A DNA stretch of 64,000 nt, from positions 1 through 64,000 of the IMG/VR virus record IMGVR_UViG_3300046002_003930. One strand, given 5' to 3'. Source of the stretch: a virus (lineage: Duplodnaviria; Heunggongvirae; Uroviricota; Caudoviricetes). Position numbers and translations under genes: made by a program. Shown here piece after piece: positions 1-64,000 of the stretch. The first letter of the stretch is position 1; each line of letters starts with the position of its first letter. Below the pieces are notes generated by a model. The model worked only from the letters and a program-made list of their open reading frames with translations. It had not been told where the DNA came from and did not search any database.

Positions 1-118
1 AACCCGCGGCCCTATTCTTACCGGGACTTTGCCGCAAAAAATCTTTTCACGGTGAAATAAGTAAAAGCGGGCGGGTGAAAGCCCCGCCACCTTTCCCCAT
101 TTAATAACGAGAGAATAA

Positions 119-379
119 ATGTCCGATTTTGAAATCTTCGCCTTTACACCGGAACGCCAACAAACGGCCGAAATTATTAAGTTTCCGGTCCCTGATACTG
201 TTGGCGTTGCTCCGCTTTACTTTGTTCTGGATGGGGAGGATGAGATCTGTACTATGCTCAACTTGCCGAACGCTAGAAACATTGCGCGGCTTCTAGCAGC
301 GGACTGGCCCGATCAAGTGTTCACGGTTGTGGACGAATGGAATGTGGTCCTGTTTACTTCGGGGTCCGAAGTAAACTAA
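119..379 (+). CDS. hypothetical protein (pre-early-like region)
   Basis: 86-aa ORF, first gene of window, followed by palindromic repeat element. Confidence 0.45.
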   Translation: MSDFEIFAFTPERQQTAEIIKFPVPDTVGVAPLYFVLDGEDEICTMLNLPNARNIARLLAADWPDQVFTVVDEWNVVLFTSGSEVN

Positions 380-384
380 CGCTT

Positions 385-460
385 GACAAACCCTAAGTCA
401 TTGATTTCATTGATGATTTGGGGCCCCTCCAAAAAAGCCTTATAAATCAAAGACTTATGC
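385..460. repeat. large imperfect palindromic element copy 1 (CTAAGTCATTGA...GGGGCCCC...TCAATGACTTAG-like)
   Basis: GGGGCCCC core at 420-427 flanked by inverted CTAAGTCATTGA / ATCAAAGACTTA arms; same architecture recurs 4 more times. Confidence 0.6.
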
Positions 461-528
461 AAGACAATCGTAGGGCGTATGTGGCGCCGATTTTACACCT
501 AAAACTCCCGCCTGTCAAGAGCGAGAAA

Positions 529-546
529 CATTACAAATTTGTAATG
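529..546. promoter_or_regulatory. 18-bp perfect palindrome CATTACAAATTTGTAATG (operator-like), copy 1
   Basis: Exact palindrome; second identical copy at 1697-1714, each just upstream of a gene start. Confidence 0.4.
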
Positions 547-612
547 AAGAAAATGCTTGCCTTTCTGCTAAATTGCGCGTATTATAATGAGACTGAAACA
601 AAGGAGGCCGAC

Positions 613-1131
613 ATGGGCCAAGGTTACGAAATCTTCAAAGCACGTTCCGCCAAGCAAGCCCCCATCGTCATTTTCGACCTTGACGGGACTGTGATTTGTT
701 CGCAACACCGCCACCTGTCCAAGCCGGACGGCTCGCTCGATCTAGCGCATTGGATTGAGAACTGCACCCCGGAAAAGATTTTCGCGGATAAGCTGCTGCC
801 GCTGGCTCGCTCGATGCGTGCGATGCACAAGGCCGGTCATCACGTCGTCATCTGCACGGCTCGCGTTATGAGCGAGCATGACCTCGCCTATCTGGCGAAT
901 AACGGCCTTCCGTATCACGGTCTGCTGTCGCGGGCTGAAGGTGATCGCCGCGCGGATGCGGAAATGAAGGTTTGCCTTCTTAATCGTTATTTGTTCAATC
1001 TGGGTTACGGCTCAATCCGTGAAGCAAACTGCATCATGTTTGATGATAACTTGGCCGTACTGGAAGCAATGCGCCAGCAAGGCGTTATCGTTATCAACGC
1101 CACTAACGAAAATGCACGGAGGGTTGCATGA
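613..1131 (+). CDS. HAD-superfamily phosphatase, T5 Dmp-like 5'-deoxyribonucleotidase
   Basis: RBS AAGGAGG then ATG 613; N-terminal FDLDGTV (HAD motif I DxDGT) and downstream HAD-like motifs; ORF-track start 418 is an upstream over-extension. Confidence 0.65.
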   Translation: MGQGYEIFKARSAKQAPIVIFDLDGTVICSQHRHLSKPDGSLDLAHWIENCTPEKIFADKLLPLARSMRAMHKAGHHVVICTARVMSEHDLAYLANNGLPYHGLLSRAEGDRRADAEMKVCLLNRYLFNLGYGSIREANCIMFDDNLAVLEAMRQQGVIVINATNENARRVA

Positions 1132-1319
1132 CGATTATTGCACCTCGCCCTGACTATACTTGGTCAGATGAAATGAGCGAGGCCGATAACGTCGGCCAGC
1201 TTATTCAAATCATGGACGAAACCGAAGATCGGTGGGGTGGTTACGTCTATGATTACTACTCTATGGCACATTGGGTGCTGACTTTTGTTAATGAAAATAC
1301 TTGGGAGGTAGGACCTTAA
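1128..1319 (+). CDS. hypothetical protein
   Basis: 63-aa ORF, start overlaps previous stop (ATGA). Confidence 0.45.
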   Translation: MTIIAPRPDYTWSDEMSEADNVGQLIQIMDETEDRWGGYVYDYYSMAHWVLTFVNENTWEVGP

Positions 1320-1577
1320 ATGCGTAAGATAATTTTTCAGGCCCACGCTGATACTGTGGGAACCGATACGGCGGAGATTGTTCTTTATCCCGACGATGTA
1401 AAGGACAAGGAACTTGATGACGATGTTCAACAGTTTGGGCAGAATCACTGGGATAGCTACGACTCTTCTGAAACTGAGGAAGAAAGCGACGAGTATTATG
1501 AAGCTTGCGATGCTTGGTGGGAAGATTACGACCCAGTAAAACACGCCGGACTGGTTGACGACCCGGACGAAGAATAG
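1320..1577 (+). CDS. highly acidic small protein (D/E-rich; DNA-mimic-like composition)
   Basis: 85 aa, very acidic with runs such as DDDVQQ and SSETEEESDEYYEACDAWWEDYD. Confidence 0.45.
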   Translation: MRKIIFQAHADTVGTDTAEIVLYPDDVKDKELDDDVQQFGQNHWDSYDSSETEEESDEYYEACDAWWEDYDPVKHAGLVDDPDEE

Positions 1578-1587
1578 TCGGATAAGC

Positions 1588-1650
1588 CCTTGAAATCGTT
1601 AGATTTTTGGGGCCCCCCGAAAATTCCCTTATAAATCAATGACTTAGCGG
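1588..1650. repeat. palindromic element copy 2 (GGGGCCCCCC core 1609-1618)
   Basis: TTTTGGGGCCCCCCGAAAA flanked by CTTATAAATCAATGACTTAG. Confidence 0.55.
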
Positions 1651-1696
1651 CTTTCCGCCTCTACACGAAAAACCTAGCCGAGTCAAGCCACGCAAA

Positions 1697-1714
1697 CATT
1701 ACAAATTTGTAATG
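1697..1714. promoter_or_regulatory. palindrome CATTACAAATTTGTAATG copy 2
   Basis: Identical to 529-546; about 90 nt upstream of the CDS starting at 1804. Confidence 0.4.
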
Positions 1715-1803
1715 AAAAACCTGTTGTGTTCTTCGGCCCGTTTCCCTATATTCAAGAGGTCGGGGGGATGGGCCTCCCGCGCAAAAGGAACTAAAGAAAC
1801 ATC

Positions 1804-2124
1804 ATGGCTAAACAAGCTGTCTCGAAATACACCGCCGCTATGGAACAAGCTATCCGTGACGAGCCGGTCCTGAACCAAGCCGTCGCCAATCGTCTGGCCG
1901 CGTCTTTCGGCCCGACCTTTACGGGTCGCATGGTCATCGCGAAAATTAACTCGATGAAACTGCCCTATCAGAAGAAGGTCGCCACCACCAAAACGGGTGA
2001 GCCGGTCGAACGCAAGGAACTTCTGGTTGCGGAGATCGCCAAGTTCGTCGAGGGTAACCTCGATGGTCTGGACAAGGCTCCGAAACCCGCTCTGCAAGCT
2101 ATCCGGGACGCCTTCGCGGCCTAA
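1804..2124 (+). CDS. small protein, paralog family member 1 (about 80 percent identical to 4231-4554)
   Basis: MAKQAVSKYTAAMEQAIRDEPVLNQAVANRLA... almost colinear with the product of 4231-4554; RBS AAAGGAAC upstream. Confidence 0.6.
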   Translation: MAKQAVSKYTAAMEQAIRDEPVLNQAVANRLAASFGPTFTGRMVIAKINSMKLPYQKKVATTKTGEPVERKELLVAEIAKFVEGNLDGLDKAPKPALQAIRDAFAA

Positions 2125-2351
2125 CGGATAGGGTTAACTATTGAGGGTGGGGCCGTCAGTAATGGCCGCTCTACTAATAAAGCGAGAATAGCCTTCTACA
2201 TGGGTCAGGTTCTCGCCACCCCGATAGTTACCACATGAACAGCGGCCCTCCCTCGCACTAAGGGAAACGTGGCTCTGTTGAATGCGCGATAGTGGGGTCG
2301 AACCCGCTCGCCGTTCTTGTGGTAACTATTCTCAAACAAAAAGGAACTAAA

Positions 2352-2699
2352 ATGCAACTTTCTCCCTCCACCATCTCGACCATCATCGCCGTTCTGTCCG
2401 CTCAAGGCGTCAACGTCACCGGCGATCAAGTCCGGTCGGCTCTGGCTTCACTGGTTGGCGAAACCCCGCCGCCCTCGCCGGTTAATCTGCAACCGGGCGA
2501 AAAGGTCATCGTTCAGAACCACGCCGACGGCGAAACCGAAACCTTCAGCACGATCGACGCGGCCCGCGAATACATCGTGGACAACTCGGAAACCGGCTAT
2601 AGCGGCCGCCTCCGCGACTCCTCGGACTTTTCGGCTTACATCGTTCGCCGGAAACTGAATGTCGAACTCGAACAGGCAACGACTGTCACGTTCGAATAA
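2352..2699 (+). CDS. hypothetical protein
   Basis: RBS AAAGGAAC then ATG 2352 (MQLSPSTIS...); the ORF-track start 2292 lies upstream of the RBS. Confidence 0.5.
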   Translation: MQLSPSTISTIIAVLSAQGVNVTGDQVRSALASLVGETPPPSPVNLQPGEKVIVQNHADGETETFSTIDAAREYIVDNSETGYSGRLRDSSDFSAYIVRRKLNVELEQATTVTFE

Positions 2700-2705
2700 T
2701 AAGGC

Positions 2706-2741
2706 TTGACCGTGGCTTTCGGGCCACGGTCTCCACTTTTG
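2706..2741 (+). terminator. stem-loop plus T-run after the 2352-2699 CDS
   Basis: CCGTGGC-TTTCG-GGCCACGG followed by TCTCCACTTTT. Confidence 0.4.
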
Positions 2742-2742
2742 G

Positions 2743-2822
2743 GCTTGACAATGCTAAGTCATTGAAAACGTTCAACTTTTGGAGCCCCTCGCTTTTTTCC
2801 TTATAAATCAAGGACTTACGCT
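2743..2822. repeat. palindromic element copy 3 (degenerate GGAGCCCC core 2781-2788)
   Basis: CTTGACAATGCTAAGTCATTGAAAACG...TTTTGGAGCCCCTCGC...CTTATAAATCAAGGACTTACG. Confidence 0.55.
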
Positions 2823-2832
2823 GTAACAATAC

Positions 2833-3291
2833 GTGACTAGCTTTCTTTCTCAAATGCGATATTATGGACCTATGAAAATCACTGCCTGCAACGAAACCTT
2901 TTACAATGCCGCCGTTTGGTATGCCAACGCGCTTGGTATCGCTGACCATGAGTTTGACCTAACCATTGATTACGCGGACAGCGTGGATATGGTTGGCGCG
3001 GCACAAATCCTTTATCATAAAGGTGTCGCGGTCATTACCATGAACACGACGCAAGATGAAAGCGACGACGAACTAGAACTGCTGGCGCATGAGATGGTGC
3101 ACCTGAAACAATATGTTACCGGACAAATGATTGACCTGCTGCTGACAGGGGTTGTCATTTGGGAAGGCACGGCCTATGATGCTTGCACTGACGCGAACTC
3201 GTGGGCCTACTGGAACGCCCCTTGGGAGTTGGAGGCTTTCAGCCGTCAACGTGGTCTTAACTGGATGAGGACTGTTAAAAATGTGGCTTGA
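2833..3291 (+). CDS. putative HExxH zinc metallopeptidase-like protein
   Basis: LLAHEMVHLKQY (HExxH); true start may be the internal MKITACN. Confidence 0.4.
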   Translation: MTSFLSQMRYYGPMKITACNETFYNAAVWYANALGIADHEFDLTIDYADSVDMVGAAQILYHKGVAVITMNTTQDESDDELELLAHEMVHLKQYVTGQMIDLLLTGVVIWEGTAYDACTDANSWAYWNAPWELEAFSRQRGLNWMRTVKNVA

Positions 3292-3487
3292 TTTTGTAGA
3301 AATGAGCTGGGATAACGATGGACAGGAGGGCCATTTTTCTTTTGGCATGACTATGGCCGATGCTCAAGAAATCGTGAACAAAGGTTCGCTTGAGGACCGC
3401 CATGCTGAAATCATCGTGGCAGCCGCTAAGTATTTGGCGGCGAAGGACGCTCCGTTTTTCCGTGATACTAACAAGGATGAAGACTAA
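3281..3487 (+). CDS. hypothetical protein
   Basis: 68-aa ORF overlapping previous stop. Confidence 0.4.
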   Translation: MWLDFVEMSWDNDGQEGHFSFGMTMADAQEIVNKGSLEDRHAEIIVAAAKYLAAKDAPFFRDTNKDED

Positions 3488-3654
3488 TGGAAGCGAATAC
3501 CTACCTTTTTACTGAGGAACAACTGAGAAAATACGCGGAAAACTGGTTTCTGCTCGCCTTGGATGACGTAGGCACGTTCGATGAACTGTGGGCGATGCAC
3601 GAACGTCAAAATAATACTTGACAGGGCGAAAGGGAGGGTCTAAAGAGGCCCTCC

Positions 3655-3725
3655 CGCTAAGTCCTTGAATTCATTGAACTTTTGGGGCCCCGCGGAAAAC
3701 CCCTTATATATCAAAGACATAGGTA
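3655..3725. repeat. palindromic element copy 4 (GGGGCCCC 3684-3691)
   Basis: GCTAAGTCCTTGAATTCATTGAACTTTTGGGGCCCCGCGG...CTTATATATCAAAGACAT. Confidence 0.55.
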
Positions 3726-3779
3726 CGGGGTTGGAAAATGCCAGCAAAAACAAACACTTAGCTAACCCATTGATATTGC

Positions 3780-3835
3780 TCACTTTTTTGCAGGGGCCCC
3801 AAAAAGCTAATGAAATCAAGGACTTATTTCAGCTC
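3780..3835. repeat. palindromic element copy 5 (TTTTTGCAGGGGCCCCAAAAAGC; core 3793-3800), plus a partial arm at 3868-3900
   Basis: Near-perfect inverted repeat TTTTTG-GGGGCCCC-AAAAA followed by ATCAAGGACTTAT. Confidence 0.5.
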
Positions 3836-3920
3836 TCCTGAACTTAATGTTAAACCTTAAGAGTTGGCGCTAAGTCATTGAAATCGTTCAGCTTTTCGGA
3901 AAAGTGCGCGCAGCGCCGAG

Positions 3921-4100
3921 TAGAGTGTCAAGTCAATTTTCAATTTTGCCGCGAATAAGTGCTTCTGCGCCGGGGCCAGTGCGAAGTCAAGTCCTATTTT
4001 AACGAGTGCCAAAATAAGTGCTGCGTTTTGCGCCGATTTTACAGTGCGAAAGCAATGGTGTCAAGATTACAAATTAGCAAGTGCTAAAACAATGCCGCTA
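3921..4100. repeat. three tandem ~58-bp direct repeats (AGTGCGAAGTCAAGTC...GCCAAAATAAGTGCTGCG...)
   Basis: Three consecutive units share GTCAAGTC-ATTTTAA-G-C-AAATAAGTGCT. Confidence 0.5.
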
Positions 4101-4230
4101 GCATGAGTCTCGGGCATCAAAACAACGCCTGCTGCGATTTTTCTTGATTTTCCCAGTCAAACCCCCTATTATTAGAAAGTCAAGAGGGCGAGGAATAGTC
4201 CCCGCCCCAGCAAAAAGGAAAACTACCACT

Positions 4231-4554
4231 ATGGCTAAGCAAGCTAAGACCTCGAAGTACACTGCCGCTATGGAGCAGGCCATCCGCGATGAGCCCGTTC
4301 TGAACCAAGCGGTTGCCAATCGTCTCGCCACCGAGTTCGGTGTTGAGTTCACCGGCCGCATGGTGATCGCGAAGATCAACTCGATGAAGCTGCCCTACGA
4401 GCGTAAGGCCGCGACGACCAAGGCCGGCACTCCGGTTGAGCGCAAGGACGCCCTGGTTACCGAGATTGCCAAGTTCGTTGAGGGCAACCTCGACGGCCTG
4501 GACAAGGCCCCTAAGGCTGCCCTGCAAGCCGTTCGCGACGCGCTGGCTGCCTAA
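4231..4554 (+). CDS. small protein, paralog family member 2
   Basis: RBS AAAAGGAAAAC then ATG 4231; MAKQAKTSKYTAAMEQAIRDEPVLNQAVANRLATEFG... paralog of 1804-2124. Confidence 0.6.
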   Translation: MAKQAKTSKYTAAMEQAIRDEPVLNQAVANRLATEFGVEFTGRMVIAKINSMKLPYERKAATTKAGTPVERKDALVTEIAKFVEGNLDGLDKAPKAALQAVRDALAA

Positions 4555-4584
4555 GCATCTTGGGACCGAAAGTTAAAAAAGTTC

Positions 4585-4613
4585 TTGACTTTCGGTCCCA
4601 CTCGCGCTATACT
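4585..4613 (+). promoter_or_regulatory. T5-type sigma70 promoter P1 (TTGACT-17-TATACT); -35 sits inside an 11-bp hairpin GGGACCGAAAG/CTTTCGGTCCC
   Basis: AAAAAAGTTCTTGACTTTCGGTCCCACTCGCGCTATACTT. Confidence 0.65.
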
Positions 4614-4736
4614 TATTAAAGATGAGGAAAACGAGGGGCCTTCAATGGTCTGAGTGTTTATACTAGACGAGCACGCTTTAGTAGTGGTCGAGTGGGCCTG
4701 AGGGAAGGATTGACCAGGTTTCCTTATTTTAGTTCT

Positions 4737-4765
4737 TGACTTTCGAGTCGAAGTTTAGTATTATA
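4737..4765 (+). promoter_or_regulatory. T5-type promoter P2 (TTGACT-17-TATTAT)
   Basis: TTTTAGTTCTTGACTTTCGAGTCGAAGTTTAGTATTATATAAG. Confidence 0.6.
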
Positions 4766-4845
4766 TAAGACTGAGACGGGCGCAGGCCCCACCGTGCTTC
4801 GGCAAAGATTGAAATAAGCATGTTTCAATGTCTCGAAAATAGTTC

Positions 4846-4874
4846 TTGACTTTGCAGTCAACTTGAACTATACT
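4846..4874 (+). promoter_or_regulatory. T5-type promoter P3 (TTGACT-17-TATACT)
   Basis: AAAATAGTTCTTGACTTTGCAGTCAACTTGAACTATACTTATT. Confidence 0.6.
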
Positions 4875-4983
4875 TATTAAAGATTGAGGCGGGCCCGACA
4901 CTAAGTCTGTTTTACACAAGTCTTTCCCCAGGTGGGTCTTCTTGAAAACAGCACTGGTCACCCGCGTAATCTGAAAAAAGTTC

Positions 4984-5012
4984 TTGACTTGTCCCGCTGA
5001 ATGCGGTATAAT
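4984..5012 (+). promoter_or_regulatory. T5-type promoter P4 (TTGACT-17-TATAAT)
   Basis: GAAAAAAGTTCTTGACTTGTCCCGCTGAATGCGGTATAATAGAG. Confidence 0.65.
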
Positions 5013-5029
5013 AGAGAAAGCCTCCCGGG

Positions 5030-6260
5030 CGGGCTGCCAATACACCGGGACCAATTTGTGGGGGAGGCAACGCAAGCTGCCCATCAGCGCGACCTCCCCC
5101 ATGTACGAAATTGTGGTACCTATGAAGCTAATTAGGTAAATGACCGTGAGCGGTCCCAGCCACTCCAAGTTTGCCGAAACTATACTAATCTACTTCGAGG
5201 TCAATGGGCAGGGAGGTCGTACGCCCTGTTTATGCGAGCATACATCGACCCTGGTAGAGACCATCCCGAATAGGTGTGCACAGCCTAGGTCGGCTCTGGT
5301 TCCATGATAGTAGGCAATTCAATAGGCTACGGCCTGCGGCACGGATTTACATGGACTGGAGCGCTTGCGCGACAGGACTAACACAATTTAAACATCTAGC
5401 TCGTGAGGCTAGACTGTCGTCGCGAAAATTTGAGACTAGCAGATGCGGAGGAGTCAAGCTGTGAGGCCGGTTGCAGGTGCGAGCAGGGACAGTTCAAGGA
5501 TCGCAGTGTCTACCCGAAAGCCTTGCAACGGTGAGTACGGAGGGGGAACTTGGAAGGGTGATCAACCAACCTTGGAGAACCTGTCTCAAACCGCTTTCTG
5601 ATGAGGCTGTAAGGCCGAAATGTGGAGTTGGCACGAAATTGAAAGAGGGACTTTGCCAGCCCTCACCACATAAAAGCGTGGAATAAGTTGTGGGTGCGCG
5701 TTCTGCGTTATTGAGTAACCCTCCGTCCTAAGGTTTAACGATTAAACCCAGTGGGTCGAAGTCATGAGCGACTTGCCGCGTTACTAGTGCGTGAAAATCT
5801 AGCTAGAAAGGCCAGTGTGCCCGACAAACTAGTGCGGTACTCCCGTCTGGAGTGTAGGTTGTGAGTTAGCCGAATGTAGAACTCTCCGTGTGGAACCCGC
5901 GTATGAGACCCCGGAAGATGGTGCCGTGCACATAGTGCTAAAACCTCGCGTGATTGCAGCTGCAATCAGACCAGAATAGTTCGCAGTAGTTTAGGTGCAA
6001 GTCCTAATGGTCAATTCGGCGCTAAAGGTACTTTAGCTTAATTGTACGAAACCAGGACGTACTGCCATTCAATCCGACCTGTGAAGGTCCGATTATAGGC
6101 TGGGTCTTTAGGAACAAGTTCCTAAAGTTAGAGTATACCAGAGCGCAACACGGGCACGTCCTGGAGTTGGTCTGCGAAAACCTTATTAAGGACAACCATA
6201 ACCGGAACCGAGCTGCGGCTCGCCGGAGGCGGCTTTTATACCGCTCAGAACAAGGGTTTC
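5030..6260 (+). other. about 1.2-kb ORF-free, GC-richer tract downstream of the four tandem promoters (candidate long non-coding transcript or decayed gene)
   Basis: No ORF longer than 71 aa in any frame. Local GC looks near 50 percent, against a visibly AT-richer flanking genome. Contains GC-rich hairpins such as GGGGGAGG...CCTCCCCC and ends at two intrinsic terminators. Confidence 0.3.
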
Positions 6261-6290
6261 ACCCGCTGACCGAGGTCAGCGGGTTTTTTC
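6261..6290 (+). terminator. rho-independent terminator
   Basis: ACCCGCTGACC-GAG-GTCAGCGGGT followed by TTTTTTC. Confidence 0.7.
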
Positions 6291-6370
6291 GGCAGAAAAC
6301 TAACCCGAGTGGAGGATAGGAGCGATCCATCTGATAGTAATGATCGGGAGCGGCCGCGAGAACATGTTTT

Positions 6371-6402
6371 AGCAGGATAGTTGCAACTATCCTGCTTTTT
6401 TG
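6371..6402 (+). terminator. rho-independent terminator
   Basis: AGCAGGATAGTTGCAACTATCCTGCT followed by TTTTTTG. Confidence 0.7.
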
Positions 6403-6697
6403 TGTCCATTTCATTTAATTTGGGTCAGCCCCTCCCCACCCTGGTATAATAGCACAGCTTTTGAAGCGGGTCAAGATTATAAATTCGCGAGAGCTGAATT
6501 TTCTGCGCCGAGCAGTAGTAAGTCAACAACTGTTTTACCGCGTGTTGAAGATGATTTGGGAAAACTTGGGAAAACTTGGGTTAAGCGGGTTTCGGCCGAC
6601 TTATTTCGAGCTGTGCACCGTGATTTGAAATAAATGCGCCGAAATTGCTTGAGTCGCCCAATAACACCGTGAAAATCGACTCAGGTGAATACTTATC

Positions 6698-6726
6698 TTG
6701 ACTTTGATGTTTGGGTAATCTATACT
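6698..6726 (+). promoter_or_regulatory. T5-type promoter (TTGACT-17-TATACT) for the gene block starting at 6749
   Basis: ACTTATCTTGACTTTGATGTTTGGGTAATCTATACTTTAG. Confidence 0.6.
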
Positions 6727-6748
6727 TTAGACTGAATCGGAGAGAAAA

Positions 6749-6988
6749 ATGCGAGAACCTACACAACAAGAGATTTGGGAGTGCGAAGATCGCTTCAGTA
6801 TGGCAAATGATGTGGCTGATGTAGATATTTCCTTAATTGACTATACGGAAACAGGCTGGAAAGTTGATATTCACTATAACATTATCGAAGATAATGAAAT
6901 TGTGGACACTGTGCTTCTGGGCGGGTTTCTGTGGCTAGACATAGCTGAAGATGAGTTCCATCTCAACACTGACGGGAAGGTTTACTAA
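6749..6988 (+). CDS. hypothetical protein
   Basis: RBS GGAGAGAAAA then ATG; 79 aa. Confidence 0.5.
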   Translation: MREPTQQEIWECEDRFSMANDVADVDISLIDYTETGWKVDIHYNIIEDNEIVDTVLLGGFLWLDIAEDEFHLNTDGKVY

Positions 6989-7170
6989 TGTTTGAAGTAA
7001 TTTGGATGCCCTCGGGAGAAGTTCATAGTAATCACTCTACTGAAGAAGCTGCCCGTAACTACATCGAAAACAACTTTAGCATGATTACTCGTCAGTATTA
7101 TGGCGTGCGCTTGTGTGAAGACCGCTGGCCCGAATATGAATCAGTTATGGAAATGGAGAAGTATCAGTGA
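6988..7170 (+). CDS. hypothetical protein
   Basis: ATG overlaps previous stop (TAATG). Confidence 0.45.
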   Translation: MFEVIWMPSGEVHSNHSTEEAARNYIENNFSMITRQYYGVRLCEDRWPEYESVMEMEKYQ

Positions 7171-7394
7171 TTCGGATTAGTATGATGGCCGTACCTCAGG
7201 GTATCGGTATACTGCGCTTTGATATTCTCGCTGGTCAGATTTGGACCTCTGACTGTGGCAACTTCCACTGTTACTGCCTGGAAATGGCGGACGAGACTAT
7301 TCATCAAGGTCAGTTCGTGAAGACCTTTAGCGCACACAAGAACCCTTTCCGCATTCTAGCAAAAATTTATGAGGATATTCAGAATGGAACATGA
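7167..7394 (+). CDS. hypothetical protein
   Basis: 75-aa ORF, overlapping start. Confidence 0.4.
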   Translation: MIRISMMAVPQGIGILRFDILAGQIWTSDCGNFHCYCLEMADETIHQGQFVKTFSAHKNPFRILAKIYEDIQNGT

Positions 7395-7617
7395 AATCGA
7401 CGAATACTACGACACGTATGGGCGTGAGTACGGAAGCTATTTCACTGACGAGATTGATCTCATGTACTGCCATTCGCAGTATGAAATCATGTTGGCTGGA
7501 GGAATTGTGCCCGAAGAGGCTCTGATTGCTATCAAAGTTATGATGCAGGGTGCTGCCGATCAAGCTGAGTGGAATATGGTCAACGGCTATGACGACGAAG
7601 ATGGAGAAGATTATTGA
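7369..7617 (+). CDS. hypothetical acidic protein
   Basis: 82-aa ORF. Confidence 0.4.
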   Translation: MRIFRMEHEIDEYYDTYGREYGSYFTDEIDLMYCHSQYEIMLAGGIVPEEALIAIKVMMQGAADQAEWNMVNGYDDEDGEDY

Positions 7618-7931
7618 TTAAGCCTATTTCACCGGACAATATCGCCAGTGCTAAGGCGGATATCTTTCCAGATTATGTAATTGAATCTGTAAACGAGCTA
7701 ATTGCAGCCAATTTCAGTGCTGGGAGCGCTAACTTCACACAGGACGAAGTAATTGACGCGATTATGTCAAAAGCTGGTGACCTTACTAGAGCATTTATCT
7801 TCTCTAAGGGTTATCTCAACTTCGAGGAACTCTACGAGGCTCAGGGCTGGAAAGTAGTTTACGATAAGCCGGCCTATAACGAAAGTTATAAGGCCAACTT
7901 CACATTTATTAAACCTCCAAGAGGTTGTTAA
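7614..7931 (+). CDS. hypothetical protein
   Basis: 105-aa ORF, start overlaps previous stop. Confidence 0.45.
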   Translation: MIKPISPDNIASAKADIFPDYVIESVNELIAANFSAGSANFTQDEVIDAIMSKAGDLTRAFIFSKGYLNFEELYEAQGWKVVYDKPAYNESYKANFTFIKPPRGC

Positions 7932-8097
7932 TGTTCGACGAAACTGGAAGCACTTGGCGTATCATTGATACGAAGTATAAAGAAGATATTCAAGGCGGCT
8001 TTAAGACTGAGTTTGCCGCTCTTGAGTTCGTACTGAAACACTTGGGCGCGTCAGACGCTCAGTTTATTATTCGCAACTATGGAGTGTATAACCGCTA

Positions 8098-8667
8098 ATG
8101 TTTGAATTCAAGATTGATAACGCACACGCTGCATATAAGCTAATGCAGGATGGCTGGCCAACGAAGATCGTAAGTCTCGTTGGCCCAGACATTAACTTCG
8201 AGCTGCCTGAGCAAGGCGACCATCACATCATCCGAGTTTTCCATGATTTCGAGGGTCCAGTTGACCCAGCTACGCTTGCTGGCACGACTTGGGACCTGAA
8301 AGGTCACGATGTTATTCTGCCAACAAAAGACATGGTCTTTGATGTTCTGCAGCACTGCTGGGACCTTAAAGAGGGTGATCGTCTACTTATTCACTGTCAT
8401 GCAGGGCGCAGCCGAAGTGCTGCAATGCTCATTGGCATTATCTTTGACCATATGCGCGGCAATAGCATCGAAGATGCTCGACGTGCGCTAAAGATGGTTG
8501 AGAAGGTGCGACCTACAATGATTCCTAACCGTCTCATGATTGAGATGATGGATGAGATTATGTGCAACTCGGAGAATCAGCTCCAGGTTGTTGTTAAGGA
8601 ATATTGGGATTCGTATGTCGGTGCTGATAAGGACCTGCGTACTAAATATAGCGGATGGAAAGCATGA
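8098..8667 (+). CDS. CX5R protein tyrosine/dual-specificity phosphatase-like protein
   Basis: LLIHCHAGRSRSAAMLIG matches the HCxxGxxRS phosphatase P-loop. Confidence 0.6.
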   Translation: MFEFKIDNAHAAYKLMQDGWPTKIVSLVGPDINFELPEQGDHHIIRVFHDFEGPVDPATLAGTTWDLKGHDVILPTKDMVFDVLQHCWDLKEGDRLLIHCHAGRSRSAAMLIGIIFDHMRGNSIEDARRALKMVEKVRPTMIPNRLMIEMMDEIMCNSENQLQVVVKEYWDSYVGADKDLRTKYSGWKA

Positions 8668-8856
8668 AAACAGCTAGACAATCGAACGCTGTTGGTTATA
8701 TATTAGTGTTTCTTATAGGCTACGGAGCATTGTCTCTTTTCTTCGATATTTTGAGGTTTATTTCCTGATGATTACGATTCCAATATGGCTTTGGTATACT
8801 ATGTGCTTTATTTGTGGCTCATGGGTAGTGCTAGTGATAAAGGAGCTTAAACGCTA

Positions 8857-9063
8857 ATGCACGTACTGATCTACAAGGGTGATGAGTATTGCTCGGTTAT
8901 GGGTATTTGCTTCACTAAAAAAGGTGCGAAAAAGGTTCGTGACCGTCTAATTAAACAGGACTGTAGGAAGTACCCGCAGTTCAAACATCGTCTACAACAA
9001 CAAAAAGCTGCGTATGTAATTACGCAGCCTCAGAAGGGTCATAAAGATGTTTATTCTACTTGA
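8857..9063 (+). CDS. hypothetical basic protein
   Basis: 68-aa ORF. Confidence 0.4.
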   Translation: MHVLIYKGDEYCSVMGICFTKKGAKKVRDRLIKQDCRKYPQFKHRLQQQKAAYVITQPQKGHKDVYST

Positions 9064-9556
9064 GAAATCCAAGTTTAAATGGGTAACTCCAGATGGCTTG
9101 GACGCAACACCAGAGTTCGAGACTGAACTAGAAGCTGAAGAGTTTCGGGATGAGTACAACCTTGTCGATGCAGCAATTTTTGAACTAAAAGGGTGGATGT
9201 AATGAAATTTGAAGCGTGGAAACAGGAACTTAACACTCTCTTTGTTGGGGAGTTCGGCATGGATAGTGATAGTTTCGAAGACTATCTCTGGCGAGACGCT
9301 TGGGAGGGCTGGCTCACTCCGGAGCAAGCTTTCGATGACTGGATGGAATATGTATATAATCGCTAAATATAACCTAGGGGCCTACTACCCCACTCCGTGG
9401 GCATTTCCCACACTAGAGCACGCTCAAGGTTGGATTATGCAAAACGCTTTGCCCACGTATATTGTCCTATATTTGGCAATCCAACAAGCTCAGGCTGCCT
9501 AATTGGCGCGCTACGCGCGCAAGCCTAAAGATAGCTTTTCAACCCCGAAACTAAAG

Positions 9557-9588
9557 AAACCGATTAGTCTTTCGACTAATCGGTTTTG
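9557..9588 (+). terminator. rho-independent terminator
   Basis: AAACCGATTAGTC-TTTCG-ACTAATCGGTTT followed by TGGC; then about 450 nt of AT-rich non-coding DNA. Confidence 0.65.
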
Positions 9589-10070
9589 GCTAGCGCGGAC
9601 CGGGTGCTCGTAATAGCATGGTCCAAATTTACGTCATGGAATGGAAACTTCTCTTAAAACGTAGATAAAAATTTTCATAGTTGGTAATTGCGTAGCAGAC
9701 ATAGTGGTAGCATCGAACCCGTAATATAGACTTAAGAACTTTGTTTAGCTTATATCACGTTCGAAGTGGCTTATCTTTAGCTTGTCGAAGCTCGATTAAG
9801 CTCTACGGGAGGCTTGCATAAAAGGAATCAATTGGTTCCATGCGGCTTCGTCGCTAACGCTCCTAGCCGCAGGACCGATACTGTAAAGATCCTTTTCTTC
9901 AGACTCCCGTTTTTCTTAATCTTTAACACCACTACTTCATATATATTACACCACCGGAGGCAAAAAGTAAAGACTTATTTTAGAATGCTATGGTATTAAA
10001 AACGCTAGTATGGCCATAACGTATTGTTCGTTTTTTGACTTTGGTATTTCGACAGTTCAAAAATAAGTTC

Positions 10071-10099
10071 TTGACTTTGCCGCCTCGGTGTGCTAAGAT
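10071..10099 (+). promoter_or_regulatory. T5-type promoter (TTGACT-17-TAAGAT)
   Basis: AAAAATAAGTTCTTGACTTTGCCGCCTCGGTGTGCTAAGATACTTAAATG. Confidence 0.55.
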
Positions 10100-10105
10100 A
10101 CTTAA

Positions 10106-10603
10106 ATGATCGCACTAGAGCCGCCGCAAATTCGCCAACCAACTTATTACGAGTGTTCGCGAGGTCACCTAATTCGAGCAATCGACCCCACGCGCTGCGC
10201 GCATTGTGATGGGGTAATCAGCTACCATACACCCGGTTTTCGCGTTGAGAAGATCGTCGGGGCAGAGATTATGCTGATTGACCCAATCGGACGTAAGCAC
10301 GTGATGAAGATTGCAGATGTTGCAAATGGTCTCTTGCCGGGGCGCGACCTACCAGACTTTCCCGGGCGTTGGCTGTACTTTATGAAAACTTACTCCGGGC
10401 ACTATCAGATTGGAGTTTCGAGAAACCCCTACCGCCTTACGCATGGCGAGATTCTAGATACCAAGTTCTTTTCTAGCCTAGCTGCTGCGAACCGCGCGCA
10501 GGATGGAATCCGAGCGAACTATCCTAGCTTGCGTGTTGAGAATCCGTCGGCGAATGCATATAAGACTGTTACTCCAATTAAACCATTTGAAAGGCTGCCA
10601 TGA
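10106..10603 (+). CDS. hypothetical protein (Cys/His cluster near N-terminus)
   Basis: 165-aa ORF directly after promoter. Confidence 0.5.
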   Translation: MIALEPPQIRQPTYYECSRGHLIRAIDPTRCAHCDGVISYHTPGFRVEKIVGAEIMLIDPIGRKHVMKIADVANGLLPGRDLPDFPGRWLYFMKTYSGHYQIGVSRNPYRLTHGEILDTKFFSSLAAANRAQDGIRANYPSLRVENPSANAYKTVTPIKPFERLP

Positions 10604-10729
10604 AGATTATCACGACTCGCGAACAAGCCAAGTGCCTGCTCAAGTTTCTAAACGACAATCTCTACAATGCAGAAACTGAAGACGACTATCTACTACTTGA
10701 AACCTTTTATGACCTTTTGAAAGCAAAAT

Positions 10730-11062
10730 ATGACCAAGTCTGATGTATTCTATTTCGTAATCGCGCATCTTCGTGCGCAAGGTGTGCAGGCCAAGAATGA
10801 GATTGGCTCATGCAGCTATCGTACGCCCGAAGGCTTGAAGTGTGCAGCTGGCTGCCTTATTCCTGACGATGAGTATAACCCTGAGTTTGAGGGTTCATCT
10901 TGGGCAACAATTGCTAGCCACTTCCCACAATATGAAGAATATAGAGACATGATCACGGACTTGCAGCTTCTGCATGATGGCTGCTACCAAGGATTTGACT
11001 CCCTGCGTTTCAGTCTTGCGGTAGCTGTGCTAGAAACTGAACATCTTCACCGGAAAGGCTGA
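10730..11062 (+). CDS. hypothetical protein
   Basis: 110-aa ORF. Confidence 0.45.
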   Translation: MTKSDVFYFVIAHLRAQGVQAKNEIGSCSYRTPEGLKCAAGCLIPDDEYNPEFEGSSWATIASHFPQYEEYRDMITDLQLLHDGCYQGFDSLRFSLAVAVLETEHLHRKG

Positions 11063-11280
11063 TGAAAAAGATACTTATTATACTGACTGCACTCACTCTA
11101 GCTGGGTGCACGTATAAGCCTAGAGACCTTGATGATCTCTACGTATTTGCTAAACATGACGAAACCGGTCTATGTTTCTTCGGAGAAGACTGGGACAATG
11201 ATGGAAGACTAGACAGCGGTACTGCGGGCAATGTGCCTTGCACTTCTGAAGTTGAAGCATGGATTGAGGCCCGCAAATGA
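11062..11280 (+). CDS. small lipoprotein
   Basis: MKKILIILTALTLAGC signal peptide with lipobox. Confidence 0.55.
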   Translation: MKKILIILTALTLAGCTYKPRDLDDLYVFAKHDETGLCFFGEDWDNDGRLDSGTAGNVPCTSEVEAWIEARK

Positions 11281-11912
11281 TTATTGCAATCGGAGATATT
11301 CACGGACGCTTTGACAAGCTCCAAGAACTACTCGCACTTCTTCCCGAAGAAGGCGAGCTGGTGTTTCTTGGCGACTATGTCGATCGCGGGCCACAATCAG
11401 CTGAAGTAGTCGCGCTTCTGCGCGAAACTGCACACATCTGCCTGTTAGGCAATCATGAAGAACTCATGATTGACGCGATTCTACATGGCCAAACGTATAT
11501 GTGGCATATCAATGGCGGTCTAGAAACCATTCAATCGTACAAAAACTTGTACGGTGAGGATAAAGCCTGGATGATGATGGAATCGGACGCTGAATGGATG
11601 CAGACTCTTCCATGCTCTTACACTACGGATACGCATATCTTTGTTCACGCTGGACTTAACCCCCGTAGGGAAGTTCAGACGCGTGAAGATATGATCTGGA
11701 TTAGGGATTTGTTTCTGCGCTCAGATAAAGACTTTGGGCGTCACGTTGTACATGGACACACTCACTCCCATGAAACGAAGAAGTATCATGACGTAGAGCT
11801 TCTTGCTAATCGCACGAATCTAGATACTGCAGCATTTCATACTGGCATTCTTAGTGCCGCTATAATCGACGGCGACACTACGATTGTTGTTCAAACTGAG
11901 GCTGATGAATGA
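11277..11912 (+). CDS. Ser/Thr protein phosphatase (calcineurin-like metallophosphoesterase, lambda-PPase type)
   Basis: IGDIHG, GDYVDRG and GNHE motifs in canonical order. Confidence 0.75.
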   Translation: MIIAIGDIHGRFDKLQELLALLPEEGELVFLGDYVDRGPQSAEVVALLRETAHICLLGNHEELMIDAILHGQTYMWHINGGLETIQSYKNLYGEDKAWMMMESDAEWMQTLPCSYTTDTHIFVHAGLNPRREVQTREDMIWIRDLFLRSDKDFGRHVVHGHTHSHETKKYHDVELLANRTNLDTAAFHTGILSAAIIDGDTTIVVQTEADE

Positions 11913-12062
11913 AAGAGGCGCTTTATCACACACTAGACCTTACTTGGGAAGAGCTTCAACTTCTTAAAGGTTTAGTGTACACTGAAATCAATAACGAGAT
12001 TCGCCCAGAGGAATCTCGTATTCTCGATAATCTTCACAACTCACTCCAAAGGCTAGATAAAT

Positions 12063-12269
12063 ATGCGATTTAATTGTGGTCCAGATAAGTGGACAAGGCG
12101 ACGGATTAAAGAGGCAAAAATGCTTGGCTGGCACAAGCATTTTGCTTGGCTGCCAATTCGTATAGGTGAAAACGATTGCCGCTGGCTAGAAACCGTAGAG
12201 CGTAAGTTTGACTACTGGAACAGGTATGGTGATTATGGTTCCCATCCGGAGTATCGCGAATGTACGTAA
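12063..12269 (+). CDS. hypothetical protein
   Basis: 68-aa ORF. Confidence 0.4.
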   Translation: MRFNCGPDKWTRRRIKEAKMLGWHKHFAWLPIRIGENDCRWLETVERKFDYWNRYGDYGSHPEYRECT

Positions 12270-12685
12270 CAATTCCAACTGATGGGTACTGGTTCAAAAC
12301 GGATGGTATTCGTACGATTGAAGAGCGCTACGGCGCTAAGTATATGGGGTATTGGTGTACACGTAACTCGCGTGGTGGGTGGAATGAGCGCCCGGTAGAT
12401 GTTTTCTATCAGCCTAATCCTAAGACTGAGCTTGGACATAGCCATTACTTCGGTATGTTCATTCAAGATGACTCAGTGTACATCACGAACGCTGAATCAG
12501 CCTTCTCCGAAGGAATGACGGGCGCACTATGTGCTGATGGCGAGGTAATCATTTCTCGTTATGTACATGATTACATCGAGAAGAAAGGCGTTATGATTGA
12601 TGGTGGACGAGACTATGTGCGCTCTACTACTGGCAAGCTTGTGCGTGTTACTGTAGAAGGTTCGGAGTTCGTCTTTGAAAAATAA
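12260..12685 (+). CDS. hypothetical protein
   Basis: 141-aa ORF. Confidence 0.45.
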   Translation: MYVTIPTDGYWFKTDGIRTIEERYGAKYMGYWCTRNSRGGWNERPVDVFYQPNPKTELGHSHYFGMFIQDDSVYITNAESAFSEGMTGALCADGEVIISRYVHDYIEKKGVMIDGGRDYVRSTTGKLVRVTVEGSEFVFEK

Positions 12686-12955
12686 GTCTTGACTTTTCTC
12701 CTGATCGAGTATACACTTAATACTTAATCAGGAGATTTCAAATGCTGAATAAACTATTAGACCACCTACTTAAGGACTTGTTCCCATGGATTTGACTAGC
12801 CAACAAAAAACTACGCTGCTCGCTCTAGTTAACGCAGAGATCGCGGACCTGAACGATACACACATGCTTGAACCTAAAATACAAGCATTGGTTACGGCAG
12901 AAAAAGATCGTTTAAAAGAAATTGTTGAAGCTCTATCGCCTCCTAGTTACTACCG

Positions 12956-13213
12956 ATGATTTGTTACAGCGACACAGAACTTAAAGGTCCGGGTGGCGCT
13001 ATTCGTGTTGACCCGACGAAGGCATATTTGCGACATTACGACAACTATCTGTACCTTCAGTTCTTGTCGCGCAAATCATCGGACCCAAGAGAGCGCGGTC
13101 AAGCGTTGCGGGAACTCACTATTGCTGAAAGAAAATTAAAATTCCACTATAGAGATGCTAATAAAGAAGAAGTACTAAAGGGTGTCCAGAACTTGCGAAG
13201 ACGTTGGCTCTAA
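12956..13213 (+). CDS. hypothetical protein
   Basis: 85-aa ORF. Confidence 0.4.
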   Translation: MICYSDTELKGPGGAIRVDPTKAYLRHYDNYLYLQFLSRKSSDPRERGQALRELTIAERKLKFHYRDANKEEVLKGVQNLRRRWL

Positions 13214-13846
13214 TCCTAGAATATCGTATTCGAAAAGTTCAGTAGAGCCGTTAGATTTAAGAAAGCCTTTAAGGTTCTGCCTTTCATCTTTATATTTGAT
13301 AAGAAGCTCTTTTTCTCGTATCAAAGCGTTGTAGCCGGTATCAAAATGTCTTATAGCTAAAACGGTAAAAGTTTTATCTGTGTCAGACTTAAACCTTTCT
13401 TTGATGGTAGTACCAGTTACTCCTATTTTATAATAAGTTTCATTGTCTTTAGTGACTTTAATATAATATAAATCACAAGGGTTGCTGTAGTTAAAAGAGC
13501 TAGTAGAGCAGAATGGACAGCCAGTTCCATCTAATAAACGAGCGGGAGCGACCAACCATTCATGGCCTTCGGAACAAGCATGAAGTATTTTGCTAAAAGA
13601 CCCCTCATATTTTTCAACGGGGTAATAATCTATTTCTTTTAGCATTAGTTGCTCCTCATACCACTCATGTGTTCTAACACGTTTGCCGTTTGGATTACCA
13701 GCTACCTTTAAGTTAAGACGATTTGCTTTATTAACTATAGAAGGAACACTTCTATTAAGGTTCTCGGCACAATATTTAGCACCATGAATAGGATAATTTT
13801 CTGTTAAAAACTCGATTTCTTTTGTAGTGTAAATTTTATTGGTCAT
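13175..13846 (-). CDS. free-standing homing-endonuclease-like protein (zinc-ribbon repeats plus T5orf172/GIY-YIG-like C-terminal domain), opposite strand
   Basis: Paired Cys motifs (CPFC etc.), YYIKVTKD...YKIGVTGT resembling the T5orf172 domain; own minus-strand promoter CTTGACT-17-TATAAT at about 13860-13905; paralog of 49445-50107. Confidence 0.55.
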   Translation of the reverse strand: MTNKIYTTKEIEFLTENYPIHGAKYCAENLNRSVPSIVNKANRLNLKVAGNPNGKRVRTHEWYEEQLMLKEIDYYPVEKYEGSFSKILHACSEGHEWLVAPARLLDGTGCPFCSTSSFNYSNPCDLYYIKVTKDNETYYKIGVTGTTIKERFKSDTDKTFTVLAIRHFDTGYNALIREKELLIKYKDERQNLKGFLKSNGSTELFEYDILGLEPTSSQVLDTL

Positions 13847-14084
13847 AAAAACATTATAGATGAAATATCATGAGAAGTCAAGAAAATTTTACAACAATTA
13901 AAATTTAATTCAAAAAGGAAATGGCTGTGACACCTGAAAATGCTTATATAGAGGCAGTAAACGAACTTGGTCTTGACGCCTCGGCTCAGGACATTTTCGA
14001 CTATGCGGTAGATATTTATGAAGCTGAAAATAAGCCTATTAAATATTTTAAAGCACGAGAAGTTATGCAGGAGTGGTATGAGGC

Positions 14085-14330
14085 ATGAACCGAGAAAAAC
14101 AAGCAATCGCATTCGTTAACGCACTCCGTGCATATGAAAAAGCTCTAGAGCCTATTATCGAATTCGATCGTATGCTAGATAAATGGAAGAACCAACGCCA
14201 ATTTGTGTGGGCCGGTGTAAAGCTAGAAATGACTGATGAAGCTGCTAAAGCTTTTCGCAGTCAAGTAGCGCAGAATATGGAAAACTTGCGTCAAGAACTT
14301 AATATTGCTAGGGAAGCGTTAAATGATTAG
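14085..14330 (+). CDS. hypothetical protein
   Basis: 81-aa ORF. Confidence 0.45.
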   Translation: MNREKQAIAFVNALRAYEKALEPIIEFDRMLDKWKNQRQFVWAGVKLEMTDEAAKAFRSQVAQNMENLRQELNIAREALND

Positions 14331-14659
14331 ATTTCTGAAACAAATGGCCCTAGGTGCGCTTATCTTATTCCCAATAGCTGTCTTTAAAGCTTTGGCCGAA
14401 AAACATTTTGGCTGGGACCTTGATTTTGCGTATGGGTGGGCGGGGGCAACAACCTGGTTTCTAATTTATTTTTGGGATGATATTCGTACATGAAATTCTG
14501 GACAATTCTCCTAAACGGATGCCCGCGTCTTGATATTACGGGCGTAGAGATAGAAGATGCACGTCAACGTGCTGCCAAAGTTCTTGGTGGGCGCGAATTT
14601 GCGTATCACGTCCAACATGGACAAATCAAATTTATTCAAGTTAAACTAGAGGTTATGGT

Positions 14660-15196
14660 ATGAATTGGTTTAAAAAGTTTGATCGTCGTATGAAACAACC
14701 CGTTACACAGGGTCCGGCCATAGGCACGGCGGTAGCACAGATCCCTGTCGGAGTAACACCGTTATTCGATCTTGAGAAAAAGATCGCAGAAGGCGTAAAA
14801 GCCGCTATGTATTCTGCAAAGTATAAAGACGTTAATGCAAAGCTTGATGCTTTGCTTACGACATACGTGCCAAAAGGTCCACGATATAAAATTCGTCAAC
14901 ATCCTGAAGGTGGTAATATTATTCTTCAGCTTAAAGTTGTGCATAAGAATGTTAGTGATGCTTCTACAAAATACGATGTGTATAACCGCAAGCTTCTGCC
15001 TACACTTACAGACCTAGAAGCTTTTGACCCCACGCCCGTAGAAAAGTACGTTTCAATCCGCATGACCGATGACTATGGCAAAATGATTGAGCGGCGCTTT
15101 GACAGTCTTACCTTGGCTGAGTATTACCTGTACCGTCTTGCCGACCCGGAAATGTTTGAAACATGCTATGATGGGGACCCTCTTAAACGATTATGA
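14660..15196 (+). CDS. hypothetical protein
   Basis: 178-aa ORF. Confidence 0.5.
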   Translation: MNWFKKFDRRMKQPVTQGPAIGTAVAQIPVGVTPLFDLEKKIAEGVKAAMYSAKYKDVNAKLDALLTTYVPKGPRYKIRQHPEGGNIILQLKVVHKNVSDASTKYDVYNRKLLPTLTDLEAFDPTPVEKYVSIRMTDDYGKMIERRFDSLTLAEYYLYRLADPEMFETCYDGDPLKRL

Positions 15197-15504
15197 ATGT
15201 AAAGCGCATTGAAGCCGCAGGTAAGCTAGTTCAGCTAAAGATTGGCGAAACCGACTTGTCCATAGGAGATGCGCGCGAGCTTGCTAAAACTATTCTAGGA
15301 CATACTGACCCCACATACTCGCATGAACGTCTAGTACATGATCTAGCTCGCGCAATCTATCCCCGTTCCTGGGAAGACCATGGCGCGGTGTACGAACCTA
15401 ACACCGCTATTAGCATTGCAAAGACGGTCATTCAAAAGATGCGACAATCTGGCTGGACTTTAGTTAAACTTCGACGCGAAGATTTCACCGCTCAAACGCC
15501 TTAA
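15193..15504 (+). CDS. hypothetical protein
   Basis: 103-aa ORF, overlapping start. Confidence 0.45.
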   Translation: MNVKRIEAAGKLVQLKIGETDLSIGDARELAKTILGHTDPTYSHERLVHDLARAIYPRSWEDHGAVYEPNTAISIAKTVIQKMRQSGWTLVKLRREDFTAQTP

Positions 15505-15516
15505 GGTATTGATCAC

Positions 15517-16017
15517 TTGGACCAGCACTTAAAATCCAGAGGAATGCAACCTGACTTCTATCCGGGATACGGATGGAAGGGTGATGTTGCGCGCTTTCCG
15601 CTGCGCAATTTCGCTGGAATGATGACTGGATATATTCAGTACCGCCCCGATGGGGATAAAAAGGCTCAAAACGCTGAGACTGGGCGATATTACACTTTCA
15701 TCACCAAAGGTGAAATCGGCATTTTCGGTATGGAGTCACTACATCTTAGCCATACAATCTACCTTACTGGTGGAATGTTTAAAGCCTCAACGCTACATCG
15801 CCTAGGTTTTGCAGCGCTACACGTGTCGTCAGTATCACCTAAAGTACTAAAGCATCAGCTCTATATCCTTAATCGCCCGTATATCGCCATTGGAGATAAT
15901 GATGACGAAGGCAGAACTTTTGTCCGTCGCTTTGGAGGCTTCACTAGTCCAGTCGACGTCGACGAAATGGCTGACAGCGATGTGTTGGAGATGCTTAAGG
16001 CTCACGATTGTAGCTAA
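15517..16017 (+). CDS. hypothetical protein (possible TOPRIM-like IGDNDDEG acidic motif)
   Basis: 166 aa; YIAIGDNDDEG resembles a DxD TOPRIM motif, weak. Confidence 0.4.
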   Translation: MDQHLKSRGMQPDFYPGYGWKGDVARFPLRNFAGMMTGYIQYRPDGDKKAQNAETGRYYTFITKGEIGIFGMESLHLSHTIYLTGGMFKASTLHRLGFAALHVSSVSPKVLKHQLYILNRPYIAIGDNDDEGRTFVRRFGGFTSPVDVDEMADSDVLEMLKAHDCS

Positions 16018-16021
16018 CGTA

Positions 16022-16207
16022 ATGATGTTAGTGTATATGTTTGTAGGCCTGTGCATCTTTGTATATCACTTAGGCGAAGCATGGCTGAGCGGGAATGCAC
16101 TTGGAGGTGCTTGGAATACTACTCTAGGGGTAGTTTATGGGCTTACGTGGCCAGCGATTCTGGTCGGCTTTTTAATTTGGATTATTTGGGATGCATACAA
16201 ACGGTGA
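16022..16207 (+). CDS. small membrane protein
   Basis: MMLVYMFVGLCIFVYHL... two hydrophobic helices; ORF-track start 15890 is an upstream extension overlapping 15517-16017. Confidence 0.4.
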   Translation: MMLVYMFVGLCIFVYHLGEAWLSGNALGGAWNTTLGVVYGLTWPAILVGFLIWIIWDAYKR

Positions 16208-16354
16208 AACAATAGGCACTGGAGTCGATGCAGGAAAACTTAGACAGTTTCGCATTATTCAGTATGATGGCCTATTCGTATGGGTAGAAGCCCTGAACGG
16301 GCACTCTAAAGGTGAACGCTTGACCTTTCGCAAGTGTGATTTAAAGGAAGTAAA

Positions 16355-16546
16355 ATGAAGAAATCTGAAATCCGCGTACTCGCAAATATTATGGGCGAGA
16401 TTGAGCTGCCAAAAAGCGTAATTCGTGAGAATTACAACTGTAAGTACGTTGGTGATATTATCGACGCTAAAACACTAAAGAAGATGGCTAAAGTCCTGCT
16501 GAAGCAAGGTGAGGCTATTATTGAACAGGAAAAGCAATGCTCGTAA
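16355..16546 (+). CDS. hypothetical protein
   Basis: RBS AAGGAAG then ATG. Confidence 0.45.
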   Translation: MKKSEIRVLANIMGEIELPKSVIRENYNCKYVGDIIDAKTLKKMAKVLLKQGEAIIEQEKQCS

Positions 16547-16866
16547 CCCTAATGGCGATTCTCGCCCTACAAACAGCCACCCCACAAGCCCGAACTGCTA
16601 ACTGCTTTGTTAACGGTGCTCAGACTTCGGTACGATGTGCAATCGTTGTTAACAGAACTATTCCTGGAACAGTGATCGTTAGTTACGGTTTTGGTGTAGA
16701 CAATAATGTCCACTATGTTGGGCCAAAAGTTGACGCGCGTAGTAGCCAAGTAACTTCGATTCAGGTTCGCAATGCGCCACGAGTGCCAGATACAGGGGTC
16801 TGTATTGCTGACTCCGAGGCTGCCTCTTGCATGGTTGATGGGCTTCAAATCATCGGAATCTATTAA
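16537..16866 (+). CDS. hypothetical protein
   Basis: 109-aa ORF. Confidence 0.45.
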   Translation: MLVTLMAILALQTATPQARTANCFVNGAQTSVRCAIVVNRTIPGTVIVSYGFGVDNNVHYVGPKVDARSSQVTSIQVRNAPRVPDTGVCIADSEAASCMVDGLQIIGIY

Positions 16867-16928
16867 GTTTCTTGACTTTTCCGCTAATCGAGCTTATACT
16901 TTAAGTTCAATCGCAAAGGAGATATACA

Positions 16929-17258
16929 ATGCTGCTTGTTAAGTTTAATTCCAATTGGGCCGATGAGTTCGATGTAAATGGCTTCGCTCTTATGGAGCAG
17001 GAGCAGTACGACCTGCTGGTGCGTTATTACTCGCATCCTCGGGCCTCGTTTAATTTCGGCACTAACGAAGGTTTTGAAAACGAAAACGGCGACACTATTG
17101 CTCGTGGCTTTAGTGCAGAAGAAGTCTCGGACGAGACTATCTATGTCCTCCGCCAAGCATTCCCAGACCTGAATCGGTCTTACAACCCAAGCTACGGAAT
17201 TTTCCCATATATGGACGACGCCTGTGAAGAAGGCATCGCTGAACTCGACGAGGACTAA
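16929..17258 (+). CDS. hypothetical acidic protein
   Basis: Preceded by T5-type promoter (TTCTTGACTTTTCCGCTAATCGAGCTTATACTT) and RBS AAGGAGA. Confidence 0.5.
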   Translation: MLLVKFNSNWADEFDVNGFALMEQEQYDLLVRYYSHPRASFNFGTNEGFENENGDTIARGFSAEEVSDETIYVLRQAFPDLNRSYNPSYGIFPYMDDACEEGIAELDED

Positions 17259-17533
17259 TGCACTACACATTTCGCCAAATAGCTGACAGGACGTACGAAG
17301 TCACCAAGTGGGACGGCGAGCCTATTGACACGTATACCATTGAGTGGCGCAAGGGCACCCTCAGTGCCCATATGTGTGACTGTCCTGCACGTGTACCTTG
17401 TCGGCATTTGCATATGCTAAAAGAAGCTATCGACACTGGCAAAATGGACGAGCCGTGGTTGTGGATTTATGAAGATGATTGGGTACGTGTATTCGATCAA
17501 ACTGTTTGTGTTTACGCGGAGTTAGTAGAGTGA
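17258..17533 (+). CDS. SWIM-type zinc-finger protein
   Basis: CDCPARVPCRHLH fits the CxCxnCxH SWIM pattern. Confidence 0.45.
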   Translation: MHYTFRQIADRTYEVTKWDGEPIDTYTIEWRKGTLSAHMCDCPARVPCRHLHMLKEAIDTGKMDEPWLWIYEDDWVRVFDQTVCVYAELVE

Positions 17534-17775
17534 AAGAACAAGTTATTGTAGATGCTATTAATGCGCAGGGGCTTATTGCGTCTGATGCTGCAAGAAAAAT
17601 TACTGAACTGTATAATCTATTAAGAACAACTTGTTCTCACCCTAAGATTATCTTTAAGGAGTCTTATTCAGAAGGTTCCTATTATGATCGCGAAGAGTGG
17701 ATTACGGAAGAAATCTGTACATATTGCCAGCACAACTTTGGCATTGTTAAACGTACTATTGGAGGATATGGATGA
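17530..17775 (+). CDS. hypothetical protein (GTG start)
   Basis: In-frame part of ORF 17479-17775 beginning at GTG 17530 after previous stop. Confidence 0.35.
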   Translation: MKEQVIVDAINAQGLIASDAARKITELYNLLRTTCSHPKIIFKESYSEGSYYDREEWITEEICTYCQHNFGIVKRTIGGYG

Positions 17776-18014
17776 AGAATATACAGACTAAGAGTCGTCA
17801 CCACTTCCCTGTAGGGTTGCTAGAAAGTTTTGAGTCTGACGTCAATGACGGTTCGGCAGAACCACCACGTGTTGCGTTTATTATGTGGGATAAAGCCGCT
17901 CCTTCTACATACTCAGTAGTTTTCTATCAAGGTGGGCATCAAACCGAGATTCGTGAGTATACGCGCTCTCTGGATTGGGTCGAGCCACAGGATACTGGCC
18001 CACAGGCTGCTTAA
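17772..18014 (+). CDS. hypothetical protein
   Basis: 80-aa ORF. Confidence 0.45.
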   Translation: MKNIQTKSRHHFPVGLLESFESDVNDGSAEPPRVAFIMWDKAAPSTYSVVFYQGGHQTEIREYTRSLDWVEPQDTGPQAA

Positions 18015-18073
18015 AAAGTTCTTGACTTTTGAGTTGAGCTTGGCTATACTTGAGAATAATCAGAGAGGGAAAT

Positions 18074-18463
18074 ATGTTCGTTTACGAAGTGCAAGAAATC
18101 GCCAATAAGCTGAAAGATGCTATTGAACGTTTCCATAAAGAAGTATTGACTAATAAGGAGGCTTTCACGCTAGATGAGCGTTGGACCGCTTACGAAAAAG
18201 TAGCAGAGTTGTTGCCTATCGGTTACGACTATTGTGGTAACGCCTTCGAGGAAGTTCTTGGGGATATTTCTCTATACGACGAATTTTACATTGAACGCTA
18301 TCAAACTGCTAAATACGTGAACCAAGTGGAAGGCCTCGAAGACGATTTGGCTTCTGCTGAAGAAGACGTTGCTTATGAGCCGCGCTATACTCGTGAACTA
18401 GTTGATGCTATTAAAGAAGCTATTCTAGCCTCTGGAATGCAAGGATTCATCTATGACTGGTAG
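18074..18463 (+). CDS. hypothetical protein
   Basis: T5-type promoter 18022-18050 then RBS GAGAGGGAAAT then ATG 18074. Confidence 0.5.
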   Translation: MFVYEVQEIANKLKDAIERFHKEVLTNKEAFTLDERWTAYEKVAELLPIGYDYCGNAFEEVLGDISLYDEFYIERYQTAKYVNQVEGLEDDLASAEEDVAYEPRYTRELVDAIKEAILASGMQGFIYDW

Positions 18464-18821
18464 TTATTTTTACGCAACCGGCGATGATAAAGCAGGTAAC
18501 CTGCTTATCACGTCGTACAAGAAAGAAGACCAAGCGAAGAAATATCGTGCAGGTTGCGAGGTTTTTGAAGGTCTAAAGTATCTTGACGTTGTAGAAAGCA
18601 AAGTCACTGGTAACTATACCGGCCTTCTGCTGCGTACTCTCATTGCTAAGCGTGATGCATCTGAGAAAATGGCGGGTAACTTCGTCATTTATGCTCGCAT
18701 CAACGGTGAGTGGTTCCAGACTGAATTCCGCTATGGCACTTATAGTGCAGCTAACACAGCTGTAAAAGGTGCTCTTATTCAACTTTATGATGCTTGTGCG
18801 GTGATTGAAGAAGATGATTGA
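18453..18821 (+). CDS. hypothetical protein
   Basis: 122-aa ORF. Confidence 0.45.
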   Translation: MTGSYFYATGDDKAGNLLITSYKKEDQAKKYRAGCEVFEGLKYLDVVESKVTGNYTGLLLRTLIAKRDASEKMAGNFVIYARINGEWFQTEFRYGTYSAANTAVKGALIQLYDACAVIEEDD

Positions 18822-19135
18822 CGAATACTTCGCAGAGCAACTTTACTGTGATCAGCACGGTCCTAGCGCATGGCACGTACTAACTGATGCAGGACGTGAA
18901 ATGTATGTTAAACGCTATCAAGCCGCGTTTGATCGTGCTGATCTACTTCGCCGTGAACACAATGGAGAATTCGATTGATTAAAGAAATGTATGATGACTA
19001 CGCCATAGAAACACAATTATTTTATGAGAACGTTGTGGACGGGCATGGGCAGATGTATCCAGAAGATGAAGAAATCTACGAACGTAGATTACGTATTCAA
19101 GAGAGCGTAGCTGAATGGTTACTGGAGCATAGACT

Positions 19136-19402
19136 GTGAGAGTATTTATTCCACTAATTATTATGTACGGAGCCTGCTATATCGCTATCGCAGTGCACTT
19201 GAAACGTCTTACAGCCAAGCTTGCGGTCTTCGCCGCTATCTTAACGTCTATTGCTATGGCAGCTCTCGCACTCGCAGCTCTGCTTCTAGATCAAGGGTAC
19301 GTCTGGACACAGTTCGTCCTTCCTATTCTCGCCGTTTTTGGCCTTCTTGGCTTCTACAAAATCGCATCCATGATGGCTGCGAATCTTAACAAAGGAAAAT
19401 AA
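19136..19402 (+). CDS. small three-TM membrane protein (holin-like topology)
   Basis: 88 aa with three hydrophobic segments and charged C-terminus. Confidence 0.4.
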   Translation: MRVFIPLIIMYGACYIAIAVHLKRLTAKLAVFAAILTSIAMAALALAALLLDQGYVWTQFVLPILAVFGLLGFYKIASMMAANLNKGK

Positions 19403-19404
19403 AC

Positions 19405-20223
19405 TTGAAGAAAATTCTTATGGTTACGGCCGCTATTATGGCTGCTGTGTCGCTCTCGGCTTGTGGTGAAACCGTTCAACCCGGCTCCGGCGGTGTAAAG
19501 ATCAACAGCCTCGCCGGTGGCGTTCAACAAGAAGCTCTAGGTTCTGGCTGGCATGGTGCCATGCCTTTCGTCGAGCGTATTGAACAGTATCCGACGATTC
19601 AGCGTACTTATACCTATACGCGCGAAGAAAATGCTGATGGTGCTGAGAACGAAGAAATCACCTTCACTGACCGTACTGGCCTGGCAATGACCGCAGACGT
19701 TCAGCTGGTTCTCTCGGCAAACCAAGCTACGCTTCCCCGCCTGTACACGAAGTACCGCCTGACCTTCGATCAGCTTCTGGACGGTCCGATTCGTAACGAT
19801 GTGCGTACTGCCATCGCTGCTGAAACTGAGCGCGTTGGTGTCGATCAACTTCTGGCCGGTGGACGTCAGGAAGTCATTCGTCGCGCGTTCCTGCGAGTTC
19901 AGCGTAAGTGGGCTGCTGAAGGCGTCACCATCTCCCAGCTCGACTGGATTGGTGCGATTCGCTTCCCGAACGTGATTACTGCGGCAATTCAGGCGCGTAC
20001 TCAAGCCGATCAGCAAGTGAACTCGGCACGTGCTCGTGTTGCCGTTGCTGAAGCCCAAGCCGCTGAAAAGATCGCGGTTGCTCGTGGTGACGCGGAAGCC
20101 TATCGTCTGCGCTCTAGCGAACTTACTCCGCTGATCGTACAGCAACAAGCTATCGCTAAGTGGGACGGCCGCCTGCCTACGACTATGGCTGGAGATGCTC
20201 CTCCGTTTCTGAGCCTGCGTTAA
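19405..20223 (+). CDS. SPFH/band-7 (HflK/C-like) domain lipoprotein
   Basis: MKKILMVTAAIMAAVSLSAC lipobox; C-terminal alanine-rich coiled segment typical of the SPFH family. Confidence 0.55.
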   Translation: MKKILMVTAAIMAAVSLSACGETVQPGSGGVKINSLAGGVQQEALGSGWHGAMPFVERIEQYPTIQRTYTYTREENADGAENEEITFTDRTGLAMTADVQLVLSANQATLPRLYTKYRLTFDQLLDGPIRNDVRTAIAAETERVGVDQLLAGGRQEVIRRAFLRVQRKWAAEGVTISQLDWIGAIRFPNVITAAIQARTQADQQVNSARARVAVAEAQAAEKIAVARGDAEAYRLRSSELTPLIVQQQAIAKWDGRLPTTMAGDAPPFLSLR

Positions 20224-20231
20224 TCTGAGAA

Positions 20232-20259
20232 AGCCCGCTACACTTTGGTGTAGCGGGCT
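20232..20259 (+). terminator. stem-loop terminator after the SPFH gene
   Basis: AGCCCGCTACAC-TTTG-GTGTAGCGGGCT. Confidence 0.5.
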
Positions 20260-20276
20260 AAGTCAGTAGAAAAGGA

Positions 20277-20663
20277 TTGAAAATGTTTCCCCTAACTGAA
20301 CGCGAACATAACTTTATCGAAGAACGTATTCAGGCTATTCCTGAACTCATCGTAGCTGCTGCTGTGCGCTACGGCCGTCAGATCATGTTTGTAGAGCGCC
20401 CCGGCAGACACCACGATTCGTTTATAAATCGTGGAAAAGGTGTCGAAGGGGAATGCGGCTTTGTGACTAGCCGTGGGCGTTTTGTAGGGCGTGTAGAAGC
20501 TGGACGAATTGCGCTGACCAACTGGCAGGGCAGCCCTAGACCGGGTAAATCTAATCCGAATGGCTGCTTATTTTCAGAGGATATGTGGCATAATTCTAGC
20601 ATTGAAGGTCCGTTTGCAACAGAACAATATAAGGCAGAGCTCGTTGAACACTATAACTCGTAA
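20277..20663 (+). CDS. hypothetical protein
   Basis: 128-aa ORF. Confidence 0.45.
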   Translation: MKMFPLTEREHNFIEERIQAIPELIVAAAVRYGRQIMFVERPGRHHDSFINRGKGVEGECGFVTSRGRFVGRVEAGRIALTNWQGSPRPGKSNPNGCLFSEDMWHNSSIEGPFATEQYKAELVEHYNS

Positions 20664-20872
20664 AGAACATCGACAATTTTGTAAAGGTGCTGTATTGGCG
20701 TATCTTTATGGTACACGAAACGCATCCATAATTGCTGTGCGTCCTGAATTTAGACAGCCGTCATTGCTTAGTAATGAATCGTTAGGGTTAGAGCCTTATA
20801 GTAACCCAAAATAAAGCCCTTGACTTTTGCCGGTCAAGGGCCTATACTGTTTAAAGATTAGGAGAAAATCAA

Positions 20873-21718
20873 TTGAAACAACGCAGCAACCCACTTTCTT
20901 GGATTACAGTAGACGACGCAGAACTCTCGGTTGATAAGTTCCCGGATGGTTCGTTCCGATTTACTATCAGTAACATCAATACCGTCTATTCTAGCATTGT
21001 TGGGCCTAGATTTAATGTAACACTTAAAAGCACCTTGCCGGAAGCGCTACATGCCTGTTTCCAAGTGTGTAGTGCACTGCTTGATAGCTTTAATACTTGC
21101 TATATTGCTCTTACAGTTCAAACCTTCCCAGACCAACGTGCTGATCGCTCAGAAAAGCCCGGTATGGCTATTCCGGCAATCGCTACATGCACATTTCTGG
21201 CTGCTATGCCCGTAGATGAAATCGTTATTTTCGATATTCACAATAAGTCTGTTCTGGAAGCACTTAAAATTGGCTGCAAATATAACGAAATTAAAGTCCG
21301 CCATGTGGAGCCGCTTGATTGTTTAATTGAGGCTTTAAAGCTTGATGATCTTGACCCTGCAACATCAATCGACTATGTTGTAGCAGTTGATAAAGGTGCG
21401 GTTCATCGTGCTGAAACGGTTGCAGAGTACTATGGCGCTGAAGTCATTTACTGCGATAAAAAGCGTGTTGATGGTAAAATTATCGGGCACGAAATTGTAG
21501 CTCAACCAGACGGGCCTATGGCCGGAAAAAACATCTGGGTTGTGGATGACCTGTGCGACGGTGGTGCTACCTTTATTAGTGTTGCCAAGTTGTTGCGCGA
21601 ACATTACAACTTTCACGATCTAAATCTTTACGTAACTCATGGACTGTTCTCCAAAGGCAAGGAAGAACTGTTCCAACACTATACCACTATCCTTGCCCTT
21701 TTCGATTATGGAGCCTAA
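20873..21718 (+). CDS. ribose-phosphate pyrophosphokinase-like / phosphoribosyltransferase-domain protein
   Basis: Promoter-in-hairpin GCCCTTGACTTTTGCCGGTCAAGGGCCTATACT upstream; PRPP-binding motif VVDDLCDGGAT. Confidence 0.6.
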   Translation: MKQRSNPLSWITVDDAELSVDKFPDGSFRFTISNINTVYSSIVGPRFNVTLKSTLPEALHACFQVCSALLDSFNTCYIALTVQTFPDQRADRSEKPGMAIPAIATCTFLAAMPVDEIVIFDIHNKSVLEALKIGCKYNEIKVRHVEPLDCLIEALKLDDLDPATSIDYVVAVDKGAVHRAETVAEYYGAEVIYCDKKRVDGKIIGHEIVAQPDGPMAGKNIWVVDDLCDGGATFISVAKLLREHYNFHDLNLYVTHGLFSKGKEELFQHYTTILALFDYGA

Positions 21719-23216
21719 CTTGAACTATTCTGTCCCCGCTATTTTCGCTACCGATGCTTACAAACTGAGCCATTCGGAAATGTACCCTGAGGGTATGGAG
21801 CTGCTGTTCTCCACTTGGGTTCCTCGCTCGGACCGCCTTGCTAGGACGACTTCGCGTCAACTCGACGGCGATAACTCTGTCGTGTTCTTTGGCATCACGC
21901 AAACCATGAATAAGATGGAAAGCATCTTTGGTGAGTGGTTTGACCGCGACACTGAAGAAGTTGTGGATGAATACATCGACTTTATCAAGCTGTTCCTTAA
22001 AGTTACGCCAAATGCGCTGCAAGTTGAACGCATTCGTGACCTGCATGAACTTGGTTATCTGCCGATTAAAGTCTTGTATCTTCCGGAAGGCACAGTCACC
22101 AAAACCGGCGTCTGCCAAGCTGTAATTTTCAATACTCTGCCAGAGTTCGCGTGGGTTACTAACTATCTGGAAACTCTCTTCTCCACTCTGCAGTGGAATG
22201 CGCAAACCGTCGCGTCTATCGCACGGAACTACCGCAAGCTGTGTGACGAGTTTGCTGAACTCACTTGCGAAAACAACCTGCACGTTGACTGGCAGTGCCA
22301 CGACTTCTCTATGCGCGGTCTTTCCTCGCTAGAGACTTCGTCGACTGCTCAGCTGGGCCACCTGCTGTATTTCAACGGTACGGACACGCTGCCGACACTG
22401 TTCGAAGGTCAGAAGCTGTATGAAGATTTCGATATCGCCACCTTTGGCTCGGTACCAGCTTCGGAACACAGCGTTATGTGTGCGCACGGTGAAATGTCGG
22501 AAACGGATACTTTCCGTCACATCATGAATGCATTCCCCGTGGGCATTGCTTCTATCGTGTCTGATACGTGGGATTTCTGGAAAGTTCTGACGGTAACTCT
22601 GCCAGAACTCAAAGACGAAATCATGCAGCGCGATGGCAAGATTGTTATTCGTCCGGACAGTGGAGACCCGGTTGACATCATCTGCGGTGACGCAAATGCT
22701 GAGTGGGGCTCTCCTGCTTCGCAGGGCGCAATCCAACTTCTGTGGAATGTGTTTGGCGGCACTGTGAACGCCAAGGGCTACAAAGTTCTTGACCAACACA
22801 TTGGCCTGATCTATGGTGACTCGATCACTCTTGATCGTGCTAAGCGCATCTTTGAACGCCTTGCCGCGAATGGCTTTGCTTCGTCAAACGTTGTTCTTGG
22901 TGTTGGTTCGTTCACGTATCAATGCAACACGCGTGACACTTATGGCTTCGCCATGAAAGCCACTGGTGCCATTGTTAACGGTGAAGAACGCGCACTGTTC
23001 AAAGACCCGGTCACTGATGACGGCACTAAGACGTCCTTCAAGGGCTTCCTTAGCACTCGTTATGATGAAGTGCGCGACGAGTACTACACTGTTGATCGTC
23101 TGACTTTCGACGAAGCCGTGTTTGACCCGGAAAGCGCGTTCATTGAGCACGACTTCGAGTTTGTCAGCAATACTGCAAACTCATGGGAAGAGGTGCGCTG
23201 GCTTGCACGCCAGTAA
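21708..23216 (+). CDS. nadV: nicotinamide phosphoribosyltransferase (NadV/NAMPT-like)
   Basis: About 500 aa; IVIRPDSGDPVDII matches the NAMPT RPDSGDP signature; start overlaps the PRPP-synthetase stop. Confidence 0.6.
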   Translation: MEPNLNYSVPAIFATDAYKLSHSEMYPEGMELLFSTWVPRSDRLARTTSRQLDGDNSVVFFGITQTMNKMESIFGEWFDRDTEEVVDEYIDFIKLFLKVTPNALQVERIRDLHELGYLPIKVLYLPEGTVTKTGVCQAVIFNTLPEFAWVTNYLETLFSTLQWNAQTVASIARNYRKLCDEFAELTCENNLHVDWQCHDFSMRGLSSLETSSTAQLGHLLYFNGTDTLPTLFEGQKLYEDFDIATFGSVPASEHSVMCAHGEMSETDTFRHIMNAFPVGIASIVSDTWDFWKVLTVTLPELKDEIMQRDGKIVIRPDSGDPVDIICGDANAEWGSPASQGAIQLLWNVFGGTVNAKGYKVLDQHIGLIYGDSITLDRAKRIFERLAANGFASSNVVLGVGSFTYQCNTRDTYGFAMKATGAIVNGEERALFKDPVTDDGTKTSFKGFLSTRYDEVRDEYYTVDRLTFDEAVFDPESAFIEHDFEFVSNTANSWEEVRWLARQ

Positions 23217-23284
23217 GCTCTAAAATAGCACTTGACTTTGGTCTCTCCTTAGGTTATTATTAATAATCATCAAGGGAGAGACCA

Positions 23285-23473
23285 ATGTACATTTTTACGC
23301 AAACTTTCAAGTCTACAAAAGACGTTCGACATTTGGTTGTTGAGCTAAAAACCGACGAAGAGGCTCGCGCATATGCAGAGGCTCTTCTAGACTCTAGTGT
23401 TGATATTACTAGCGTGCGCGTGTTTAAAGAGCTGGCATTTGTCCGTAAAGTAGAAAGCAAGGTGTGGTCGTGA
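23285..23473 (+). CDS. hypothetical protein
   Basis: T5-type promoter at about 23228-23262, RBS GGGAGAG then ATG. Confidence 0.45.
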   Translation: MYIFTQTFKSTKDVRHLVVELKTDEEARAYAEALLDSSVDITSVRVFKELAFVRKVESKVWS

Positions 23474-23724
23474 AGTTGACCCAAGAACAACTCAATGAAC
23501 TCATTTATGCGCTGCAAGGCTCATGCTCGACTATTGCTGAGCAACTTGAGATGCGTTGGGAAATGAGTGAAGATGACCTAACTATGGAGGACTGTCTCGC
23601 AATTGATGACGCTATTTTCTGTTGCTCAGTGTGCAGCTGGTGGTGCCCGGTTAGTGAAGAAACTGCCACCGCTCAAGGAGAGTCCGACTTAGGCTGTTCC
23701 GACTGTTTTCCAGAAGAAGACTAG
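23464..23724 (+). CDS. Cys-rich small protein
   Basis: CCSVCSWWCPV...CSDCF cysteine cluster. Confidence 0.45.
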   Translation: MVVKLTQEQLNELIYALQGSCSTIAEQLEMRWEMSEDDLTMEDCLAIDDAIFCCSVCSWWCPVSEETATAQGESDLGCSDCFPEED

Positions 23725-24005
23725 TGGAGTTTATGAAAGCTAAACGCCCTCCTCCACCACAGACGGTGGAGGAGGTTTTGGCGTGGTGGGAAGACCGCGC
23801 GTTTGATATGCCAGATTGGTATTGGGAGCCACCAAATTGATATTTCTATTTTTCTTTTCACTATTTGCCGCTATTTGGAACTATTCTTTATGGGCGGCGT
23901 ATAGTCAGTCGAATGATTATTATTATAACCAACAGAAAAATGGCTGGTGGACTATATTCTACGCTTGTTTGATGTTGTATTGTGCTTTTAAATTGGATTT
24001 TTAAT

Positions 24006-24599
24006 ATGACTACCTCTTGGGTCGTAGCCGACCCACATTTTGGCCATCTAGGCGTGTGCAAATTTCTGCACCCCAATGGCACTGACCCCTTGCGACCTTG
24101 GGATACTCCCGAGGAAATGGACGAAGCTTTAGTTGAGAACTGGAACGAAGTTGTGCGTCCGGCTGACCGCGTTAACCTGCTTGGTGACGTGGTGATTAAC
24201 CGCCGCTGCCTAGTAACTCTGGGCAGGTTGAATGGGCGTATTCGTCTGGTTAAAGGCAACCACGACATTTTCAAGCTTGCTGATTACCTTCCGTATGTAG
24301 ACGACATTGCTGCTTATCATGTGACCAAAGGCCCACAGGGCGGCAAAGTTATCATGAGTCATATTCCAATTCATCCAGAGTCTCTGGGACGTTTTGGAGT
24401 AAATATTCATGGCCACCTTCATGCCCATGTTGTAACAAAAACAACACAGCGCAAGTCTGAACTGGAAGGTTGGACAGAAACAGTACCAGATCTACGGTAT
24501 GTTTGCGTCTCTGTAGAGCAGACAAACTGGAGACCAATCACGCTTGAAGAAGCAATGTCAAGAGCAGAGCCAACAGATGAGAGTGCATATTCTCACTAG
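24006..24599 (+). CDS. calcineurin-like metallophosphoesterase
   Basis: VVADPHFGH, GDVV and GNHD motifs; start at internal ATG 24006. Confidence 0.6.
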   Translation: MTTSWVVADPHFGHLGVCKFLHPNGTDPLRPWDTPEEMDEALVENWNEVVRPADRVNLLGDVVINRRCLVTLGRLNGRIRLVKGNHDIFKLADYLPYVDDIAAYHVTKGPQGGKVIMSHIPIHPESLGRFGVNIHGHLHAHVVTKTTQRKSELEGWTETVPDLRYVCVSVEQTNWRPITLEEAMSRAEPTDESAYSH

Positions 24600-24664
24600 T
24601 AGCTTTGAAAATAGTACTTGACATTTGAGTCGAAAGTTGCTATTATGTTTTATAAAGGATTATT

Positions 24665-24931
24665 ATGATTAATAAAGATACACGACTACACCCCTTCGAA
24701 GTTAGTTTTGCTGCAATGGTGAAGAAGGCCAGAGCGTCTGCACGAGAGCGTGTACTAAGACCGCGCGCTAAAGAAATCCCAGCGCATATTCTTCCACGAA
24801 TGGATGAAGAGCTTGGCTATGGGATGTACAACTATCGTCTCGATCAGTGGGTTAAGGAAGAATATGCGCAATATCATCGTATTTTCCGAACAGAAGCTCT
24901 AGCAGAGACTTGGTACCGAGGACTAATTTAA
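24665..24931 (+). CDS. hypothetical protein
   Basis: Promoter TACTTGACATTTGAGTCGAAAGTTGCTATTATG upstream. Confidence 0.45.
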   Translation: MINKDTRLHPFEVSFAAMVKKARASARERVLRPRAKEIPAHILPRMDEELGYGMYNYRLDQWVKEEYAQYHRIFRTEALAETWYRGLI

Positions 24932-24959
24932 GACGGAGATAAACCTCCAAAGGAGGCAC

Positions 24960-25298
24960 GTGACTTACACGCCTGATTTAACTAAACAAATTATTAGCGA
25001 CTACGAAGCTAATCCTACAAGAGAAAACGTAGATGTAATTGCAGACCGGATTGGAAAGCCTTCCCGGTCTGTTATTGCAAAACTAGCCGCCGCTGGTGTT
25101 TATAACACACCAGCTAAGACGACTAAAACGGGCGACCTTATTATTAAAAAGGAAGAGCTCGTAGCTGATATTGAGAAGTGGCTCAACATTGTAGCCCCTA
25201 GCCTCGCAAAAACTAACAAACTCGATCTTCGTGAACTTCATAGGGCAGTAGAATGCAAGACTGGAAATACGCACACAAAGGCTCTGACGAATACGTGA
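24960..25298 (+). CDS. small protein, paralog family member 3 (GTG start)
   Basis: Strong RBS AAAGGAGG then GTG; VIADRIGKPSRSVIAKLAAAGVY and KEELVADIEKWL modules shared with 1804, 4231, 47533 and 51651. Confidence 0.5.
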   Translation: MTYTPDLTKQIISDYEANPTRENVDVIADRIGKPSRSVIAKLAAAGVYNTPAKTTKTGDLIIKKEELVADIEKWLNIVAPSLAKTNKLDLRELHRAVECKTGNTHTKALTNT

Positions 25299-25433
25299 GC
25301 CTCGTAGGGCTAATTCGAAATATGTTTCGAGTTAAATTTGAAGAAGATATTCTGACAATCGCCACTAGGGATTCTGAAGTAAGAATCAAAACAAAAGATG
25401 GCTGGGCTATGCTTGGTCAAGAGGAAGAAGTAT

Positions 25434-25754
25434 ATGAAATCTAAAGAAAATACTTTAGCAATGATTCTTGCTGCCAGCATTATCGTAATAGGCGCTGTAG
25501 TAGGAATTGGTGCTATCATCTGGATGTCAGCAGTGACATTAACATGGCTATGGATGTGGTTTATAGTGCCTCTAGGCGTTATGCAGCTATCTTTGGCTCA
25601 CGCTTTTGGTATTTCAGGTATTGTTTACTACCTTACGTACCGCCCAATTACCCACACAGTAGATAAAGAACAAGCCGTTAAAGCTATGGTTCAAACGGCG
25701 CTTGTTCCATTCACTGCTCTTGGTCTTGGGTATATCTATCAACTATTTATGTAA
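25434..25754 (+). CDS. membrane protein
   Basis: RBS GAGGAAGAAG then ATG 25434; three hydrophobic helices. Confidence 0.45.
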   Translation: MKSKENTLAMILAASIIVIGAVVGIGAIIWMSAVTLTWLWMWFIVPLGVMQLSLAHAFGISGIVYYLTYRPITHTVDKEQAVKAMVQTALVPFTALGLGYIYQLFM

Positions 25755-25783
25755 ACAGCGGCTTCCGGGCCTTTAGGATAATA

Positions 25784-25993
25784 ATGACCATACTTGCGTT
25801 TAAACCGCGACCAAAACCAGCCGTAATTGAACTTCCACCAACCAATCATGTCCCGCCTAGCATAACTACAATGGTGGCTAAAATCACACAGTGGGCAGCT
25901 GATATGGGTGTAGATGTAGAAACTACAGACTTTAAATACGAAACCGCTACTATTATGACGGTTATGCAAGGAATGATACATAAAGTAAAATGA
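25784..25993 (+). CDS. hypothetical protein
   Basis: 69-aa ORF. Confidence 0.4.
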   Translation: MTILAFKPRPKPAVIELPPTNHVPPSITTMVAKITQWAADMGVDVETTDFKYETATIMTVMQGMIHKVK

Positions 25994-26355
25994 TTGAACT
26001 TTTTGAAAAAACCGCATCTGACGAATACAAACATTTCGATGCTTTTACCTTGCGGCTTGACGAATGCAACCCAAATATTGCCACATTGCTAGGAGCAGGC
26101 ATCGGCCTTTCCGGTGAAGTTGGTGAATTTAATGAAATTCTCAAGAAACACGTATTTCAAGGTAAGGACTTCGATGAAGTCCATGCAAAGAAAGAGCTTG
26201 GAGACATTCTCTGGTATTTTCTAGCAGCTTGTTATGCGCTAGATACGACTCCCGAAGAAATCTACACGATTGTCTCGGATAAACTCCACGCCAGGTATAG
26301 TACTGGCAAATTTACCATCGCCGAAAGCGAAAACAGAAAAGAAGACGACGTATGA
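25990..26355 (+). CDS. MazG-like nucleotide pyrophosphohydrolase
   Basis: GEVGEFNEILKKH...KKELGDILWYFLAACYAL, the EExxE/D-GD pattern of the MazG family. Confidence 0.55.
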   Translation: MIELFEKTASDEYKHFDAFTLRLDECNPNIATLLGAGIGLSGEVGEFNEILKKHVFQGKDFDEVHAKKELGDILWYFLAACYALDTTPEEIYTIVSDKLHARYSTGKFTIAESENRKEDDV

Positions 26356-26561
26356 GAGTAGAAGTTCGAAATGGCAATCTAGAGCGTGCCATGAAAGTGT
26401 TGAAGCGCAAGCTTGTTGATGACGGTATGTTCCGTGAACTCCAAGCACGTCAGGCCTATGAAAAGCCTAGCGATAAACGCAAACGTGAGCACACTAATGC
26501 AGTTCTAAGGCAGCGTAAAGCTGATAAAGAACGTACTGAACACATTCTACCCAACGTATAA
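26352..26561 (+). CDS. rpsU: 30S ribosomal protein S21 (bS21) homolog
   Basis: 69 aa; VEVRNGNLERAMKVLKRKLVDDGMFRELQARQAYEKPSDKRKRE aligns with the E. coli RpsU core (ALRRFKR...YEKPT.ERKR). Confidence 0.7.
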   Translation: MRVEVRNGNLERAMKVLKRKLVDDGMFRELQARQAYEKPSDKRKREHTNAVLRQRKADKERTEHILPNV

Positions 26562-26570
26562 GGAAAAACT

Positions 26571-26996
26571 ATGAATATTGCACTTGTTAAACACGACGGT
26601 ACGGCTCTTAATATGCCTGCTAAAAGCATCCAAGGTATTCTGCCTGTTGAACCAACCGAAGATGCGGCCGATCTAAACTCGGTTCTATTTTCCGGTTTCC
26701 GTGGCGGTGCCACTTTCTACCTTCAAGACTCTGCAAATGACGTCTTTGAGGCGATTAAGGCACAGTCAAAAGAAGTTGAGGGATGGGCACAGTTCTCTCA
26801 CATTATCGAAGGTCAGAACATCTATCTGAAAACTCCGCTGGTCGAAGGCTACGACGAAGTGAAGACCGCCGATGATATGTTTTATCGCGTTTGGGTCAAC
26901 AACGGAACCGGACTAGAGACTATGGAGACTTGTAAGCATACCCCAGAAAATCTAGAAGCATTGACTGCAGCTATTGCCGCGAAAGGTGTCGTTTAA
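26571..26996 (+). CDS. hypothetical protein
   Basis: RBS AAGGAAAAAC then ATG. Confidence 0.5.
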   Translation: MNIALVKHDGTALNMPAKSIQGILPVEPTEDAADLNSVLFSGFRGGATFYLQDSANDVFEAIKAQSKEVEGWAQFSHIIEGQNIYLKTPLVEGYDEVKTADDMFYRVWVNNGTGLETMETCKHTPENLEALTAAIAAKGVV

Positions 26997-27133
26997 TGTT
27001 CCATAAGCGAAAAGATAAGGGCTGTGAAGCTAAAATCATGGCTGTTGTAGGTGAGCGGGTTCTTATTGAATCCCGCTGGCCTAAAAATGGTCGGAATATC
27101 CTCTTCGTATCAAAAGATTATTTCCAGGAGCGT

Positions 27134-27338
27134 TATGGAATCGCCGCTTGACCCTAAGGTCGCCCATCAGATTAAGATGGCAGCAAAAGAAATGCTGCGA
27201 GCTCGACGCTATGAAACGGAGTATAATCCGATTTTGTATATTCCAGCAAATCTGAGCGCAAACCATCCAGATAGTGGTATGTCAATGGCAGACCACGAAA
27301 AGGAAAAAGAAGCAAGGAAAACCCAAAAAAGTTCTTGA
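27134..27338 (+). CDS. hypothetical protein
   Basis: RBS CAGGAGCG then ATG 27134; stop TGA lies inside the -35 TTGACT of the next promoter. Confidence 0.4.
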
Positions 27339-27363
27339 CTTTTTGGGCAGATCTTGCTATTAT
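27335..27363 (+). promoter_or_regulatory. T5-type promoter (TTGACT-17-TATTAT) driving the tmRNA locus
   Basis: AAAAAAGTTCTTGACTTTTTGGGCAGATCTTGCTATTATAAGAG. Confidence 0.65.
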
Positions 27364-27369
27364 AAGAGA

Positions 27370-27760
27370 TAGTCGTAGACGACTGATAAAGGCGTAAAAG
27401 ACGCGAGTTCGACTCTCGCCGCCTCCACCATAAGTCCATCCTAGAGCAGTTCGCGACCTTGCAGGGACAAGATAGCTCGAAAAGATGAAGTCCTGGCTCC
27501 TGCAAGAGTCGAAGCATATCTCCCTGTGGTAAGGGACGGATTCGTTTGGGGCGACGTTCGCTGGCATGGGCCGGTGTAGTGTAAGTATCTGGGTGGCTTT
27601 ATGATGGGGGCGACATGGCATTCGATTTTACGAGAAATAAACAGTAAGAGACTAGTGACTGGCAAAGTGCCATTTTAAATGCAAACGATAATGTTGCGTT
27701 TGAAGATTTCCGCGTAGCGGCTTAATCTTCTTGGGTCCGCGGGTACCTCGAAACAGAAAC
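27370..27760 (+). ncRNA. ssrA: circularly permuted (two-piece-type) tmRNA (ssrA). Acceptor piece about 27370-27430 ends in T-arm/acceptor/CCA; coding piece starts GGGGGCG at 27606; tag ORF 27681-27725 encodes ANDNVAFEDFRVAA-stop
   Basis: T-arm GCGAG-TTCGACT-CTCGC then CGCCTCC-A-CCA (27403-27430). Downstream GGGGGCGACAUGGCAUUCGAUUUUACG resembles the tmRNA 5' end GGGGCUG...GGAUUCGAC. P1 pairing GGGGGCG/CGCCUCC and P2 pairing UUUUACG(27626-32)/CGUAAAA(27393-99). Tag reading frame GCA AAC GAT AAT ... GTA GCG GCT TAA. Confidence 0.7.
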
Positions 27761-27783
27761 CCGTACTTAATTTTAGAGGAAAT

Positions 27784-27936
27784 ATGAAATACTCAATCGG
27801 TTACAGAAACGCCAAAGGGCACTTAGTTTGCGAACTTTTCCCTGACTGGCCCTCGACATTCAAGCGTCTTGAAGGGCTTGATCATTTAAGTAAGACGGTC
27901 TTCGAAATCGTCCAAGGAGAAGATGAACCTATTAGC
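27784..27936 (+). CDS. hypothetical small protein
   Basis: RBS AGAGGAAAT then ATG; 50 aa; stop overlaps start of the spanin gene. Confidence 0.4.
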
Positions 27937-28462
27937 TAAAGCAGCTGAATTTAGAACTCAACTTATTATCGGCGGCATAGCTTTAACAGCTGTTGCCGTC
28001 GCTTTTGCTGCGACCTATAATATAGCCTATAATAAAGGCTTGAATGTCTCTGAAGTAGAGATTGCAGAATATCAAGGCAAAGTTGAAAAACTCAGTAATA
28101 GGCTTAAAGAGGCTCAAGGTCGAGTTACAACGCGTATTCAAACGCAGTATCTTGATCGTGTTGTAGAACGCGAACGCATTGTTTATCGTAATCGTGATGT
28201 AGTTGTTACTCAAGTCCCTGAGCAGTATATTTTGTCTCAAGGATGGGTAGACGCTCACGATGCTAGTGTACGTAATACTGTATTAGAACCAGAAGTTGCT
28301 GCGAACGCATTCCCATCTGGATACACAGATCGTGATGTTCTAGAAGTAATTACTCGCAATTATGGTCAAGTTTGCCTTGCAAATGCTGATCAACTAACCG
28401 CCCTGCAATCATGGGTTACAGAACAGAGGAAAGTAAATGAAGAAGCTATTGCTAATCGCTAG
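27923..28462 (+). CDS. i-spanin (Rz-like; N-terminal TM plus coiled coil)
   Basis: N-terminal TM IIGGIALTAVAVAFAA followed by coiled-coil-like periplasmic region; o-spanin gene overlaps its 3' end. Confidence 0.55.
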   Translation: MNLLAKAAEFRTQLIIGGIALTAVAVAFAATYNIAYNKGLNVSEVEIAEYQGKVEKLSNRLKEAQGRVTTRIQTQYLDRVVERERIVYRNRDVVVTQVPEQYILSQGWVDAHDASVRNTVLEPEVAANAFPSGYTDRDVLEVITRNYGQVCLANADQLTALQSWVTEQRKVNEEAIANR

Positions 28463-28583
28463 TTTGTTACTTGTATCGGCGTGCTGCCCTACAGTAATGA
28501 CTCCAGAACCACAGACTTGGCCACCGGCACCAGCCGAACTAATGCGCCCCGCGCAAACTCTAACTCCGGTGCAGCCTCAATGA
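28437..28583 (+). CDS. o-spanin (Rz1-like proline-rich lipoprotein), overlapping +1 frame
   Basis: MKKLLLIASLLLVSACC lipobox then Pro-rich PTVMTPEPQTWPPAPAELMRP; absent from ORF track (under 60 aa). Confidence 0.55.
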   Translation: MKKLLLIASLLLVSACCPTVMTPEPQTWPPAPAELMRPAQTLTPVQPQ

Positions 28584-28945
28584 GTCCTGAAACAGAATTT
28601 AAACACCTGGATAAACTTACACCACGATATGTGCGTTATGCTGGAGTTACGGAAGAAAGCGTGTATAATGCTCCAGACATTTCTGCTACACTAGCAGAAC
28701 GCGGTGGACGCTATGGTAAATTTATTCACCATTCTCAAATCTCACAGGGCATGCAAGATGTAATGCGCGATGCTCCTAATTGGGACAAACTTGATGTGGA
28801 TATGCGTCAAGCCCTTACAACTATTGTTGATAAGATCGCTCGTATTTTAAACGGCGACCCCTATTACGATGACTCCTGGCACGATATCAGTGGCTATGCT
28901 ACTTTGGTTGAACGCCGGTTGTTAGAAGAAAAAGCCCCGCAATAA
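28580..28945 (+). CDS. hypothetical protein
   Basis: Start taken at MSPETEFKHL after the o-spanin stop; ORF-track start 28481 overlaps the spanins. Confidence 0.45.
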   Translation: MSPETEFKHLDKLTPRYVRYAGVTEESVYNAPDISATLAERGGRYGKFIHHSQISQGMQDVMRDAPNWDKLDVDMRQALTTIVDKIARILNGDPYYDDSWHDISGYATLVERRLLEEKAPQ

Positions 28946-28958
28946 CGCGGGGCTTTTA
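28931..28958 (+). terminator. rho-independent terminator
   Basis: AAAGCCCCGC-AATAA-CGCGGGGCTTTT. Confidence 0.65.
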
Positions 28959-29020
28959 CGTCACCGATACTCTCTCTAGGTGGCACAGGACATTACAGTC
29001 CGAATCTCAGAGGAGAAAAC

Positions 29021-29485
29021 ATGAAACGAATATTAATTGGGTTAATCGCCCTAAGTTTAAGTAGTACCACCGCGCTTGCTGCGCCACGAATCGTTGAAGC
29101 AGTAAGCACGCCGCAGTACATACAGAATATAAGTGCTAATGTTAGGGAGACCGTGTGTCTCTCACTAAATGTATACCACGAGGCACGTGGCTCTACGCGA
29201 CAAGACCAGATTGGCGTCGCATGGGTTACTAAAAATCGAGCGGCGCGTACCGGCCGTTCATATTGCCGTACTATTTGGGAGCCAGGACAATTTTCTTGGA
29301 CCCCACGATCGGCTTCCAGCTTAATGCCTCGCGAAATGGCGGCGTGGCATAGAGCGGTTCACATCTCTAGTCAAGTAATGGCAGGCGAGATCGCGGACCC
29401 CACTGGAGGCGCACGAAACTTCAGAGCATCACGTATGGGTGGCGGTAGAGGATACCGCGTTATTGGAGCCCACGCGTACTGGTAA
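29021..29485 (+). CDS. secreted cell-wall hydrolase (SleB/Hydrolase_2 family), candidate endolysin
   Basis: Signal peptide MKRILIGLIALSLSSTTALAA; LNVYHEARGSTRQDQIGVAWVTKNRAA matches the SleB-type hydrolase motif. Confidence 0.55.
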   Translation: MKRILIGLIALSLSSTTALAAPRIVEAVSTPQYIQNISANVRETVCLSLNVYHEARGSTRQDQIGVAWVTKNRAARTGRSYCRTIWEPGQFSWTPRSASSLMPREMAAWHRAVHISSQVMAGEIADPTGGARNFRASRMGGGRGYRVIGAHAYW

Positions 29486-29527
29486 AACAATTCTTGACTA
29501 ATGAGCTTAGAAAGGCTAATATAGGAT

Positions 29528-29782
29528 ATGAAATTTTGTATAGACTGTTCTAATTACGGCATCGGTAATAAATGTGATAGGTTGAAAAAAGCCGCACCAA
29601 GTTTAGTTACTGGTAAAGTTGAGTATAAAGGTAAAAGTTTATCCTGCGAGGATGAACGTGATAGTTGGGGTGGAGGATGCGGACCTAATGCCCAATTTTT
29701 TAGGTCCAAACGCTTACTCAAGCCTCCAACTGGCGGCAGTAGTGTTTCTAAGCCTAAAAGATCGGACCCAGTCCGTATATGA
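29528..29782 (+). CDS. hypothetical Cys-containing protein
   Basis: 84-aa ORF. Confidence 0.4.
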   Translation: MKFCIDCSNYGIGNKCDRLKKAAPSLVTGKVEYKGKSLSCEDERDSWGGGCGPNAQFFRSKRLLKPPTGGSSVSKPKRSDPVRI

Positions 29783-30333
29783 ACCTTTTTATTCTAGACT
29801 ATGACCTTGACAAGAACGCAGAATATCATATCGACAAACACGTAACCAAAATGCAGCTTGAAGCTGCTCAAATGCTGGCTACAACTGTGTGGGTTGATAA
29901 ACTACTAGGCTATGTACCTAGGAAGCTGGATAGTGAGGAACTAAGTGTAATTAAAGCCGAAATGGCCGCACTCCCTGCTATTGATGAGAGACAGTTTCTT
30001 AGGTACAAGGCCGCACATATTAACCATCCATGTACTATCTGGATGCGAGAAAGTTATGACAATTTTGAGTGGGCGCAGATTTACGTCAACTCTCTTAACG
30101 AAGAAGCACAGTACCGCGGGTATAAACCACACGCGAGTTGCGCCGAAGTCAACAAAATGCCACTCCCAACTCGTTTGCCGCGTAAAGGCCTGACCGAGTT
30201 TGCGCAGGCAATGCCAGAAGATTACAAACAGAAAGACCCAGTAGAAGCCTATAGGCTATACTATCAAATGGATAAATCAGAAATTGCATCTTGGAAGATT
30301 CGTGGCGTGCCAGAGTGGTGGGAAAATGTTTAA
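29779..30333 (+). CDS. hypothetical protein
   Basis: 184-aa ORF. Confidence 0.5.
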   Translation: MNLFILDYDLDKNAEYHIDKHVTKMQLEAAQMLATTVWVDKLLGYVPRKLDSEELSVIKAEMAALPAIDERQFLRYKAAHINHPCTIWMRESYDNFEWAQIYVNSLNEEAQYRGYKPHASCAEVNKMPLPTRLPRKGLTEFAQAMPEDYKQKDPVEAYRLYYQMDKSEIASWKIRGVPEWWENV

Positions 30334-30466
30334 TCCTTGGAAATTAGAATTAGAGAATAGGCAGCTTAGAGAAGCTTTAGTCTATTATATGAACAGAAAC
30401 GAATCATTAGAAAGGCGTATTTCAGCAATGAATAAGCGCGTAAAGGAGGCACTTCGTGCACGCTAA
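30326..30466 (+). CDS. hypothetical small coiled-coil protein
   Basis: Internal start MFNPWKLELEN of ORF 30284-30466. Confidence 0.3.
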   Translation: MFNPWKLELENRQLREALVYYMNRNESLERRISAMNKRVKEALRAR

Positions 30467-31118
30467 AGTAGTTGCTATATCGTACCCGCTCAATATTGAG
30501 GGAGTTACAACCGCAGAAGAGTTTATTGCTTACGCCGCCAGGGTGAGCAATCCTACCGGACAAGTAAACAATCTAACAGCAGATAAACTGATTCGTTATT
30601 TGATTGTTAACAAACATTGGTCGCCGCTAGAAATGGTTTCGGTGACTATGGAGATTGAAACGACACGCGATATTGGGCGGCAGATTTTGCGCCACGCGTC
30701 GTTCCGATTCCAAGAGTTTAGTCAGCGCTATGCCTCTGTCGAGGTAATTGACGAGAATTATCCAGTGCTTAGACAAGCACGTATTCAAGATACTAAAAAT
30801 CGCCAGAATAGCTTTGAAACTCGTGATGAGTTTGTCATAAGTGACTGGGAGCGTATGCAAGTTAATTTAGCAGATCATGCTATGGAAATGTACAAGCAAG
30901 CTTTAGCGATGGGAATTGCTAAAGAACAAGCTCGTGCAGTTCTACCTGAAGGCTTAACACCTACACGAATGTACATGGCTGGAACGCTGCGAAGCTGGAT
31001 TCACTATTGTGATCTGCGATGCTCAAATGGCACACAAGCAGAGCACATGGAAGTTGCACATGAAGTACGCAAGCAGCTAGAACAATACTTCCCTAACGTG
31101 GTTAAAGCATGTACGTGA
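30456..31118 (+). CDS. thyX: flavin-dependent thymidylate synthase ThyX
   Basis: EEFIAYAARVSNP N-terminal region and LRHASFRFQEFSQRY (ThyX RHR...S motif region); 220 aa. Confidence 0.6.
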   Translation: MHAKVVAISYPLNIEGVTTAEEFIAYAARVSNPTGQVNNLTADKLIRYLIVNKHWSPLEMVSVTMEIETTRDIGRQILRHASFRFQEFSQRYASVEVIDENYPVLRQARIQDTKNRQNSFETRDEFVISDWERMQVNLADHAMEMYKQALAMGIAKEQARAVLPEGLTPTRMYMAGTLRSWIHYCDLRCSNGTQAEHMEVAHEVRKQLEQYFPNVVKACT

Positions 31119-31396
31119 TTCATAAGTTTAAAGTCCCAAAAATTGGAGAGCCTTTTACTCTAGAGAACGTAGATAAAGTTGTACGTTTCGGTATACAAGG
31201 TTCGGAGTATTTTGTATGGGGCGTAGTCTATAAAAATTCCGTCCCTGGAAAATCCCGTCGCTACGTAGTGATTGGTACAGGTCAGGAGTATGATTACAAC
31301 TGGGAGCATCAGTATACAATCATTACACATAGCGGACTTGTATGGCATCTTTTAAAGGAACGTAAAGTTTCGGAACATTTGTTCCCCCTCTTTTAA
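31109..31396 (+). CDS. hypothetical protein
   Basis: 95-aa ORF. Confidence 0.45.
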   Translation: MYVIHKFKVPKIGEPFTLENVDKVVRFGIQGSEYFVWGVVYKNSVPGKSRRYVVIGTGQEYDYNWEHQYTIITHSGLVWHLLKERKVSEHLFPLF

Positions 31397-31458
31397 AAAT
31401 AATTCTTGACTTTTATCCTGAAACTGTTTAGAATGTATATTCAAACATGGAGATATAA

Positions 31459-32142
31459 GTGGCACTTGCTAAGCGAGTCAAAGTCAAAGTTGGCGAAAAG
31501 CTAACAAACGATAATATTGAGCGAGTTATTAAACTCCTTAATCAGCCGAAGCCAATTACGAAAAAAGAAGCCTGTGAGGTTCTCAATATTTCGTACAATA
31601 CTGGGCGTCTGGCCACTATTATCGAAAACTATCAAGCCCGTCAAGAGGCTGATTCAAAGCGTAGGGCTGCCAATAGAGGTAAGCCTGCATCGCCTGAAGA
31701 GATCAAAAGCGTGATCAATGGTTATCTCACTGGAGATACTGTTTCCGATCTTGCTAATGAACTATACAGGTCAACAACGTTCGTACGGAACATTATTGAA
31801 ACTGTGGGAGTTCCACAGCGCGGCGTAGGTGAGGATTACTTCAATTTCTCGCCCCTACCAGAACAATGTATTTCTGATTCTTTTGAACTAAACGAGATTG
31901 CTTGGTCCGCAAGGCACCAAGGCCCTTGTATTATTGATAAAGCTTTAGGAAAAACCAAAGACGGTCTAGCGAATCTATATCGTGTTTACGTTATCGAACC
32001 TTTCGAAGCCCCGGATAAGCTCTACGTTAGATCGTGGGGAACTCCTGGGCATTATGACACTCAACCAGCATTTGAGCTGGGTAGACTGGAGCACCTGCGC
32101 GAGTATGGTGTGAACGTAGAAAGGAATTTTAATGCCACTTAA
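31459..32142 (+). CDS. hypothetical protein
   Basis: Promoter TTCTTGACTTTTATCCTGAAACTGTTTAGAATG upstream; 227 aa. Confidence 0.5.
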   Translation: MALAKRVKVKVGEKLTNDNIERVIKLLNQPKPITKKEACEVLNISYNTGRLATIIENYQARQEADSKRRAANRGKPASPEEIKSVINGYLTGDTVSDLANELYRSTTFVRNIIETVGVPQRGVGEDYFNFSPLPEQCISDSFELNEIAWSARHQGPCIIDKALGKTKDGLANLYRVYVIEPFEAPDKLYVRSWGTPGHYDTQPAFELGRLEHLREYGVNVERNFNAT

Positions 32143-32503
32143 GCACAAGCACGTCATTGTAAAAGCAGACGTAAACAATCCCCCTTTTGAAACAGGCCCG
32201 GTCGAAGAATGGCTAAGACAGCTAATCTCCGACTTGGGCATGAATATTCTTAGAGGCCCGTACGCAGATTATTGCGAACTGGAAGATAACGAAGGGATGA
32301 CAGCAATGTGCATTCTTAGCACCTCACACTGTGTTCTGCACACGTGGGATAAATGCGAACAGCCGTTTATTCAGTTTGATTTGTATACGTGCTCCGAACT
32401 AGACCTTAGCCTAATCTGGAAAGCCTTGGAGTTCTTCGACGCTTTCAACATTGAGTATAAGTTTCTTGATCGCGAACATGGGTTAGTAGAAATTACTTCT
32501 TGA
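32132..32503 (+). CDS. hypothetical protein
   Basis: 123-aa ORF; stop inside the next promoter -35. Confidence 0.45.
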   Translation: MPLKHKHVIVKADVNNPPFETGPVEEWLRQLISDLGMNILRGPYADYCELEDNEGMTAMCILSTSHCVLHTWDKCEQPFIQFDLYTCSELDLSLIWKALEFFDAFNIEYKFLDREHGLVEITS

Positions 32504-32595
32504 CTTTGTAGCCTATCCGGGCTATAATGTTTAAATAGTGAGACGAGCGTGTACCGCCTTGCGAGAAGATCGCTCGTCTCACTTACAAGTTTTAT

Positions 32596-32670
32596 GCCCA
32601 AATAGCTCAGCGGAAGAGCGCCTCCTTTACACGGAGGATGTCGGGGGTTCGATCCCCTCTTTGGGTACCA
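32596..32670 (+). tRNA. tRNA-Val (anticodon TAC), CCA encoded
   Basis: Acceptor GCCCAAA/TTTGGGT, D-arm GCTCAGCGGAAGAGC, anticodon loop TTTACAC, T-arm GGGGG-TTCGATC-CCCTC; preceded by promoter 32500-32530 and a 12-bp hairpin. Confidence 0.75.
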
Positions 32671-32674
32671 TTTT

Positions 32675-32749
32675 AGTCCTGTAGCTCAACGGAAGAGCGC
32701 CACATTGACATTGTGGAGGTCGCCGGTTCGACACCTGCCAGGACTACCA
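32675..32749 (+). tRNA. tRNA-Val (anticodon GAC)
   Basis: Acceptor AGTCCTG/CAGGACT, anticodon stem CCACA/TGTGG loop TTGACAT, CCA encoded. Confidence 0.65.
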
Positions 32750-32750
32750 T

Positions 32751-32824
32751 GCTTCCTTAGCTAAGTGGTATAGCAGGCGACTGATAATCGCCAGTCACAA
32801 GTTCGATTCTTGTAGGAAGTACCA
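32751..32824 (+). tRNA. tRNA-Ile (anticodon GAT)
   Basis: Acceptor GCTTCCT/AGGAAGT, anticodon stem GGCGA/TCGCC loop CTGATAA, T-arm ACAAG-TTCGATT-CTTGT. Confidence 0.75.
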
Positions 32825-32961
32825 ATAATTCGCCCGTAGTGCATGCAACTACCGGCTAAGAACACGGATGACCTCTTCGGCAGACGAGGGGTAGTGCAAG
32901 TGGGCGGTCGCCCCGCACTTCTATTTCGGGGTAAAAGTCCTCATAGTCTGTCGACAATTTT

Positions 32962-33046
32962 TGCAGGATAGCCTAATGGTAAGGCAACGGTTTTTGGTGC
33001 CGTCAGCGAAAGCTAACTCTAGGTTCGAGTCCTAGTCCTGCATCCA
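32962..33046 (+). tRNA. tRNA with long variable arm, anticodon loop TTTTGGT (TTG, Gln-like but class-II shape)
   Basis: Acceptor TGCAGGA/TCCTGCA, T-arm CTAGG-TTCGAGT-CCTAG, CCA encoded; identity uncertain. Confidence 0.5.
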
Positions 33047-33047
33047 C

Positions 33048-33135
33048 GGAAGGTAGCGCTCAGGTGAGCAAACTGGTCTTGAAAACCAGGCCAAGGTGAT
33101 GAGTCTTGAGGTTTCGATTACTTTACCTTCCTCCA
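33048..33135 (+). tRNA. tRNA-Ser (anticodon TGA), class II
   Basis: Acceptor GGAAGGT/ACCTTCC, anticodon stem CTGGT/ACCAG loop CTTGAAA, long variable arm, CCA encoded. Confidence 0.65.
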
Positions 33136-33139
33136 TTTC

Positions 33140-33211
33140 CGTTAGTGCGCTGGGACGCAGCTGAGGCTCATATCTTCGGCGTGGGTGGTTCAATTCCACC
33201 ACTAACGACCA
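33140..33211 (+). tRNA. tRNA-Met or Ile2 (anticodon CAT)
   Basis: Acceptor CGTTAGT/ACTAACG, loop CTCATAT, T-arm GGTGG-TTCAATT-CCACC, CCA encoded. Confidence 0.6.
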
Positions 33212-33275
33212 TCTTAAAAAGTTCTTGACTTTTTGCCTCAAACATCGTATTCTATACTTATAGAAGGAGATTAAA

Positions 33276-33719
33276 ATGCAAAAAGGCCAAATGATTGGTA
33301 AAATGATTGTTCTTGCTACGAACGCCCACGCGGGGCAGTTCGACAAAGGCGGTCGTCCCTATATTCTACACCCTCTGTCGGTAATGCACATTCTGAACTC
33401 CGATGACGAAGAGTTGCAGTGCATGGCAGTTGGGCACGACATTCTAGAAGACACTGATACTACTATCGAGCAGCTTGTTGAAGCTGGCATGACAAAGCGT
33501 GTCATCGAAGGTATTCTGGCAGTCACTAAAATGCCGGGCGAATCTAAAGACACATACAAAGCTAAGGTTATGGCAAGTCAAGACGCGATGCGCGTCAAAA
33601 AGGCCGATCTTAAGCACAACAGCGACTTTAGTCGTCTGAAGGGTGTGAAAGAAAAAGACTTCGCTAGAATGGCCGCCTATATGCTGTTCTATCAAGAGAT
33701 TGAAGATCGCTTAAATTAA
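33276..33719 (+). CDS. HD-domain (p)ppGpp hydrolase (SpoT/Mesh1-like small alarmone hydrolase)
   Basis: Promoter 33225-33253; NAHAGQFDKGGRPYILHP and AVGHDILEDT match the Rel/SpoT HD hydrolase motifs. Confidence 0.6.
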   Translation: MQKGQMIGKMIVLATNAHAGQFDKGGRPYILHPLSVMHILNSDDEELQCMAVGHDILEDTDTTIEQLVEAGMTKRVIEGILAVTKMPGESKDTYKAKVMASQDAMRVKKADLKHNSDFSRLKGVKEKDFARMAAYMLFYQEIEDRLN

Positions 33720-33757
33720 TCCTTGACTTTTATCTCATTTCAGAGTATTATATAAAA

Positions 33758-33958
33758 ATGAAAGATTCTCTGGAAAGACTGTATCAAGACCGAGACGAGG
33801 CAGAACAACTTGTGTTCGATCTCGAAGAAGAAATCCGTAACCACGAAGAAGAGTCCGATGAATGGTGCTCTCTCTTCCATGAGTTGACGGAAGCAGAAAA
33901 CAACGTAAGCTACATTCAGGCATGGATTACCAGCCATGAAGGTGGCTACGAAGAATAA
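33758..33958 (+). CDS. hypothetical acidic protein
   Basis: Promoter CCTTGACTTTTATCTCATTTCAGAGTATTATATAAAA upstream. Confidence 0.45.
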   Translation: MKDSLERLYQDRDEAEQLVFDLEEEIRNHEEESDEWCSLFHELTEAENNVSYIQAWITSHEGGYEE

Positions 33959-33959
33959 T

Positions 33960-34036
33960 ACGCCACTAGCACAATTGGTAGTTGCGGGGGACTCTTAATC
34001 CCTAGGTTCCGAGTTCGACCCTCGGGTGGCGTACCA
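33960..34036 (+). tRNA. tRNA-Lys (anticodon CTT)
   Basis: Acceptor ACGCCAC/GTGGCGT, anticodon stem GGGGA/TCCCT loop CTCTTAA, T-arm CCGAG-TTCGACC-CTCGG, CCA encoded. Confidence 0.65.
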
Positions 34037-34038
34037 TT

Positions 34039-34656
34039 ATGATTGGCAATTTATATTTAATATCTAACTCTATAAATAATAAAGTTTACGTAGGTAAAAC
34101 TTACGAAGCTTTAGACAAACGATTTTCAGAGCACAAGAGAGAAAGTAAAAAACAGTTAACTAGACCCTTATACAAAGCTATGAATAAGCATGGTGCTGAT
34201 AATTTTAATATAGAATTAATAGGTACATTTATTCAGGGCGAATTAGAAGAATATGAGCAGGTCGCTATTGCGGAGTTTGATTCTTTTACTAACGGTTATA
34301 ATGCTACACTGGGTGGTGATGGAAAACGTTATCTAACTATTACAGATGCAGAAATTATAAATACTTATACTGTATTGAAAAACGCAGATGCTACTGCTAA
34401 GAAGTTAAAGATTAGTGAAGATTCGGTATTTAAGGTTTTAAAAGCCAATAATATTAAATCTCTATTTACTAATCCAGGAATATCTGTATTCTTTGTGGAA
34501 GAAAACACACGATTTGATAGAATATCAGATTGTGCTAGATATTTAATAGAAAATAACTATACTAATATAAGTTCAATCCCATCATTAGTTTATTCGATTA
34601 AACGGGTTATGGATAAACAAAGAAAAGCATACAAAAAGCTTCATTTTACCTATTAA
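34039..34656 (+). CDS. GIY-YIG homing endonuclease
   Basis: N-terminal NLYLISNS...KVYVGKT (GIY...YIG) followed by RFSEHK; inserted between two tRNA genes. Confidence 0.75.
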   Translation: MIGNLYLISNSINNKVYVGKTYEALDKRFSEHKRESKKQLTRPLYKAMNKHGADNFNIELIGTFIQGELEEYEQVAIAEFDSFTNGYNATLGGDGKRYLTITDAEIINTYTVLKNADATAKKLKISEDSVFKVLKANNIKSLFTNPGISVFFVEENTRFDRISDCARYLIENNYTNISSIPSLVYSIKRVMDKQRKAYKKLHFTY

Positions 34657-34665
34657 ATACATTAT

Positions 34666-34750
34666 CGACGCGTTGGACAATTGGTGGTCCAGTGGGCTTT
34701 TAATCCACCTCCGTAAGGACTTGTCGGTTCGAACCCGACCGCGTTGACCA
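34666..34750 (+). tRNA. tRNA-Lys (anticodon TTT) with unusually long variable region
   Basis: Acceptor CGACGCG/CGCGTTG, D-arm GGAC-AATTGGTG-GTCC, loop CTTTTAA, T-arm GTCGG-TTCGAAC-CCGAC, CCA encoded. Confidence 0.6.
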
Positions 34751-34791
34751 AACTAACGTGCCTAAATTAACATTAACAGCAGAAAAGCAAA

Positions 34792-35361
34792 ATGAACACC
34801 TCTAAACTTACCAACTTGATGTTTCAAAACATCAACAATGTTTCCTATGACCTGGCTACAGGTGCTACAGCAATTAAAACCGATTCCGGTCTAATTTCGC
34901 TGAGCAAAGATCACAATAGTCTGGAACAAAACCCTTTTGATTCCTTCGCTATGGAAATCCCTGCGTTTGCCATTCTGACCCCTATTAAAGATATTGCGGT
35001 AGGTGATCTAATCGTCTCTAACGGAAAGGCCGTCGGTTTCGTAGTTCTCGCTGAGGGCGATGATCTAGAAGTTCTTTCGGTTGATGGAAACCTTAACAGC
35101 CACCGTCCTCGTACTATTCAGTTCCTTGGACAAGCTGCTGGTGTGCAAGTTGTTAAGTCTCTGCTAAGCTTTGGCAATAACAGCGAAGGTCCAAACGGTC
35201 TTTTCAGCAACCCTCTCATGCTTATGATGATGATGGGCGATGGTAAAAAAGACCTGAGCAAAATGCTCCCTTTTCTACTCATGGGGAACTCCGGCGCGAG
35301 CTCGGGTATGAACCCCTTGATGCTTATGGCTATGATGGGCGATAAAAGCCCTTTTGCCTAA
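34792..35361 (+). CDS. hypothetical protein with Met-rich C-terminal repeats (NPLMLMMMMGDGK / NPLMLMAMMGDK)
   Basis: 189-aa ORF; RBS-like AAAAGCAAA then ATG. Confidence 0.5.
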   Translation: MNTSKLTNLMFQNINNVSYDLATGATAIKTDSGLISLSKDHNSLEQNPFDSFAMEIPAFAILTPIKDIAVGDLIVSNGKAVGFVVLAEGDDLEVLSVDGNLNSHRPRTIQFLGQAAGVQVVKSLLSFGNNSEGPNGLFSNPLMLMMMMGDGKKDLSKMLPFLLMGNSGASSGMNPLMLMAMMGDKSPFA

Positions 35362-35510
35362 CTGAGAGCGGGCCTAACGAACCCGCTCCAAGTGTTCTCC
35401 TCGGAGGCACAGCAGATACCCTAGATAAAAATCGTATTAGATCAACTGGACCCAGCTTCTCGTCGTGGGGTGGGTATTTAGGTGACCGTTCGATTTATCG
35501 CATCAAAGGT

Positions 35511-35801
35511 ATGCTATATCGTTCAGGCGAAGTACAGCGTCTTTTCAAAGATAAGTCTAGTGGAACTATTATTCTGCTAAAACGCGAAAAGGGGAATGCG
35601 CATGATGCTAATGCTATTGCGGTCTACTCAGCCCTAACCCCATCCGGGACTAAGACTTATGAGTGGACTAAAGTCGGCTATGTTGATAAAGAAATTGCCA
35701 GAGAAGAGTTCTATGGATTACCTCTAGATACGGTTCTTGAGTGTACAAAGTACGGCCAAGATACTTTCCAATTGAGTGGAAAAACTAGAGAGTACAAATA
35801 A
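35511..35801 (+). CDS. HIRAN-domain-like protein
   Basis: NAHDANAIAVY...KVGYVDKEIA resembles the HIRAN motif (NpyDpnAI.V...iGYv). Confidence 0.4.
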   Translation: MLYRSGEVQRLFKDKSSGTIILLKREKGNAHDANAIAVYSALTPSGTKTYEWTKVGYVDKEIAREEFYGLPLDTVLECTKYGQDTFQLSGKTREYK

Positions 35802-35847
35802 TATTGATGCTGTTAGGCGCATTTTATAAAGAAAGAAGGTGACTATT

Positions 35848-36015
35848 TTGACCACGTCGCCTAACAGCATCATCACTCCTTGTACATTGATTTGTAAGAT
35901 TGAAGACGGCTGTTGTGTTGGGTGTCTCCGCACCATACCAGAAATTGCTGGCTGGCGTAGAATGTCTGACGAAGAGCGCATCGCAATTATGACCGACTTG
36001 AAAAATAGGTCTTGA
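35848..36015 (+). CDS. small Cys-rich protein, DUF1289-like (TTG start)
   Basis: RBS AAGGTGA then TTG; SPCxxxCxxxxxxCCxGCxRTxxEIxxWxxMSxEER pattern; stop TGA inside next promoter -35. Confidence 0.4.
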   Translation: MTTSPNSIITPCTLICKIEDGCCVGCLRTIPEIAGWRRMSDEERIAIMTDLKNRS

Positions 36016-36097
36016 CTTTGGTGCCCAAATATCGTATTATATAATCTGTGGTTCGGGACTGTCGCCCGATTAAATGAGCTTCAGCTCTAGCCATTTT

Positions 36098-36176
36098 CCG
36101 AGTGTAGCTCAGTCTGGTAGAGCGCTCCGTTTGGGACGGAGAGGTTTCAGAGGTTCGAATCCTCTCACTCGGACCA
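36098..36176 (+). tRNA. tRNA-Pro (anticodon TGG)
   Basis: Promoter 36006-36040 upstream; acceptor CCGAGTG/CACTCGG, D-arm GCTC-AGTCTGGTA-GAGC, anticodon stem CTCCG/CGGAG loop TTTGGGA, T-arm AGAGG-TTCGAAT-CCTCT, CCA. Confidence 0.7.
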
Positions 36177-36485
36177 ATTACGCGGTGATAGAATAAATTC
36201 TGTCTATTAATGTGGATGAAAAATCCCACAGCCGCATCAAGTGCGACGGAGTAACCGACACTGCGATCAGGGTCCGCTAGTAACGGGTAGCCTCGCATTC
36301 GCCTCCGCCCTCACCAGCCTGATTTAACTAATCAGTAAGGTCTCAAGAAGAGGGGAGCTGCTCAACGGTGCAGCAGGCGAGAGGGTCACGCCCCTCAACC
36401 GTTCCAGTTTTATGTGGTGCTTGCACATCCGGTGGCAAGTTGAATGAGGCGCAGTCTCAGCCACTCCAATTTACGAAAGAAGACG

Positions 36486-36797
36486 ATGCATTCCTACTTT
36501 TTTGTTCGACAAGATATTAGTCCAGAACAACAGACTGTACAACTACAGCATGTTTCCTTGGAACTAGGCAATTGCCTGACACGTCGAGAAACATTAGGAC
36601 TCAACTTCGTTACATGTGGTGTTCCCGATCTAGAAGCTCTTGAAAACATTGAAAGCTATTTAGTAGCAAAAGAGTTAGAGTATGTTCTCTATCGGGACTC
36701 CCACTTTTACAACGAGATTACAGCAATCGCTGTATTTCCAATTAACGCGGAAGACCGCGAGCATTTCCGTTTCGGAAAATTATTGAAATTTAAATGA
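36486..36797 (+). CDS. hypothetical protein
   Basis: RBS GAAAGAAGACG then ATG 36486; 103 aa. Confidence 0.45.
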   Translation: MHSYFFVRQDISPEQQTVQLQHVSLELGNCLTRRETLGLNFVTCGVPDLEALENIESYLVAKELEYVLYRDSHFYNEITAIAVFPINAEDREHFRFGKLLKFK

Positions 36798-36991
36798 AAC
36801 TATTAGCCATCCTCTTTACTCTACTTGCCGGAAATCCTTCGGAAGGTGTAAACACGCCAACTGATAGACTATGGGCAAAGAGTGAAGGTCATGCTACAGT
36901 TTTATCGGCCAACGAGGTTAAGCTATTTGCTTATACGTGGCCGCATGAAGACGATTCAAAATCAGATTAACTGTTAGTTAATCCTACTTTG

Positions 36992-37025
36992 AGCCGTCTT
37001 CCTGAAAAGGAGGGCGGCTTTTTTA
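36992..37025 (+). terminator. rho-independent terminator
   Basis: AGCCGTCTTCCTGAAAAGGAGGGCGGCT followed by TTTTTTAG. Confidence 0.6.
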
Positions 37026-37046
37026 GTTAAGTAAATTATTAATCAT

Positions 37047-37128
37047 ACCCCGTTGGCGGAACGGTAGACGCGCTGCGCTTAGGACGCAGTTCTTAGGAGT
37101 GAGAGTTCGAATCTCTTGCGGGGTACCA
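37047..37128 (+). tRNA. tRNA-Leu (anticodon TAG), class II
   Basis: Acceptor ACCCCGT/GCGGGGT, anticodon stem CTGCG/CGCAG loop CTTAGGA, long variable arm, T-arm GAGAG-TTCGAAT-CTCTT, CCA. Confidence 0.65.
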
Positions 37129-37191
37129 TTAATAATTTAATTCTTGACATAAATCAATATTTTTGGTATACTCTAAAAATGGAGTTACCAT

Positions 37192-37632
37192 ATGTCTTAT
37201 GAAAAACGCTTTCCCGATTGGGAACAACAAATAATTAACGCTGCAAATAGCACAGGTTCTGCTAGTGCTGCGGCCGCATTTTTAGGTATTAAATACGATA
37301 CCTATAGAAAATACGCACTCAGATACAACTGTTTAAAGACTAATCAGTCCGGAAAAGGAATAAGTAAAAAGTCTGCAAACAGCTACGCATTAGAAGATAT
37401 TTTGGCCGGAGAGCATCCGCAATATCCTAGTGCAAAACTAAGGGTGCGCTTGATTAAAGAAGATATATTTCCTGCAAAATGCAATAAATGTGGATTAGAA
37501 GAATGGTTAAATAAGCCCATCCCTCTAGAACTAGAGCATAAAGATGGGGATCATCATAATAATCTTTTAGAGAATTTAGAGCTATTATGTCCTAATTGTC
37601 ATGCTCAGACTGAGACTTATTGTAGAAAATAA
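37192..37632 (+). CDS. HNH homing endonuclease
   Basis: Promoter AATTCTTGACATAAATCAATATTTTTGGTATACTC upstream; CNKCG...LELEHKDGDHHNN...LLCPNCH HNH motif. Confidence 0.7.
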   Translation: MSYEKRFPDWEQQIINAANSTGSASAAAAFLGIKYDTYRKYALRYNCLKTNQSGKGISKKSANSYALEDILAGEHPQYPSAKLRVRLIKEDIFPAKCNKCGLEEWLNKPIPLELEHKDGDHHNNLLENLELLCPNCHAQTETYCRK

Positions 37633-37633
37633 T

Positions 37634-37709
37634 GCCCGTCTAGCCCAGCGGCAGAGGCACCAGACTTAAAATCTGTACAGGCTCGGTTCGAATCCGAGGA
37701 CGGGTACCA
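37634..37709 (+). tRNA. tRNA with anticodon TAA (Leu-type anticodon) but class-I short variable loop
   Basis: Acceptor GCCCGTC/GACGGGT, loop CTTAAAA, T-arm CTCGG-TTCGAAT-CCGAG, discriminator A, CCA encoded. Confidence 0.55.
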
Positions 37710-37879
37710 ATTCCAAGGGATACAATGTATAAAACAAGTTACACATATACTCTTAGAGATAAAATAGTCTCAGAAAGTTCGTCAGTGCCAATGGGTACGT
37801 TAGAGGACTTTAATAAGAAAGTTAACGCTATTCTTGATTATTATGGGCATAAGCCAAATTTCAAGTTTAGTGCAAGTTT

Positions 37880-37963
37880 TGGGTAGGTAAAGCCGATGGT
37901 TTCGGCACGGGGCCTGTAAAGCCTTTCCGCAAGGGAGTGATTCGATTTCGCACCTGCTCACCA
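37880..37963 (+). other. tRNA-like structured element (GTA anticodon-like loop, non-canonical T-arm, ends ...CTCACCA)
   Basis: Hairpins GCCGA-TGGTT-TCGGC and GGGGC-CTGTAAA-GCCTT; no consistent acceptor stem found. Confidence 0.3.
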
Positions 37964-37964
37964 T

Positions 37965-38035
37965 GCTAGAGTCCGGAGGACGGTTGCTGGGTTGTGTCCC
38001 CGGTGAATAGGTTTCGACTACCTACTCTAGTTCCA
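37965..38035 (+). tRNA. tRNA-like gene, possibly His (anticodon GTG), reduced D-arm
   Basis: Acceptor GCTAGAG/CTCTAGT, anticodon stem CTGGG/CCCGG loop TTGTGTC, T-arm TAGGT-TTCGACT-ACCTA, CCA encoded. Confidence 0.4.
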
Positions 38036-38039
38036 TAAT

Positions 38040-38232
38040 TTAGGATAGTTCAGCATACCAAATGTTTGCAATACAGAACCCGAAAGGGGCTATCCTGTTT
38101 AGTTTTAGAATGGTCCAGCAACTCAATTACTGTGATTGGTTCACAATTTGTCTTAGAAACAAACCTAGCGGGTTCAATTCCCGCGTAAAAACAACCATTC
38201 TGTTTTAAGGAGATACATATGCTTAAGGGATA
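38040..38232 (+). other. two further tRNA-like/structured elements (closed stem AGGATAG...CTATCCT around a GAAA-tetraloop hairpin; then a roughly 90-nt element with T-arm GCGGG-TTCAATT-CCCGC)
   Basis: Acceptor-like 7-bp closures and a canonical T-arm but no clean cloverleaf. Confidence 0.3.
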
Positions 38233-38267
38233 TATCATGTTATAGAGCACCAAGGAGGGCTCATAAC

Positions 38268-38537
38268 ATGAAGCAACAATATAAGATCAACACACCGTCA
38301 TGGTACCTCTACAATGGGGTATATGAGGAGTGGAAATCTAAAGGAATGTATGTCCATCGTTATCGCTGGATGCGCAACCCTAGAACACACCTTAATCGTA
38401 AGCGCCTCGCAGCGCACCCAGAGTTTACTCGCGGTAAGCAGCGAAAACTTCCTAGCAACTGGGATGACATGAACCTTTCGTTCAACCATTCCAACTGCTG
38501 GAAACGCTTCACTAAGAAGCGAAAACAACATTCTTAG
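38268..38537 (+). CDS. hypothetical basic protein
   Basis: RBS CAAGGAGGG then ATG; 89 aa, rich in K/R/W. Confidence 0.45.
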   Translation: MKQQYKINTPSWYLYNGVYEEWKSKGMYVHRYRWMRNPRTHLNRKRLAAHPEFTRGKQRKLPSNWDDMNLSFNHSNCWKRFTKKRKQHS

Positions 38538-38578
38538 GCTCCAGACCGCAACTCAATTAGCATTGTAAGCTCGTTGTT

Positions 38579-38635
38579 ATTGGTTCGATTCCAATATCCT
38601 CCACCACTGGGGAGGATTAGCTCAATTGGTAGAGC
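38579..38635 (+). ncRNA. anticodon-less, circularly closed tRNA-like module (T-arm - acceptor stem closed by 8-nt loop - D-arm); Y-RNA (YrlA-type) effector-domain candidate
   Basis: ATTGG-TTCGATT-CCAAT then ATCCTCC-ACCACTGG-GGAGGAT then TA then GCTC-AATTGGTA-GAGC. Acceptor strands perfectly complementary but in 3'-then-5' order; no anticodon arm. Confidence 0.45.
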
Positions 38636-38657
38636 ACGAAAAACAGGAACCTGTATT

Positions 38658-38690
38658 AAAACTCTTGACTTTGAAGCTGAAAGCTTCTAT
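38658..38690 (+). promoter_or_regulatory. T5-type promoter (TTGACT-17-TATACT) upstream of the Ro60-like gene, with a roughly 270-nt leader
   Basis: AAAACTCTTGACTTTGAAGCTGAAAGCTTCTATACTATTT. Confidence 0.55.
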
Positions 38691-38965
38691 ACTATTTAAA
38701 GACTTAGGGATAAGTACTGCACTACATTTATCGCAGGGTAATGCCTGTATTAAGCAAAGTTACTTAAATGTAACCCCACAGGATTTCAGCCGCTGTATAA
38801 ATACGGTTGACAGTAGATCGAGCTGTGTAAAACGATCGACACTATCCCGTACTAATTTAGAATGAAGACTGCAACTCAAAACTAACGGGGTTACCCGTTT
38901 CCAGGCTTGGGTACGCCACGAAAAGGCCCACAACATTCATTCTGTTCATAAAAAGGAAAACTACA

Positions 38966-40441
38966 ATGACCATGACTTTTGCTAACGCGGTTGCGCGTTC
39001 TAACGCTCCTTCGATGGATCGTGGATATACCCGTACCGAAAACGGTATGCGCTCTCTTAAGAGCACTCTTTCCGCGACTGTGGACCTCTTCGGGTCTCTA
39101 ACGCGAGGTAAGAACCTTGTTCCTGCTTTCGAAGCAGCTTTTCAGGAAAACCCTGATGTAGCTATGCGTCTGGCGCAGTATGCGCGTGACGTGCGTGGTG
39201 GACAAGGTGAACGTAAGATTTTCCGTGACTTTATGCTCCACCTTGAGCGTACTCGTCCCGACATTCTGGTGGATTCTAACATTCTGAAGAATGTTGCTGA
39301 AGTTGGTCGTTTCGACGATCTTCTGATCTTCTCTAACCCAGAAGTTAAAGCTGTTGCTTACACGATTGTTGCTAAGGCACTTTCGGAAGGTAACGGACTA
39401 GCTGCAAAGTGGATGCCTCGTAAGGGTGCAATCGCTATCGAGCTACGTAACTTCATGGAGCTTTCGCCTAAACAATATCGTAAGCTGCTAGTTCGGCTGA
39501 CGAATGTTGTTGAAACGCAAATGTGCGCACGCAACTGGAATGAGATTAACTTCTCGCACGTTCCTTCGGTTGCTATGTCGCGCTATATGACTGCGTTCCA
39601 CAAGCGCGCTCCTGAAGCCTTCGCGGCATTCAAGGCTGCCCTAGTTCGTGGCGACAAGGGTGTTAAGGTCAACGCTTCGGCTGTTTACCCACATGAAGTT
39701 GTTAAGCTGGCTGGCGGTGCTATGTCGTGCAACAACTACGGTAGCTATTCTCGTTTCAACGAGTATGGCGCTAAGGCTGAAAACCCAGTAGCCGAAGCTA
39801 TGTGGAAGGCCCTGCCTGACTACATGAACGGCGAAAGCGTTCTAGCTATGATCGACACTTCGGGGTCGATGGAAAGCAATTACTACAATACTTCGGTTCG
39901 TCCTCTGGACGCGGCTGTTTCTATTGGTCTGTATGTTGCTGAGCGTAGCAAGAACCCTGCTTTCCGTAACCTTATCCTTTCGTTCTCTGAGCGTCCGGAA
40001 ATTGTTAAGCTGGAAGGTAGCCTGGCCGCACGCCTGCATAGAATGTCGCAAGTTGCATGGGGTGGAAACACTAACCTGCACGCCGCATTCGATAAGATCC
40101 TAGACGTTGCTGTTAGCAACAACGTTCCAGAGTCTGAAATGCCAGGCACACTGCTAATCCTGTCGGATATGCAGTTTGATTCCTGCGCTCGTTACGATGA
40201 CACTGCTCTGCAGATGATGCGTCGTAAGTACGAAGCCGCGGGCTACACAATGCCTCGCATTGTGTTCTGGAACCTGAATGATAAGGGTGACAAACCAGTT
40301 CGTTTCGGCGAAAATGGAGTTGCTCTAGTCTCTGGCTTCTCGCCAGCAGTCATGAAGTCGGTGCTTGCATCGGACCTTGACAAGTTCACTCCAGAGAGCG
40401 TAATGCTCAAGGCCTTAATGGTCGATCGCTATAACTGGTGA
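38966..40441 (+). CDS. Ro60-like (TROVE-like helical N-region plus C-terminal vWA/MIDAS) RNA-binding protein candidate
   Basis: 491 aa; RBS AAAAGGAAAAC then ATG; C-terminal vWA with MIDAS LAMIDTSGSMES...; alpha-helical N-terminal two thirds; sits in the middle of the tRNA cluster. Confidence 0.5.
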   Translation: MTMTFANAVARSNAPSMDRGYTRTENGMRSLKSTLSATVDLFGSLTRGKNLVPAFEAAFQENPDVAMRLAQYARDVRGGQGERKIFRDFMLHLERTRPDILVDSNILKNVAEVGRFDDLLIFSNPEVKAVAYTIVAKALSEGNGLAAKWMPRKGAIAIELRNFMELSPKQYRKLLVRLTNVVETQMCARNWNEINFSHVPSVAMSRYMTAFHKRAPEAFAAFKAALVRGDKGVKVNASAVYPHEVVKLAGGAMSCNNYGSYSRFNEYGAKAENPVAEAMWKALPDYMNGESVLAMIDTSGSMESNYYNTSVRPLDAAVSIGLYVAERSKNPAFRNLILSFSERPEIVKLEGSLAARLHRMSQVAWGGNTNLHAAFDKILDVAVSNNVPESEMPGTLLILSDMQFDSCARYDDTALQMMRRKYEAAGYTMPRIVFWNLNDKGDKPVRFGENGVALVSGFSPAVMKSVLASDLDKFTPESVMLKALMVDRYNW

Positions 40442-40444
40442 TCA

Positions 40445-40540
40445 AAGATAGCGGAGTCCGATACCTTCCGAGGGTGTCCGGCTCCGCCGTCTCTCGGAAG
40501 TGATACGGTGGCTATAAAGTTATGCCACCTGTCACAATTT
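40445..40540 (+). other. multi-hairpin structured region immediately 3' of the Ro60-like gene
   Basis: GCGGAGTCCG...CGGCTCCGC, TTCCGAG...CTCGGAA, GGTGGC-TATAAAGTTAT-GCCACC. Confidence 0.35.
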
Positions 40541-40630
40541 TGCTCTGCCGAGCTGAACTAGGTGGACGGGCCTGACTGTTAATCAGGATACGCGAGGTTC
40601 GAATCCTCGCGGCAGAGCAAAATTGTGACT
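40531..40630 (+). tRNA. tRNA-Asn (anticodon GTT; body 40544-40617) embedded in a perfect 20-bp extended stem
   Basis: 5' GTCACAATTTTGCTCTGCCG ... 3' CGGCAGAGCAAAATTGTGAC are exact reverse complements; inner cloverleaf has anticodon stem CCTGA/TCAGG loop CTGTTAA and T-arm CGAGG-TTCGAAT-CCTCG; no encoded CCA. Confidence 0.65.
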
Positions 40631-40634
40631 TCAT

Positions 40635-40712
40635 GCACCCGTCGTCTAAATGGAATAGGATACCACACTTTCAATGTGGCAGATGCCGGTTCAAGTCCGG
40701 TCGGGTGTTCCA
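40635..40712 (+). tRNA. tRNA-Glu (anticodon TTC)
   Basis: Acceptor GCACCCG/CGGGTGT, anticodon stem CCACA/TGTGG loop CTTTCAA, T-arm GCCGG-TTCAAGT-CCGGT, CCA. Confidence 0.65.
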
Positions 40713-40717
40713 ACTTT

Positions 40718-40792
40718 GCCTCTATAGTGGTAATGGTAGCACGAGCCCTTGGTATGGGTTTAGTATAAGTTCAATTCTTATTGGAGGCACCA
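40718..40792 (+). tRNA. tRNA-Thr (anticodon GGT)
   Basis: Acceptor GCCTCTA/TGGAGGC, anticodon stem AGCCC/GGGTT loop TTGGTAT, T-arm ATAAG-TTCAATT-CTTAT, CCA overlapping the next ATG. Confidence 0.65.
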
Positions 40793-41034
40793 TGGATAAT
40801 ATTAAGCTATCAGACCAAACTCGTGAGATAGGTAAGCCTTCCAACTGGAATGAAGAAGTTCATGGAAGTTGTATTTCAATATCTGTACATGATCGCCATA
40901 CTTCTATAGGTAACTTTATGGTTACTGGATGGAAACCAACCTGTGGTGAACTAGAAGTTCTTAATCAGGACGGGCATATTTGGTTAGAAATTAACGGGGA
41001 AATTCACCCAGTGATTAAAATCTATGCAGCTTGA
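40792..41034 (+). CDS. hypothetical protein
   Basis: ATG overlaps tRNA CCA end (CACCATGG); 80 aa. Confidence 0.45.
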   Translation: MDNIKLSDQTREIGKPSNWNEEVHGSCISISVHDRHTSIGNFMVTGWKPTCGELEVLNQDGHIWLEINGEIHPVIKIYAA

Positions 41035-41227
41035 ATTCATTTGGTGCAGAGAATGTGGCAAAGTTATCTCTGATGACGAGTATGTTGTAAACTGGGGTAG
41101 TTGTTCAGACTGTTTCGATAAACACTATTTTTTATATTGCGAACTTAATCCGGAGCAGCTAGAGTTATATGAAAGTAAAGATTGGCAAGCCAAAAGAGAA
41201 TCAGAAAGTTTCGATTCAAATCCATGA
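41024..41227 (+). CDS. small Cys-rich protein
   Basis: CRECGKV...CSDCFDK zinc-ribbon-like. Confidence 0.4.
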   Translation: MQLEFIWCRECGKVISDDEYVVNWGSCSDCFDKHYFLYCELNPEQLELYESKDWQAKRESESFDSNP

Positions 41228-41549
41228 CTACGATGTAGAGGCTATGGATTACACGCTGGCGCTAATCATTGCTCCAATGCTGCGAAAGTTTAAGACTACT
41301 CGGGATTGCTCTCCTTTTGTCGAGGATGAAGACGTTCCAGAAGCTATTCGCACTACAGCTGCAAGAGTTACTGATAAAGAATATGAAGAAGATGAGTTCC
41401 TGCATGATCGCTGGGACTGGGTATTAGACGAAATGATCGCGGCCTTTGAAGCAATTGCTGAAGACCAAGAATCAACAAAAGAACGTGAAATGCGGGTAGA
41501 CCGAGGGCTTAGGTACTTCGGCAAATACTATCGCAGTTTGTGGAATTAA
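41169..41549 (+). CDS. hypothetical acidic protein (start uncertain)
   Basis: 126-aa ORF; alternative internal start about 41244. Confidence 0.4.
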   Translation: MKVKIGKPKENQKVSIQIHDYDVEAMDYTLALIIAPMLRKFKTTRDCSPFVEDEDVPEAIRTTAARVTDKEYEEDEFLHDRWDWVLDEMIAAFEAIAEDQESTKEREMRVDRGLRYFGKYYRSLWN

Positions 41550-41624
41550 GGCCAGGTAGCTCAGGGGTAGAGCAGGAGACTGAAAATCTCCGTGTCGGTG
41601 GTTCGAGACCGCCTCTGGCCACCA
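41550..41624 (+). tRNA. tRNA-Phe (anticodon GAA)
   Basis: Acceptor GGCCAGG/TCTGGCC, D-arm GCTC-AGGGGTA-GAGC, anticodon stem GGAGA/TCTCC loop CTGAAAA, T-arm GGTGG-TTCGAGA-CCGCC, CCA. Confidence 0.75.
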
Positions 41625-41690
41625 CAAAATTTAGTTCTTGACTTTGTCCTAAAAGCGTGGCATAATGTTTATCTTAAGTCGGGAAAGCAA

Positions 41691-41879
41691 ATGCCATTCT
41701 GTAAAAAATGTGACGAACAATTCAGCCGCGCTCGTGCGCAGCTGGGGTATAAAACCTGCTTGAAGTGCGGGTCGCCAAAACAAGAATTTCTAGCAATTCC
41801 TGTGGCAAAGTCTAACTATATCGTTGGCTTTCCCAAAGATTTGCTTAATAACAATCATAAGGGGCCTCGTGTCCATTAA
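41691..41879 (+). CDS. zinc-ribbon small protein
   Basis: Promoter TTCTTGACTTTGTCCTAAAAGCGTGGCATAATG upstream; MPFCKKCDEQF...CLKCGSP two CxxC pairs. Confidence 0.5.
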   Translation: MPFCKKCDEQFSRARAQLGYKTCLKCGSPKQEFLAIPVAKSNYIVGFPKDLLNNNHKGPRVH

Positions 41880-41955
41880 GGTTCTGTAGCTCAATTGCGA
41901 GAGCGTCCGGTTGTCAACCGGAAGGTAGAGGGATGGAAACCCTTCAGAACCGCCA
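41880..41955 (+). tRNA. tRNA-Asp (anticodon GTC), atypical T-loop ATGGAAA
   Basis: Acceptor GGTTCTG/CAGAACC, anticodon stem TCCGG/CCGGA loop TTGTCAA, CCA encoded. Confidence 0.6.
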
Positions 41956-41957
41956 TA

Positions 41958-42066
41958 ATTCCTTGCGTAGGTCAATGTGGCAATCTGTGGTCTAGACGTG
42001 ACTGTCTAGAATATTGTGGGTTAGTCACTCACAGCAGAGCGCAAACCTTGCAAGGAAACGTCTTTA
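41958..42066 (+). ncRNA. about 110-nt structured element closed by 7-bp stem TCCTTGC/GCAAGGA (small RNA candidate)
   Basis: Internal hairpins TCTAGAC-GTGAC-TGTCTAGA and GTGACT...AGTCAC; no T-loop, no ORF. Confidence 0.3.
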
Positions 42067-42067
42067 T

Positions 42068-42143
42068 GCCTCTATAGCTCATCTGGTAGAGCAGCTGTTT
42101 TGTAATCAGCAGGCGGTGGGTTCGAGTCCTGCTGGGGGCACCA
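42068..42143 (+). tRNA. tRNA-Thr (anticodon TGT)
   Basis: Acceptor GCCTCTA/TGGGGGC (two G-U pairs), D-arm GCTC-ATCTGGTA-GAGC, loop TTTGTAA, T-arm GTGGG-TTCGAGT-CCTGC, CCA. Confidence 0.55.
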
Positions 42144-42148
42144 TTTAT

Positions 42149-42234
42149 GTGATCGTGGCTCGAACGATTAGGCAGCTGACTGCAACTCAGCTTCATGCAG
42201 GTTTGAATCCTGTCGATCACTCCAACGAAAGATA
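42149..42234 (+). tRNA. tRNA-Cys (anticodon GCA)
   Basis: Acceptor GTGATCG/CGATCAC, anticodon stem GCTGA/TCAGC loop CTGCAAC, T-arm GCAGG-TTTGAAT-CCTGT, CCA. Confidence 0.6.
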
Positions 42235-42236
42235 AA

Positions 42237-42509
42237 ATGAAACAGTTAGTATTCAATCTCGGTGATAAAGTTTGGCTTCATGGCGCACATAATCCGCCAC
42301 TAAAACTAAAGCTATTCCCTTGGCCGCGTATGGTTCCAGAGCATAGTAAGGGCGGACTCTTTGAAGGTACCGTAGTTCACATCTTTGAGCGATTTAGTAC
42401 GGAATATGTTGTAGAAGTTGATACTCATATCGAGCCAATGCTATATGTACGCGACGGTTTTACACTTAGCGACGCCCCAAACAAGCCCATTGGATTATTC
42501 CGACGTTGA
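42237..42509 (+). CDS. hypothetical protein
   Basis: 90-aa ORF, RBS GAAAGATAAA then ATG. Confidence 0.45.
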   Translation: MKQLVFNLGDKVWLHGAHNPPLKLKLFPWPRMVPEHSKGGLFEGTVVHIFERFSTEYVVEVDTHIEPMLYVRDGFTLSDAPNKPIGLFRR

Positions 42510-42868
42510 GAGTTCTAGTTTACGGTGGTCGTGATTTCGCCAAACAAAATCTAGGGTTCCGAGCGCTTGACCAGCTTCATGCTGAGTTTGGTTTCACACT
42601 TGTAATCGACGGTATGGCACGCGGTGCTGATACAATCGGATACAATTGGGCGCAAAAAGAAGAATTACCAAGCGAGCGCTATCCTGCGCAATGGGATAAA
42701 TATGGCAGAAGTGCCGGGCCTATTCGCAACAAGCAGATGCTTGATGAAGGTAAACCTGATATTGCTGTAGCTTTTCCCGGAGGTACGGGAACCAGCAATA
42801 TGACAAAACAATTACTTGAGGCTGGCGTACTTGTAAAGTTCGTCATTCCTAAGGGCAAGACGCGCTAA
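42506..42868 (+). CDS. SLOG/DUF2493 (YspA-like) family protein
   Basis: VYGGRDF...VIDGMARGADTIGYNWAQ...AFPGGTGTS resembles the YspA-like SLOG nucleotide-binding fold. Confidence 0.4.
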   Translation: MRVLVYGGRDFAKQNLGFRALDQLHAEFGFTLVIDGMARGADTIGYNWAQKEELPSERYPAQWDKYGRSAGPIRNKQMLDEGKPDIAVAFPGGTGTSNMTKQLLEAGVLVKFVIPKGKTR

Positions 42869-42930
42869 GGTAGCCAATTTCTTTTGCAAGGAAATATCAG
42901 TGGGTTCGATTCCCATCTTGTCCACCAATT
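42869..42930 (+). other. short tRNA-like element A (T-arm GTGGG-TTCGATT-CCCAT, 3' end ...CTTGTCCACCAA)
   Basis: About 60 nt; shares architecture and the 3' motif GTCCACCAATT with element B at 43085-43140. Confidence 0.3.
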
Positions 42931-43084
42931 TGAACGTGTGTGCTGTAACCCAAACGAGATTCCTTATGTTTACTCCGGGAATCTTTAGTCCGATGTCAGT
43001 AGCAGAAGGTTTTAGACCTTGCAGCCAAGCGATGTAAACAGTAGCTTGGCGGTTCAAATACAATTACGGGCTCGCATGTACCAA

Positions 43085-43140
43085 GTAGCGAGAAGCAATG
43101 CATCTGTGTTGGGCTCAATTCCCATCGAGTCCACCAATTA
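43085..43140 (+). other. short tRNA-like element B (T-arm TGGG-CTCAATT-CCCA, 3' end ...CGAGTCCACCAATT)
   Basis: Paralogous to element A; 5' parts both begin (A)GTAGC. Confidence 0.3.
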
Positions 43141-43141
43141 A

Positions 43142-43212
43142 GTTCCCAGCCGAGGATGGAGCATAGGCCTTCGAAGCCTGTTGACTAGTTTCGATTGCTA
43201 GTGGGAACGCCA
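43142..43212 (+). tRNA. tRNA-Arg (anticodon TCG), compact
   Basis: Acceptor GTTCCCA/TGGGAAC, anticodon stem TAGGC/GCCTG loop CTTCGAA, T-arm CTAG-TTTCGATTG-CTAG, CCA. Confidence 0.5.
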
Positions 43213-43229
43213 TTTTAATAAGGAAAATA

Positions 43230-43424
43230 ATGACAAGTACTGTAACAATCACAGCCCATCCCGCGCACGCAAATGATGGAACCCCTCTTATCGTAGAAGT
43301 GCTAGAGTTCGATGGCACTAATTGTATTAAAGAGACTTATCTAAAATCTGGCGGCAACTACAGCTGTGCTGTTTGGGAAGGTCGTTCAGTATCCATCGAA
43401 GAGGTTAAAGATGACCGCTCGTGA
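43230..43424 (+). CDS. hypothetical protein
   Basis: RBS AAGGAAAATA then ATG. Confidence 0.45.
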   Translation: MTSTVTITAHPAHANDGTPLIVEVLEFDGTNCIKETYLKSGGNYSCAVWEGRSVSIEEVKDDRS

Positions 43425-43617
43425 GTTTTGCTACTGGCTACAAGGAATGTTCGAGCTAAATGGTGCTCCATCACTTGATGAACGTCAGACGAAAATGATT
43501 AAAAATCATCTTGATATGGTTTTTATTCACGATATTGACCCCTCTTATCCAGAGGGTGATAAACTAAATAAGGCACATTACGAGGGCTTAGAAAAGCCAA
43601 TGTTAATGCGCTGCTAA
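43411..43617 (+). CDS. hypothetical protein
   Basis: RBS GAGGTTAAAG then ATG 43411 (MTAREFCYWLQ...). Confidence 0.45.
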   Translation: MTAREFCYWLQGMFELNGAPSLDERQTKMIKNHLDMVFIHDIDPSYPEGDKLNKAHYEGLEKPMLMRC

Positions 43618-43619
43618 CA

Positions 43620-45020
43620 GGATTTGGCAGTATAGTGTCAATAAGGATAAGCACAGTAATGTGCCTAAAGGAAGAATTTCTACATACTTCCGCTAGAAAT
43701 AGTCCATCTATAAAAGCTTAGCTTAGGCCACCCGGAGTTGTCCGTAGGTTGCCCCATCTTCCAAGGTGGTGTATAGTAAGTCGAGTAATTTGCCCGGAAA
43801 CGGATAGGACAGAGCCAATCGGTGAGTCTAATGGAAGTAGCATTTCAGTGAATTCAGCTAAATCGGCGAATATAGAATAGCAATAAGTAGTTATATAGTT
43901 CGATCACGCAAGAAAGAGCATATGGCAGTATAAGCGAAGAAGGTGTAATAGCCCCAACCGTAAAGTACAGTTGAGTAGTCCGCAAGACGAAAGACAGGAG
44001 GTGTGTTGTATATTGTATCTAACAAGATATGAAGCAACAGAAGTAGCACATCTCGGTAGATTCGCAAATTGCAGAAATGGTAAATGCAACAGTTTTAGAT
44101 ACTGTAGATTCTAGGTTCGATCCCTAGTTTGTATAACAAAAGCGAAAGACTACTTCAGTATATTACGAAAGATGCTTAATACCTCACTTATGAATGGGGT
44201 CTTTGATAGCTCGCAAGGCTTGAGAAGTTGCTTGGATAGAGATCGTAAGGGTTTAGCGGCCCTGAACTGCCGGGAGGTAGGCGAAGGATAGAACGGCGAG
44301 TAGTAATGTATGATAGGTCAAAAGCCAGACCTTATAAACGGCAGCATTGAGAGATACTAGATAATTCTAGTGGATAACGGATTAACGTTCGCCCGCAAGC
44401 GAAACGGTACGGTTCAAAGGCTCTCACTAAACGGTGTAATCTCAGCCCGTTTGAAACTGCATAGATAATCTCAAAAGGGCTTATCTATTCAGTTTATATG
44501 AGTTAGGTCGATCAGGGATGACAGCAGCCTCCAAAACTGCCGAGGAGAGTTCGAGTCTCTCAACTCATGCCAATTAACTTAGGCAAGGAAAGTCAGGACG
44601 CTGAGCGGCGTAATTAACCGTAAACGGAGGATGGGCAAGTCTACTCCCGGCAAGGGACGAGGGCCAGATACCCCACCGGCCTAAGTTACAAAATTCGCAG
44701 AAGTACCGAACGCGGGAGGCATCTAGGGTCAGTGAGACGGCCCTAGGGAAAGCTGCCAGTAGGTCCGGAGATTAATTCTCACCTTGCTCTGGCTGCGATA
44801 CTTATTTACTCAACTACCTTGCAGCTGCGGGTCGCAATGTTGAGAACGTCGGGGCAAAACGTAAACCCTTACACCAATTCGCTTCGGGTTACCGACTAGA
44901 TTATAGGCAGGACCAAGCTTTACGTAAGCACCCTATAATAGCATTCGTTCCTGAACGTAAATCAGGTGGTGGAGCTGCCGGAAGGCGGCCTAGCGTCCCC
45001 GCGCTATATCGGGGCAAGTT
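43620..45020 (+). other. about 1.4-kb ORF-free tract inside the tRNA cluster (purine-rich first half, GC-rich second half) with dispersed T-arm-like motifs
   Basis: No plus-strand ORF of 60 aa or more; contains GGTTCGATCCCTAG (44108) and tRNA-Trp; repeated AGTCAGGAC(A/G)GCT motif at 44596 and 45037. Confidence 0.3.
44498..44572 (+). tRNA. tRNA-Trp (anticodon CCA)
   Basis: Acceptor ATGAGTT/AACTCAT, D-arm GTCG-ATCAGGGA-TGAC, loop CTCCAAA, T-arm GAGAG-TTCGAGT-CTCTC, CCA. Confidence 0.6.
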
Positions 45021-45022
45021 TA

Positions 45023-45101
45023 TGCGGAGTGGAGCAGTCAGGACAGCTCGTTTGGCTCATAACCAAAAGGTCGATGGTTCGAATCCATCCTCTCGCACCC
45101 A
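45023..45101 (+). tRNA. tRNA-Met-like (anticodon CAT) with a bulged U in the acceptor 3' strand
   Basis: Acceptor TGCGGAG / CTC(T)CGCA, D-arm GAGC-AGTCAGGACA-GCTC, anticodon stem TTTGG/CCAAA loop CTCATAA, T-arm GATGG-TTCGAAT-CCATC, CCA. Confidence 0.45.
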
Positions 45102-45136
45102 ATCAGAGCAATAACGCTCAACTCATAGGTTACACC

Positions 45137-45595
45137 ATGAAGTACGAAAAAGCAATTGAAGCAATCTTGAAGTCTGCCTCAGACAGCACTGTCTATGTTG
45201 GCTGTGACTCTGTGCGTTTCAAAAAGAACGGTAAGTGGTTTGCAAGATATGCAACCGTTGTTGTTCTACACCACGCTACTCGCAATGGTGGCTCTATCTT
45301 CTCTCATGTTGAAGTTCAACCGGACTACGGTAATATCAAGATGCGAATGATGATGGAAGCCGGATACGCTGTTGAAGCCGCACTTGAAGTTGTGGACTGG
45401 CTTGAAGGTCGGACTATGGAAATTCACCTGGACATTAATCCTAACCCAAAACATAAGTCAAACGTTGCTCTTAAAGAAGCACTTGGCTATGTTCTTGGAA
45501 ATACTGGTATTCAAGCTAAACACAAGCCAGATGCTTGGGCAGCATCACACGCTTCCGATCACTGTGCTAGGCTGAAGCCACTAGTACACGCATAA
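45137..45595 (+). CDS. hypothetical protein (possible RNase H-like fold; weak)
   Basis: ATG 45137 just after the tRNA; ORF-track start 44966 would overlap the tRNA. Confidence 0.4.
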   Translation: MKYEKAIEAILKSASDSTVYVGCDSVRFKKNGKWFARYATVVVLHHATRNGGSIFSHVEVQPDYGNIKMRMMMEAGYAVEAALEVVDWLEGRTMEIHLDINPNPKHKSNVALKEALGYVLGNTGIQAKHKPDAWAASHASDHCARLKPLVHA

Positions 45596-45596
45596 C

Positions 45597-45679
45597 GCAT
45601 CAGTAGCCGACGGGGATTACGAATCTCTGACACGTAACTGGACCTGAAAATGCTGGTTCGACTCCAGCCTGATGCGCCA
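45597..45679 (+). tRNA. tRNA, 80-nt body, anticodon arm unresolved
   Basis: Acceptor GCATCAG/CTGATGC, T-arm GCTGG-TTCGACT-CCAGC, discriminator G, CCA; interior does not fold into a canonical D/anticodon arrangement by eye. Confidence 0.45.
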
Positions 45680-45683
45680 CTTT

Positions 45684-45758
45684 GTCCCTGTCGTTCAATG
45701 AATAGGACCTGTGACTTCTAATCACAAGATGAGGGTTTGATTCCTTCCAGGGACGCCA
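45684..45758 (+). tRNA. tRNA-Arg (anticodon TCT)
   Basis: Acceptor GTCCCTG/CAGGGAC, anticodon stem TGTGA/TCACA loop CTTCTAA, T-arm GAGGG-TTTGATT-CCTTC, CCA. Confidence 0.65.
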
Positions 45759-45759
45759 T

Positions 45760-45854
45760 ACTAGTATAGCTTAATGGTTAGAGCGAGGAGCTTATACCTT
45801 CTGTATGCAGCGGATTACTGCGCGATCTCGGTTCGAGTCCGGGTACTAGTACCA
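45760..45854 (+). tRNA. tRNA with anticodon TAT (Ile/AUA-reading) and long extra arm
   Basis: Acceptor ACTAGTA/TACTAGT, D-arm GCTT-AATGGTTA-GAGC, anticodon stem AGGAG/CTTCT loop CTTATAC, extra arm GCAG-CGGATTA-CTGC, T-arm CTCGG-TTCGAGT-CCGGG, CCA. Confidence 0.5.
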
Positions 45855-45855
45855 T

Positions 45856-45932
45856 GCTCTCGTCGCCAAGCGGTCCAAGGCCGTCGGCTCATAACCGATT
45901 TATCGTAAGTTCGAATCTTACCGGGAGCACCA
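45856..45932 (+). tRNA. tRNA-Met (anticodon CAT)
   Basis: Acceptor GCTCTCG/CGGGAGC, anticodon stem TCGG/CCGA loop CTCATAA, T-arm GTAAG-TTCGAAT-CTTAC, CCA. Confidence 0.65.
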
Positions 45933-46224
45933 TTTTGGTCAGTTATAGATACCTACAACAGCACGTTGATGAGGTTTTCCGTGTTAAACATGGAAGTAAG
46001 CACGTGAACCACAAGTGTCCAACTTGTAAGCGTTCTGTGCACTTTTTTGAAGATACTATAGCTGATAATGTTAACGGCGTGCTTTCGCGTCATGTATGCA
46101 ATATGAAAGGCCGTTTTAATGAACTCCAACGACGATGATTGGCAGCCACCACAATGGCCACTCTGGGGAATCATTCTCCTAGTTCTGTTTGGTGCAATTA
46201 CTACGTGTACAAATCAAATTTTTG

Positions 46225-46314
46225 GGTGAGCGGGCAGGATGGTAATGCAACGCACTGCTAATGCGTAGAACCCGTTAAACGGTTCACAGGGTTCGACTCC
46301 CTGGCTCACCGCCA
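46225..46314 (+). tRNA. tRNA-Ser (anticodon GCT), class II
   Basis: Acceptor GGTGAGC/GCTCACC, anticodon stem ACGCA/TGCGT loop CTGCTAA, variable arm AACCG-TTAA-ACGGTT, T-arm CAGGG-TTCGACT-CCCTG, CCA. Confidence 0.7.
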
Positions 46315-46332
46315 TTTTAAGTAAGGAATGTA

Positions 46333-46587
46333 ATGACAACTGTTATCTCTGCTATCGCAACACTTGAAGAACAATCACGCGCTGAAACCGCAATGGAAAT
46401 TGCTAAACGCGTAATTACCATGAGAGAAAAATTCGCATCAATTAGCGTTACGCAAGCTGAATTAGATAAAAGGTTAATGGCTGCAACAAGCGTAGATATT
46501 AACGATTCTGACGCTGTTTATAATATTCTTCGAGACACTAGGGATTTTTCTTCGGAAAATTATATGACGTATCATCGTCCACGTTAA
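46333..46587 (+). CDS. hypothetical protein
   Basis: RBS AAGGAATGTA then ATG. Confidence 0.45.
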   Translation: MTTVISAIATLEEQSRAETAMEIAKRVITMREKFASISVTQAELDKRLMAATSVDINDSDAVYNILRDTRDFSSENYMTYHRPR

Positions 46588-46588
46588 T

Positions 46589-46664
46589 GCGGATATAGTT
46601 CTAGTGGTAAAACAAGGCGTTGCCAACGCTTAGTCCCCAGTTCGAGCCTGGGTGTCCGCGCCAC
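46589..46664 (+). tRNA. tRNA-Gly (anticodon GCC)
   Basis: Acceptor GCGGATA/TGTCCGC, loop TTGCCAA, T-arm CCCAG-TTCGAGC-CTGGG, CCA. Confidence 0.7.
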
Positions 46665-46673
46665 GGAGATAAA

Positions 46674-46832
46674 ATGAAAGACACACATCCAAATGACAGA
46701 ACCGACTGGGTAGTACAACGTAAGTTGTTTCTATTTACATTTGAGAAGTCTTTCGACACAGAGTCACAAGCGCGTAAATGGATGCGTAACGGCGATAAAA
46801 TATATAAGGTAACTAATGAAACATATCACTGA
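46674..46832 (+). CDS. hypothetical small protein
   Basis: RBS GGAGATAAA then ATG 46674; 52 aa. Confidence 0.35.
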   Translation: MKDTHPNDRTDWVVQRKLFLFTFEKSFDTESQARKWMRNGDKIYKVTNETYH

Positions 46833-46955
46833 CTCACAATTCAACCAGATGGTTGCCCCTGCAGGTAAACGTTTAAGCGGACCCGGTACCCGCAGTAAGA
46901 ACCCTGCTAGATACGATGCTAATAAGCATCTCTCTAAGAACGCTAAATAAAAATT

Positions 46956-47030
46956 GCGTGTGTAGTGCTAAAGGTAACACACTTGGCTTCCAACCAAGAA
47001 TTGAGAGTTCGATTCTCTCCACCCGCGCCA
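46956..47030 (+). tRNA. tRNA-Gly (anticodon TCC)
   Basis: Acceptor GCGTGTG/CACCCGC, anticodon stem CTTGG/CCAAG loop CTTCCAA, T-arm GAGAG-TTCGATT-CTCTC, CCA. Confidence 0.65.
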
Positions 47031-47039
47031 TAAAACGAA

Positions 47040-47187
47040 GTATCGACAAGATTCCCGTAGTTTAATCACTAAAACAGGCACCCCTTGTGGGAGCCAAGCT
47101 CCCGGTAGGGCAAAGTCCGGGCGGGCTAAAAAAGAATGCGTGATACAGTGCCAACAGAAGCCCACACAGAAATGTGTGGGCATTTTC
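47040..47187 (+). ncRNA. structured non-coding segment ending in an intrinsic terminator (small RNA candidate)
   Basis: Nested stems CCCGG...CCGGG and AGCC...GGCT, then GCCCACACA-GAAA-TGTGTGGGC followed by ATTTTCT. Confidence 0.3.
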
Positions 47188-47293
47188 TATTGTGGCGCCG
47201 ACTCACCATTTTTAGTACTAAATATACCGCACGCGAATATGTGTCTTGACTTTCGTGCTTAATTCTCATATTATGTTATCTAAGGAGAAGATT

Positions 47294-47476
47294 ATGTTAC
47301 TTAGTAAAACACAAAAAATTTACCTTATTAATCGTGAAAAGACTTTAATCGAGATCATCGCTAGTAAGCCCGCTAAAGGCTTTCTTAGCTATCAAATAGA
47401 ACTTGAGCTAGTGCGATTGCTGGGTGATCTTCACCTAGTTGAAGTTAAAGCAGCCAATGCACAAAAAAGTTCTTGA
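47294..47476 (+). CDS. hypothetical protein
   Basis: Promoter TGTCTTGACTTTCGTGCTTAATTCTCATATTATG; RBS AAGGAGAAG then ATG 47294. Confidence 0.45.
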   Translation: MLLSKTQKIYLINREKTLIEIIASKPAKGFLSYQIELELVRLLGDLHLVEVKAANAQKSS

Positions 47477-47532
47477 CTTTTAGCACTTAATATTCTATAA
47501 TACTTATTCAATCAATTTCAAAGGAACTACAC

Positions 47533-47895
47533 ATGGCCGAATGGACCGACGCACTAAAACAAACCGCAATTGACCTGTATCTTAAAGGCGAGCCTACTCC
47601 AGAAAACAGTATGGAAGTCGTAAAAGAAGTTGCTGACGCTATGGACCAATCTCCAAATGGCGTTCGCATGATTCTTTCCAAGGCTGGCGTTTACGTCAAG
47701 AAAGAAGCAGCTTCGGGCGCGAAGAAAGCAACTTCCTCAACTGCAAGCACGAGCACTCGTGTTAGCAAAGAAGATGCTCACGCACAACTTGTTGCCGCGA
47801 TCGAAAGCCGCGGCGCAACCGTAGACATGGAAATCGTGTCGAAGCTGACTGGTAAGGCCGCGATTTATCTCGCCGGTGTTCTAGGAGCTGAATAA
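47533..47895 (+). CDS. small protein, paralog family member 4
   Basis: Promoter AAAAAGTTCTTGACTTTTAGCACTTAATATTCTATAATAC; EVVKEVADAMDQSPNGVRMILSKAGVY module. Confidence 0.5.
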   Translation: MAEWTDALKQTAIDLYLKGEPTPENSMEVVKEVADAMDQSPNGVRMILSKAGVYVKKEAASGAKKATSSTASTSTRVSKEDAHAQLVAAIESRGATVDMEIVSKLTGKAAIYLAGVLGAE

Positions 47896-47903
47896 TTAGC
47901 TAA

Positions 47904-47930
47904 ACCCGGGAAGTTATCTTCCCGGGTTTT
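47904..47930 (+). terminator. rho-independent terminator
   Basis: CCCGGGAAG-TTAT-CTTCCCGGG followed by TTTT. Confidence 0.7.
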
Positions 47931-47971
47931 AGTCGTGTAAAGCTAAGCCAGCCTGCCGCGACTGGAGTTAA

Positions 47972-48238
47972 ATGAGAAAAGAAGACTTACGAGAATTAAT
48001 AGATACTTATGGCGAAGCTATAATTACCTATAGAAGTCAAGAGTCAAAGAAGATTAAGTACAATGTATGTACATTAGACTTCTCCAACGCTTACATTAGT
48101 ACAAAACAAAACAGAGCTGAAGAAACTGAAGATACACTATTAGTCTTCTGCTGGGACGTTGACGCATATCGCCTTCTAAAGGCAAATAGCGTAACTTCTG
48201 TAGCACCACTAGCAAAAGCTCTAAAAGAGCCAGAGTAA
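47972..48238 (+). CDS. hypothetical protein
   Basis: 88-aa ORF. Confidence 0.45.
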   Translation: MRKEDLRELIDTYGEAIITYRSQESKKIKYNVCTLDFSNAYISTKQNRAEETEDTLLVFCWDVDAYRLLKANSVTSVAPLAKALKEPE

Positions 48239-48516
48239 TGGCGGATATCTATTACAGGGTGATTCACGAAACCCCTGATAAGCAAATACGTTTAGTAATA
48301 AACGAGTTTCGTGAAGTAGAATATCTACATGTTCGAGAATATTATCTCGATTTTGACGAAATTTGGCAAGCATCTAATAAAGGGGTATCAATGCCGCTTT
48401 CATTAGAAAATAGTAAGGAACTATTTGCCGGACTTCTTGAGATTCTATCTCTTGCTGAAAGTAAAGAACTAATCCTAGAAACATTCAAAGAACTTATTGA
48501 AGGCACATACGTTTGA
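48238..48516 (+). CDS. hypothetical protein
   Basis: 92-aa ORF. Confidence 0.45.
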   Translation: MADIYYRVIHETPDKQIRLVINEFREVEYLHVREYYLDFDEIWQASNKGVSMPLSLENSKELFAGLLEILSLAESKELILETFKELIEGTYV

Positions 48517-49436
48517 AAAACTTCCTAGATTATGCGAGCCAACGGTACTTCGCCGGAAATCCGATTATCTCGGACGACGAGTTCGATAAGCTAGCAGAAG
48601 CTCACTCGTACGAATATGTGGGGAGCCCTGTGCGTGACGGAGTTCCCCACTCCTATCCAATGTACTCACTTAAGAAGTGTTATGTTGGCGAAAAGCCGAT
48701 TGAACTAAACGGAGAGACAATCGAATCTCCTAAGATCGACGGAGCCGCAGTTGCCCTAACTTATGTTAACGGTAACTTCGTTCTAGGTCTGACTCGCGGT
48801 GATGGAAAACGCGGTCAAGATATTACAGAGAACATTCGGCATCTTGTACCACAGGCAGTAGGCACTCCTACTGCTTTAATCCAAATTACAGGAGAGGTAG
48901 CTGCTCCTAAGTCTATCCCTAATGCTCGTAATTATGCTGCTGGTGCTCTTAACTTAAAGAATCCCGTTGAAGTTCGCACTAGAGAGCTTAAGTTTATTGC
49001 TTATGGGCTTACTGATACTACGGAGTGGCTGAACTACGACGAGGATATGAGCTGGCTACGGTCACAAGGATTTGCTACAGTACTAGACTCTACTTGGGAA
49101 GACTACCCACAAGATGGCCGTGTATTTCGCCTTAACTCCAATGCAGCCTTCGCGGAAGCCGGATTCACCGCCTCTCACCCGCGAGGAGCTTACGCTCTTA
49201 AAGAGCGCTCTGAAGGGGTGATTACAACCCTATCCAATGTGGTATGGCAAGTTGGGCGAACCGGAGCAGTTAGTCCAGTAGCAATTCTAGAGCCTGTAAT
49301 GGTTGGAGACGCGCAAGTATCGCGAGCTACGCTGCATAATATGCGCTACATTGAAGAGCTTGGTCTCGAAATCGGATGCCAAGTCGAAATTATTAGATCG
49401 GGAGAAATTATTCCAAGAGTGGTACGTCGTGTATAA
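48513..49436 (+). CDS. ligA: NAD-dependent DNA ligase, N-terminal (adenylation plus OB) subunit, T5 LigA-like
   Basis: KxDG motif PKIDGAAV, PMYSLKK, and OB-fold region VSRATLHN typical of bacterial LigA; ends before the zinc-finger/HhH/BRCT part. Confidence 0.75.
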   Translation: MKNFLDYASQRYFAGNPIISDDEFDKLAEAHSYEYVGSPVRDGVPHSYPMYSLKKCYVGEKPIELNGETIESPKIDGAAVALTYVNGNFVLGLTRGDGKRGQDITENIRHLVPQAVGTPTALIQITGEVAAPKSIPNARNYAAGALNLKNPVEVRTRELKFIAYGLTDTTEWLNYDEDMSWLRSQGFATVLDSTWEDYPQDGRVFRLNSNAAFAEAGFTASHPRGAYALKERSEGVITTLSNVVWQVGRTGAVSPVAILEPVMVGDAQVSRATLHNMRYIEELGLEIGCQVEIIRSGEIIPRVVRRV

Positions 49437-49444
49437 GGAACATA

Positions 49445-50107
49445 ATGGGTGTTGCAATATCTCATGAGAAATATGAAGAAAAGCTTTTTGAAAAAGAAAT
49501 AGAATTCTTTCCTCTGGAAAGATATATTAATTCTTATACACATATTGAGCACATATGTTTGAATGATCATGTATGGAAGGCTAGGCCCGATAGCATATTA
49601 AATGGTCATGGTTGTCCACATTGTTTTGGTAATGCTAAGCTAACCGATGAAATGTTCAGAGCTAGGTTGCCAGACACTTTGAAAGCTTTGGAGCCTTATA
49701 AAGGTACTTCTCATAAAATTAAACATGAATGTTTAATTTGTAGCCATGTGTGGAAAGTAGAGCCTCATAGCACTATGCGCGGCCACGGATGCCCAAAATG
49801 TGCTAAATATGGACTTAGCCCAAATGAGCCGTGCTATTTGTATTTAGTATCATTTGAAAATGATGAGATATTATACTATAAATTAGGTATTTCTAAAAAT
49901 TCTGATTTATCTTATAGATATAAAGGTGATTGGAATAGATTTGCCATGAAAAAATTGTGGGACGTATATCTTCCTACAGGTGACATAGCTAAAGCTTTGG
50001 AACAGAGTTTATTATCTATGAACAGTAATTTTTTATTAAACACGGGACTACTTAAGTCCGGTAACACAGAAAGTTTATCTGTTTATATAGATAAACCTAC
50101 AATATAG
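49445..50107 (+). CDS. homing-endonuclease-like protein (tandem zinc ribbons plus T5orf172/GIY-YIG-like domain) inserted between ligA and ligB
   Basis: HGCPHCFG and HGCPKCAKYG zinc ribbons; YLYLVSFEN...YYKLGISKN; paralog of the minus-strand gene 13175-13846. Confidence 0.55.
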   Translation: MGVAISHEKYEEKLFEKEIEFFPLERYINSYTHIEHICLNDHVWKARPDSILNGHGCPHCFGNAKLTDEMFRARLPDTLKALEPYKGTSHKIKHECLICSHVWKVEPHSTMRGHGCPKCAKYGLSPNEPCYLYLVSFENDEILYYKLGISKNSDLSYRYKGDWNRFAMKKLWDVYLPTGDIAKALEQSLLSMNSNFLLNTGLLKSGNTESLSVYIDKPTI

Positions 50108-50222
50108 GGGAAAGTATGATATTTTGGGATTTCGACCCACGTAGATGGGTCCTAGGCATTGGCGTTGATTTTCGCGCTCAAGAAGCCTTCATCGAAGTTG
50201 GCCCATTCAGCGTTAATTATAG

Positions 50223-50588
50223 GTGGTGGAAATGGAACTAGCTATCCATATGTTCAGCACTAGTAAGTGTCCTAACTGCTTACCAGTTAAGCAGTCTCTA
50301 AATGTTTTAAAGGATAACTATCATAACCTAAACCTCAGCTTTACAGTAGTAGATAAAGAAGCTGATGGTATGGTAAAGGCACAAGAGTGGGGAATTAGTG
50401 CAGTTCCAACGCTTATTTTTATTGTAGATGCTACAGAAGTGTATCGTCAAGTTGGTGCGCTGCCAATGAGTGAGCTTGAAACCCATGTCAAAAGGTATTT
50501 ACAACCAGACGTACTTCAAGAATCATCCGGAGGAAGCGACGAAACCAGCCCTGCTCTATTGTGTGGTGTTGGTCAACAAAGCGACTGA
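50223..50588 (+). CDS. thioredoxin/glutaredoxin-fold protein (CPNC active site), long C-terminal tail overlapping next gene
   Basis: MFSTSKCPNCLPV...VPTLIFIVDATE thioredoxin-fold pattern. Confidence 0.5.
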   Translation: MVEMELAIHMFSTSKCPNCLPVKQSLNVLKDNYHNLNLSFTVVDKEADGMVKAQEWGISAVPTLIFIVDATEVYRQVGALPMSELETHVKRYLQPDVLQESSGGSDETSPALLCGVGQQSD

Positions 50589-50853
50589 CGAACGCGTATG
50601 CATAAAAATTGGTATTACTCAAGGAACCAGCTTTAAAGACGTTATAAAGCGTGCAGGCGGTTTCAAAGGTTATGAAGCTAGATTGCAAAAGCTAGTAAAA
50701 GGTACTCTAGAAGAAATATTTTATCTTGAAGACTACCTTCACGAACTCTGGGCACATAAGAAATATAAATCGCCGTGGGCATTTGGTGGTCATACCGAAT
50801 TATTTGAGTTAGACGACGAAATAATTAGAAGCATTCCTATAAAAAGTTCTTGA
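50470..50853 (+). CDS. GIY-YIG/T5orf172-like small endonuclease-domain protein (start uncertain, about 50470-50485)
   Basis: ALLYCVVLVNKATDERVCIKIGITQG...R; stop TGA inside the -35 of the ligB promoter. Confidence 0.45.
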   Translation: MSLKPMSKGIYNQTYFKNHPEEATKPALLYCVVLVNKATDERVCIKIGITQGTSFKDVIKRAGGFKGYEARLQKLVKGTLEEIFYLEDYLHELWAHKKYKSPWAFGGHTELFELDDEIIRSIPIKSS

Positions 50854-50878
50854 CTTCATGCCTCAACCCTGCTATTAT
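50850..50878 (+). promoter_or_regulatory. T5-type promoter (TTGACT-17-TATTAT) for ligB
   Basis: AAAAAGTTCTTGACTTCATGCCTCAACCCTGCTATTATACTT. Confidence 0.6.
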
Positions 50879-50903
50879 ACTTATATTGAATAAAGAGAAA
50901 TTA

Positions 50904-51647
50904 ATGATTGAGCCACCGACACATTGTCCTAGCTGTGCCTCTCCTTTGGAGTGGGTCAAAGATACTCTTTATTGCAGAAATGAAGAATGTGGCGCGTCTA
51001 GCAGTAAGCGTATTGAACACTTCGCTAAGACCCTTAAGATTAAAGGCTTAGGGCCCGCCGCAATCGAAAAGCTAAACATTAGCACAATTCAAGAAATTTA
51101 TGAACTTGATATTGCTTATATTACTCTTTCACTGAACTCAGCAAAACTTGCTGTAAAGCTCTTTGAAGAAATAAAGAAATCCGAGCATGAACCGTTAAAC
51201 ACTGTACTACCCGGTTTCGGAATCTCCCTCGTGGGGAGAACTGCATCTGACAAGCTATCTAAAGTATGTAATGGCGTGTTTGATATTAATGAGAATACCT
51301 GTAAAAAAGCAGGACTCGGTGAGAAAGTAACTCACAATCTACTTACTTGGTTATCGAATGAATTTGATAGGTATTGTTATTTGCCTTTTTCGTTCGAGTT
51401 TGAACAATCCCAACAAGCACAAAATAAGGGAGTCGTTTGCATTAGCGGTAAGCTAACCAGCTTTAAAACTAAGGCGGATGCAACTAAAGTTCTAGAGGCT
51501 CTAGGTTATATTGTTAAAGATAGCCTAACTAAAGACGTTACTATACTTGTAAACGAAAGCACTCGGGAAACCGAAAAAACCACAAAAGCCAGATTGTCTG
51601 GCATAACAATTGTAAACAATCTTAAAGATTATTTGGAGACTATATAA
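50904..51647 (+). CDS. ligB: NAD-dependent DNA ligase, C-terminal (Zn-finger/HhH/BRCT) subunit, T5 LigB-like
   Basis: ATG 50904 (MIEPPTHCPSCASPLEW...CRNEEC zinc finger), HhH-like GLGPAAIEKL, BRCT-like KGVVCISGKLTSF...ILVNEST. Confidence 0.7.
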   Translation: MIEPPTHCPSCASPLEWVKDTLYCRNEECGASSSKRIEHFAKTLKIKGLGPAAIEKLNISTIQEIYELDIAYITLSLNSAKLAVKLFEEIKKSEHEPLNTVLPGFGISLVGRTASDKLSKVCNGVFDINENTCKKAGLGEKVTHNLLTWLSNEFDRYCYLPFSFEFEQSQQAQNKGVVCISGKLTSFKTKADATKVLEALGYIVKDSLTKDVTILVNESTRETEKTTKARLSGITIVNNLKDYLETI

Positions 51648-51650
51648 AAT

Positions 51651-52376
51651 ATGACTACCCTACCTAAGTGGACCGACGAACGCACAGCTACTCTAACTGC
51701 CGGTGTTGGTTCTGAATCCCCTGTTTCGCGCGATACTGTCGCTCGTCTCGCAGCAGAACTAGAAACTAACGCTCGCTCGGTCTCGGCCAAGCTTCGTAAC
51801 CTGGGCATCGAAGTAGAAGCTGTTACAGCTACTGCCAAGGCCTTCAGTGACGAGCAGTCCGAAGCTCTTGCCGAGTTCGTTGAAGAAAATTCGGGGCGCT
51901 ACACATACGCTCAGATCGCAGAAAACTTTGCTGACGGACACTTCAGTGCTAAGCAAATTCAGGGCAAGATTCTTTCGCTTGAACTGACCGCAGAAGTTGC
52001 TCCTACCCCTAAGGCGGAGACACAAAAGACGTATTCGGACGCTGAAGAAGCGGTCGTTATCGCCGCTGTAAATGCCGGTAAGTTCGTTGAAGAAATCGCT
52101 GAATCAGTTGGTCGCACTGTTCCTTCCGTTCGTGGTAAGGCTCTGAGCCTTCTGCGTTCGGGCGCAATCACTGCGATGCCTGCTCAACGTGACGTTAAGG
52201 GTGATGCCCCTGACGCGCTGGAAGCTCTTGGAGACGTAAGCAAGCTTACTGTTGCCCAAGTTGCTGAAGCCCTTAGCAAGACAGAGCGTGGAGTTAAGAC
52301 CATGCTTACTCGTCGCGGTGTGACAGTTGCGGACTATGATGGAGCTGCTCGTAAGGAAAAAGCCTCAGCCGCTTAA
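51651..52376 (+). CDS. paralog family member 5 (three tandem copies of the about 35-aa module)
   Basis: DTVARLAAELETNARSVSAKLRNLGI; EIAESVGRTVPSVRGKALSLLRSG; VAQVAEALSKTERGVKTMLTRRGV. Confidence 0.5.
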   Translation: MTTLPKWTDERTATLTAGVGSESPVSRDTVARLAAELETNARSVSAKLRNLGIEVEAVTATAKAFSDEQSEALAEFVEENSGRYTYAQIAENFADGHFSAKQIQGKILSLELTAEVAPTPKAETQKTYSDAEEAVVIAAVNAGKFVEEIAESVGRTVPSVRGKALSLLRSGAITAMPAQRDVKGDAPDALEALGDVSKLTVAQVAEALSKTERGVKTMLTRRGVTVADYDGAARKEKASAA

Positions 52377-52436
52377 TCTCCTTACCCCTCTAGAATATAT
52401 TGGCCGGGTAGGGTATCTCTACCCGGCTAATTCCGT

Positions 52437-52628
52437 TTGGGAGTACAGGAAATGGAATGTAAAGTAAGACTGCGAGATAAGCAAGTAGCCCATCTACGGG
52501 CAGACCTAGAAGGTCTCACACTTGAAGAAAAACTTGGCATTGCTAAGTCTCTAATAAATTCGCTTCTACAGGGTGATTATAAGCTGATCGATAATGACTA
52601 TCAGAAGTCAAGGGGGCAGTTTAGTTGA
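52437..52628 (+). CDS. hypothetical protein
   Basis: 63-aa ORF. Confidence 0.4.
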   Translation: MGVQEMECKVRLRDKQVAHLRADLEGLTLEEKLGIAKSLINSLLQGDYKLIDNDYQKSRGQFS

Positions 52629-54007
52629 ACCTGAGTAGCGCACTAATAAAGCAAGTTTTAGAGTTAAGTGACTTTGATACTTGGGCTAGAGTGCGTAAGC
52701 ATTATCTTCCGAGTGAATATCATCAGTTATTTGATGCTATCAATAAACACACGACCAAATATCATAAGCTTCCTAAAGTAGAGGAGCTGAAACTATCTGT
52801 TCGCGACTCCACAACTTTAGATAAAGTTTATGCTCTAGACGCCATCGTAACAGATGCGGAACCGTTTCTGTTACTAGACTATCTTAAGAACGAATATGCT
52901 CAGAAAGAGGCCCTATTTCAACTGGATAAATGGGTAGACCAAACAATTGCTTTTGAATCCGCTGAAGAAGTGGTTAAAAGCCTGCAAGGAATATCTATGG
53001 ACTTAGAACGCAAAGTAGAGATTCAACCAGAAAGTGAATCTATGCAGAAGCTATCTCTGTTTGAGTCCGAAGAACAATTTGCTAAACATATTCGTCTTGG
53101 CCTTAATGCCGAGTTCGACGCTACATACGACTTCCTAGGTAATGATTATATCATGATGGGAGGTAAGCGCGGTTCGGGTAAGTCCATTACATGTAATAAC
53201 TTGGCCGTAACGTGTATCAATAATGGAAAGTCCGCGGTCTATTTCTCTATCGAAATGGACGCTAGACAAGTGCTACAACGCCACGTCTCCATTATGACCG
53301 GAATTCCTTATAGCAAGCTTAGAAACAAGAAGCTTAGTGTTATTGAGTGGGAATTAGTTGCCAAGTTTTGGGCTTCTCGTTATGAGAATGGCGATGAACA
53401 TTTTGCCTCATACAAAACGCATCACGATTTTGATCTCTTCCACAAGGCAATTAGCCGGGAAGAACTAGTAGGCCCTCAACTAATTATTGTGTATGACCCT
53501 CACCTTACTTTAAGTAAGATTAGGGCTGCGCTAAATAAGCTAATCGCACAAGAAATAGAGCTTGGTGTGGTTATCGTAGACTACCTTAACCAAATCGAAA
53601 GAGAAGGGAACGGTAGCACCTCTGGCATGTATGACTGGAAAGAGCAAATTGAGACTTCAAAAGGTATCAAGTTGTGTGCTCAAGATTACGAGCTGCCATT
53701 CTTTACACCGTATCAAACCGATGCCGCTGGCGAAGCCAGATTTGCTAAAGGTATTCTAGACGCCGCTGACGCTGCTATGGTACTAGAAGCTCATGATAAC
53801 TGTATTACTTTCAAAGTTACAAAGATGCGTAACGCAGATGATGAAGTAGTTTTCTGTTCTACGATGAACTGGAGCACACTTACAATCGGTCCAGGTTCGG
53901 CAACACCACCGGCTAAGGAAGAGGAAGACTCTGACGAAGACGCCCCTAAGAAGCGTATGAGTAAAAAGCGTGTACCTGCCGGGGTTTACGACGATCCACC
54001 ATTTTAA
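52625..54007 (+). CDS. DnaB-like replicative DNA helicase (TTG start)
   Basis: RBS AAGGGGGCAG then TTG; Walker A GGKRGSGKS, SIEMD, RecA-like C-terminal domain. Confidence 0.7.
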   Translation: MNLSSALIKQVLELSDFDTWARVRKHYLPSEYHQLFDAINKHTTKYHKLPKVEELKLSVRDSTTLDKVYALDAIVTDAEPFLLLDYLKNEYAQKEALFQLDKWVDQTIAFESAEEVVKSLQGISMDLERKVEIQPESESMQKLSLFESEEQFAKHIRLGLNAEFDATYDFLGNDYIMMGGKRGSGKSITCNNLAVTCINNGKSAVYFSIEMDARQVLQRHVSIMTGIPYSKLRNKKLSVIEWELVAKFWASRYENGDEHFASYKTHHDFDLFHKAISREELVGPQLIIVYDPHLTLSKIRAALNKLIAQEIELGVVIVDYLNQIEREGNGSTSGMYDWKEQIETSKGIKLCAQDYELPFFTPYQTDAAGEARFAKGILDAADAAMVLEAHDNCITFKVTKMRNADDEVVFCSTMNWSTLTIGPGSATPPAKEEEDSDEDAPKKRMSKKRVPAGVYDDPPF

Positions 54008-54016
54008 GGAAGTCAC

Positions 54017-54871
54017 ATGACACCAGAAGAACTGTTAATCAGTAAAAAGATCGAGTATCTGCCTAGAGGCGCTGATCTACAAGTAAGGTGTTTTAATCCA
54101 CAACACGACGATAAAAATCCCAGTATGAGAATTGATCGTATTACTGGGATTTTTAACTGTCTTTCGTGTGGATTTGCCGGAAACTTATTTCAGCACTTTG
54201 GCCATAAAGTCAATGTACTAGGAATGAAACGCCAGAAGTTCAAAGCCAAGATATTAGATAAGCTATCCGAGAATATCGGTCTAGACCTTCCAGAAAACTA
54301 TGTACCATATGACGACTCTTGGCGCGGAATTTCTCCAGAAACCTACAAGGCTTTTGGTGCATTTCAGCACAGTAACAAAGAGTTTATTGGCCGAGTAGTA
54401 TTTCCTATTCGTACAATGTCAGGTAAAATATCTGGCTTTAATGGTCGACATATGACCATGAACCACGATCCTAAGTACCTAATCTACCCTCCCGGTGCGA
54501 AGCTACCACTGTTCCCTGCTAACCCAGAGGTAATTCTTGGTAGAATCATTCTTGTGGAAGGCATATTTGATATGCTTAATCTATATGATAAAGGCTTACG
54601 CAATGCTGTATGCTGCTTTGGCACAGTAAAGCTTCTTGGTAAAAACAATACAGACGCTAAAAATAAGCTAAACCTGCTGAAACTTAAAGGAGTTGGTGGG
54701 ATTGACATTTTCTTCGATGGCGACGAGGCCGGGCAAACAGCCGCAGAAGGTGTAAAAGACCTATGCGAACAATTAGAATTTGACGTTAGAAATATCTGCT
54801 TTAAAAACAAAGACCCAGGTGAATTGACAGCCTCACAAGTGCTCAAACTTAAGGAAAAATTATATGAATAA
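54017..54871 (+). CDS. DnaG-type DNA primase (zinc finger plus TOPRIM)
   Basis: CFNPQHDDKNPSMRID...FNCLSCGFAGN zinc finger; TOPRIM LVEGIFDMLNL and FFDGDEAGQ. Confidence 0.7.
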   Translation: MTPEELLISKKIEYLPRGADLQVRCFNPQHDDKNPSMRIDRITGIFNCLSCGFAGNLFQHFGHKVNVLGMKRQKFKAKILDKLSENIGLDLPENYVPYDDSWRGISPETYKAFGAFQHSNKEFIGRVVFPIRTMSGKISGFNGRHMTMNHDPKYLIYPPGAKLPLFPANPEVILGRIILVEGIFDMLNLYDKGLRNAVCCFGTVKLLGKNNTDAKNKLNLLKLKGVGGIDIFFDGDEAGQTAAEGVKDLCEQLEFDVRNICFKNKDPGELTASQVLKLKEKLYE

Positions 54872-57212
54872 AGTTGCTCTAATTGAGACCAAGCCAAGTC
54901 GCACTAAGTTTGACGAAGCTTTCGACAATAAATTTACGTTTGACAGATATGCTCTATGTTCTGACGCCTCTCTCAAGAAAGTCTTGAAGAAAGATGTGGA
55001 TATTGAATTTGACCCAGACTCCTATGAGTGGGTAATTCTAGTAGGCTCGGATGCATTTAAATATTATACTAAAAACTCATCGGTTAGTGAATATAGCGGT
55101 AAAGTAGTAGATGAGAAATTCCTACCAATTATCAACCCAGCCATGCTTTCCTTCAAACCTGAAATGGAAAAGGTCTGGCAAGAATCAAAAGAAAGTGTTA
55201 TCAAATATGTCACAGGCGAACAAACCGTTGTCAAGTACAACACAGACAAGCTCCATGGTATCACGGACACTGAAGTGGCTATTGCGTATGTGCAAGCGGC
55301 TATTGACAGTCCCAACACCTTCGTAGCACTTGACTCCGAAACCTCGTCTCTTTATCCGCGCAATGGGTATGTTCTAGGTATTTCGCTTTGTTATGAAAGA
55401 GACCACGGCGCATATATTAGCACAGAGTGCTTTACTCCCGAACTAGAAGAGCTTCTTCAGTCTCTGTTCAATCAGAAGAAAGTTGTCTTCCATAACGCAA
55501 AGTTCGATATTGCGTTCTTCGAGTATCATTTCGACTGGAAGTTCCCAGACTACGAAGATACTATGCTTCTGCACTATCTGCTAGATGAAAATCCTGGCAA
55601 CCACGGTCTTAAGCAGCTTGCGCTAAAGTATACCCCATACGGGGATTATGAGCGCCCGCTACATGAGTTTATCGACGAGTATCGCAAGAAGCACGGCGTT
55701 CTGAAAGATGATTTTAGCTGGGAAGTAATCCCGTTCGAAGTAATGGTTCCGTACGCGGCACTAGACTCGGTAGTAACTTTCCTACTGTACTGTAAATTTA
55801 AGCCAGCTATTATGAAGAATAAGAAACTGGACTGGGTATACAACAATCTTCTGATTCCCGGCTGTACCGCGATTACAAAGATGCAAGATAACGGCGTGCC
55901 GTTTGATACTGTGCGCTTGAAGAAAGCACAGCGTATGATGCAAACCGATATCGACGCAGCAATCGAGAAGCTTTATAAGCACGAAGTAATCAGAGACTTT
56001 GAAAAGTTTCAAGGTAAAGACTTCAACCCTGGCAGTACTCAGCAACTTCGCAAGCTTCTATTCGACTTTGTTGGTCTAAAGCCTACAGGCAAAAAGACAG
56101 GCACTCAAGCTGACTCTACCGATAAGGAAGTTTTAGCCGAGTTAGGGCTACAGCATGAAATTCCAAATCTTATTCTTGACATTCGTCAACGCTCTAAGAT
56201 TAAGAACACCTACTTGGATAAAATCATCCCTAATCTTGATAGGGACAATCATCTTCGTACCAACTTCAATCTACATAGTACTACATCTGGTCGCCTATCG
56301 TCTAGTGGCAAGCTAAACATGCAGCAGCTTCCTCGGGACAACCCCGCGGTTAAAGGCTGTATTAAAGCTGCCCCTGGACACACTATCGTATCTATGGACT
56401 TGACCACAGCCGAAGTTTATGTCGCGGCAGTTCTGTCTAACGACAAAGAACTTATGAACGTTTTCCAAAGCGGTGGCGACTTCCACAGTACTATCGCTAA
56501 GAAAGTATTCAAACTTGACTGTGAAGCTAAGGATGTTAAGAAGTTTTATCCTCTGCTAAGACAAGCTGCTAAAGCTATTACCTTCGGTATCATGTATGGT
56601 GCCGGACCTAATAAGATCAGTCAGCAAGTAACTCTTGATGCGCGTAAAGACGACCCACATGCTCCTGAATTTACAAAAGCCGAAGCAGAAAGCGCTATTA
56701 AAGATTACTTCCGTATGTTCAAGGGCCTAGCTAAGTGGATTGAAACAAGCCAGAAGTTTATTAACGAAAATGGCTTCACTTATAGCCACTTCGGACGCAA
56801 GCGTCGTCTGCCTAACGTGTTCTCAACTGACCGCGCTATCCAAGGTCACACAACACGTTCCGGACTAAACTTCCTGGTGCAATCAGCGGCTTCGGATGTA
56901 AACCTACTAGCTGCCATTGATATGATGGCATTTGTAGAAAAGCATAAGATGGGGGCTAAAGTTTTCGCTCTTGTGCACGACTCCATCCTGGCGGAAGTGC
57001 CAAACGATGAGATCGAGCTGTACTGTGAGGCTCTGCGCGGCTTTGTTCAAGCTGATAGAGGTCTGTCTATTCCTGGCACTCCAATTGGCTGCGACTTCGA
57101 ACTCGCAGAAGATTATAGCATGGGTCTGGGTAGTGAAGATTACCCTGAAATGACTAAGTATGAAATCTATGAAATGAAGTGGGATAATGCTAGAAATCGC
57201 ACGGAAACTTGA
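54864..57212 (+). CDS. family A DNA polymerase with 3'-5' exonuclease domain
   Basis: Exo I ALDSETSSL, Exo II HNAKFDIAF, Exo III YAALDS; pol motif B RQAAKAITFGIMYG, motif C LVHDSIL. Confidence 0.85.
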   Translation: MNKVALIETKPSRTKFDEAFDNKFTFDRYALCSDASLKKVLKKDVDIEFDPDSYEWVILVGSDAFKYYTKNSSVSEYSGKVVDEKFLPIINPAMLSFKPEMEKVWQESKESVIKYVTGEQTVVKYNTDKLHGITDTEVAIAYVQAAIDSPNTFVALDSETSSLYPRNGYVLGISLCYERDHGAYISTECFTPELEELLQSLFNQKKVVFHNAKFDIAFFEYHFDWKFPDYEDTMLLHYLLDENPGNHGLKQLALKYTPYGDYERPLHEFIDEYRKKHGVLKDDFSWEVIPFEVMVPYAALDSVVTFLLYCKFKPAIMKNKKLDWVYNNLLIPGCTAITKMQDNGVPFDTVRLKKAQRMMQTDIDAAIEKLYKHEVIRDFEKFQGKDFNPGSTQQLRKLLFDFVGLKPTGKKTGTQADSTDKEVLAELGLQHEIPNLILDIRQRSKIKNTYLDKIIPNLDRDNHLRTNFNLHSTTSGRLSSSGKLNMQQLPRDNPAVKGCIKAAPGHTIVSMDLTTAEVYVAAVLSNDKELMNVFQSGGDFHSTIAKKVFKLDCEAKDVKKFYPLLRQAAKAITFGIMYGAGPNKISQQVTLDARKDDPHAPEFTKAEAESAIKDYFRMFKGLAKWIETSQKFINENGFTYSHFGRKRRLPNVFSTDRAIQGHTTRSGLNFLVQSAASDVNLLAAIDMMAFVEKHKMGAKVFALVHDSILAEVPNDEIELYCEALRGFVQADRGLSIPGTPIGCDFELAEDYSMGLGSEDYPEMTKYEIYEMKWDNARNRTET

Positions 57213-57298
57213 TCAAGCCTTAAATGATAAGTGGGAGACTAGGTGTGACCTAGAGATCTACACACTTGCTATGGCTTTGATCAGGTCAGTAAAAGAAA

Positions 57299-57793
57299 AT
57301 GCTAAAGACGTATAAAGACTTTCATAAGATAAAGTTCCCTATCTATGTGCTGCCTAGTGATAATTGGTGGTACCAAGATAGGGTGCTTTTTCTAGATAAT
57401 CGAGTAGTAGATGAGAAAAATATGCCGGGAGCTACTCTTGGCGTAAGAAGGCTACAATGTGGTAGATCTGATCTTCTCCCACTAAGAAAAGCTTTACTCG
57501 ATGTTTCGGACCTTGTGCACTGTAAAACAAAAAAATTCATTGATAGTAACGGAACACCGTTCACATATGTAAAAGAGTATAGTAGCCTTTTAAAGTGTTA
57601 CCGTATAAAAAGAATTGATAGGAAAGAAATCGCTTCAATCCTATGGCTATATGATTGGCCAACCCCAATAACAATTCCACGCCCGCCTTTGAACAATCCA
57701 GAGTACGTGCGCCTCCTTCATGTTAATGGAGCGCCTTGGATAGTCTATGATTATGTACGTTGTCAGGTAAAAGACACATACAGGAGAATATAA
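57299..57793 (+). CDS. hypothetical protein
   Basis: 164-aa ORF. Confidence 0.45.
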   Translation: MLKTYKDFHKIKFPIYVLPSDNWWYQDRVLFLDNRVVDEKNMPGATLGVRRLQCGRSDLLPLRKALLDVSDLVHCKTKKFIDSNGTPFTYVKEYSSLLKCYRIKRIDRKEIASILWLYDWPTPITIPRPPLNNPEYVRLLHVNGAPWIVYDYVRCQVKDTYRRI

Positions 57794-57796
57794 CAC

Positions 57797-58489
57797 TTGG
57801 CTAAAAATAGTCCTAACCGCCGCGAGGCGAGAAGAAAAACCACAACCGATTTTCATCTGCAGTTATCCCCGATTACTGCTCTAACTGAAAATCAGGCACG
57901 CGTACTTAAGTACGAAGGTAATCAGGTTCTACATGGTTGCGCCGGTTCAGGGAAAACATTTCTTTCCTCATACCTCGCGTACAGAGACCTAACTAACAAA
58001 AAGTTTGGAAAGGTAATCTATATCAGAAGTGCGGTTGCAACTAGAAATGTCGGGTTCTATCCTGGAACAGAAGCAGAGAAGTCTGCTGTGTATGAACTAC
58101 CTTACAAAGATATTGCCAATGAGTTATTTGATCGAGGCGGAACTTACGACGATCTAAAGAAGAAAGGCATTGTTGAGTTTATGACTACCTCCCACGTTAG
58201 AGGTATCACTATTAACGATGCAGTAGTGATTGTAGACGAAATTCAGAACATGAGCTTCCATGAGTTAGACTCGATTATCACTCGTTACGGCGCAGATTGT
58301 AAATACTTCTTCTGCGGTGATTTCAAACAATCTGATCTACAAGTAAATGGAATCAAAGAATTCTTGAACATTCTTAAAACTATGCCAGATGATTTCCAGT
58401 TCACTGATTTCACTGAAGACGACATTGTCAGAAGCGGACTTGTAAAGCGATATATTATTGCTAGGAACAAATATGAAGGCGGTACTTAG
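57797..58489 (+). CDS. PhoH-like ATPase
   Basis: TTG start; Walker A GCAGSGKT; VVIVDEIQN Walker B region. Confidence 0.6.
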   Translation: MAKNSPNRREARRKTTTDFHLQLSPITALTENQARVLKYEGNQVLHGCAGSGKTFLSSYLAYRDLTNKKFGKVIYIRSAVATRNVGFYPGTEAEKSAVYELPYKDIANELFDRGGTYDDLKKKGIVEFMTTSHVRGITINDAVVIVDEIQNMSFHELDSIITRYGADCKYFFCGDFKQSDLQVNGIKEFLNILKTMPDDFQFTDFTEDDIVRSGLVKRYIIARNKYEGGT

Positions 58490-59747
58490 TAACAGAATAT
58501 TTTTGGAAGTAACTAGGGAGTACGGTAGCTTTTTGCAAGATGAGCTATCGTACGCCATCCCCAGTTTTCAGAACCCAGACCAGCCGCAGATTCTAAGAAA
58601 CTTTACTACTGTTAGGCCCGGACTTATGTCTATTCCTATCGGAAGAACTGATCTTATCCCAGAAGGTTATGAGATCAAAGATAAAAGACTATTAGTTCCT
58701 GCTGAGTTTCCAAACTTTAATGGTACATTGCGAGAAAGCCAACAGTCAGTACATGATCAATTAAACGACAACTGCATCATCAATGCTAAACCTAGTTGGG
58801 GGAAGACCTATGCTGGTTTAAAAATCGCCGGGAAACTAGGACAGAAAACATTAGTTGTTGTTCATACAGTGCCACTGCGAAACCAGTGGGCTAGAGAAGT
58901 TGAGAAAGTCTACGGAATTACTCCAGGAGTAATTGGGTCATCTAAGTTTAATATAACGCCGCCTATTGTGATTGGAAACGTACAGTCCTTATATAACTGT
59001 ATGCCACAGATACAAAAGACTTTCGGAACTATTATTCTAGATGAGATGCACCACGTATCTAGCCCAACGTTCTCTCGAGTAATTGATAAAACTTATTCCA
59101 GATATAAGATTGGCCTATCCGGTACTATTAAAAGAAAAGACGGTAAAGACGTTGTTTTCTGTGACTATTTTGGCAAGACAATTTTCCGGCCTCCGCCGGA
59201 AAATGCAATGACTCCAGAAGTTGATGTTATTGACTGTGGAATTGCATTACCAGAAGTTATAGGAAACAATTGGGCCCAGCGAATAAACCAACTAATGGAT
59301 ATTCCTGAATACAAAGCTCTAGTTATGCGCTTGGCTGACTACTATGCTAAGAAAGGCCACAAGATATTAGTAGTACAAGATAGAGTAGAATTTGCTAAAT
59401 CTTGTGTCGAGAATCGACCTAAGGCCGTTGCTATCACTGGTGCTCTAAAAGATGGCCGTGAAGAAGAAATGGATAGAATCTTCACTGATATTGATGAAAT
59501 CTGGGGCATTACCTCGATCTTTAAAGAGGGGATTTCAAAGGACATTCTTAGCTGCTTGATTCTGGCAGGCCCAATTAACAATGAGCCAATGCTAGAACAG
59601 TTAGTTGGCCGAATCCAGCGCCCGCAACCTAATAAACTCCCGCCCAAGGTAGTAGATATTAAACTAGCTGGGTGGACTGGTTCTAAGCAATTTCAGGCGC
59701 GTTTGGGATTCTATATGAGAATGGGATATAAGATAAACTACTTGTAA
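58458..59747 (+). CDS. SF2 (DExH-box) DNA helicase
   Basis: Motif I AKPSWGKTY, motif II ILDEMHH, motif VI QLVGRIQRP. Confidence 0.7.
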   Translation: MLGTNMKAVLSNRIFLEVTREYGSFLQDELSYAIPSFQNPDQPQILRNFTTVRPGLMSIPIGRTDLIPEGYEIKDKRLLVPAEFPNFNGTLRESQQSVHDQLNDNCIINAKPSWGKTYAGLKIAGKLGQKTLVVVHTVPLRNQWAREVEKVYGITPGVIGSSKFNITPPIVIGNVQSLYNCMPQIQKTFGTIILDEMHHVSSPTFSRVIDKTYSRYKIGLSGTIKRKDGKDVVFCDYFGKTIFRPPPENAMTPEVDVIDCGIALPEVIGNNWAQRINQLMDIPEYKALVMRLADYYAKKGHKILVVQDRVEFAKSCVENRPKAVAITGALKDGREEEMDRIFTDIDEIWGITSIFKEGISKDILSCLILAGPINNEPMLEQLVGRIQRPQPNKLPPKVVDIKLAGWTGSKQFQARLGFYMRMGYKINYL

Positions 59748-59848
59748 AAAAGTTCTTGACATTATGCTTGGAGATTGCTATAATACTATTTGATTGGAAA
59801 AAGATCTACCGTTTCTCGAAAGGGCAGCCTTCCCGGGTAATACTGGCT

Positions 59849-60187
59849 TTGCGCGCTTTAGTCGGAGAAACTCCAGTCCATAACTATGACCCGTTATACT
59901 TTGCTTATATCAAAGATTTTACGGGCAAAAGTTTCTTAGTTAACCCTGAAAAGTTAATTGAAGAAAGCTTCTTCTACAAAGCAAAAGAAATAGCTGAATA
60001 TACAGCCTTAGCTAGTTTTAGAAGTTACGCCAACTATACTATGACAAACAACAAAACCTTAGACTTGTTACACGTTCCAGTGAGACAAGAGCTTATCACA
60101 AACAATAGACTACTTAGCATTGAGAACGGAAAAGTTCTGTTCAAATTTGAAGAAGTCACGGAGAAAAAACATGGCATTAGCCTTTAA
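59849..60187 (+). CDS. hypothetical protein (start uncertain; ORF-track start 59756 lies inside promoter TTGACA-17-TATAAT at 59757-59785)
   Basis: In-frame TTG at 59849 downstream of the predicted TSS; alternative later ATG. Confidence 0.3.
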   Translation: MRALVGETPVHNYDPLYFAYIKDFTGKSFLVNPEKLIEESFFYKAKEIAEYTALASFRSYANYTMTNNKTLDLLHVPVRQELITNNRLLSIENGKVLFKFEEVTEKKHGISL

Positions 60188-60809
60188 TAAATCAAAAGGC
60201 GGATTCGTAAAGGACCGCGCAGACAGCTACCAATACAAAGACGGAGAGAACCGTATTCGACTAGTAGGCGACGTACTCGCACGCTACGTATACTGGATTA
60301 AGGGCGAGAACAACAAGAGTTTGCCTTTTGAGAATCTCGAATTCAACCGTCAAACTGAAAAGTTTGATAAGGCAGAAGTTAACCACGTCCCCGAGTTCTA
60401 TCCCGATCTTAAGAGTTCTTGGGGCTACGCTATGCAGTGTATTGCTCTGGATTCCGGCGAACTGAGAATCCTTAATCTCAAGAAGAAGCTGATGGATCAA
60501 ATCCTTAGCACCGCGGACGACCTAGGGCTTGACCCTACGGACCCCGAGAACGGCTTCGACGTAGTATTTGAGAAGAAGAAGACTGGACCTCTGCCTATCA
60601 ACGTAGAGTACAGCGTCAAGGCTCTTAAGTGCAAGGCCCGTGCTCTTTCTGAAAAGGAAATGGAGCTGATTAAGGACCTGAAGAGCATGGATGAAATCCT
60701 TCCACGTCCAACCGCAGAAGCTCAGCTTGCCCTACTTCAAAAGCTGCAAACTGGTTCAACGGACGAGAGCATCGACGAAGACGTCGATCAGGAGTTCACC
60801 ACCACATGA
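60170..60809 (+). CDS. hypothetical protein with acidic C-terminal tail (possible ssDNA-binding protein)
   Basis: RBS GGAGAAAAAAC then ATG 60170; C-terminus DESIDEDVDQEFTTT. Confidence 0.4.
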
Positions 60810-60985
60810 TTAGTGAAAGAGAACTAGCACTAGCTTTCGATCATTTAACGATTGAAAAAACTTTGGACCCAGAGCTTTATGCAGAGCGTTTAGACTTCGC
60901 ATATGAGACCCTAACAGATGAGGACAAGCCGATTAGCGCAGGTCGCATCTTAGCCAGAGTTTACGCCGACTTTCTAGCTGATTAA

Positions 60986-61024
60986 CAAAAAAGGCCGCTA
61001 TAGTTTTAAACTATAGCGGCTTTT
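60986..61024 (+). terminator. rho-independent (bidirectional-looking) terminator
   Basis: AAAAAAGGCCGCTATAGTTTTAAACTATAGCGGCTTTT. Confidence 0.7.
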
Positions 61025-61039
61025 GACCCTAAGGATACA

Positions 61040-61990
61040 ATGATTTTATTTACAGCAGACTTACACATAAAATTAGGGCAAAAGAATGTTCCAGTAGATT
61101 GGGCAATTAATCGCTATCGAATGTTCTTTCAACAAGTTTATGAATTAGAGCCGAAGATTGATCTACATATTATTGGTGGCGATATATTTGATAAGCTGCC
61201 AAATATGGAAGAGTTGAATCTATATTTTGAATTCGTAAAAGGTATGAAAGTTAGAACGTTACTTTATGCGGGTAACCATGAAGCTACGAAGAAAGGCAAG
61301 ACATTCTTTAGTCATCTAAAAGATGTTACAAATGCGATTAACCCGCTTGTAACAGTTATAGATGAGATATATGAAGAAGATAACTTCACAATAGTACCTT
61401 ACGAATTTATTCACAAGAATGGTATTTGGGATTCTTTAGATAAGAATAAAGTAGTATTTACTCACGTTAGAGGCGAGATTGAACCTCACGTAAAACCGGA
61501 GATAGACCTTGAGCTTCTTAGCGATTTTCCTCTTGTTTATGCTGGTGATCTGCATAGCCATTCGAATTGCCAAAGAAATATCATCTATCCAGGTTCCCCA
61601 ATGGTTACTAGCTTCCACAGGTCCTCTGTCACAACTGGCTACCTTCTTATTAATTCTGATGATCTCACTTCGTGGAGTTGGCATCAGTTTCAATTGCCTC
61701 AGCTAATTCGTAAGACGGTCACAGACCCTGCGGATATGCTACCTACCTACTATGATCACACAATTTATGAGTTAGAAGGTGACGTTATGTCTTTGGCAAA
61801 GATCAAAGACAACGAGCTACTAGATAAAAAGCTAGTAAAAAGAAGCTCGGATACTTCACTCATTTTACACAAAGATATGTCTATCGATGAAGAACTAGCA
61901 GAGTATTTAACATATATTCTGGAACTTCCTGACGATAAGATTAAGAAAGCAATAGGAGTGTTCCATGACTACGCAGCTAGAAACGCTTGA
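61040..61990 (+). CDS. sbcD: SbcD/Mre11-like nuclease (T5 D13-like)
   Basis: Phosphoesterase motifs DLH, GGDIFDK, GNHE, HVRG, GDLHS in order. Confidence 0.75.
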   Translation: MILFTADLHIKLGQKNVPVDWAINRYRMFFQQVYELEPKIDLHIIGGDIFDKLPNMEELNLYFEFVKGMKVRTLLYAGNHEATKKGKTFFSHLKDVTNAINPLVTVIDEIYEEDNFTIVPYEFIHKNGIWDSLDKNKVVFTHVRGEIEPHVKPEIDLELLSDFPLVYAGDLHSHSNCQRNIIYPGSPMVTSFHRSSVTTGYLLINSDDLTSWSWHQFQLPQLIRKTVTDPADMLPTYYDHTIYELEGDVMSLAKIKDNELLDKKLVKRSSDTSLILHKDMSIDEELAEYLTYILELPDDKIKKAIGVFHDYAARNA

Positions 61991-63767
61991 GTTCGATTGG
62001 TACTTTAGCTACGGTAAGGGCAATTCGATCAATTTTACCGATAATACGGTAACTCAGATCCTTGGCCCAAACGGTTATGGAAAGTCCTCTATCCCACTTA
62101 TCCTAGAAGAGATTTGTTTTAATAAGAACTCGAAAGGTATCTCTAAGGCCGATATTCCTAACCGATACGGTCCGGGCGGAACTTGGGGTAGGCTTACATT
62201 TACTAAAGACGCTGATGTATATGTTATTGAAGCTGATCGTAAGACCTCAATTAAAGTAAAGCTTTCCAAAAATGGTACAGACATATCGTCACATACCGCG
62301 ACTGGAACCTTTAAGCTGATTGAGGAACTTCTTGGAAACGACTTCAAGACGTTTAGCCAGTTGGTTTACCAAAATACAAATACCAGCTTACAGTTTCTTA
62401 GTGCGACCGATACAAACCGTAAGAAGTTCCTTATTGATCTCCTACAGCTTGACGAGTATGTAAAGTTTTTTGAGGTCTTCAAGGATGCAGCAAAGTCTCA
62501 CTCAGTACTGGCTGCAAAAACGGAGACACAGTTAGAAACTGTAGAGAACTGGCTTAAAACAAATCAGCTGACTGATACCACTGAACTGCCGACAGAGATA
62601 GCTACAGTAAGCCTCTTCGACGAAGAGAAAGAGCTAGCAAATCTGTCTGTTGAAATTGCGAACATTAAGAAAACTAATACGCAGATTGCTCAGAATAACA
62701 AGTATCGTGAACTTCTATCTGGCGTAGATATAGATACTATTAATAGCTTACCTATAGACGAGTACAAAACCTATGATGAAGAGCAGAAAGCGCTTGGAGA
62801 AATTGTTGGTCAAGAAAGATTAGTAGAGGCTCAACTTAAAAAGCTAAAAGCCTTAGCAAACTCCTGTCCTACCTGTGAGCAAGATATTCCTGTTGACTTT
62901 AAAGAGGGATTGATAGCTGCTGAAGAAGAAAAGGTTTCTAGCTTCTCTACTCGTAAGCAAGAGCTAACTCAGATTATCGCCAACATCAAGGCTGATAATA
63001 AGAATTACGAGTATAAGCGAGACAAAGTTAAAGAGTGGGAAGAGCTGTATAGATCAGTAAACTTCTCTCTGCCAGAGGAACTACTAGACAAGACTGATCT
63101 TGAAGGAAACTTCAAAGAACTTCAGACACGTATATCCTCTGTTAAAACTGAACTTGAGCGTGTGCGTAAGCACAACGAAACTGTAAATAAGCACAACAGT
63201 CGTATTCAGGTAATACTTGAACAGGCAGATGCTTTTAAAAAGCAACTTGAAGTTCTATCTAAAGATTTGGCTGAGCAGCAGGACTTCCTTAGTGATCTAG
63301 AACTACTTAAGAAGTCTTTCAGCACAAACGGCCTTCTTGCATATAAGATCGAGAATCTGGTTAAAGACTTAGAAAGTCTAACAAATGATTATCTTTCGGA
63401 ACTAAGTGACGGACGCTTTATGATTGACTTTAGTGTAGTGTCTGACAAGCTGAACGTAAATATTACGGACAACGGTAAAGCTATTAACATTGCTGCGTTG
63501 AGTTCCGGTGAGTTAGCGCGAGTTAACACTTCGACACTTCTAGCTCTCAGAAAACTTATGAATTCTATCTCTAAGTCCAAAATCAATGTTCTGTTCTTGG
63601 ACGAAGTTATCAGCGTATTAGATGAGCAGGGCAAGGAAAAGCTAGTAGAAGTTCTTCTTGAAGAAGACCTAAATACTTATATCGTATCGCATAGCTGGAC
63701 TCACCCTCTTCTGGCTAAGCTAGAAGTGATCAAAGAGGATAACATATCAAGGATTGAATATGCCTGA
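61965..63767 (+). CDS. sbcC: SbcC/Rad50-like ATPase (T5 D12-like)
   Basis: Walker A GPNGYGKSS, long coiled coil with CPTC zinc hook, signature LSSGELARV, Walker B VLFLDEV. Confidence 0.75.
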   Translation: MTTQLETLEFDWYFSYGKGNSINFTDNTVTQILGPNGYGKSSIPLILEEICFNKNSKGISKADIPNRYGPGGTWGRLTFTKDADVYVIEADRKTSIKVKLSKNGTDISSHTATGTFKLIEELLGNDFKTFSQLVYQNTNTSLQFLSATDTNRKKFLIDLLQLDEYVKFFEVFKDAAKSHSVLAAKTETQLETVENWLKTNQLTDTTELPTEIATVSLFDEEKELANLSVEIANIKKTNTQIAQNNKYRELLSGVDIDTINSLPIDEYKTYDEEQKALGEIVGQERLVEAQLKKLKALANSCPTCEQDIPVDFKEGLIAAEEEKVSSFSTRKQELTQIIANIKADNKNYEYKRDKVKEWEELYRSVNFSLPEELLDKTDLEGNFKELQTRISSVKTELERVRKHNETVNKHNSRIQVILEQADAFKKQLEVLSKDLAEQQDFLSDLELLKKSFSTNGLLAYKIENLVKDLESLTNDYLSELSDGRFMIDFSVVSDKLNVNITDNGKAINIAALSSGELARVNTSTLLALRKLMNSISKSKINVLFLDEVISVLDEQGKEKLVEVLLEEDLNTYIVSHSWTHPLLAKLEVIKEDNISRIEYA

Positions 63768-63960
63768 GAGACGAAAACCAGTTAATATGCAAACTGTGTA
63801 TTACTTATGCGATAATTGTGAAGTAGGCAGCCTACATGGAAGTGAAGAACCTACCTGCCTGCTAAACAACCCACCTCGGTATAAACATACATGTAGCAAT
63901 TGTAGGTCTATATATACCTTAAATAAGCTATATCCTTATGTGGAGTACGTAGATGCCTGA
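63754..63960 (+). CDS. small zinc-ribbon protein
   Basis: CDNCE...CSNC paired Cys. Confidence 0.4.
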   Translation: MNMPERRKPVNMQTVYYLCDNCEVGSLHGSEEPTCLLNNPPRYKHTCSNCRSIYTLNKLYPYVEYVDA

Positions 63961-64000
63961 AGTAATAGAAATTAGAGAGTTTGCCACATATCATTGTGAC

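What the first reader, a model, noticed from the sequence alone, without database searches (positions are those of the whole stretch)
40531..40630. tRNA-Asn capped by a perfect 20-bp terminal helix
GTCACAATTTTGCTCTGCCG (40531-40550) and CGGCAGAGCAAAATTGTGAC (40611-40630) are exact reverse complements. They extend the 7-bp acceptor stem of an otherwise canonical tRNA-Asn(GTT) by 13 bp, and no CCA is encoded.

A fully base-paired leader/trailer should block normal RNase P / RNase Z maturation. It resembles the long terminal helix of Y RNAs, or a deliberately processing-resistant tRNA-like RNA. It lies immediately 3' of the Ro60-like gene.
Basis: seen in the sequence. Interest (0 to 1): 0.6.

Follow-up and report, generated by a model that had tools for sequence, protein, structure and literature searches.

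The report
Phage tRNA-Asn clamped by leader–trailer helix
A phage tRNA-Asn gene is flanked by sequences that pair into a conserved 13-bp extension of its acceptor stem, most likely a built-in processing stem for a real tRNA and not a Y RNA, although it sits beside a Ro60-like gene.

Summary
They enclose tRNA-Asn(GTT) at 40544-40617, which encodes CAA where CCA would be.

The helix is not chance. In 8 relatives, 7 of the 13 extension pairs change on both sides and 98% of cells stay paired. Among 522 distinct tRNAs from all fetched loci, extensions are 0-5 bp (496) or 9-18 bp (26), with nothing in between. The long class holds only Asn(GTT), Leu(TAG) and His(GTG), plus one unassigned call.

The upstream gene models as a Ro60/TROVE fold. 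Its likely Y RNA is a YrlA-type RNA upstream, at about 38535-38660. The Asn helix has no Ro-binding bulge or motif. It also occurs where the Ro-like gene is absent, and on tRNA-Leu(TAG) 2 kb away. In three relatives it keeps an encoded CCA inside the helix, with one C unpaired.

Best reading: a genuine pre-tRNA with a leader-trailer processing stem. The stem hinders RNase P and probably offers a 20-bp duplex to RNase III. In the window clade its distal 5 nt can pair instead with an upstream hairpin at the end of the Ro-like mRNA.

This is a new variant of a known kind. Function is inferred, not shown.

The parts
40531..40543 (+). 5' leader arm of the leader-trailer helix (GUCACAAUUUUGC). The distal 5 nt (GUCAC, 40531-40535) form a sequence-conserved box. 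The proximal 8 nt covary with the trailer.
   Evidence: Searches give the exact complement. Searches show 7 of 13 pairs changed on both sides in 8 relatives. One search shows the box also closes the upstream hairpin.
40544..40617 (+). tRNA-Asn(GTT), 74 nt up to the discriminator G73. The anticodon loop is CUGUUAA and the T-loop GGUUCGAAUCC. It has A8 and a 3-bp D stem, and no CCA is encoded.
   Evidence: ARAGORN. Rfam tRNA 46.4 bits. The body is conserved and all four stems covary. It is the only tRNA-Asn in the window.
40618..40629 (+). 3' trailer arm (CAAAAUUGUGAC). Together with G73 (40617) it pairs with 40531-40543. CAA stands where CCA would be.
40500..40535 (+). Upstream hairpin 'C' (GUGAUAC-GGUGGC...GCCACC-U-GUCAC). 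Its closing pairs GUGA:UCAC use the same GUCAC box as the leader arm, so the two helices exclude each other over 5 nt. The hairpin is followed by AAUUUUGC.
   Evidence: Folding of the nascent versus the full transcript in 9 relatives. The hairpin is conserved, with a covarying inner stem, in 9 loci. The simple scan does not call it a terminator.
40450..40500 (+). Conserved structured 3' UTR element. Stem A is AGCGGAGUCCG (40450-40460) with CGGCUCCGCC (40479-40488). A loop segment CUUCCGAG (40465-40472) is complementary to CUCGGAAG (40493-40500), so a pseudoknot is possible.
   Evidence: Stem A covaries in L163, L164, L168 and L170. No Rfam match.
38966..40441 (+). Ro60-like protein gene, 491 aa, with DUF2828 + DUF7788/vWA domains.
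   Evidence: Pfam. AlphaFold2 model, pLDDT 76. Top Foldseek PDB hits are phage phiLo Ro60 9kop (E 9e-8, TM 0.56-0.59), D. radiodurans Rsr 2nvo and Xenopus Ro 1yvp. Homologues in 711 phage records.
38535..38660 (+). YrlA-type Y RNA-like RNA, the probable RNA partner of the Ro60-like protein. It has a terminal stem UAGGCUCC/GGAACCUG, a T arm, an acceptor-like hairpin and a D arm.
   Evidence: Rfam YrlA 37.7 bits, E 5e-6, below the gathering score of 69. Conserved upstream of the gene in relatives.
38665..38693 (+). Sigma-70-like promoter (TTGACT-17-TATACT) ahead of the Ro60-like gene. Between the gene's stop codon and tRNA-Asn no promoter-like site is called, so co-transcription is inferred.
40635..40792 (+). 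tRNA-Glu(TTC) 40635-40712 and tRNA-Thr(GGT) 40718-40792, both with encoded CCA and no flank helix. tRNA-Glu starts 5 nt after the trailer arm.
37029..37142 (+). Second example in the window: tRNA-Leu(TAG) 37047-37128 enclosed by an A/U-rich leader-trailer helix that includes the encoded CCA (C74 and C75 unpaired).
   Evidence: inverted repeat I4, 24 nt, 88%. (fold); in 9 of 11 relatives the helix is kept with unrelated sequences and a constant C75 mismatch.

Best explanation
This is a genuine tRNA-Asn gene. In its precursor, the 5' leader and 3' trailer pair into a leader-trailer helix that lengthens the acceptor stem to 20 bp, or about 25 bp stacked on the T stem.

Proposed mechanism:
1. Transcription from the promoter at 38665-38693 runs through the Ro60-like gene into tRNA-Asn, tRNA-Glu and tRNA-Thr.
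2. While only the leader has been made, its GUCAC box closes the upstream hairpin (40500-40535).
3. Once the trailer is made, the more stable leader-trailer helix forms.
4. That helix hides the RNase P site and the 3' end, so the tRNA cannot mature by the ordinary route.
5. The helix is a two-turn perfect duplex, the substrate type of RNase III. A staggered RNase III cut in the extension would separate three products at once: the Ro-like mRNA, a short-tailed pre-tRNA-Asn, and the downstream tRNA precursor. The freed leader of the mRNA would snap back into the upstream hairpin followed by a U-rich tail.
6. RNase P, 3' exonucleases and the CCA-adding enzyme then finish the tRNA.

Shown: the helix, its covariation, the intact tRNA features, and the alternative pairing (as a fold prediction). 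Inferred: co-transcription, the RNase III cut, CCA addition, and use of the tRNA in translation.
For: - The helix is under selection. Of 13 extension pairs, 7 have double changes and 98% of cells are paired, against about 40% in slid controls. G-U pairs occur only in the tRNA-sense strand.
- It is a discrete class. Of 522 distinct tRNAs, 496 have 0-5 bp extensions and 26 have 9-18 bp, with none at 6-8 bp.
- The body looks like a real tRNA. It passes ARAGORN and Rfam, has an invariant CUGUUAA anticodon loop, G73 in the window clade, and covarying acceptor, D, anticodon and T stems. It is the only Asn tRNA in a 29-tRNA array.
- L162, L168 and L081 carry CCA at positions 74-76 inside the helix, with one C unpaired.
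- The same design is found on tRNA-Leu(TAG), with CCA and a constant C75 mismatch in 9 of 11 relatives, and on tRNA-His.
- The helix persists where the Ro-like gene is absent: L187 at the syntenic position, and L185/L186 within the fetched flanks.
- Leader-RCCA pairing is a measured anti-determinant for bacterial RNase P (PMC9433436).
- The predicted fold switches from upstream hairpin to leader-trailer helix in window, L161, L162, L168, L170 and L172.
- The window holds other long intergenic duplexes (3658-3826, 35792-35885), compatible with general use of duplex processing signals.
Against: - There are no RNA-end data, so no nuclease has been shown to act here.
- No RNase III or CCA-adding enzyme was found among the window's ORFs of 150 aa or more. 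Host enzymes have to be assumed.
- The helix has decayed or is absent in L164/L165, L174 and L175, so it is dispensable in some lineages.
- A8 instead of U8 and a 3-bp D stem are atypical, although other tRNAs of this phage also lack U8.
- An RNase III cut in a helix that includes the acceptor stem risks damaging the tRNA.
- A test for a stable hairpin always preceding helix-bearing tRNAs was not significant (p = 0.37). The mRNA-end switch is therefore specific to the window clade, not general.
Confidence: 0.5

Rival explanations
1. The helix is an ordered-processing clamp that works without RNase III. It is an RNase P anti-determinant on the 5'-most tRNA of a sub-cluster. Downstream tRNAs are cut first. 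Cleavage at the 5' end of tRNA-Glu leaves a short 3' tail. Exonucleases then erode the trailer arm, the helix unzips, and only then does RNase P mature tRNA-Asn. This would enforce 3'-to-5' processing and protect the upstream RNA or the 5' end of the transcript.
For: - Helix-bearing tRNAs are the first of their sub-cluster: Asn-Glu-Thr, Leu(TAG)-Leu(TAA), and His followed by a Y-like RNA.
- In several relatives the leader arm starts a few nucleotides after a promoter, so the helix contains the 5' end of the primary transcript.
- In E. coli, leader structure on the 5'-most tRNA and inhibitory trailers are thought to enforce directional RNase P processing (discussion in PMC9433436; PMC4176162 listed).
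Against: - A perfect 20-bp duplex is unlikely to escape RNase III in a cell that has it. This rests on established knowledge of RNase III and was not tested here.
- Exonucleases stall at stable duplexes, so a 13-18-bp G/C-containing helix is a severe block, not a delay.
Confidence: 0.2
2. The helix-capped RNA is a Y-RNA-like ligand, or a dedicated substrate, of the neighbouring Ro60-like protein. Either the terminal helix docks on the protein as in Y RNAs (the Yrn1 topology, with the tRNA-like domain on top of the terminal stem), or the Ro-like protein, a Y-like RNA and host PNPase are needed to chew through the duplexed trailer.
For: - The gene lies directly upstream of the Asn tRNA, helix-bearing or not, in 14 close relatives; 11 of them have the helix.
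- The protein has a Ro60 fold.
- Bacterial Y RNAs contain tRNA-like domains. In D. radiodurans Yrn1 the terminal stem occupies the acceptor position (PMC4201824).
- A phage Ro60 forms complexes with Y-like RNAs and host PNPase (PMC12135203).
- The distal GUCAC/GUGAY box is conserved in sequence.
Against: - The helix has no bulge and no GNCGAA-type motif.
- Rfam YrlA does not hit it but does hit the RNA upstream of the gene.
- The Y-like RNAs of these loci share UAGG...CCUGU ends, which the Asn helix lacks.
- The same helix type sits on tRNA-Leu(TAG) far from the gene. In L187, and in L185/L186 within the fetched flanks, it occurs without the gene nearby.
- Conservation of the box is explained by its double pairing duty.
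Confidence: 0.15
3. The RNA is a stable tRNA-shaped decoy that never matures. It would have no CCA and sealed ends, cannot be charged, but would still present a tRNA-Asn anticodon arm, for example to soak up an anticodon nuclease or a modification enzyme.
For: - The window form has a perfect helix and CAA in place of CCA.
- The anticodon loop is invariant.
- Asn and His, two of the three helix-bearing species, share the GUN anticodons that colicin E5-type nucleases cleave. This is from memory and was not tested.
Against: - CCA is kept in L162, L168 and L081 at the cost of a mismatch.
- G73 identity is kept in the window clade.
- It fills the only Asn slot of the array.
- Leu(TAG) does not fit the GUN idea.
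Confidence: 0.05
4. The inverted repeat acts at the DNA level, for example as a protein-binding palindrome, a recombination or homing site, or a cruciform, and the RNA pairing is incidental.
For: - HNH endonuclease genes are inserted exactly after the GUCAC box in L163 and L164.
- TGTGA/TCACA resembles common operator half-sites. This is from memory.
Against: - Compensatory changes keep pairing over all 13 positions.
- G-U pairs (GU at 4:103, 9:98, 10:97; UG at 11:96) would be C-A mismatches on the other strand or in DNA.
- The arms are 59 nt apart around a tRNA, and arm sequences differ completely between Asn, Leu and His.
Confidence: 0.05

Closest known systems
Leader-trailer (processing-stalk) helices of bacterial rRNA operons, cleaved by RNase III
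   Same: Sequences on the two sides of a stable RNA pair into a long duplex that encloses the whole RNA. The duplex is conserved by covariation, and the precursor must be opened by an endonuclease before the ends are trimmed. PMC10250234 (listed) treats the 16S leader-trailer helix.
   Different: Here the enclosed RNA is a single 74-nt tRNA and the duplex continues directly out of its acceptor stem. The helix is 12-18 bp, not tens of bp. RNase III cleavage is inferred, not shown.
MALAT1-mascRNA leader-trailer interaction (PMC8457004)
   Same: A tRNA-shaped unit lies at the 3' end of a longer RNA. The leader pairs with the trailer to extend the acceptor stem. After cleavage the leader re-pairs with an upstream element that stabilises the new 3' end. 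The same two-state pairing is predicted here for the GUCAC box.
   Different: MALAT1 is eukaryotic and mascRNA is not a decoding tRNA. There the extended stem with one bulged A promotes RNase P cleavage. Here the helix is perfect and much longer, which should hinder bacterial RNase P. The upstream element is a plain hairpin, not a triple helix.
Bacterial Y RNAs with tRNA-like domains: YrlA (Rfam RF02553) and D. radiodurans Yrn1 (PMC4201824)
   Same: A long stem is formed by the 5' and 3' ends, a tRNA-like module sits on top, and the gene is encoded next to a Ro60 homologue. The Yrn1 topology (stem at the acceptor position, then D, anticodon-like and T arms) matches.
   Different: There is no Ro-binding bulge or GNCGAA motif and no YrlA model hit. 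The RNA is a complete standard tRNA with a true anticodon loop and G73. Relatives keep CCA. The helix also occurs without the Ro-like gene and on other tRNAs. A separate YrlA-type RNA is present upstream.
RNase P anti-determinants: pairing of the leader N(-1) to N(-3) with the 3' RCCA, and the tRNA-His G(-1):C73 pair
   Same: Pairing across the cleavage site extends the acceptor stem and must be unwound by RNase P (PMC9433436).
   Different: The known cases involve 1-3 bp. Here 12-18 bp are paired, and in the window clade the CCA has been given up (CAA) to make the helix perfect.

Membership tests
tRNA (Rfam RF00005), elongator tRNA-Asn | Cloverleaf with a 7-bp acceptor stem and D, anticodon and T arms, scoring above the curated threshold | tested here: met
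   Rfam 46.4 bits against a gathering score of 29. ARAGORN tRNA-Asn(gtt). All four stems covary in 8 relatives.
tRNA (Rfam RF00005), elongator tRNA-Asn | 7-nt anticodon loop with U33, GUU anticodon and a purine at 37; T-loop GGUUCGAAUCC; G18 G19 | tested here: met
   The loop CUGUUAA is invariant in the alignment, and the T-loop and GG are present.
tRNA (Rfam RF00005), elongator tRNA-Asn | Discriminator G73, an AsnRS identity element in E. coli (established knowledge) | tested here: met
   G73 in window, L161, L162, L166, L168 and L170-L173. A73 in L001, L081 and L187.
tRNA (Rfam RF00005), elongator tRNA-Asn | 3' CCA end, either encoded or added | tested here: inconclusive
   Not encoded in the window (CAA). 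Encoded at positions 74-76 in L162, L168 and L081. Post-transcriptional addition cannot be tested here.
tRNA (Rfam RF00005), elongator tRNA-Asn | U8 and a 4-bp D stem | tested here: not met
   A8, and a 3-bp D stem with an A13-A22 mismatch. Several other tRNAs of this phage also lack U8, so this weighs little.
tRNA (Rfam RF00005), elongator tRNA-Asn | A mature, aminoacylated form exists | not testable with these tools
   Needs tRNA-seq or an acid gel from infected cells.
Y RNA / YrlA (RF02553) / Yrn1 | 5' and 3' ends pair into a long terminal stem | tested here: met
   20-bp terminal helix.
Y RNA / YrlA (RF02553) / Yrn1 | Ro60-binding module: a bulged or internally looped helix with a conserved 5'-strand motif (GNCGAAN0-1G in bacteria; PMC4201824) | tested here: not met
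   Perfect duplex with no bulge and no CGAA.
Y RNA / YrlA (RF02553) / Yrn1 | Match to the family covariance model | tested here: not met
   Only the tRNA model matches 40544-40617. YrlA matches 38556-38663 instead.
Y RNA / YrlA (RF02553) / Yrn1 | Encoded next to a Ro60 homologue | tested here: inconclusive
   True for the window and 10 close relatives. In L187 (syntenic spot) and L185/L186 the helix-bearing tRNA-Asn has no Ro-like gene in the fetched flanks.
Y RNA / YrlA (RF02553) / Yrn1 | Bound by the Ro60 protein | not testable with these tools
   Needs RIP, CLIP or EMSA.
RNase III processing stalk (rRNA-type leader-trailer helix) | Leader and trailer of a stable RNA form a duplex of about two helical turns | tested here: met
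   20 bp perfect; 12-18 bp extensions plus the 7-bp acceptor stem in relatives.
RNase III processing stalk (rRNA-type leader-trailer helix) | Duplex maintained by compensatory evolution | tested here: met
RNase III processing stalk (rRNA-type leader-trailer helix) | Cleaved by RNase III with staggered cuts | not testable with these tools
   No RNase III gene was found among window ORFs of 150 aa or more. The host enzyme is assumed.
MALAT1-mascRNA-type 3'-end module | The leader pairs alternatively with the trailer (before cleavage) and with an upstream stabilising element (after cleavage) | tested here: met
   Computational only. The MFE structure switches between the nascent and the full transcript in 6 loci. 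The GUGAY:RUCAC closure of the upstream hairpin is conserved in 9 loci.
MALAT1-mascRNA-type 3'-end module | A single bulged nucleotide just 5' of the RNase P site | tested here: not met
   No bulge in the window. CCA-bearing relatives have a C75 or C74 mismatch instead.
Intrinsic terminator (hairpin 40500-40535 plus U tract) | G+C-rich hairpin directly followed by a U-rich tract | tested here: inconclusive
   The hairpin is -17.3 kcal/mol and is followed by AAUUUUGC. It is not called by the consensus scan, which requires 5 T in 8.

The most novel reading that the evidence does not exclude
The helix-clamped pre-tRNAs (Asn, Leu-TAG, His) are the natural clients of the phage Ro60-like protein. 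Their duplexed 3' trailers cannot be removed by ordinary exonucleases. The phage therefore brings a Ro60-like ring plus Y-like RNAs to recruit host PNPase and thread the trailer, a RYPER-like machine. If so, phage tRNA supply would depend on, and be timed by, a viral Ro60-like RNP. That would be the first defined physiological substrate class for a phage Ro60 homologue, and a 'Y RNA built from a real tRNA' topology.
Probability: 0.15. Interest if true: 0.8.

Novelty: new variant of a known kind. Interest (0 to 1): 0.5.

Why it matters
Phage tRNA arrays are usually read as simple strings of ready-made tRNAs. Here three particular isoacceptors of one phage lineage carry a discrete, covarying 12-18-bp leader-trailer helix. 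In one clade the encoded CCA has been given up for it. That implies a maturation route different from the textbook RNase P plus exonuclease pathway, and possibly ordered or timed release of these tRNAs.

The helix sits in a locus dense with unusual RNAs: a Ro60-like gene, Y-like RNAs, a GOLLD RNA and a two-piece tmRNA. This gives a concrete, testable handle on what phage Ro60-like proteins do.

On the practical side, tRNA finders report these genes as ordinary tRNAs and miss the feature.

Tried and rejected
- Megablast of 38400-41000 against cultured phages found nothing. The distant search hit only a tRNA-Glu-like stretch in Cellulophaga phages. No cultured relative is available.
- Sequence and profile searches of the Ro-like protein against the PDB found nothing significant. 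Only the fold comparison worked.
It was redone with database homologues.
- A literature search for DUF2828 found nothing relevant. No paper was found describing leader-trailer helices on phage tRNAs.
- Ro-binding motifs (GNCGAA, bulged helix) were looked for in the Asn helix and are absent. Faint similarities between the trailer (AGCAAAA, CUGUGAU) and the Y-like RNA motifs (ACAGCAAA, CCUGU) were judged unconvincing, because they lie on the opposite strand of the stem and are base-paired.
- The idea that every helix-bearing tRNA is preceded by a stable hairpin or terminator was tested and was not significant (p = 0.37). In many relatives the Leu helix follows a promoter instead.
- The idea that L185 is a composite 'tRNA within a tRNA' (a D-arm-like hairpin just upstream of the helix) was examined and dropped. 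No matching T arm or acceptor strand was found.
- A8 as evidence against tRNA function was dropped, because other tRNAs of the array also lack U8.
- Seven cultured phages with the Ro-like gene were checked (RSP15, S13, BUCT-ZZ01, vB_OspM_OC, phiN3, phiAS5, BUCT194). None has a tRNA with a long uninterrupted flank helix.
Full report
**1. The observation.** The window has GTCACAATTTTGCTCTGCCG at 40531-40550 and its exact reverse complement at 40610-40629. ARAGORN and Rfam place tRNA-Asn(GTT) at 40544-40617, at 46.4 bits against a threshold of 29. The helix is therefore the 7-bp acceptor stem plus 13 further pairs. The first extra pair is C(-1):G73. The bases after G73 are CAA, not CCA.

The 111-nt region folds at -51.4 kcal/mol, against -28.9 +/- 3.1 for shuffles (z = -7.2). 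Of the 29 tRNA calls in the window, 27 encode CCA and have at most 1 bp of uninterrupted flank pairing. The only other CCA-less call (44061-44137) lies inside a GOLLD RNA.

**2. The neighbourhood.**
- The 491-aa ORF at 38966-40441 ends 102 nt before the tRNA. It carries Pfam DUF2828 + DUF7788/vWA. Sequence searches of the PDB found nothing.
- An AlphaFold2 model (pLDDT 76) matches Ro60/TROVE structures best and over its full length. The top hits are phage phiLo Ro60 9kop (E 9e-8, TM 0.56-0.59), D. radiodurans Rsr 2nvo and Xenopus Ro 1yvp. 'Ro60-like' is therefore justified.
- Homologues occur in 711 cultured-phage records, often inside tRNA arrays.
- Upstream of the gene, Rfam's YrlA model hits 38556-38663 (37.7 bits, E 5e-6, below the gathering score). 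This RNA is conserved in relatives. It has a terminal stem UAGGNNCC/GGNNCCUG, a T arm, an acceptor-like hairpin and a D arm.
- A sigma-70-like promoter follows it at 38665-38693. None is called in the spacer between the gene's stop codon and tRNA-Asn.
- The window is a phage replication and tRNA region: PolA, DnaB-like helicase, primase, PhoH, ThyX, NAD ligase and a PNKP phosphatase. It also carries a permuted, alpha-type tmRNA, which points to an alphaproteobacterial host.

**3. Relatives.** No cultured phage is close. IMG/VR and metagenome scans and exact-protein look-ups of database homologues gave a graded series from 93% to 57% protein identity.
- tRNA-Asn(GTT) follows the Ro-like gene in all of them. 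The flank helix is present in 11 loci: window, L161, L162, L166, L168, L170-L173, L001 and L081. The contigs of L082 and L084 end inside the tRNA but have the same kind of leader.
- The arm sequences differ while pairing is kept. Examples are gtcacggctttgc/gcaaagctgtgat (L166), atcacagatttgc/gcaaatctgtgat (L170) and ttcataattaagt/acttagttatga (L001).
- On an 8-sequence alignment, the extension has 13 pairs, 7 of them with changes on both sides, and 98.1% of cells paired. Controls with the 3' partner slid by 1-3 columns give 37-44%. This is as good as the tRNA's own stems.
- G-U pairs occur in the tRNA-sense strand only, so the selected structure is RNA.

**4. A discrete class, not restricted to this tRNA or this gene.**
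- For 522 distinct tRNAs from all fetched loci, I measured how far pairing continues beyond the acceptor stem, allowing one mismatch. The result is 0-5 bp for 496, 9-18 bp for 26, and nothing in between.
- The 26 are Asn(GTT) (14), Leu(TAG) (9), His(GTG) (3) and one unassigned call.
- tRNA-Leu(TAG), 2 kb upstream of the Ro-like gene, has a 13-16-bp helix that includes its encoded CCA, with C75 always unpaired. Its arm sequences are completely different in 9 of 11 relatives. The window copy (arms 37029-37052 and 37119-37142) has C74 and C75 unpaired.
- An independent pattern scan of IMG/VR for this tRNA-Asn lineage found helix-bearing, CCA-less copies in L185/L186 (14 bp, perfect) and L187 (13 bp with one mismatch). 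No Ro-like gene lies in their fetched flanks. In L187 the array order Pro, Leu, Leu, Tyr, His, Asn is kept, but only 540 nt separate His and Asn, so the gene is absent at the syntenic place.
- Conversely, L164/L165, L174 and L175 have the gene and a tRNA-Asn with no helix or a decayed one.

**5. Real tRNA or mimic?**
- The anticodon loop CUGUUAA, the T-loop and G18 G19 are invariant. G73 is kept in the window clade, and all four stems covary.
- It is the only Asn tRNA of a near-complete array.
- Most telling, L162 and L168 carry a different tRNA-Asn body between the same flanks, and L081 carries the window-type body. All three have CCA at positions 74-76 inside the helix, at the price of one unpaired C. 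Keeping CCA there is pointless unless the RNA is cut back to a mature tRNA.
- The window form differs by what looks like a C75-to-A change. That change makes the helix perfect and leaves CCA to be added enzymatically.
- A8 and a 3-bp D stem are unusual, but other tRNAs of this phage also lack U8.

**6. A second pairing partner.**
- In the window clade the distal box of the leader (RUCAC) is conserved in sequence. It is also complementary to a GUGAY just upstream, and with it closes a hairpin (40500-40535, -17.3 kcal/mol). The inner stem of that hairpin covaries in 9 loci.
- Folding the transcript up to the leader gives this long hairpin. Folding through the trailer gives the leader-trailer helix and a shortened hairpin. 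This holds in window, L161, L162, L168, L170 and L172.
- The box thus has two partners, which explains why it does not drift.
- After a cut at or near the tRNA 5' end, the upstream RNA would end in a stable hairpin plus AAUUUUGC. That is the shape of a terminator-type mRNA 3' end.
- This parallels MALAT1. There the leader pairs with the mascRNA trailer before RNase P cleavage and with an upstream element afterwards (PMC8457004).
- It is not general, however. Many Leu(TAG) helices follow a promoter directly, and a test for stable upstream structure was not significant.

**7. Mechanism.** For E. coli RNase P, pairing of only N(-1) to N(-3) with the 3' RCCA is an anti-determinant that has to be unwound (PMC9433436). 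Since a mature tRNA is evidently needed, something must open the helix.
- The simplest candidate is RNase III. The helix is a perfect two-turn duplex (20 bp, about 25 bp stacked on the T stem). Its length is narrowly distributed, and it resembles the leader-trailer stalks of rRNA operons. One staggered cut would release the upstream mRNA, a short-tailed pre-tRNA and the downstream tRNAs. RNase P, exonucleases and the CCA-adding enzyme would finish. I give this 0.5. Within that, the claim 'genuine tRNA with a processing helix' is much firmer than 'RNase III'.
- The main alternative (0.2) is an ordered-processing clamp that is unzipped from the 3' side after the next tRNA has been cut out. This fits the fact that the helix-bearing tRNAs are the first of their sub-clusters.
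- A Y-RNA-like role or a Ro-dependent substrate (0.15) is not excluded. It lacks the defining Ro-binding module and the strict linkage to the gene.
- A never-matured decoy (0.05) and a DNA-level element (0.05) are unlikely.

**8. Comparison and novelty.** The element works like an rRNA-type leader-trailer helix and, in the window clade, like the MALAT1-mascRNA module. It shares the topology of Yrn1-type Y RNAs but fails their defining features. I found no description of such helices on phage or bacterial tRNAs in the searched literature. I rate it a new variant of a known kind, of moderate interest. Interest would be high if the helix-clamped precursors turn out to be the clients of the phage Ro60-like protein.

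Noticed in passing
window 43998-44448 (+): GOLLD RNA (Rfam RF02032, 171.8 bits against a gathering score of 150) inside the tRNA array. The CCA-less 'tRNA-Leu(tag)' call at 44061-44137 is embedded in it.
   Followed up: partly
window 27331-27767 (+): Permuted, two-piece tmRNA of alphaproteobacterial type (RF04321 86.8 bits; RF01849 69.3 bits; ARAGORN tag peptide ANDNVAFEDFRVAA). It suggests an alphaproteobacterial host. The one bacterial genome hit for this tRNA-Asn lineage is a 20-tRNA array in a Hoeflea MAG (L189).
   Followed up: partly
window 38535-38660; L001 2267-2367; L081 1530-1630; L083 about 990-1095; L166 about 2240-2400; L174 2255-2345; L177 (RSP15) about 1460, 2230, 2620 and 2730: A family of Y-like RNAs with shared ends (5' UUUAGGNNNN..ACAGCAAA, 3' NNNNCCUGUAU) lies next to Ro-like (DUF2828) genes, with up to three per locus. 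Some have the permuted YrlA order (T arm, hairpin, D arm). Others contain a complete standard-order tRNA-like cloverleaf with a CUUUUAA or CUUCUAA loop and are miscalled as tRNA-Lys or tRNA-Arg. All score below Rfam's YrlA gathering threshold.
   Followed up: partly
window 40450-40500: Conserved structured element right after the Ro-like stop codon. It is a covarying stem (40450-40460 with 40479-40488) whose loop segment CUUCCGAG (40465-40472) is complementary to CUCGGAAG (40493-40500), so an H-type pseudoknot is possible. No Rfam match.
   Followed up: partly
L163 3503-3825; L164 4494-5258: An HNH homing-endonuclease gene is inserted exactly after the RUCAC leader box. In L164 the tRNA-Asn behind it is a different 86-nt gene with a hairpin in the variable region, encoded CCA and no flank helix, and it overlaps the HNH ORF end. 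This looks like endonuclease-driven replacement of the tRNA.
   Followed up: partly
L081 1442-1518; L003 2187-2262; L187 13120-13195: tRNA-His(GTG) with a 12-13-bp leader-trailer helix, U at -1 (no encoded G-1) and C73, followed directly by a Y-like RNA.
   Followed up: no
window 2223-2330, 3658-3826 and 35792-35885 (+): Three further long closing helices (13-22 bp) around 38-101-nt interiors in apparently intergenic DNA. The one at 2223-2330 encloses two hairpins, one of them T-arm-like (z = -5.3). They could be more processing duplexes or unrecognised small RNAs.
   Followed up: partly
window 33211-33230, 37129-37172, 38665-38693, 41625-41666; many relatives: A recurrent extended promoter motif AGTTCTTGACTT, followed 17 nt later by a TATAAT-like hexamer, lies directly after tRNAs and Y-like RNAs. 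The array therefore seems to be cut into many short transcription units.
   Followed up: no
L178 (Cronobacter phage S13) 7857-8099: Two annotated over-long 'tRNAs' (121 and 113 nt, tRNA-Ser and tRNA-OTHER) lie just downstream of the Ro-like 'RNA-binding protein' gene. ARAGORN does not call them. They may be Y-like or other structured RNAs.
   Followed up: no
window 44966-45595 (+): An ORF with an RNase H-like DUF458 domain (PF04308, E 9e-20). The listed reading frame overlaps tRNA-Met at 45023-45101, so the true start is probably further downstream.
   Followed up: no
window 40544-40617 and relatives; L183-L189: This tRNA-Asn lineage has a D arm (A/G8, GCCGAACAAGGUGGACGG) that resembles class II tRNAs (Leu, Ser, Tyr) more than ordinary tRNA-Asn. 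Exact-pattern scans found it only in viral contigs and in one alphaproteobacterial tRNA array.
   Followed up: partly
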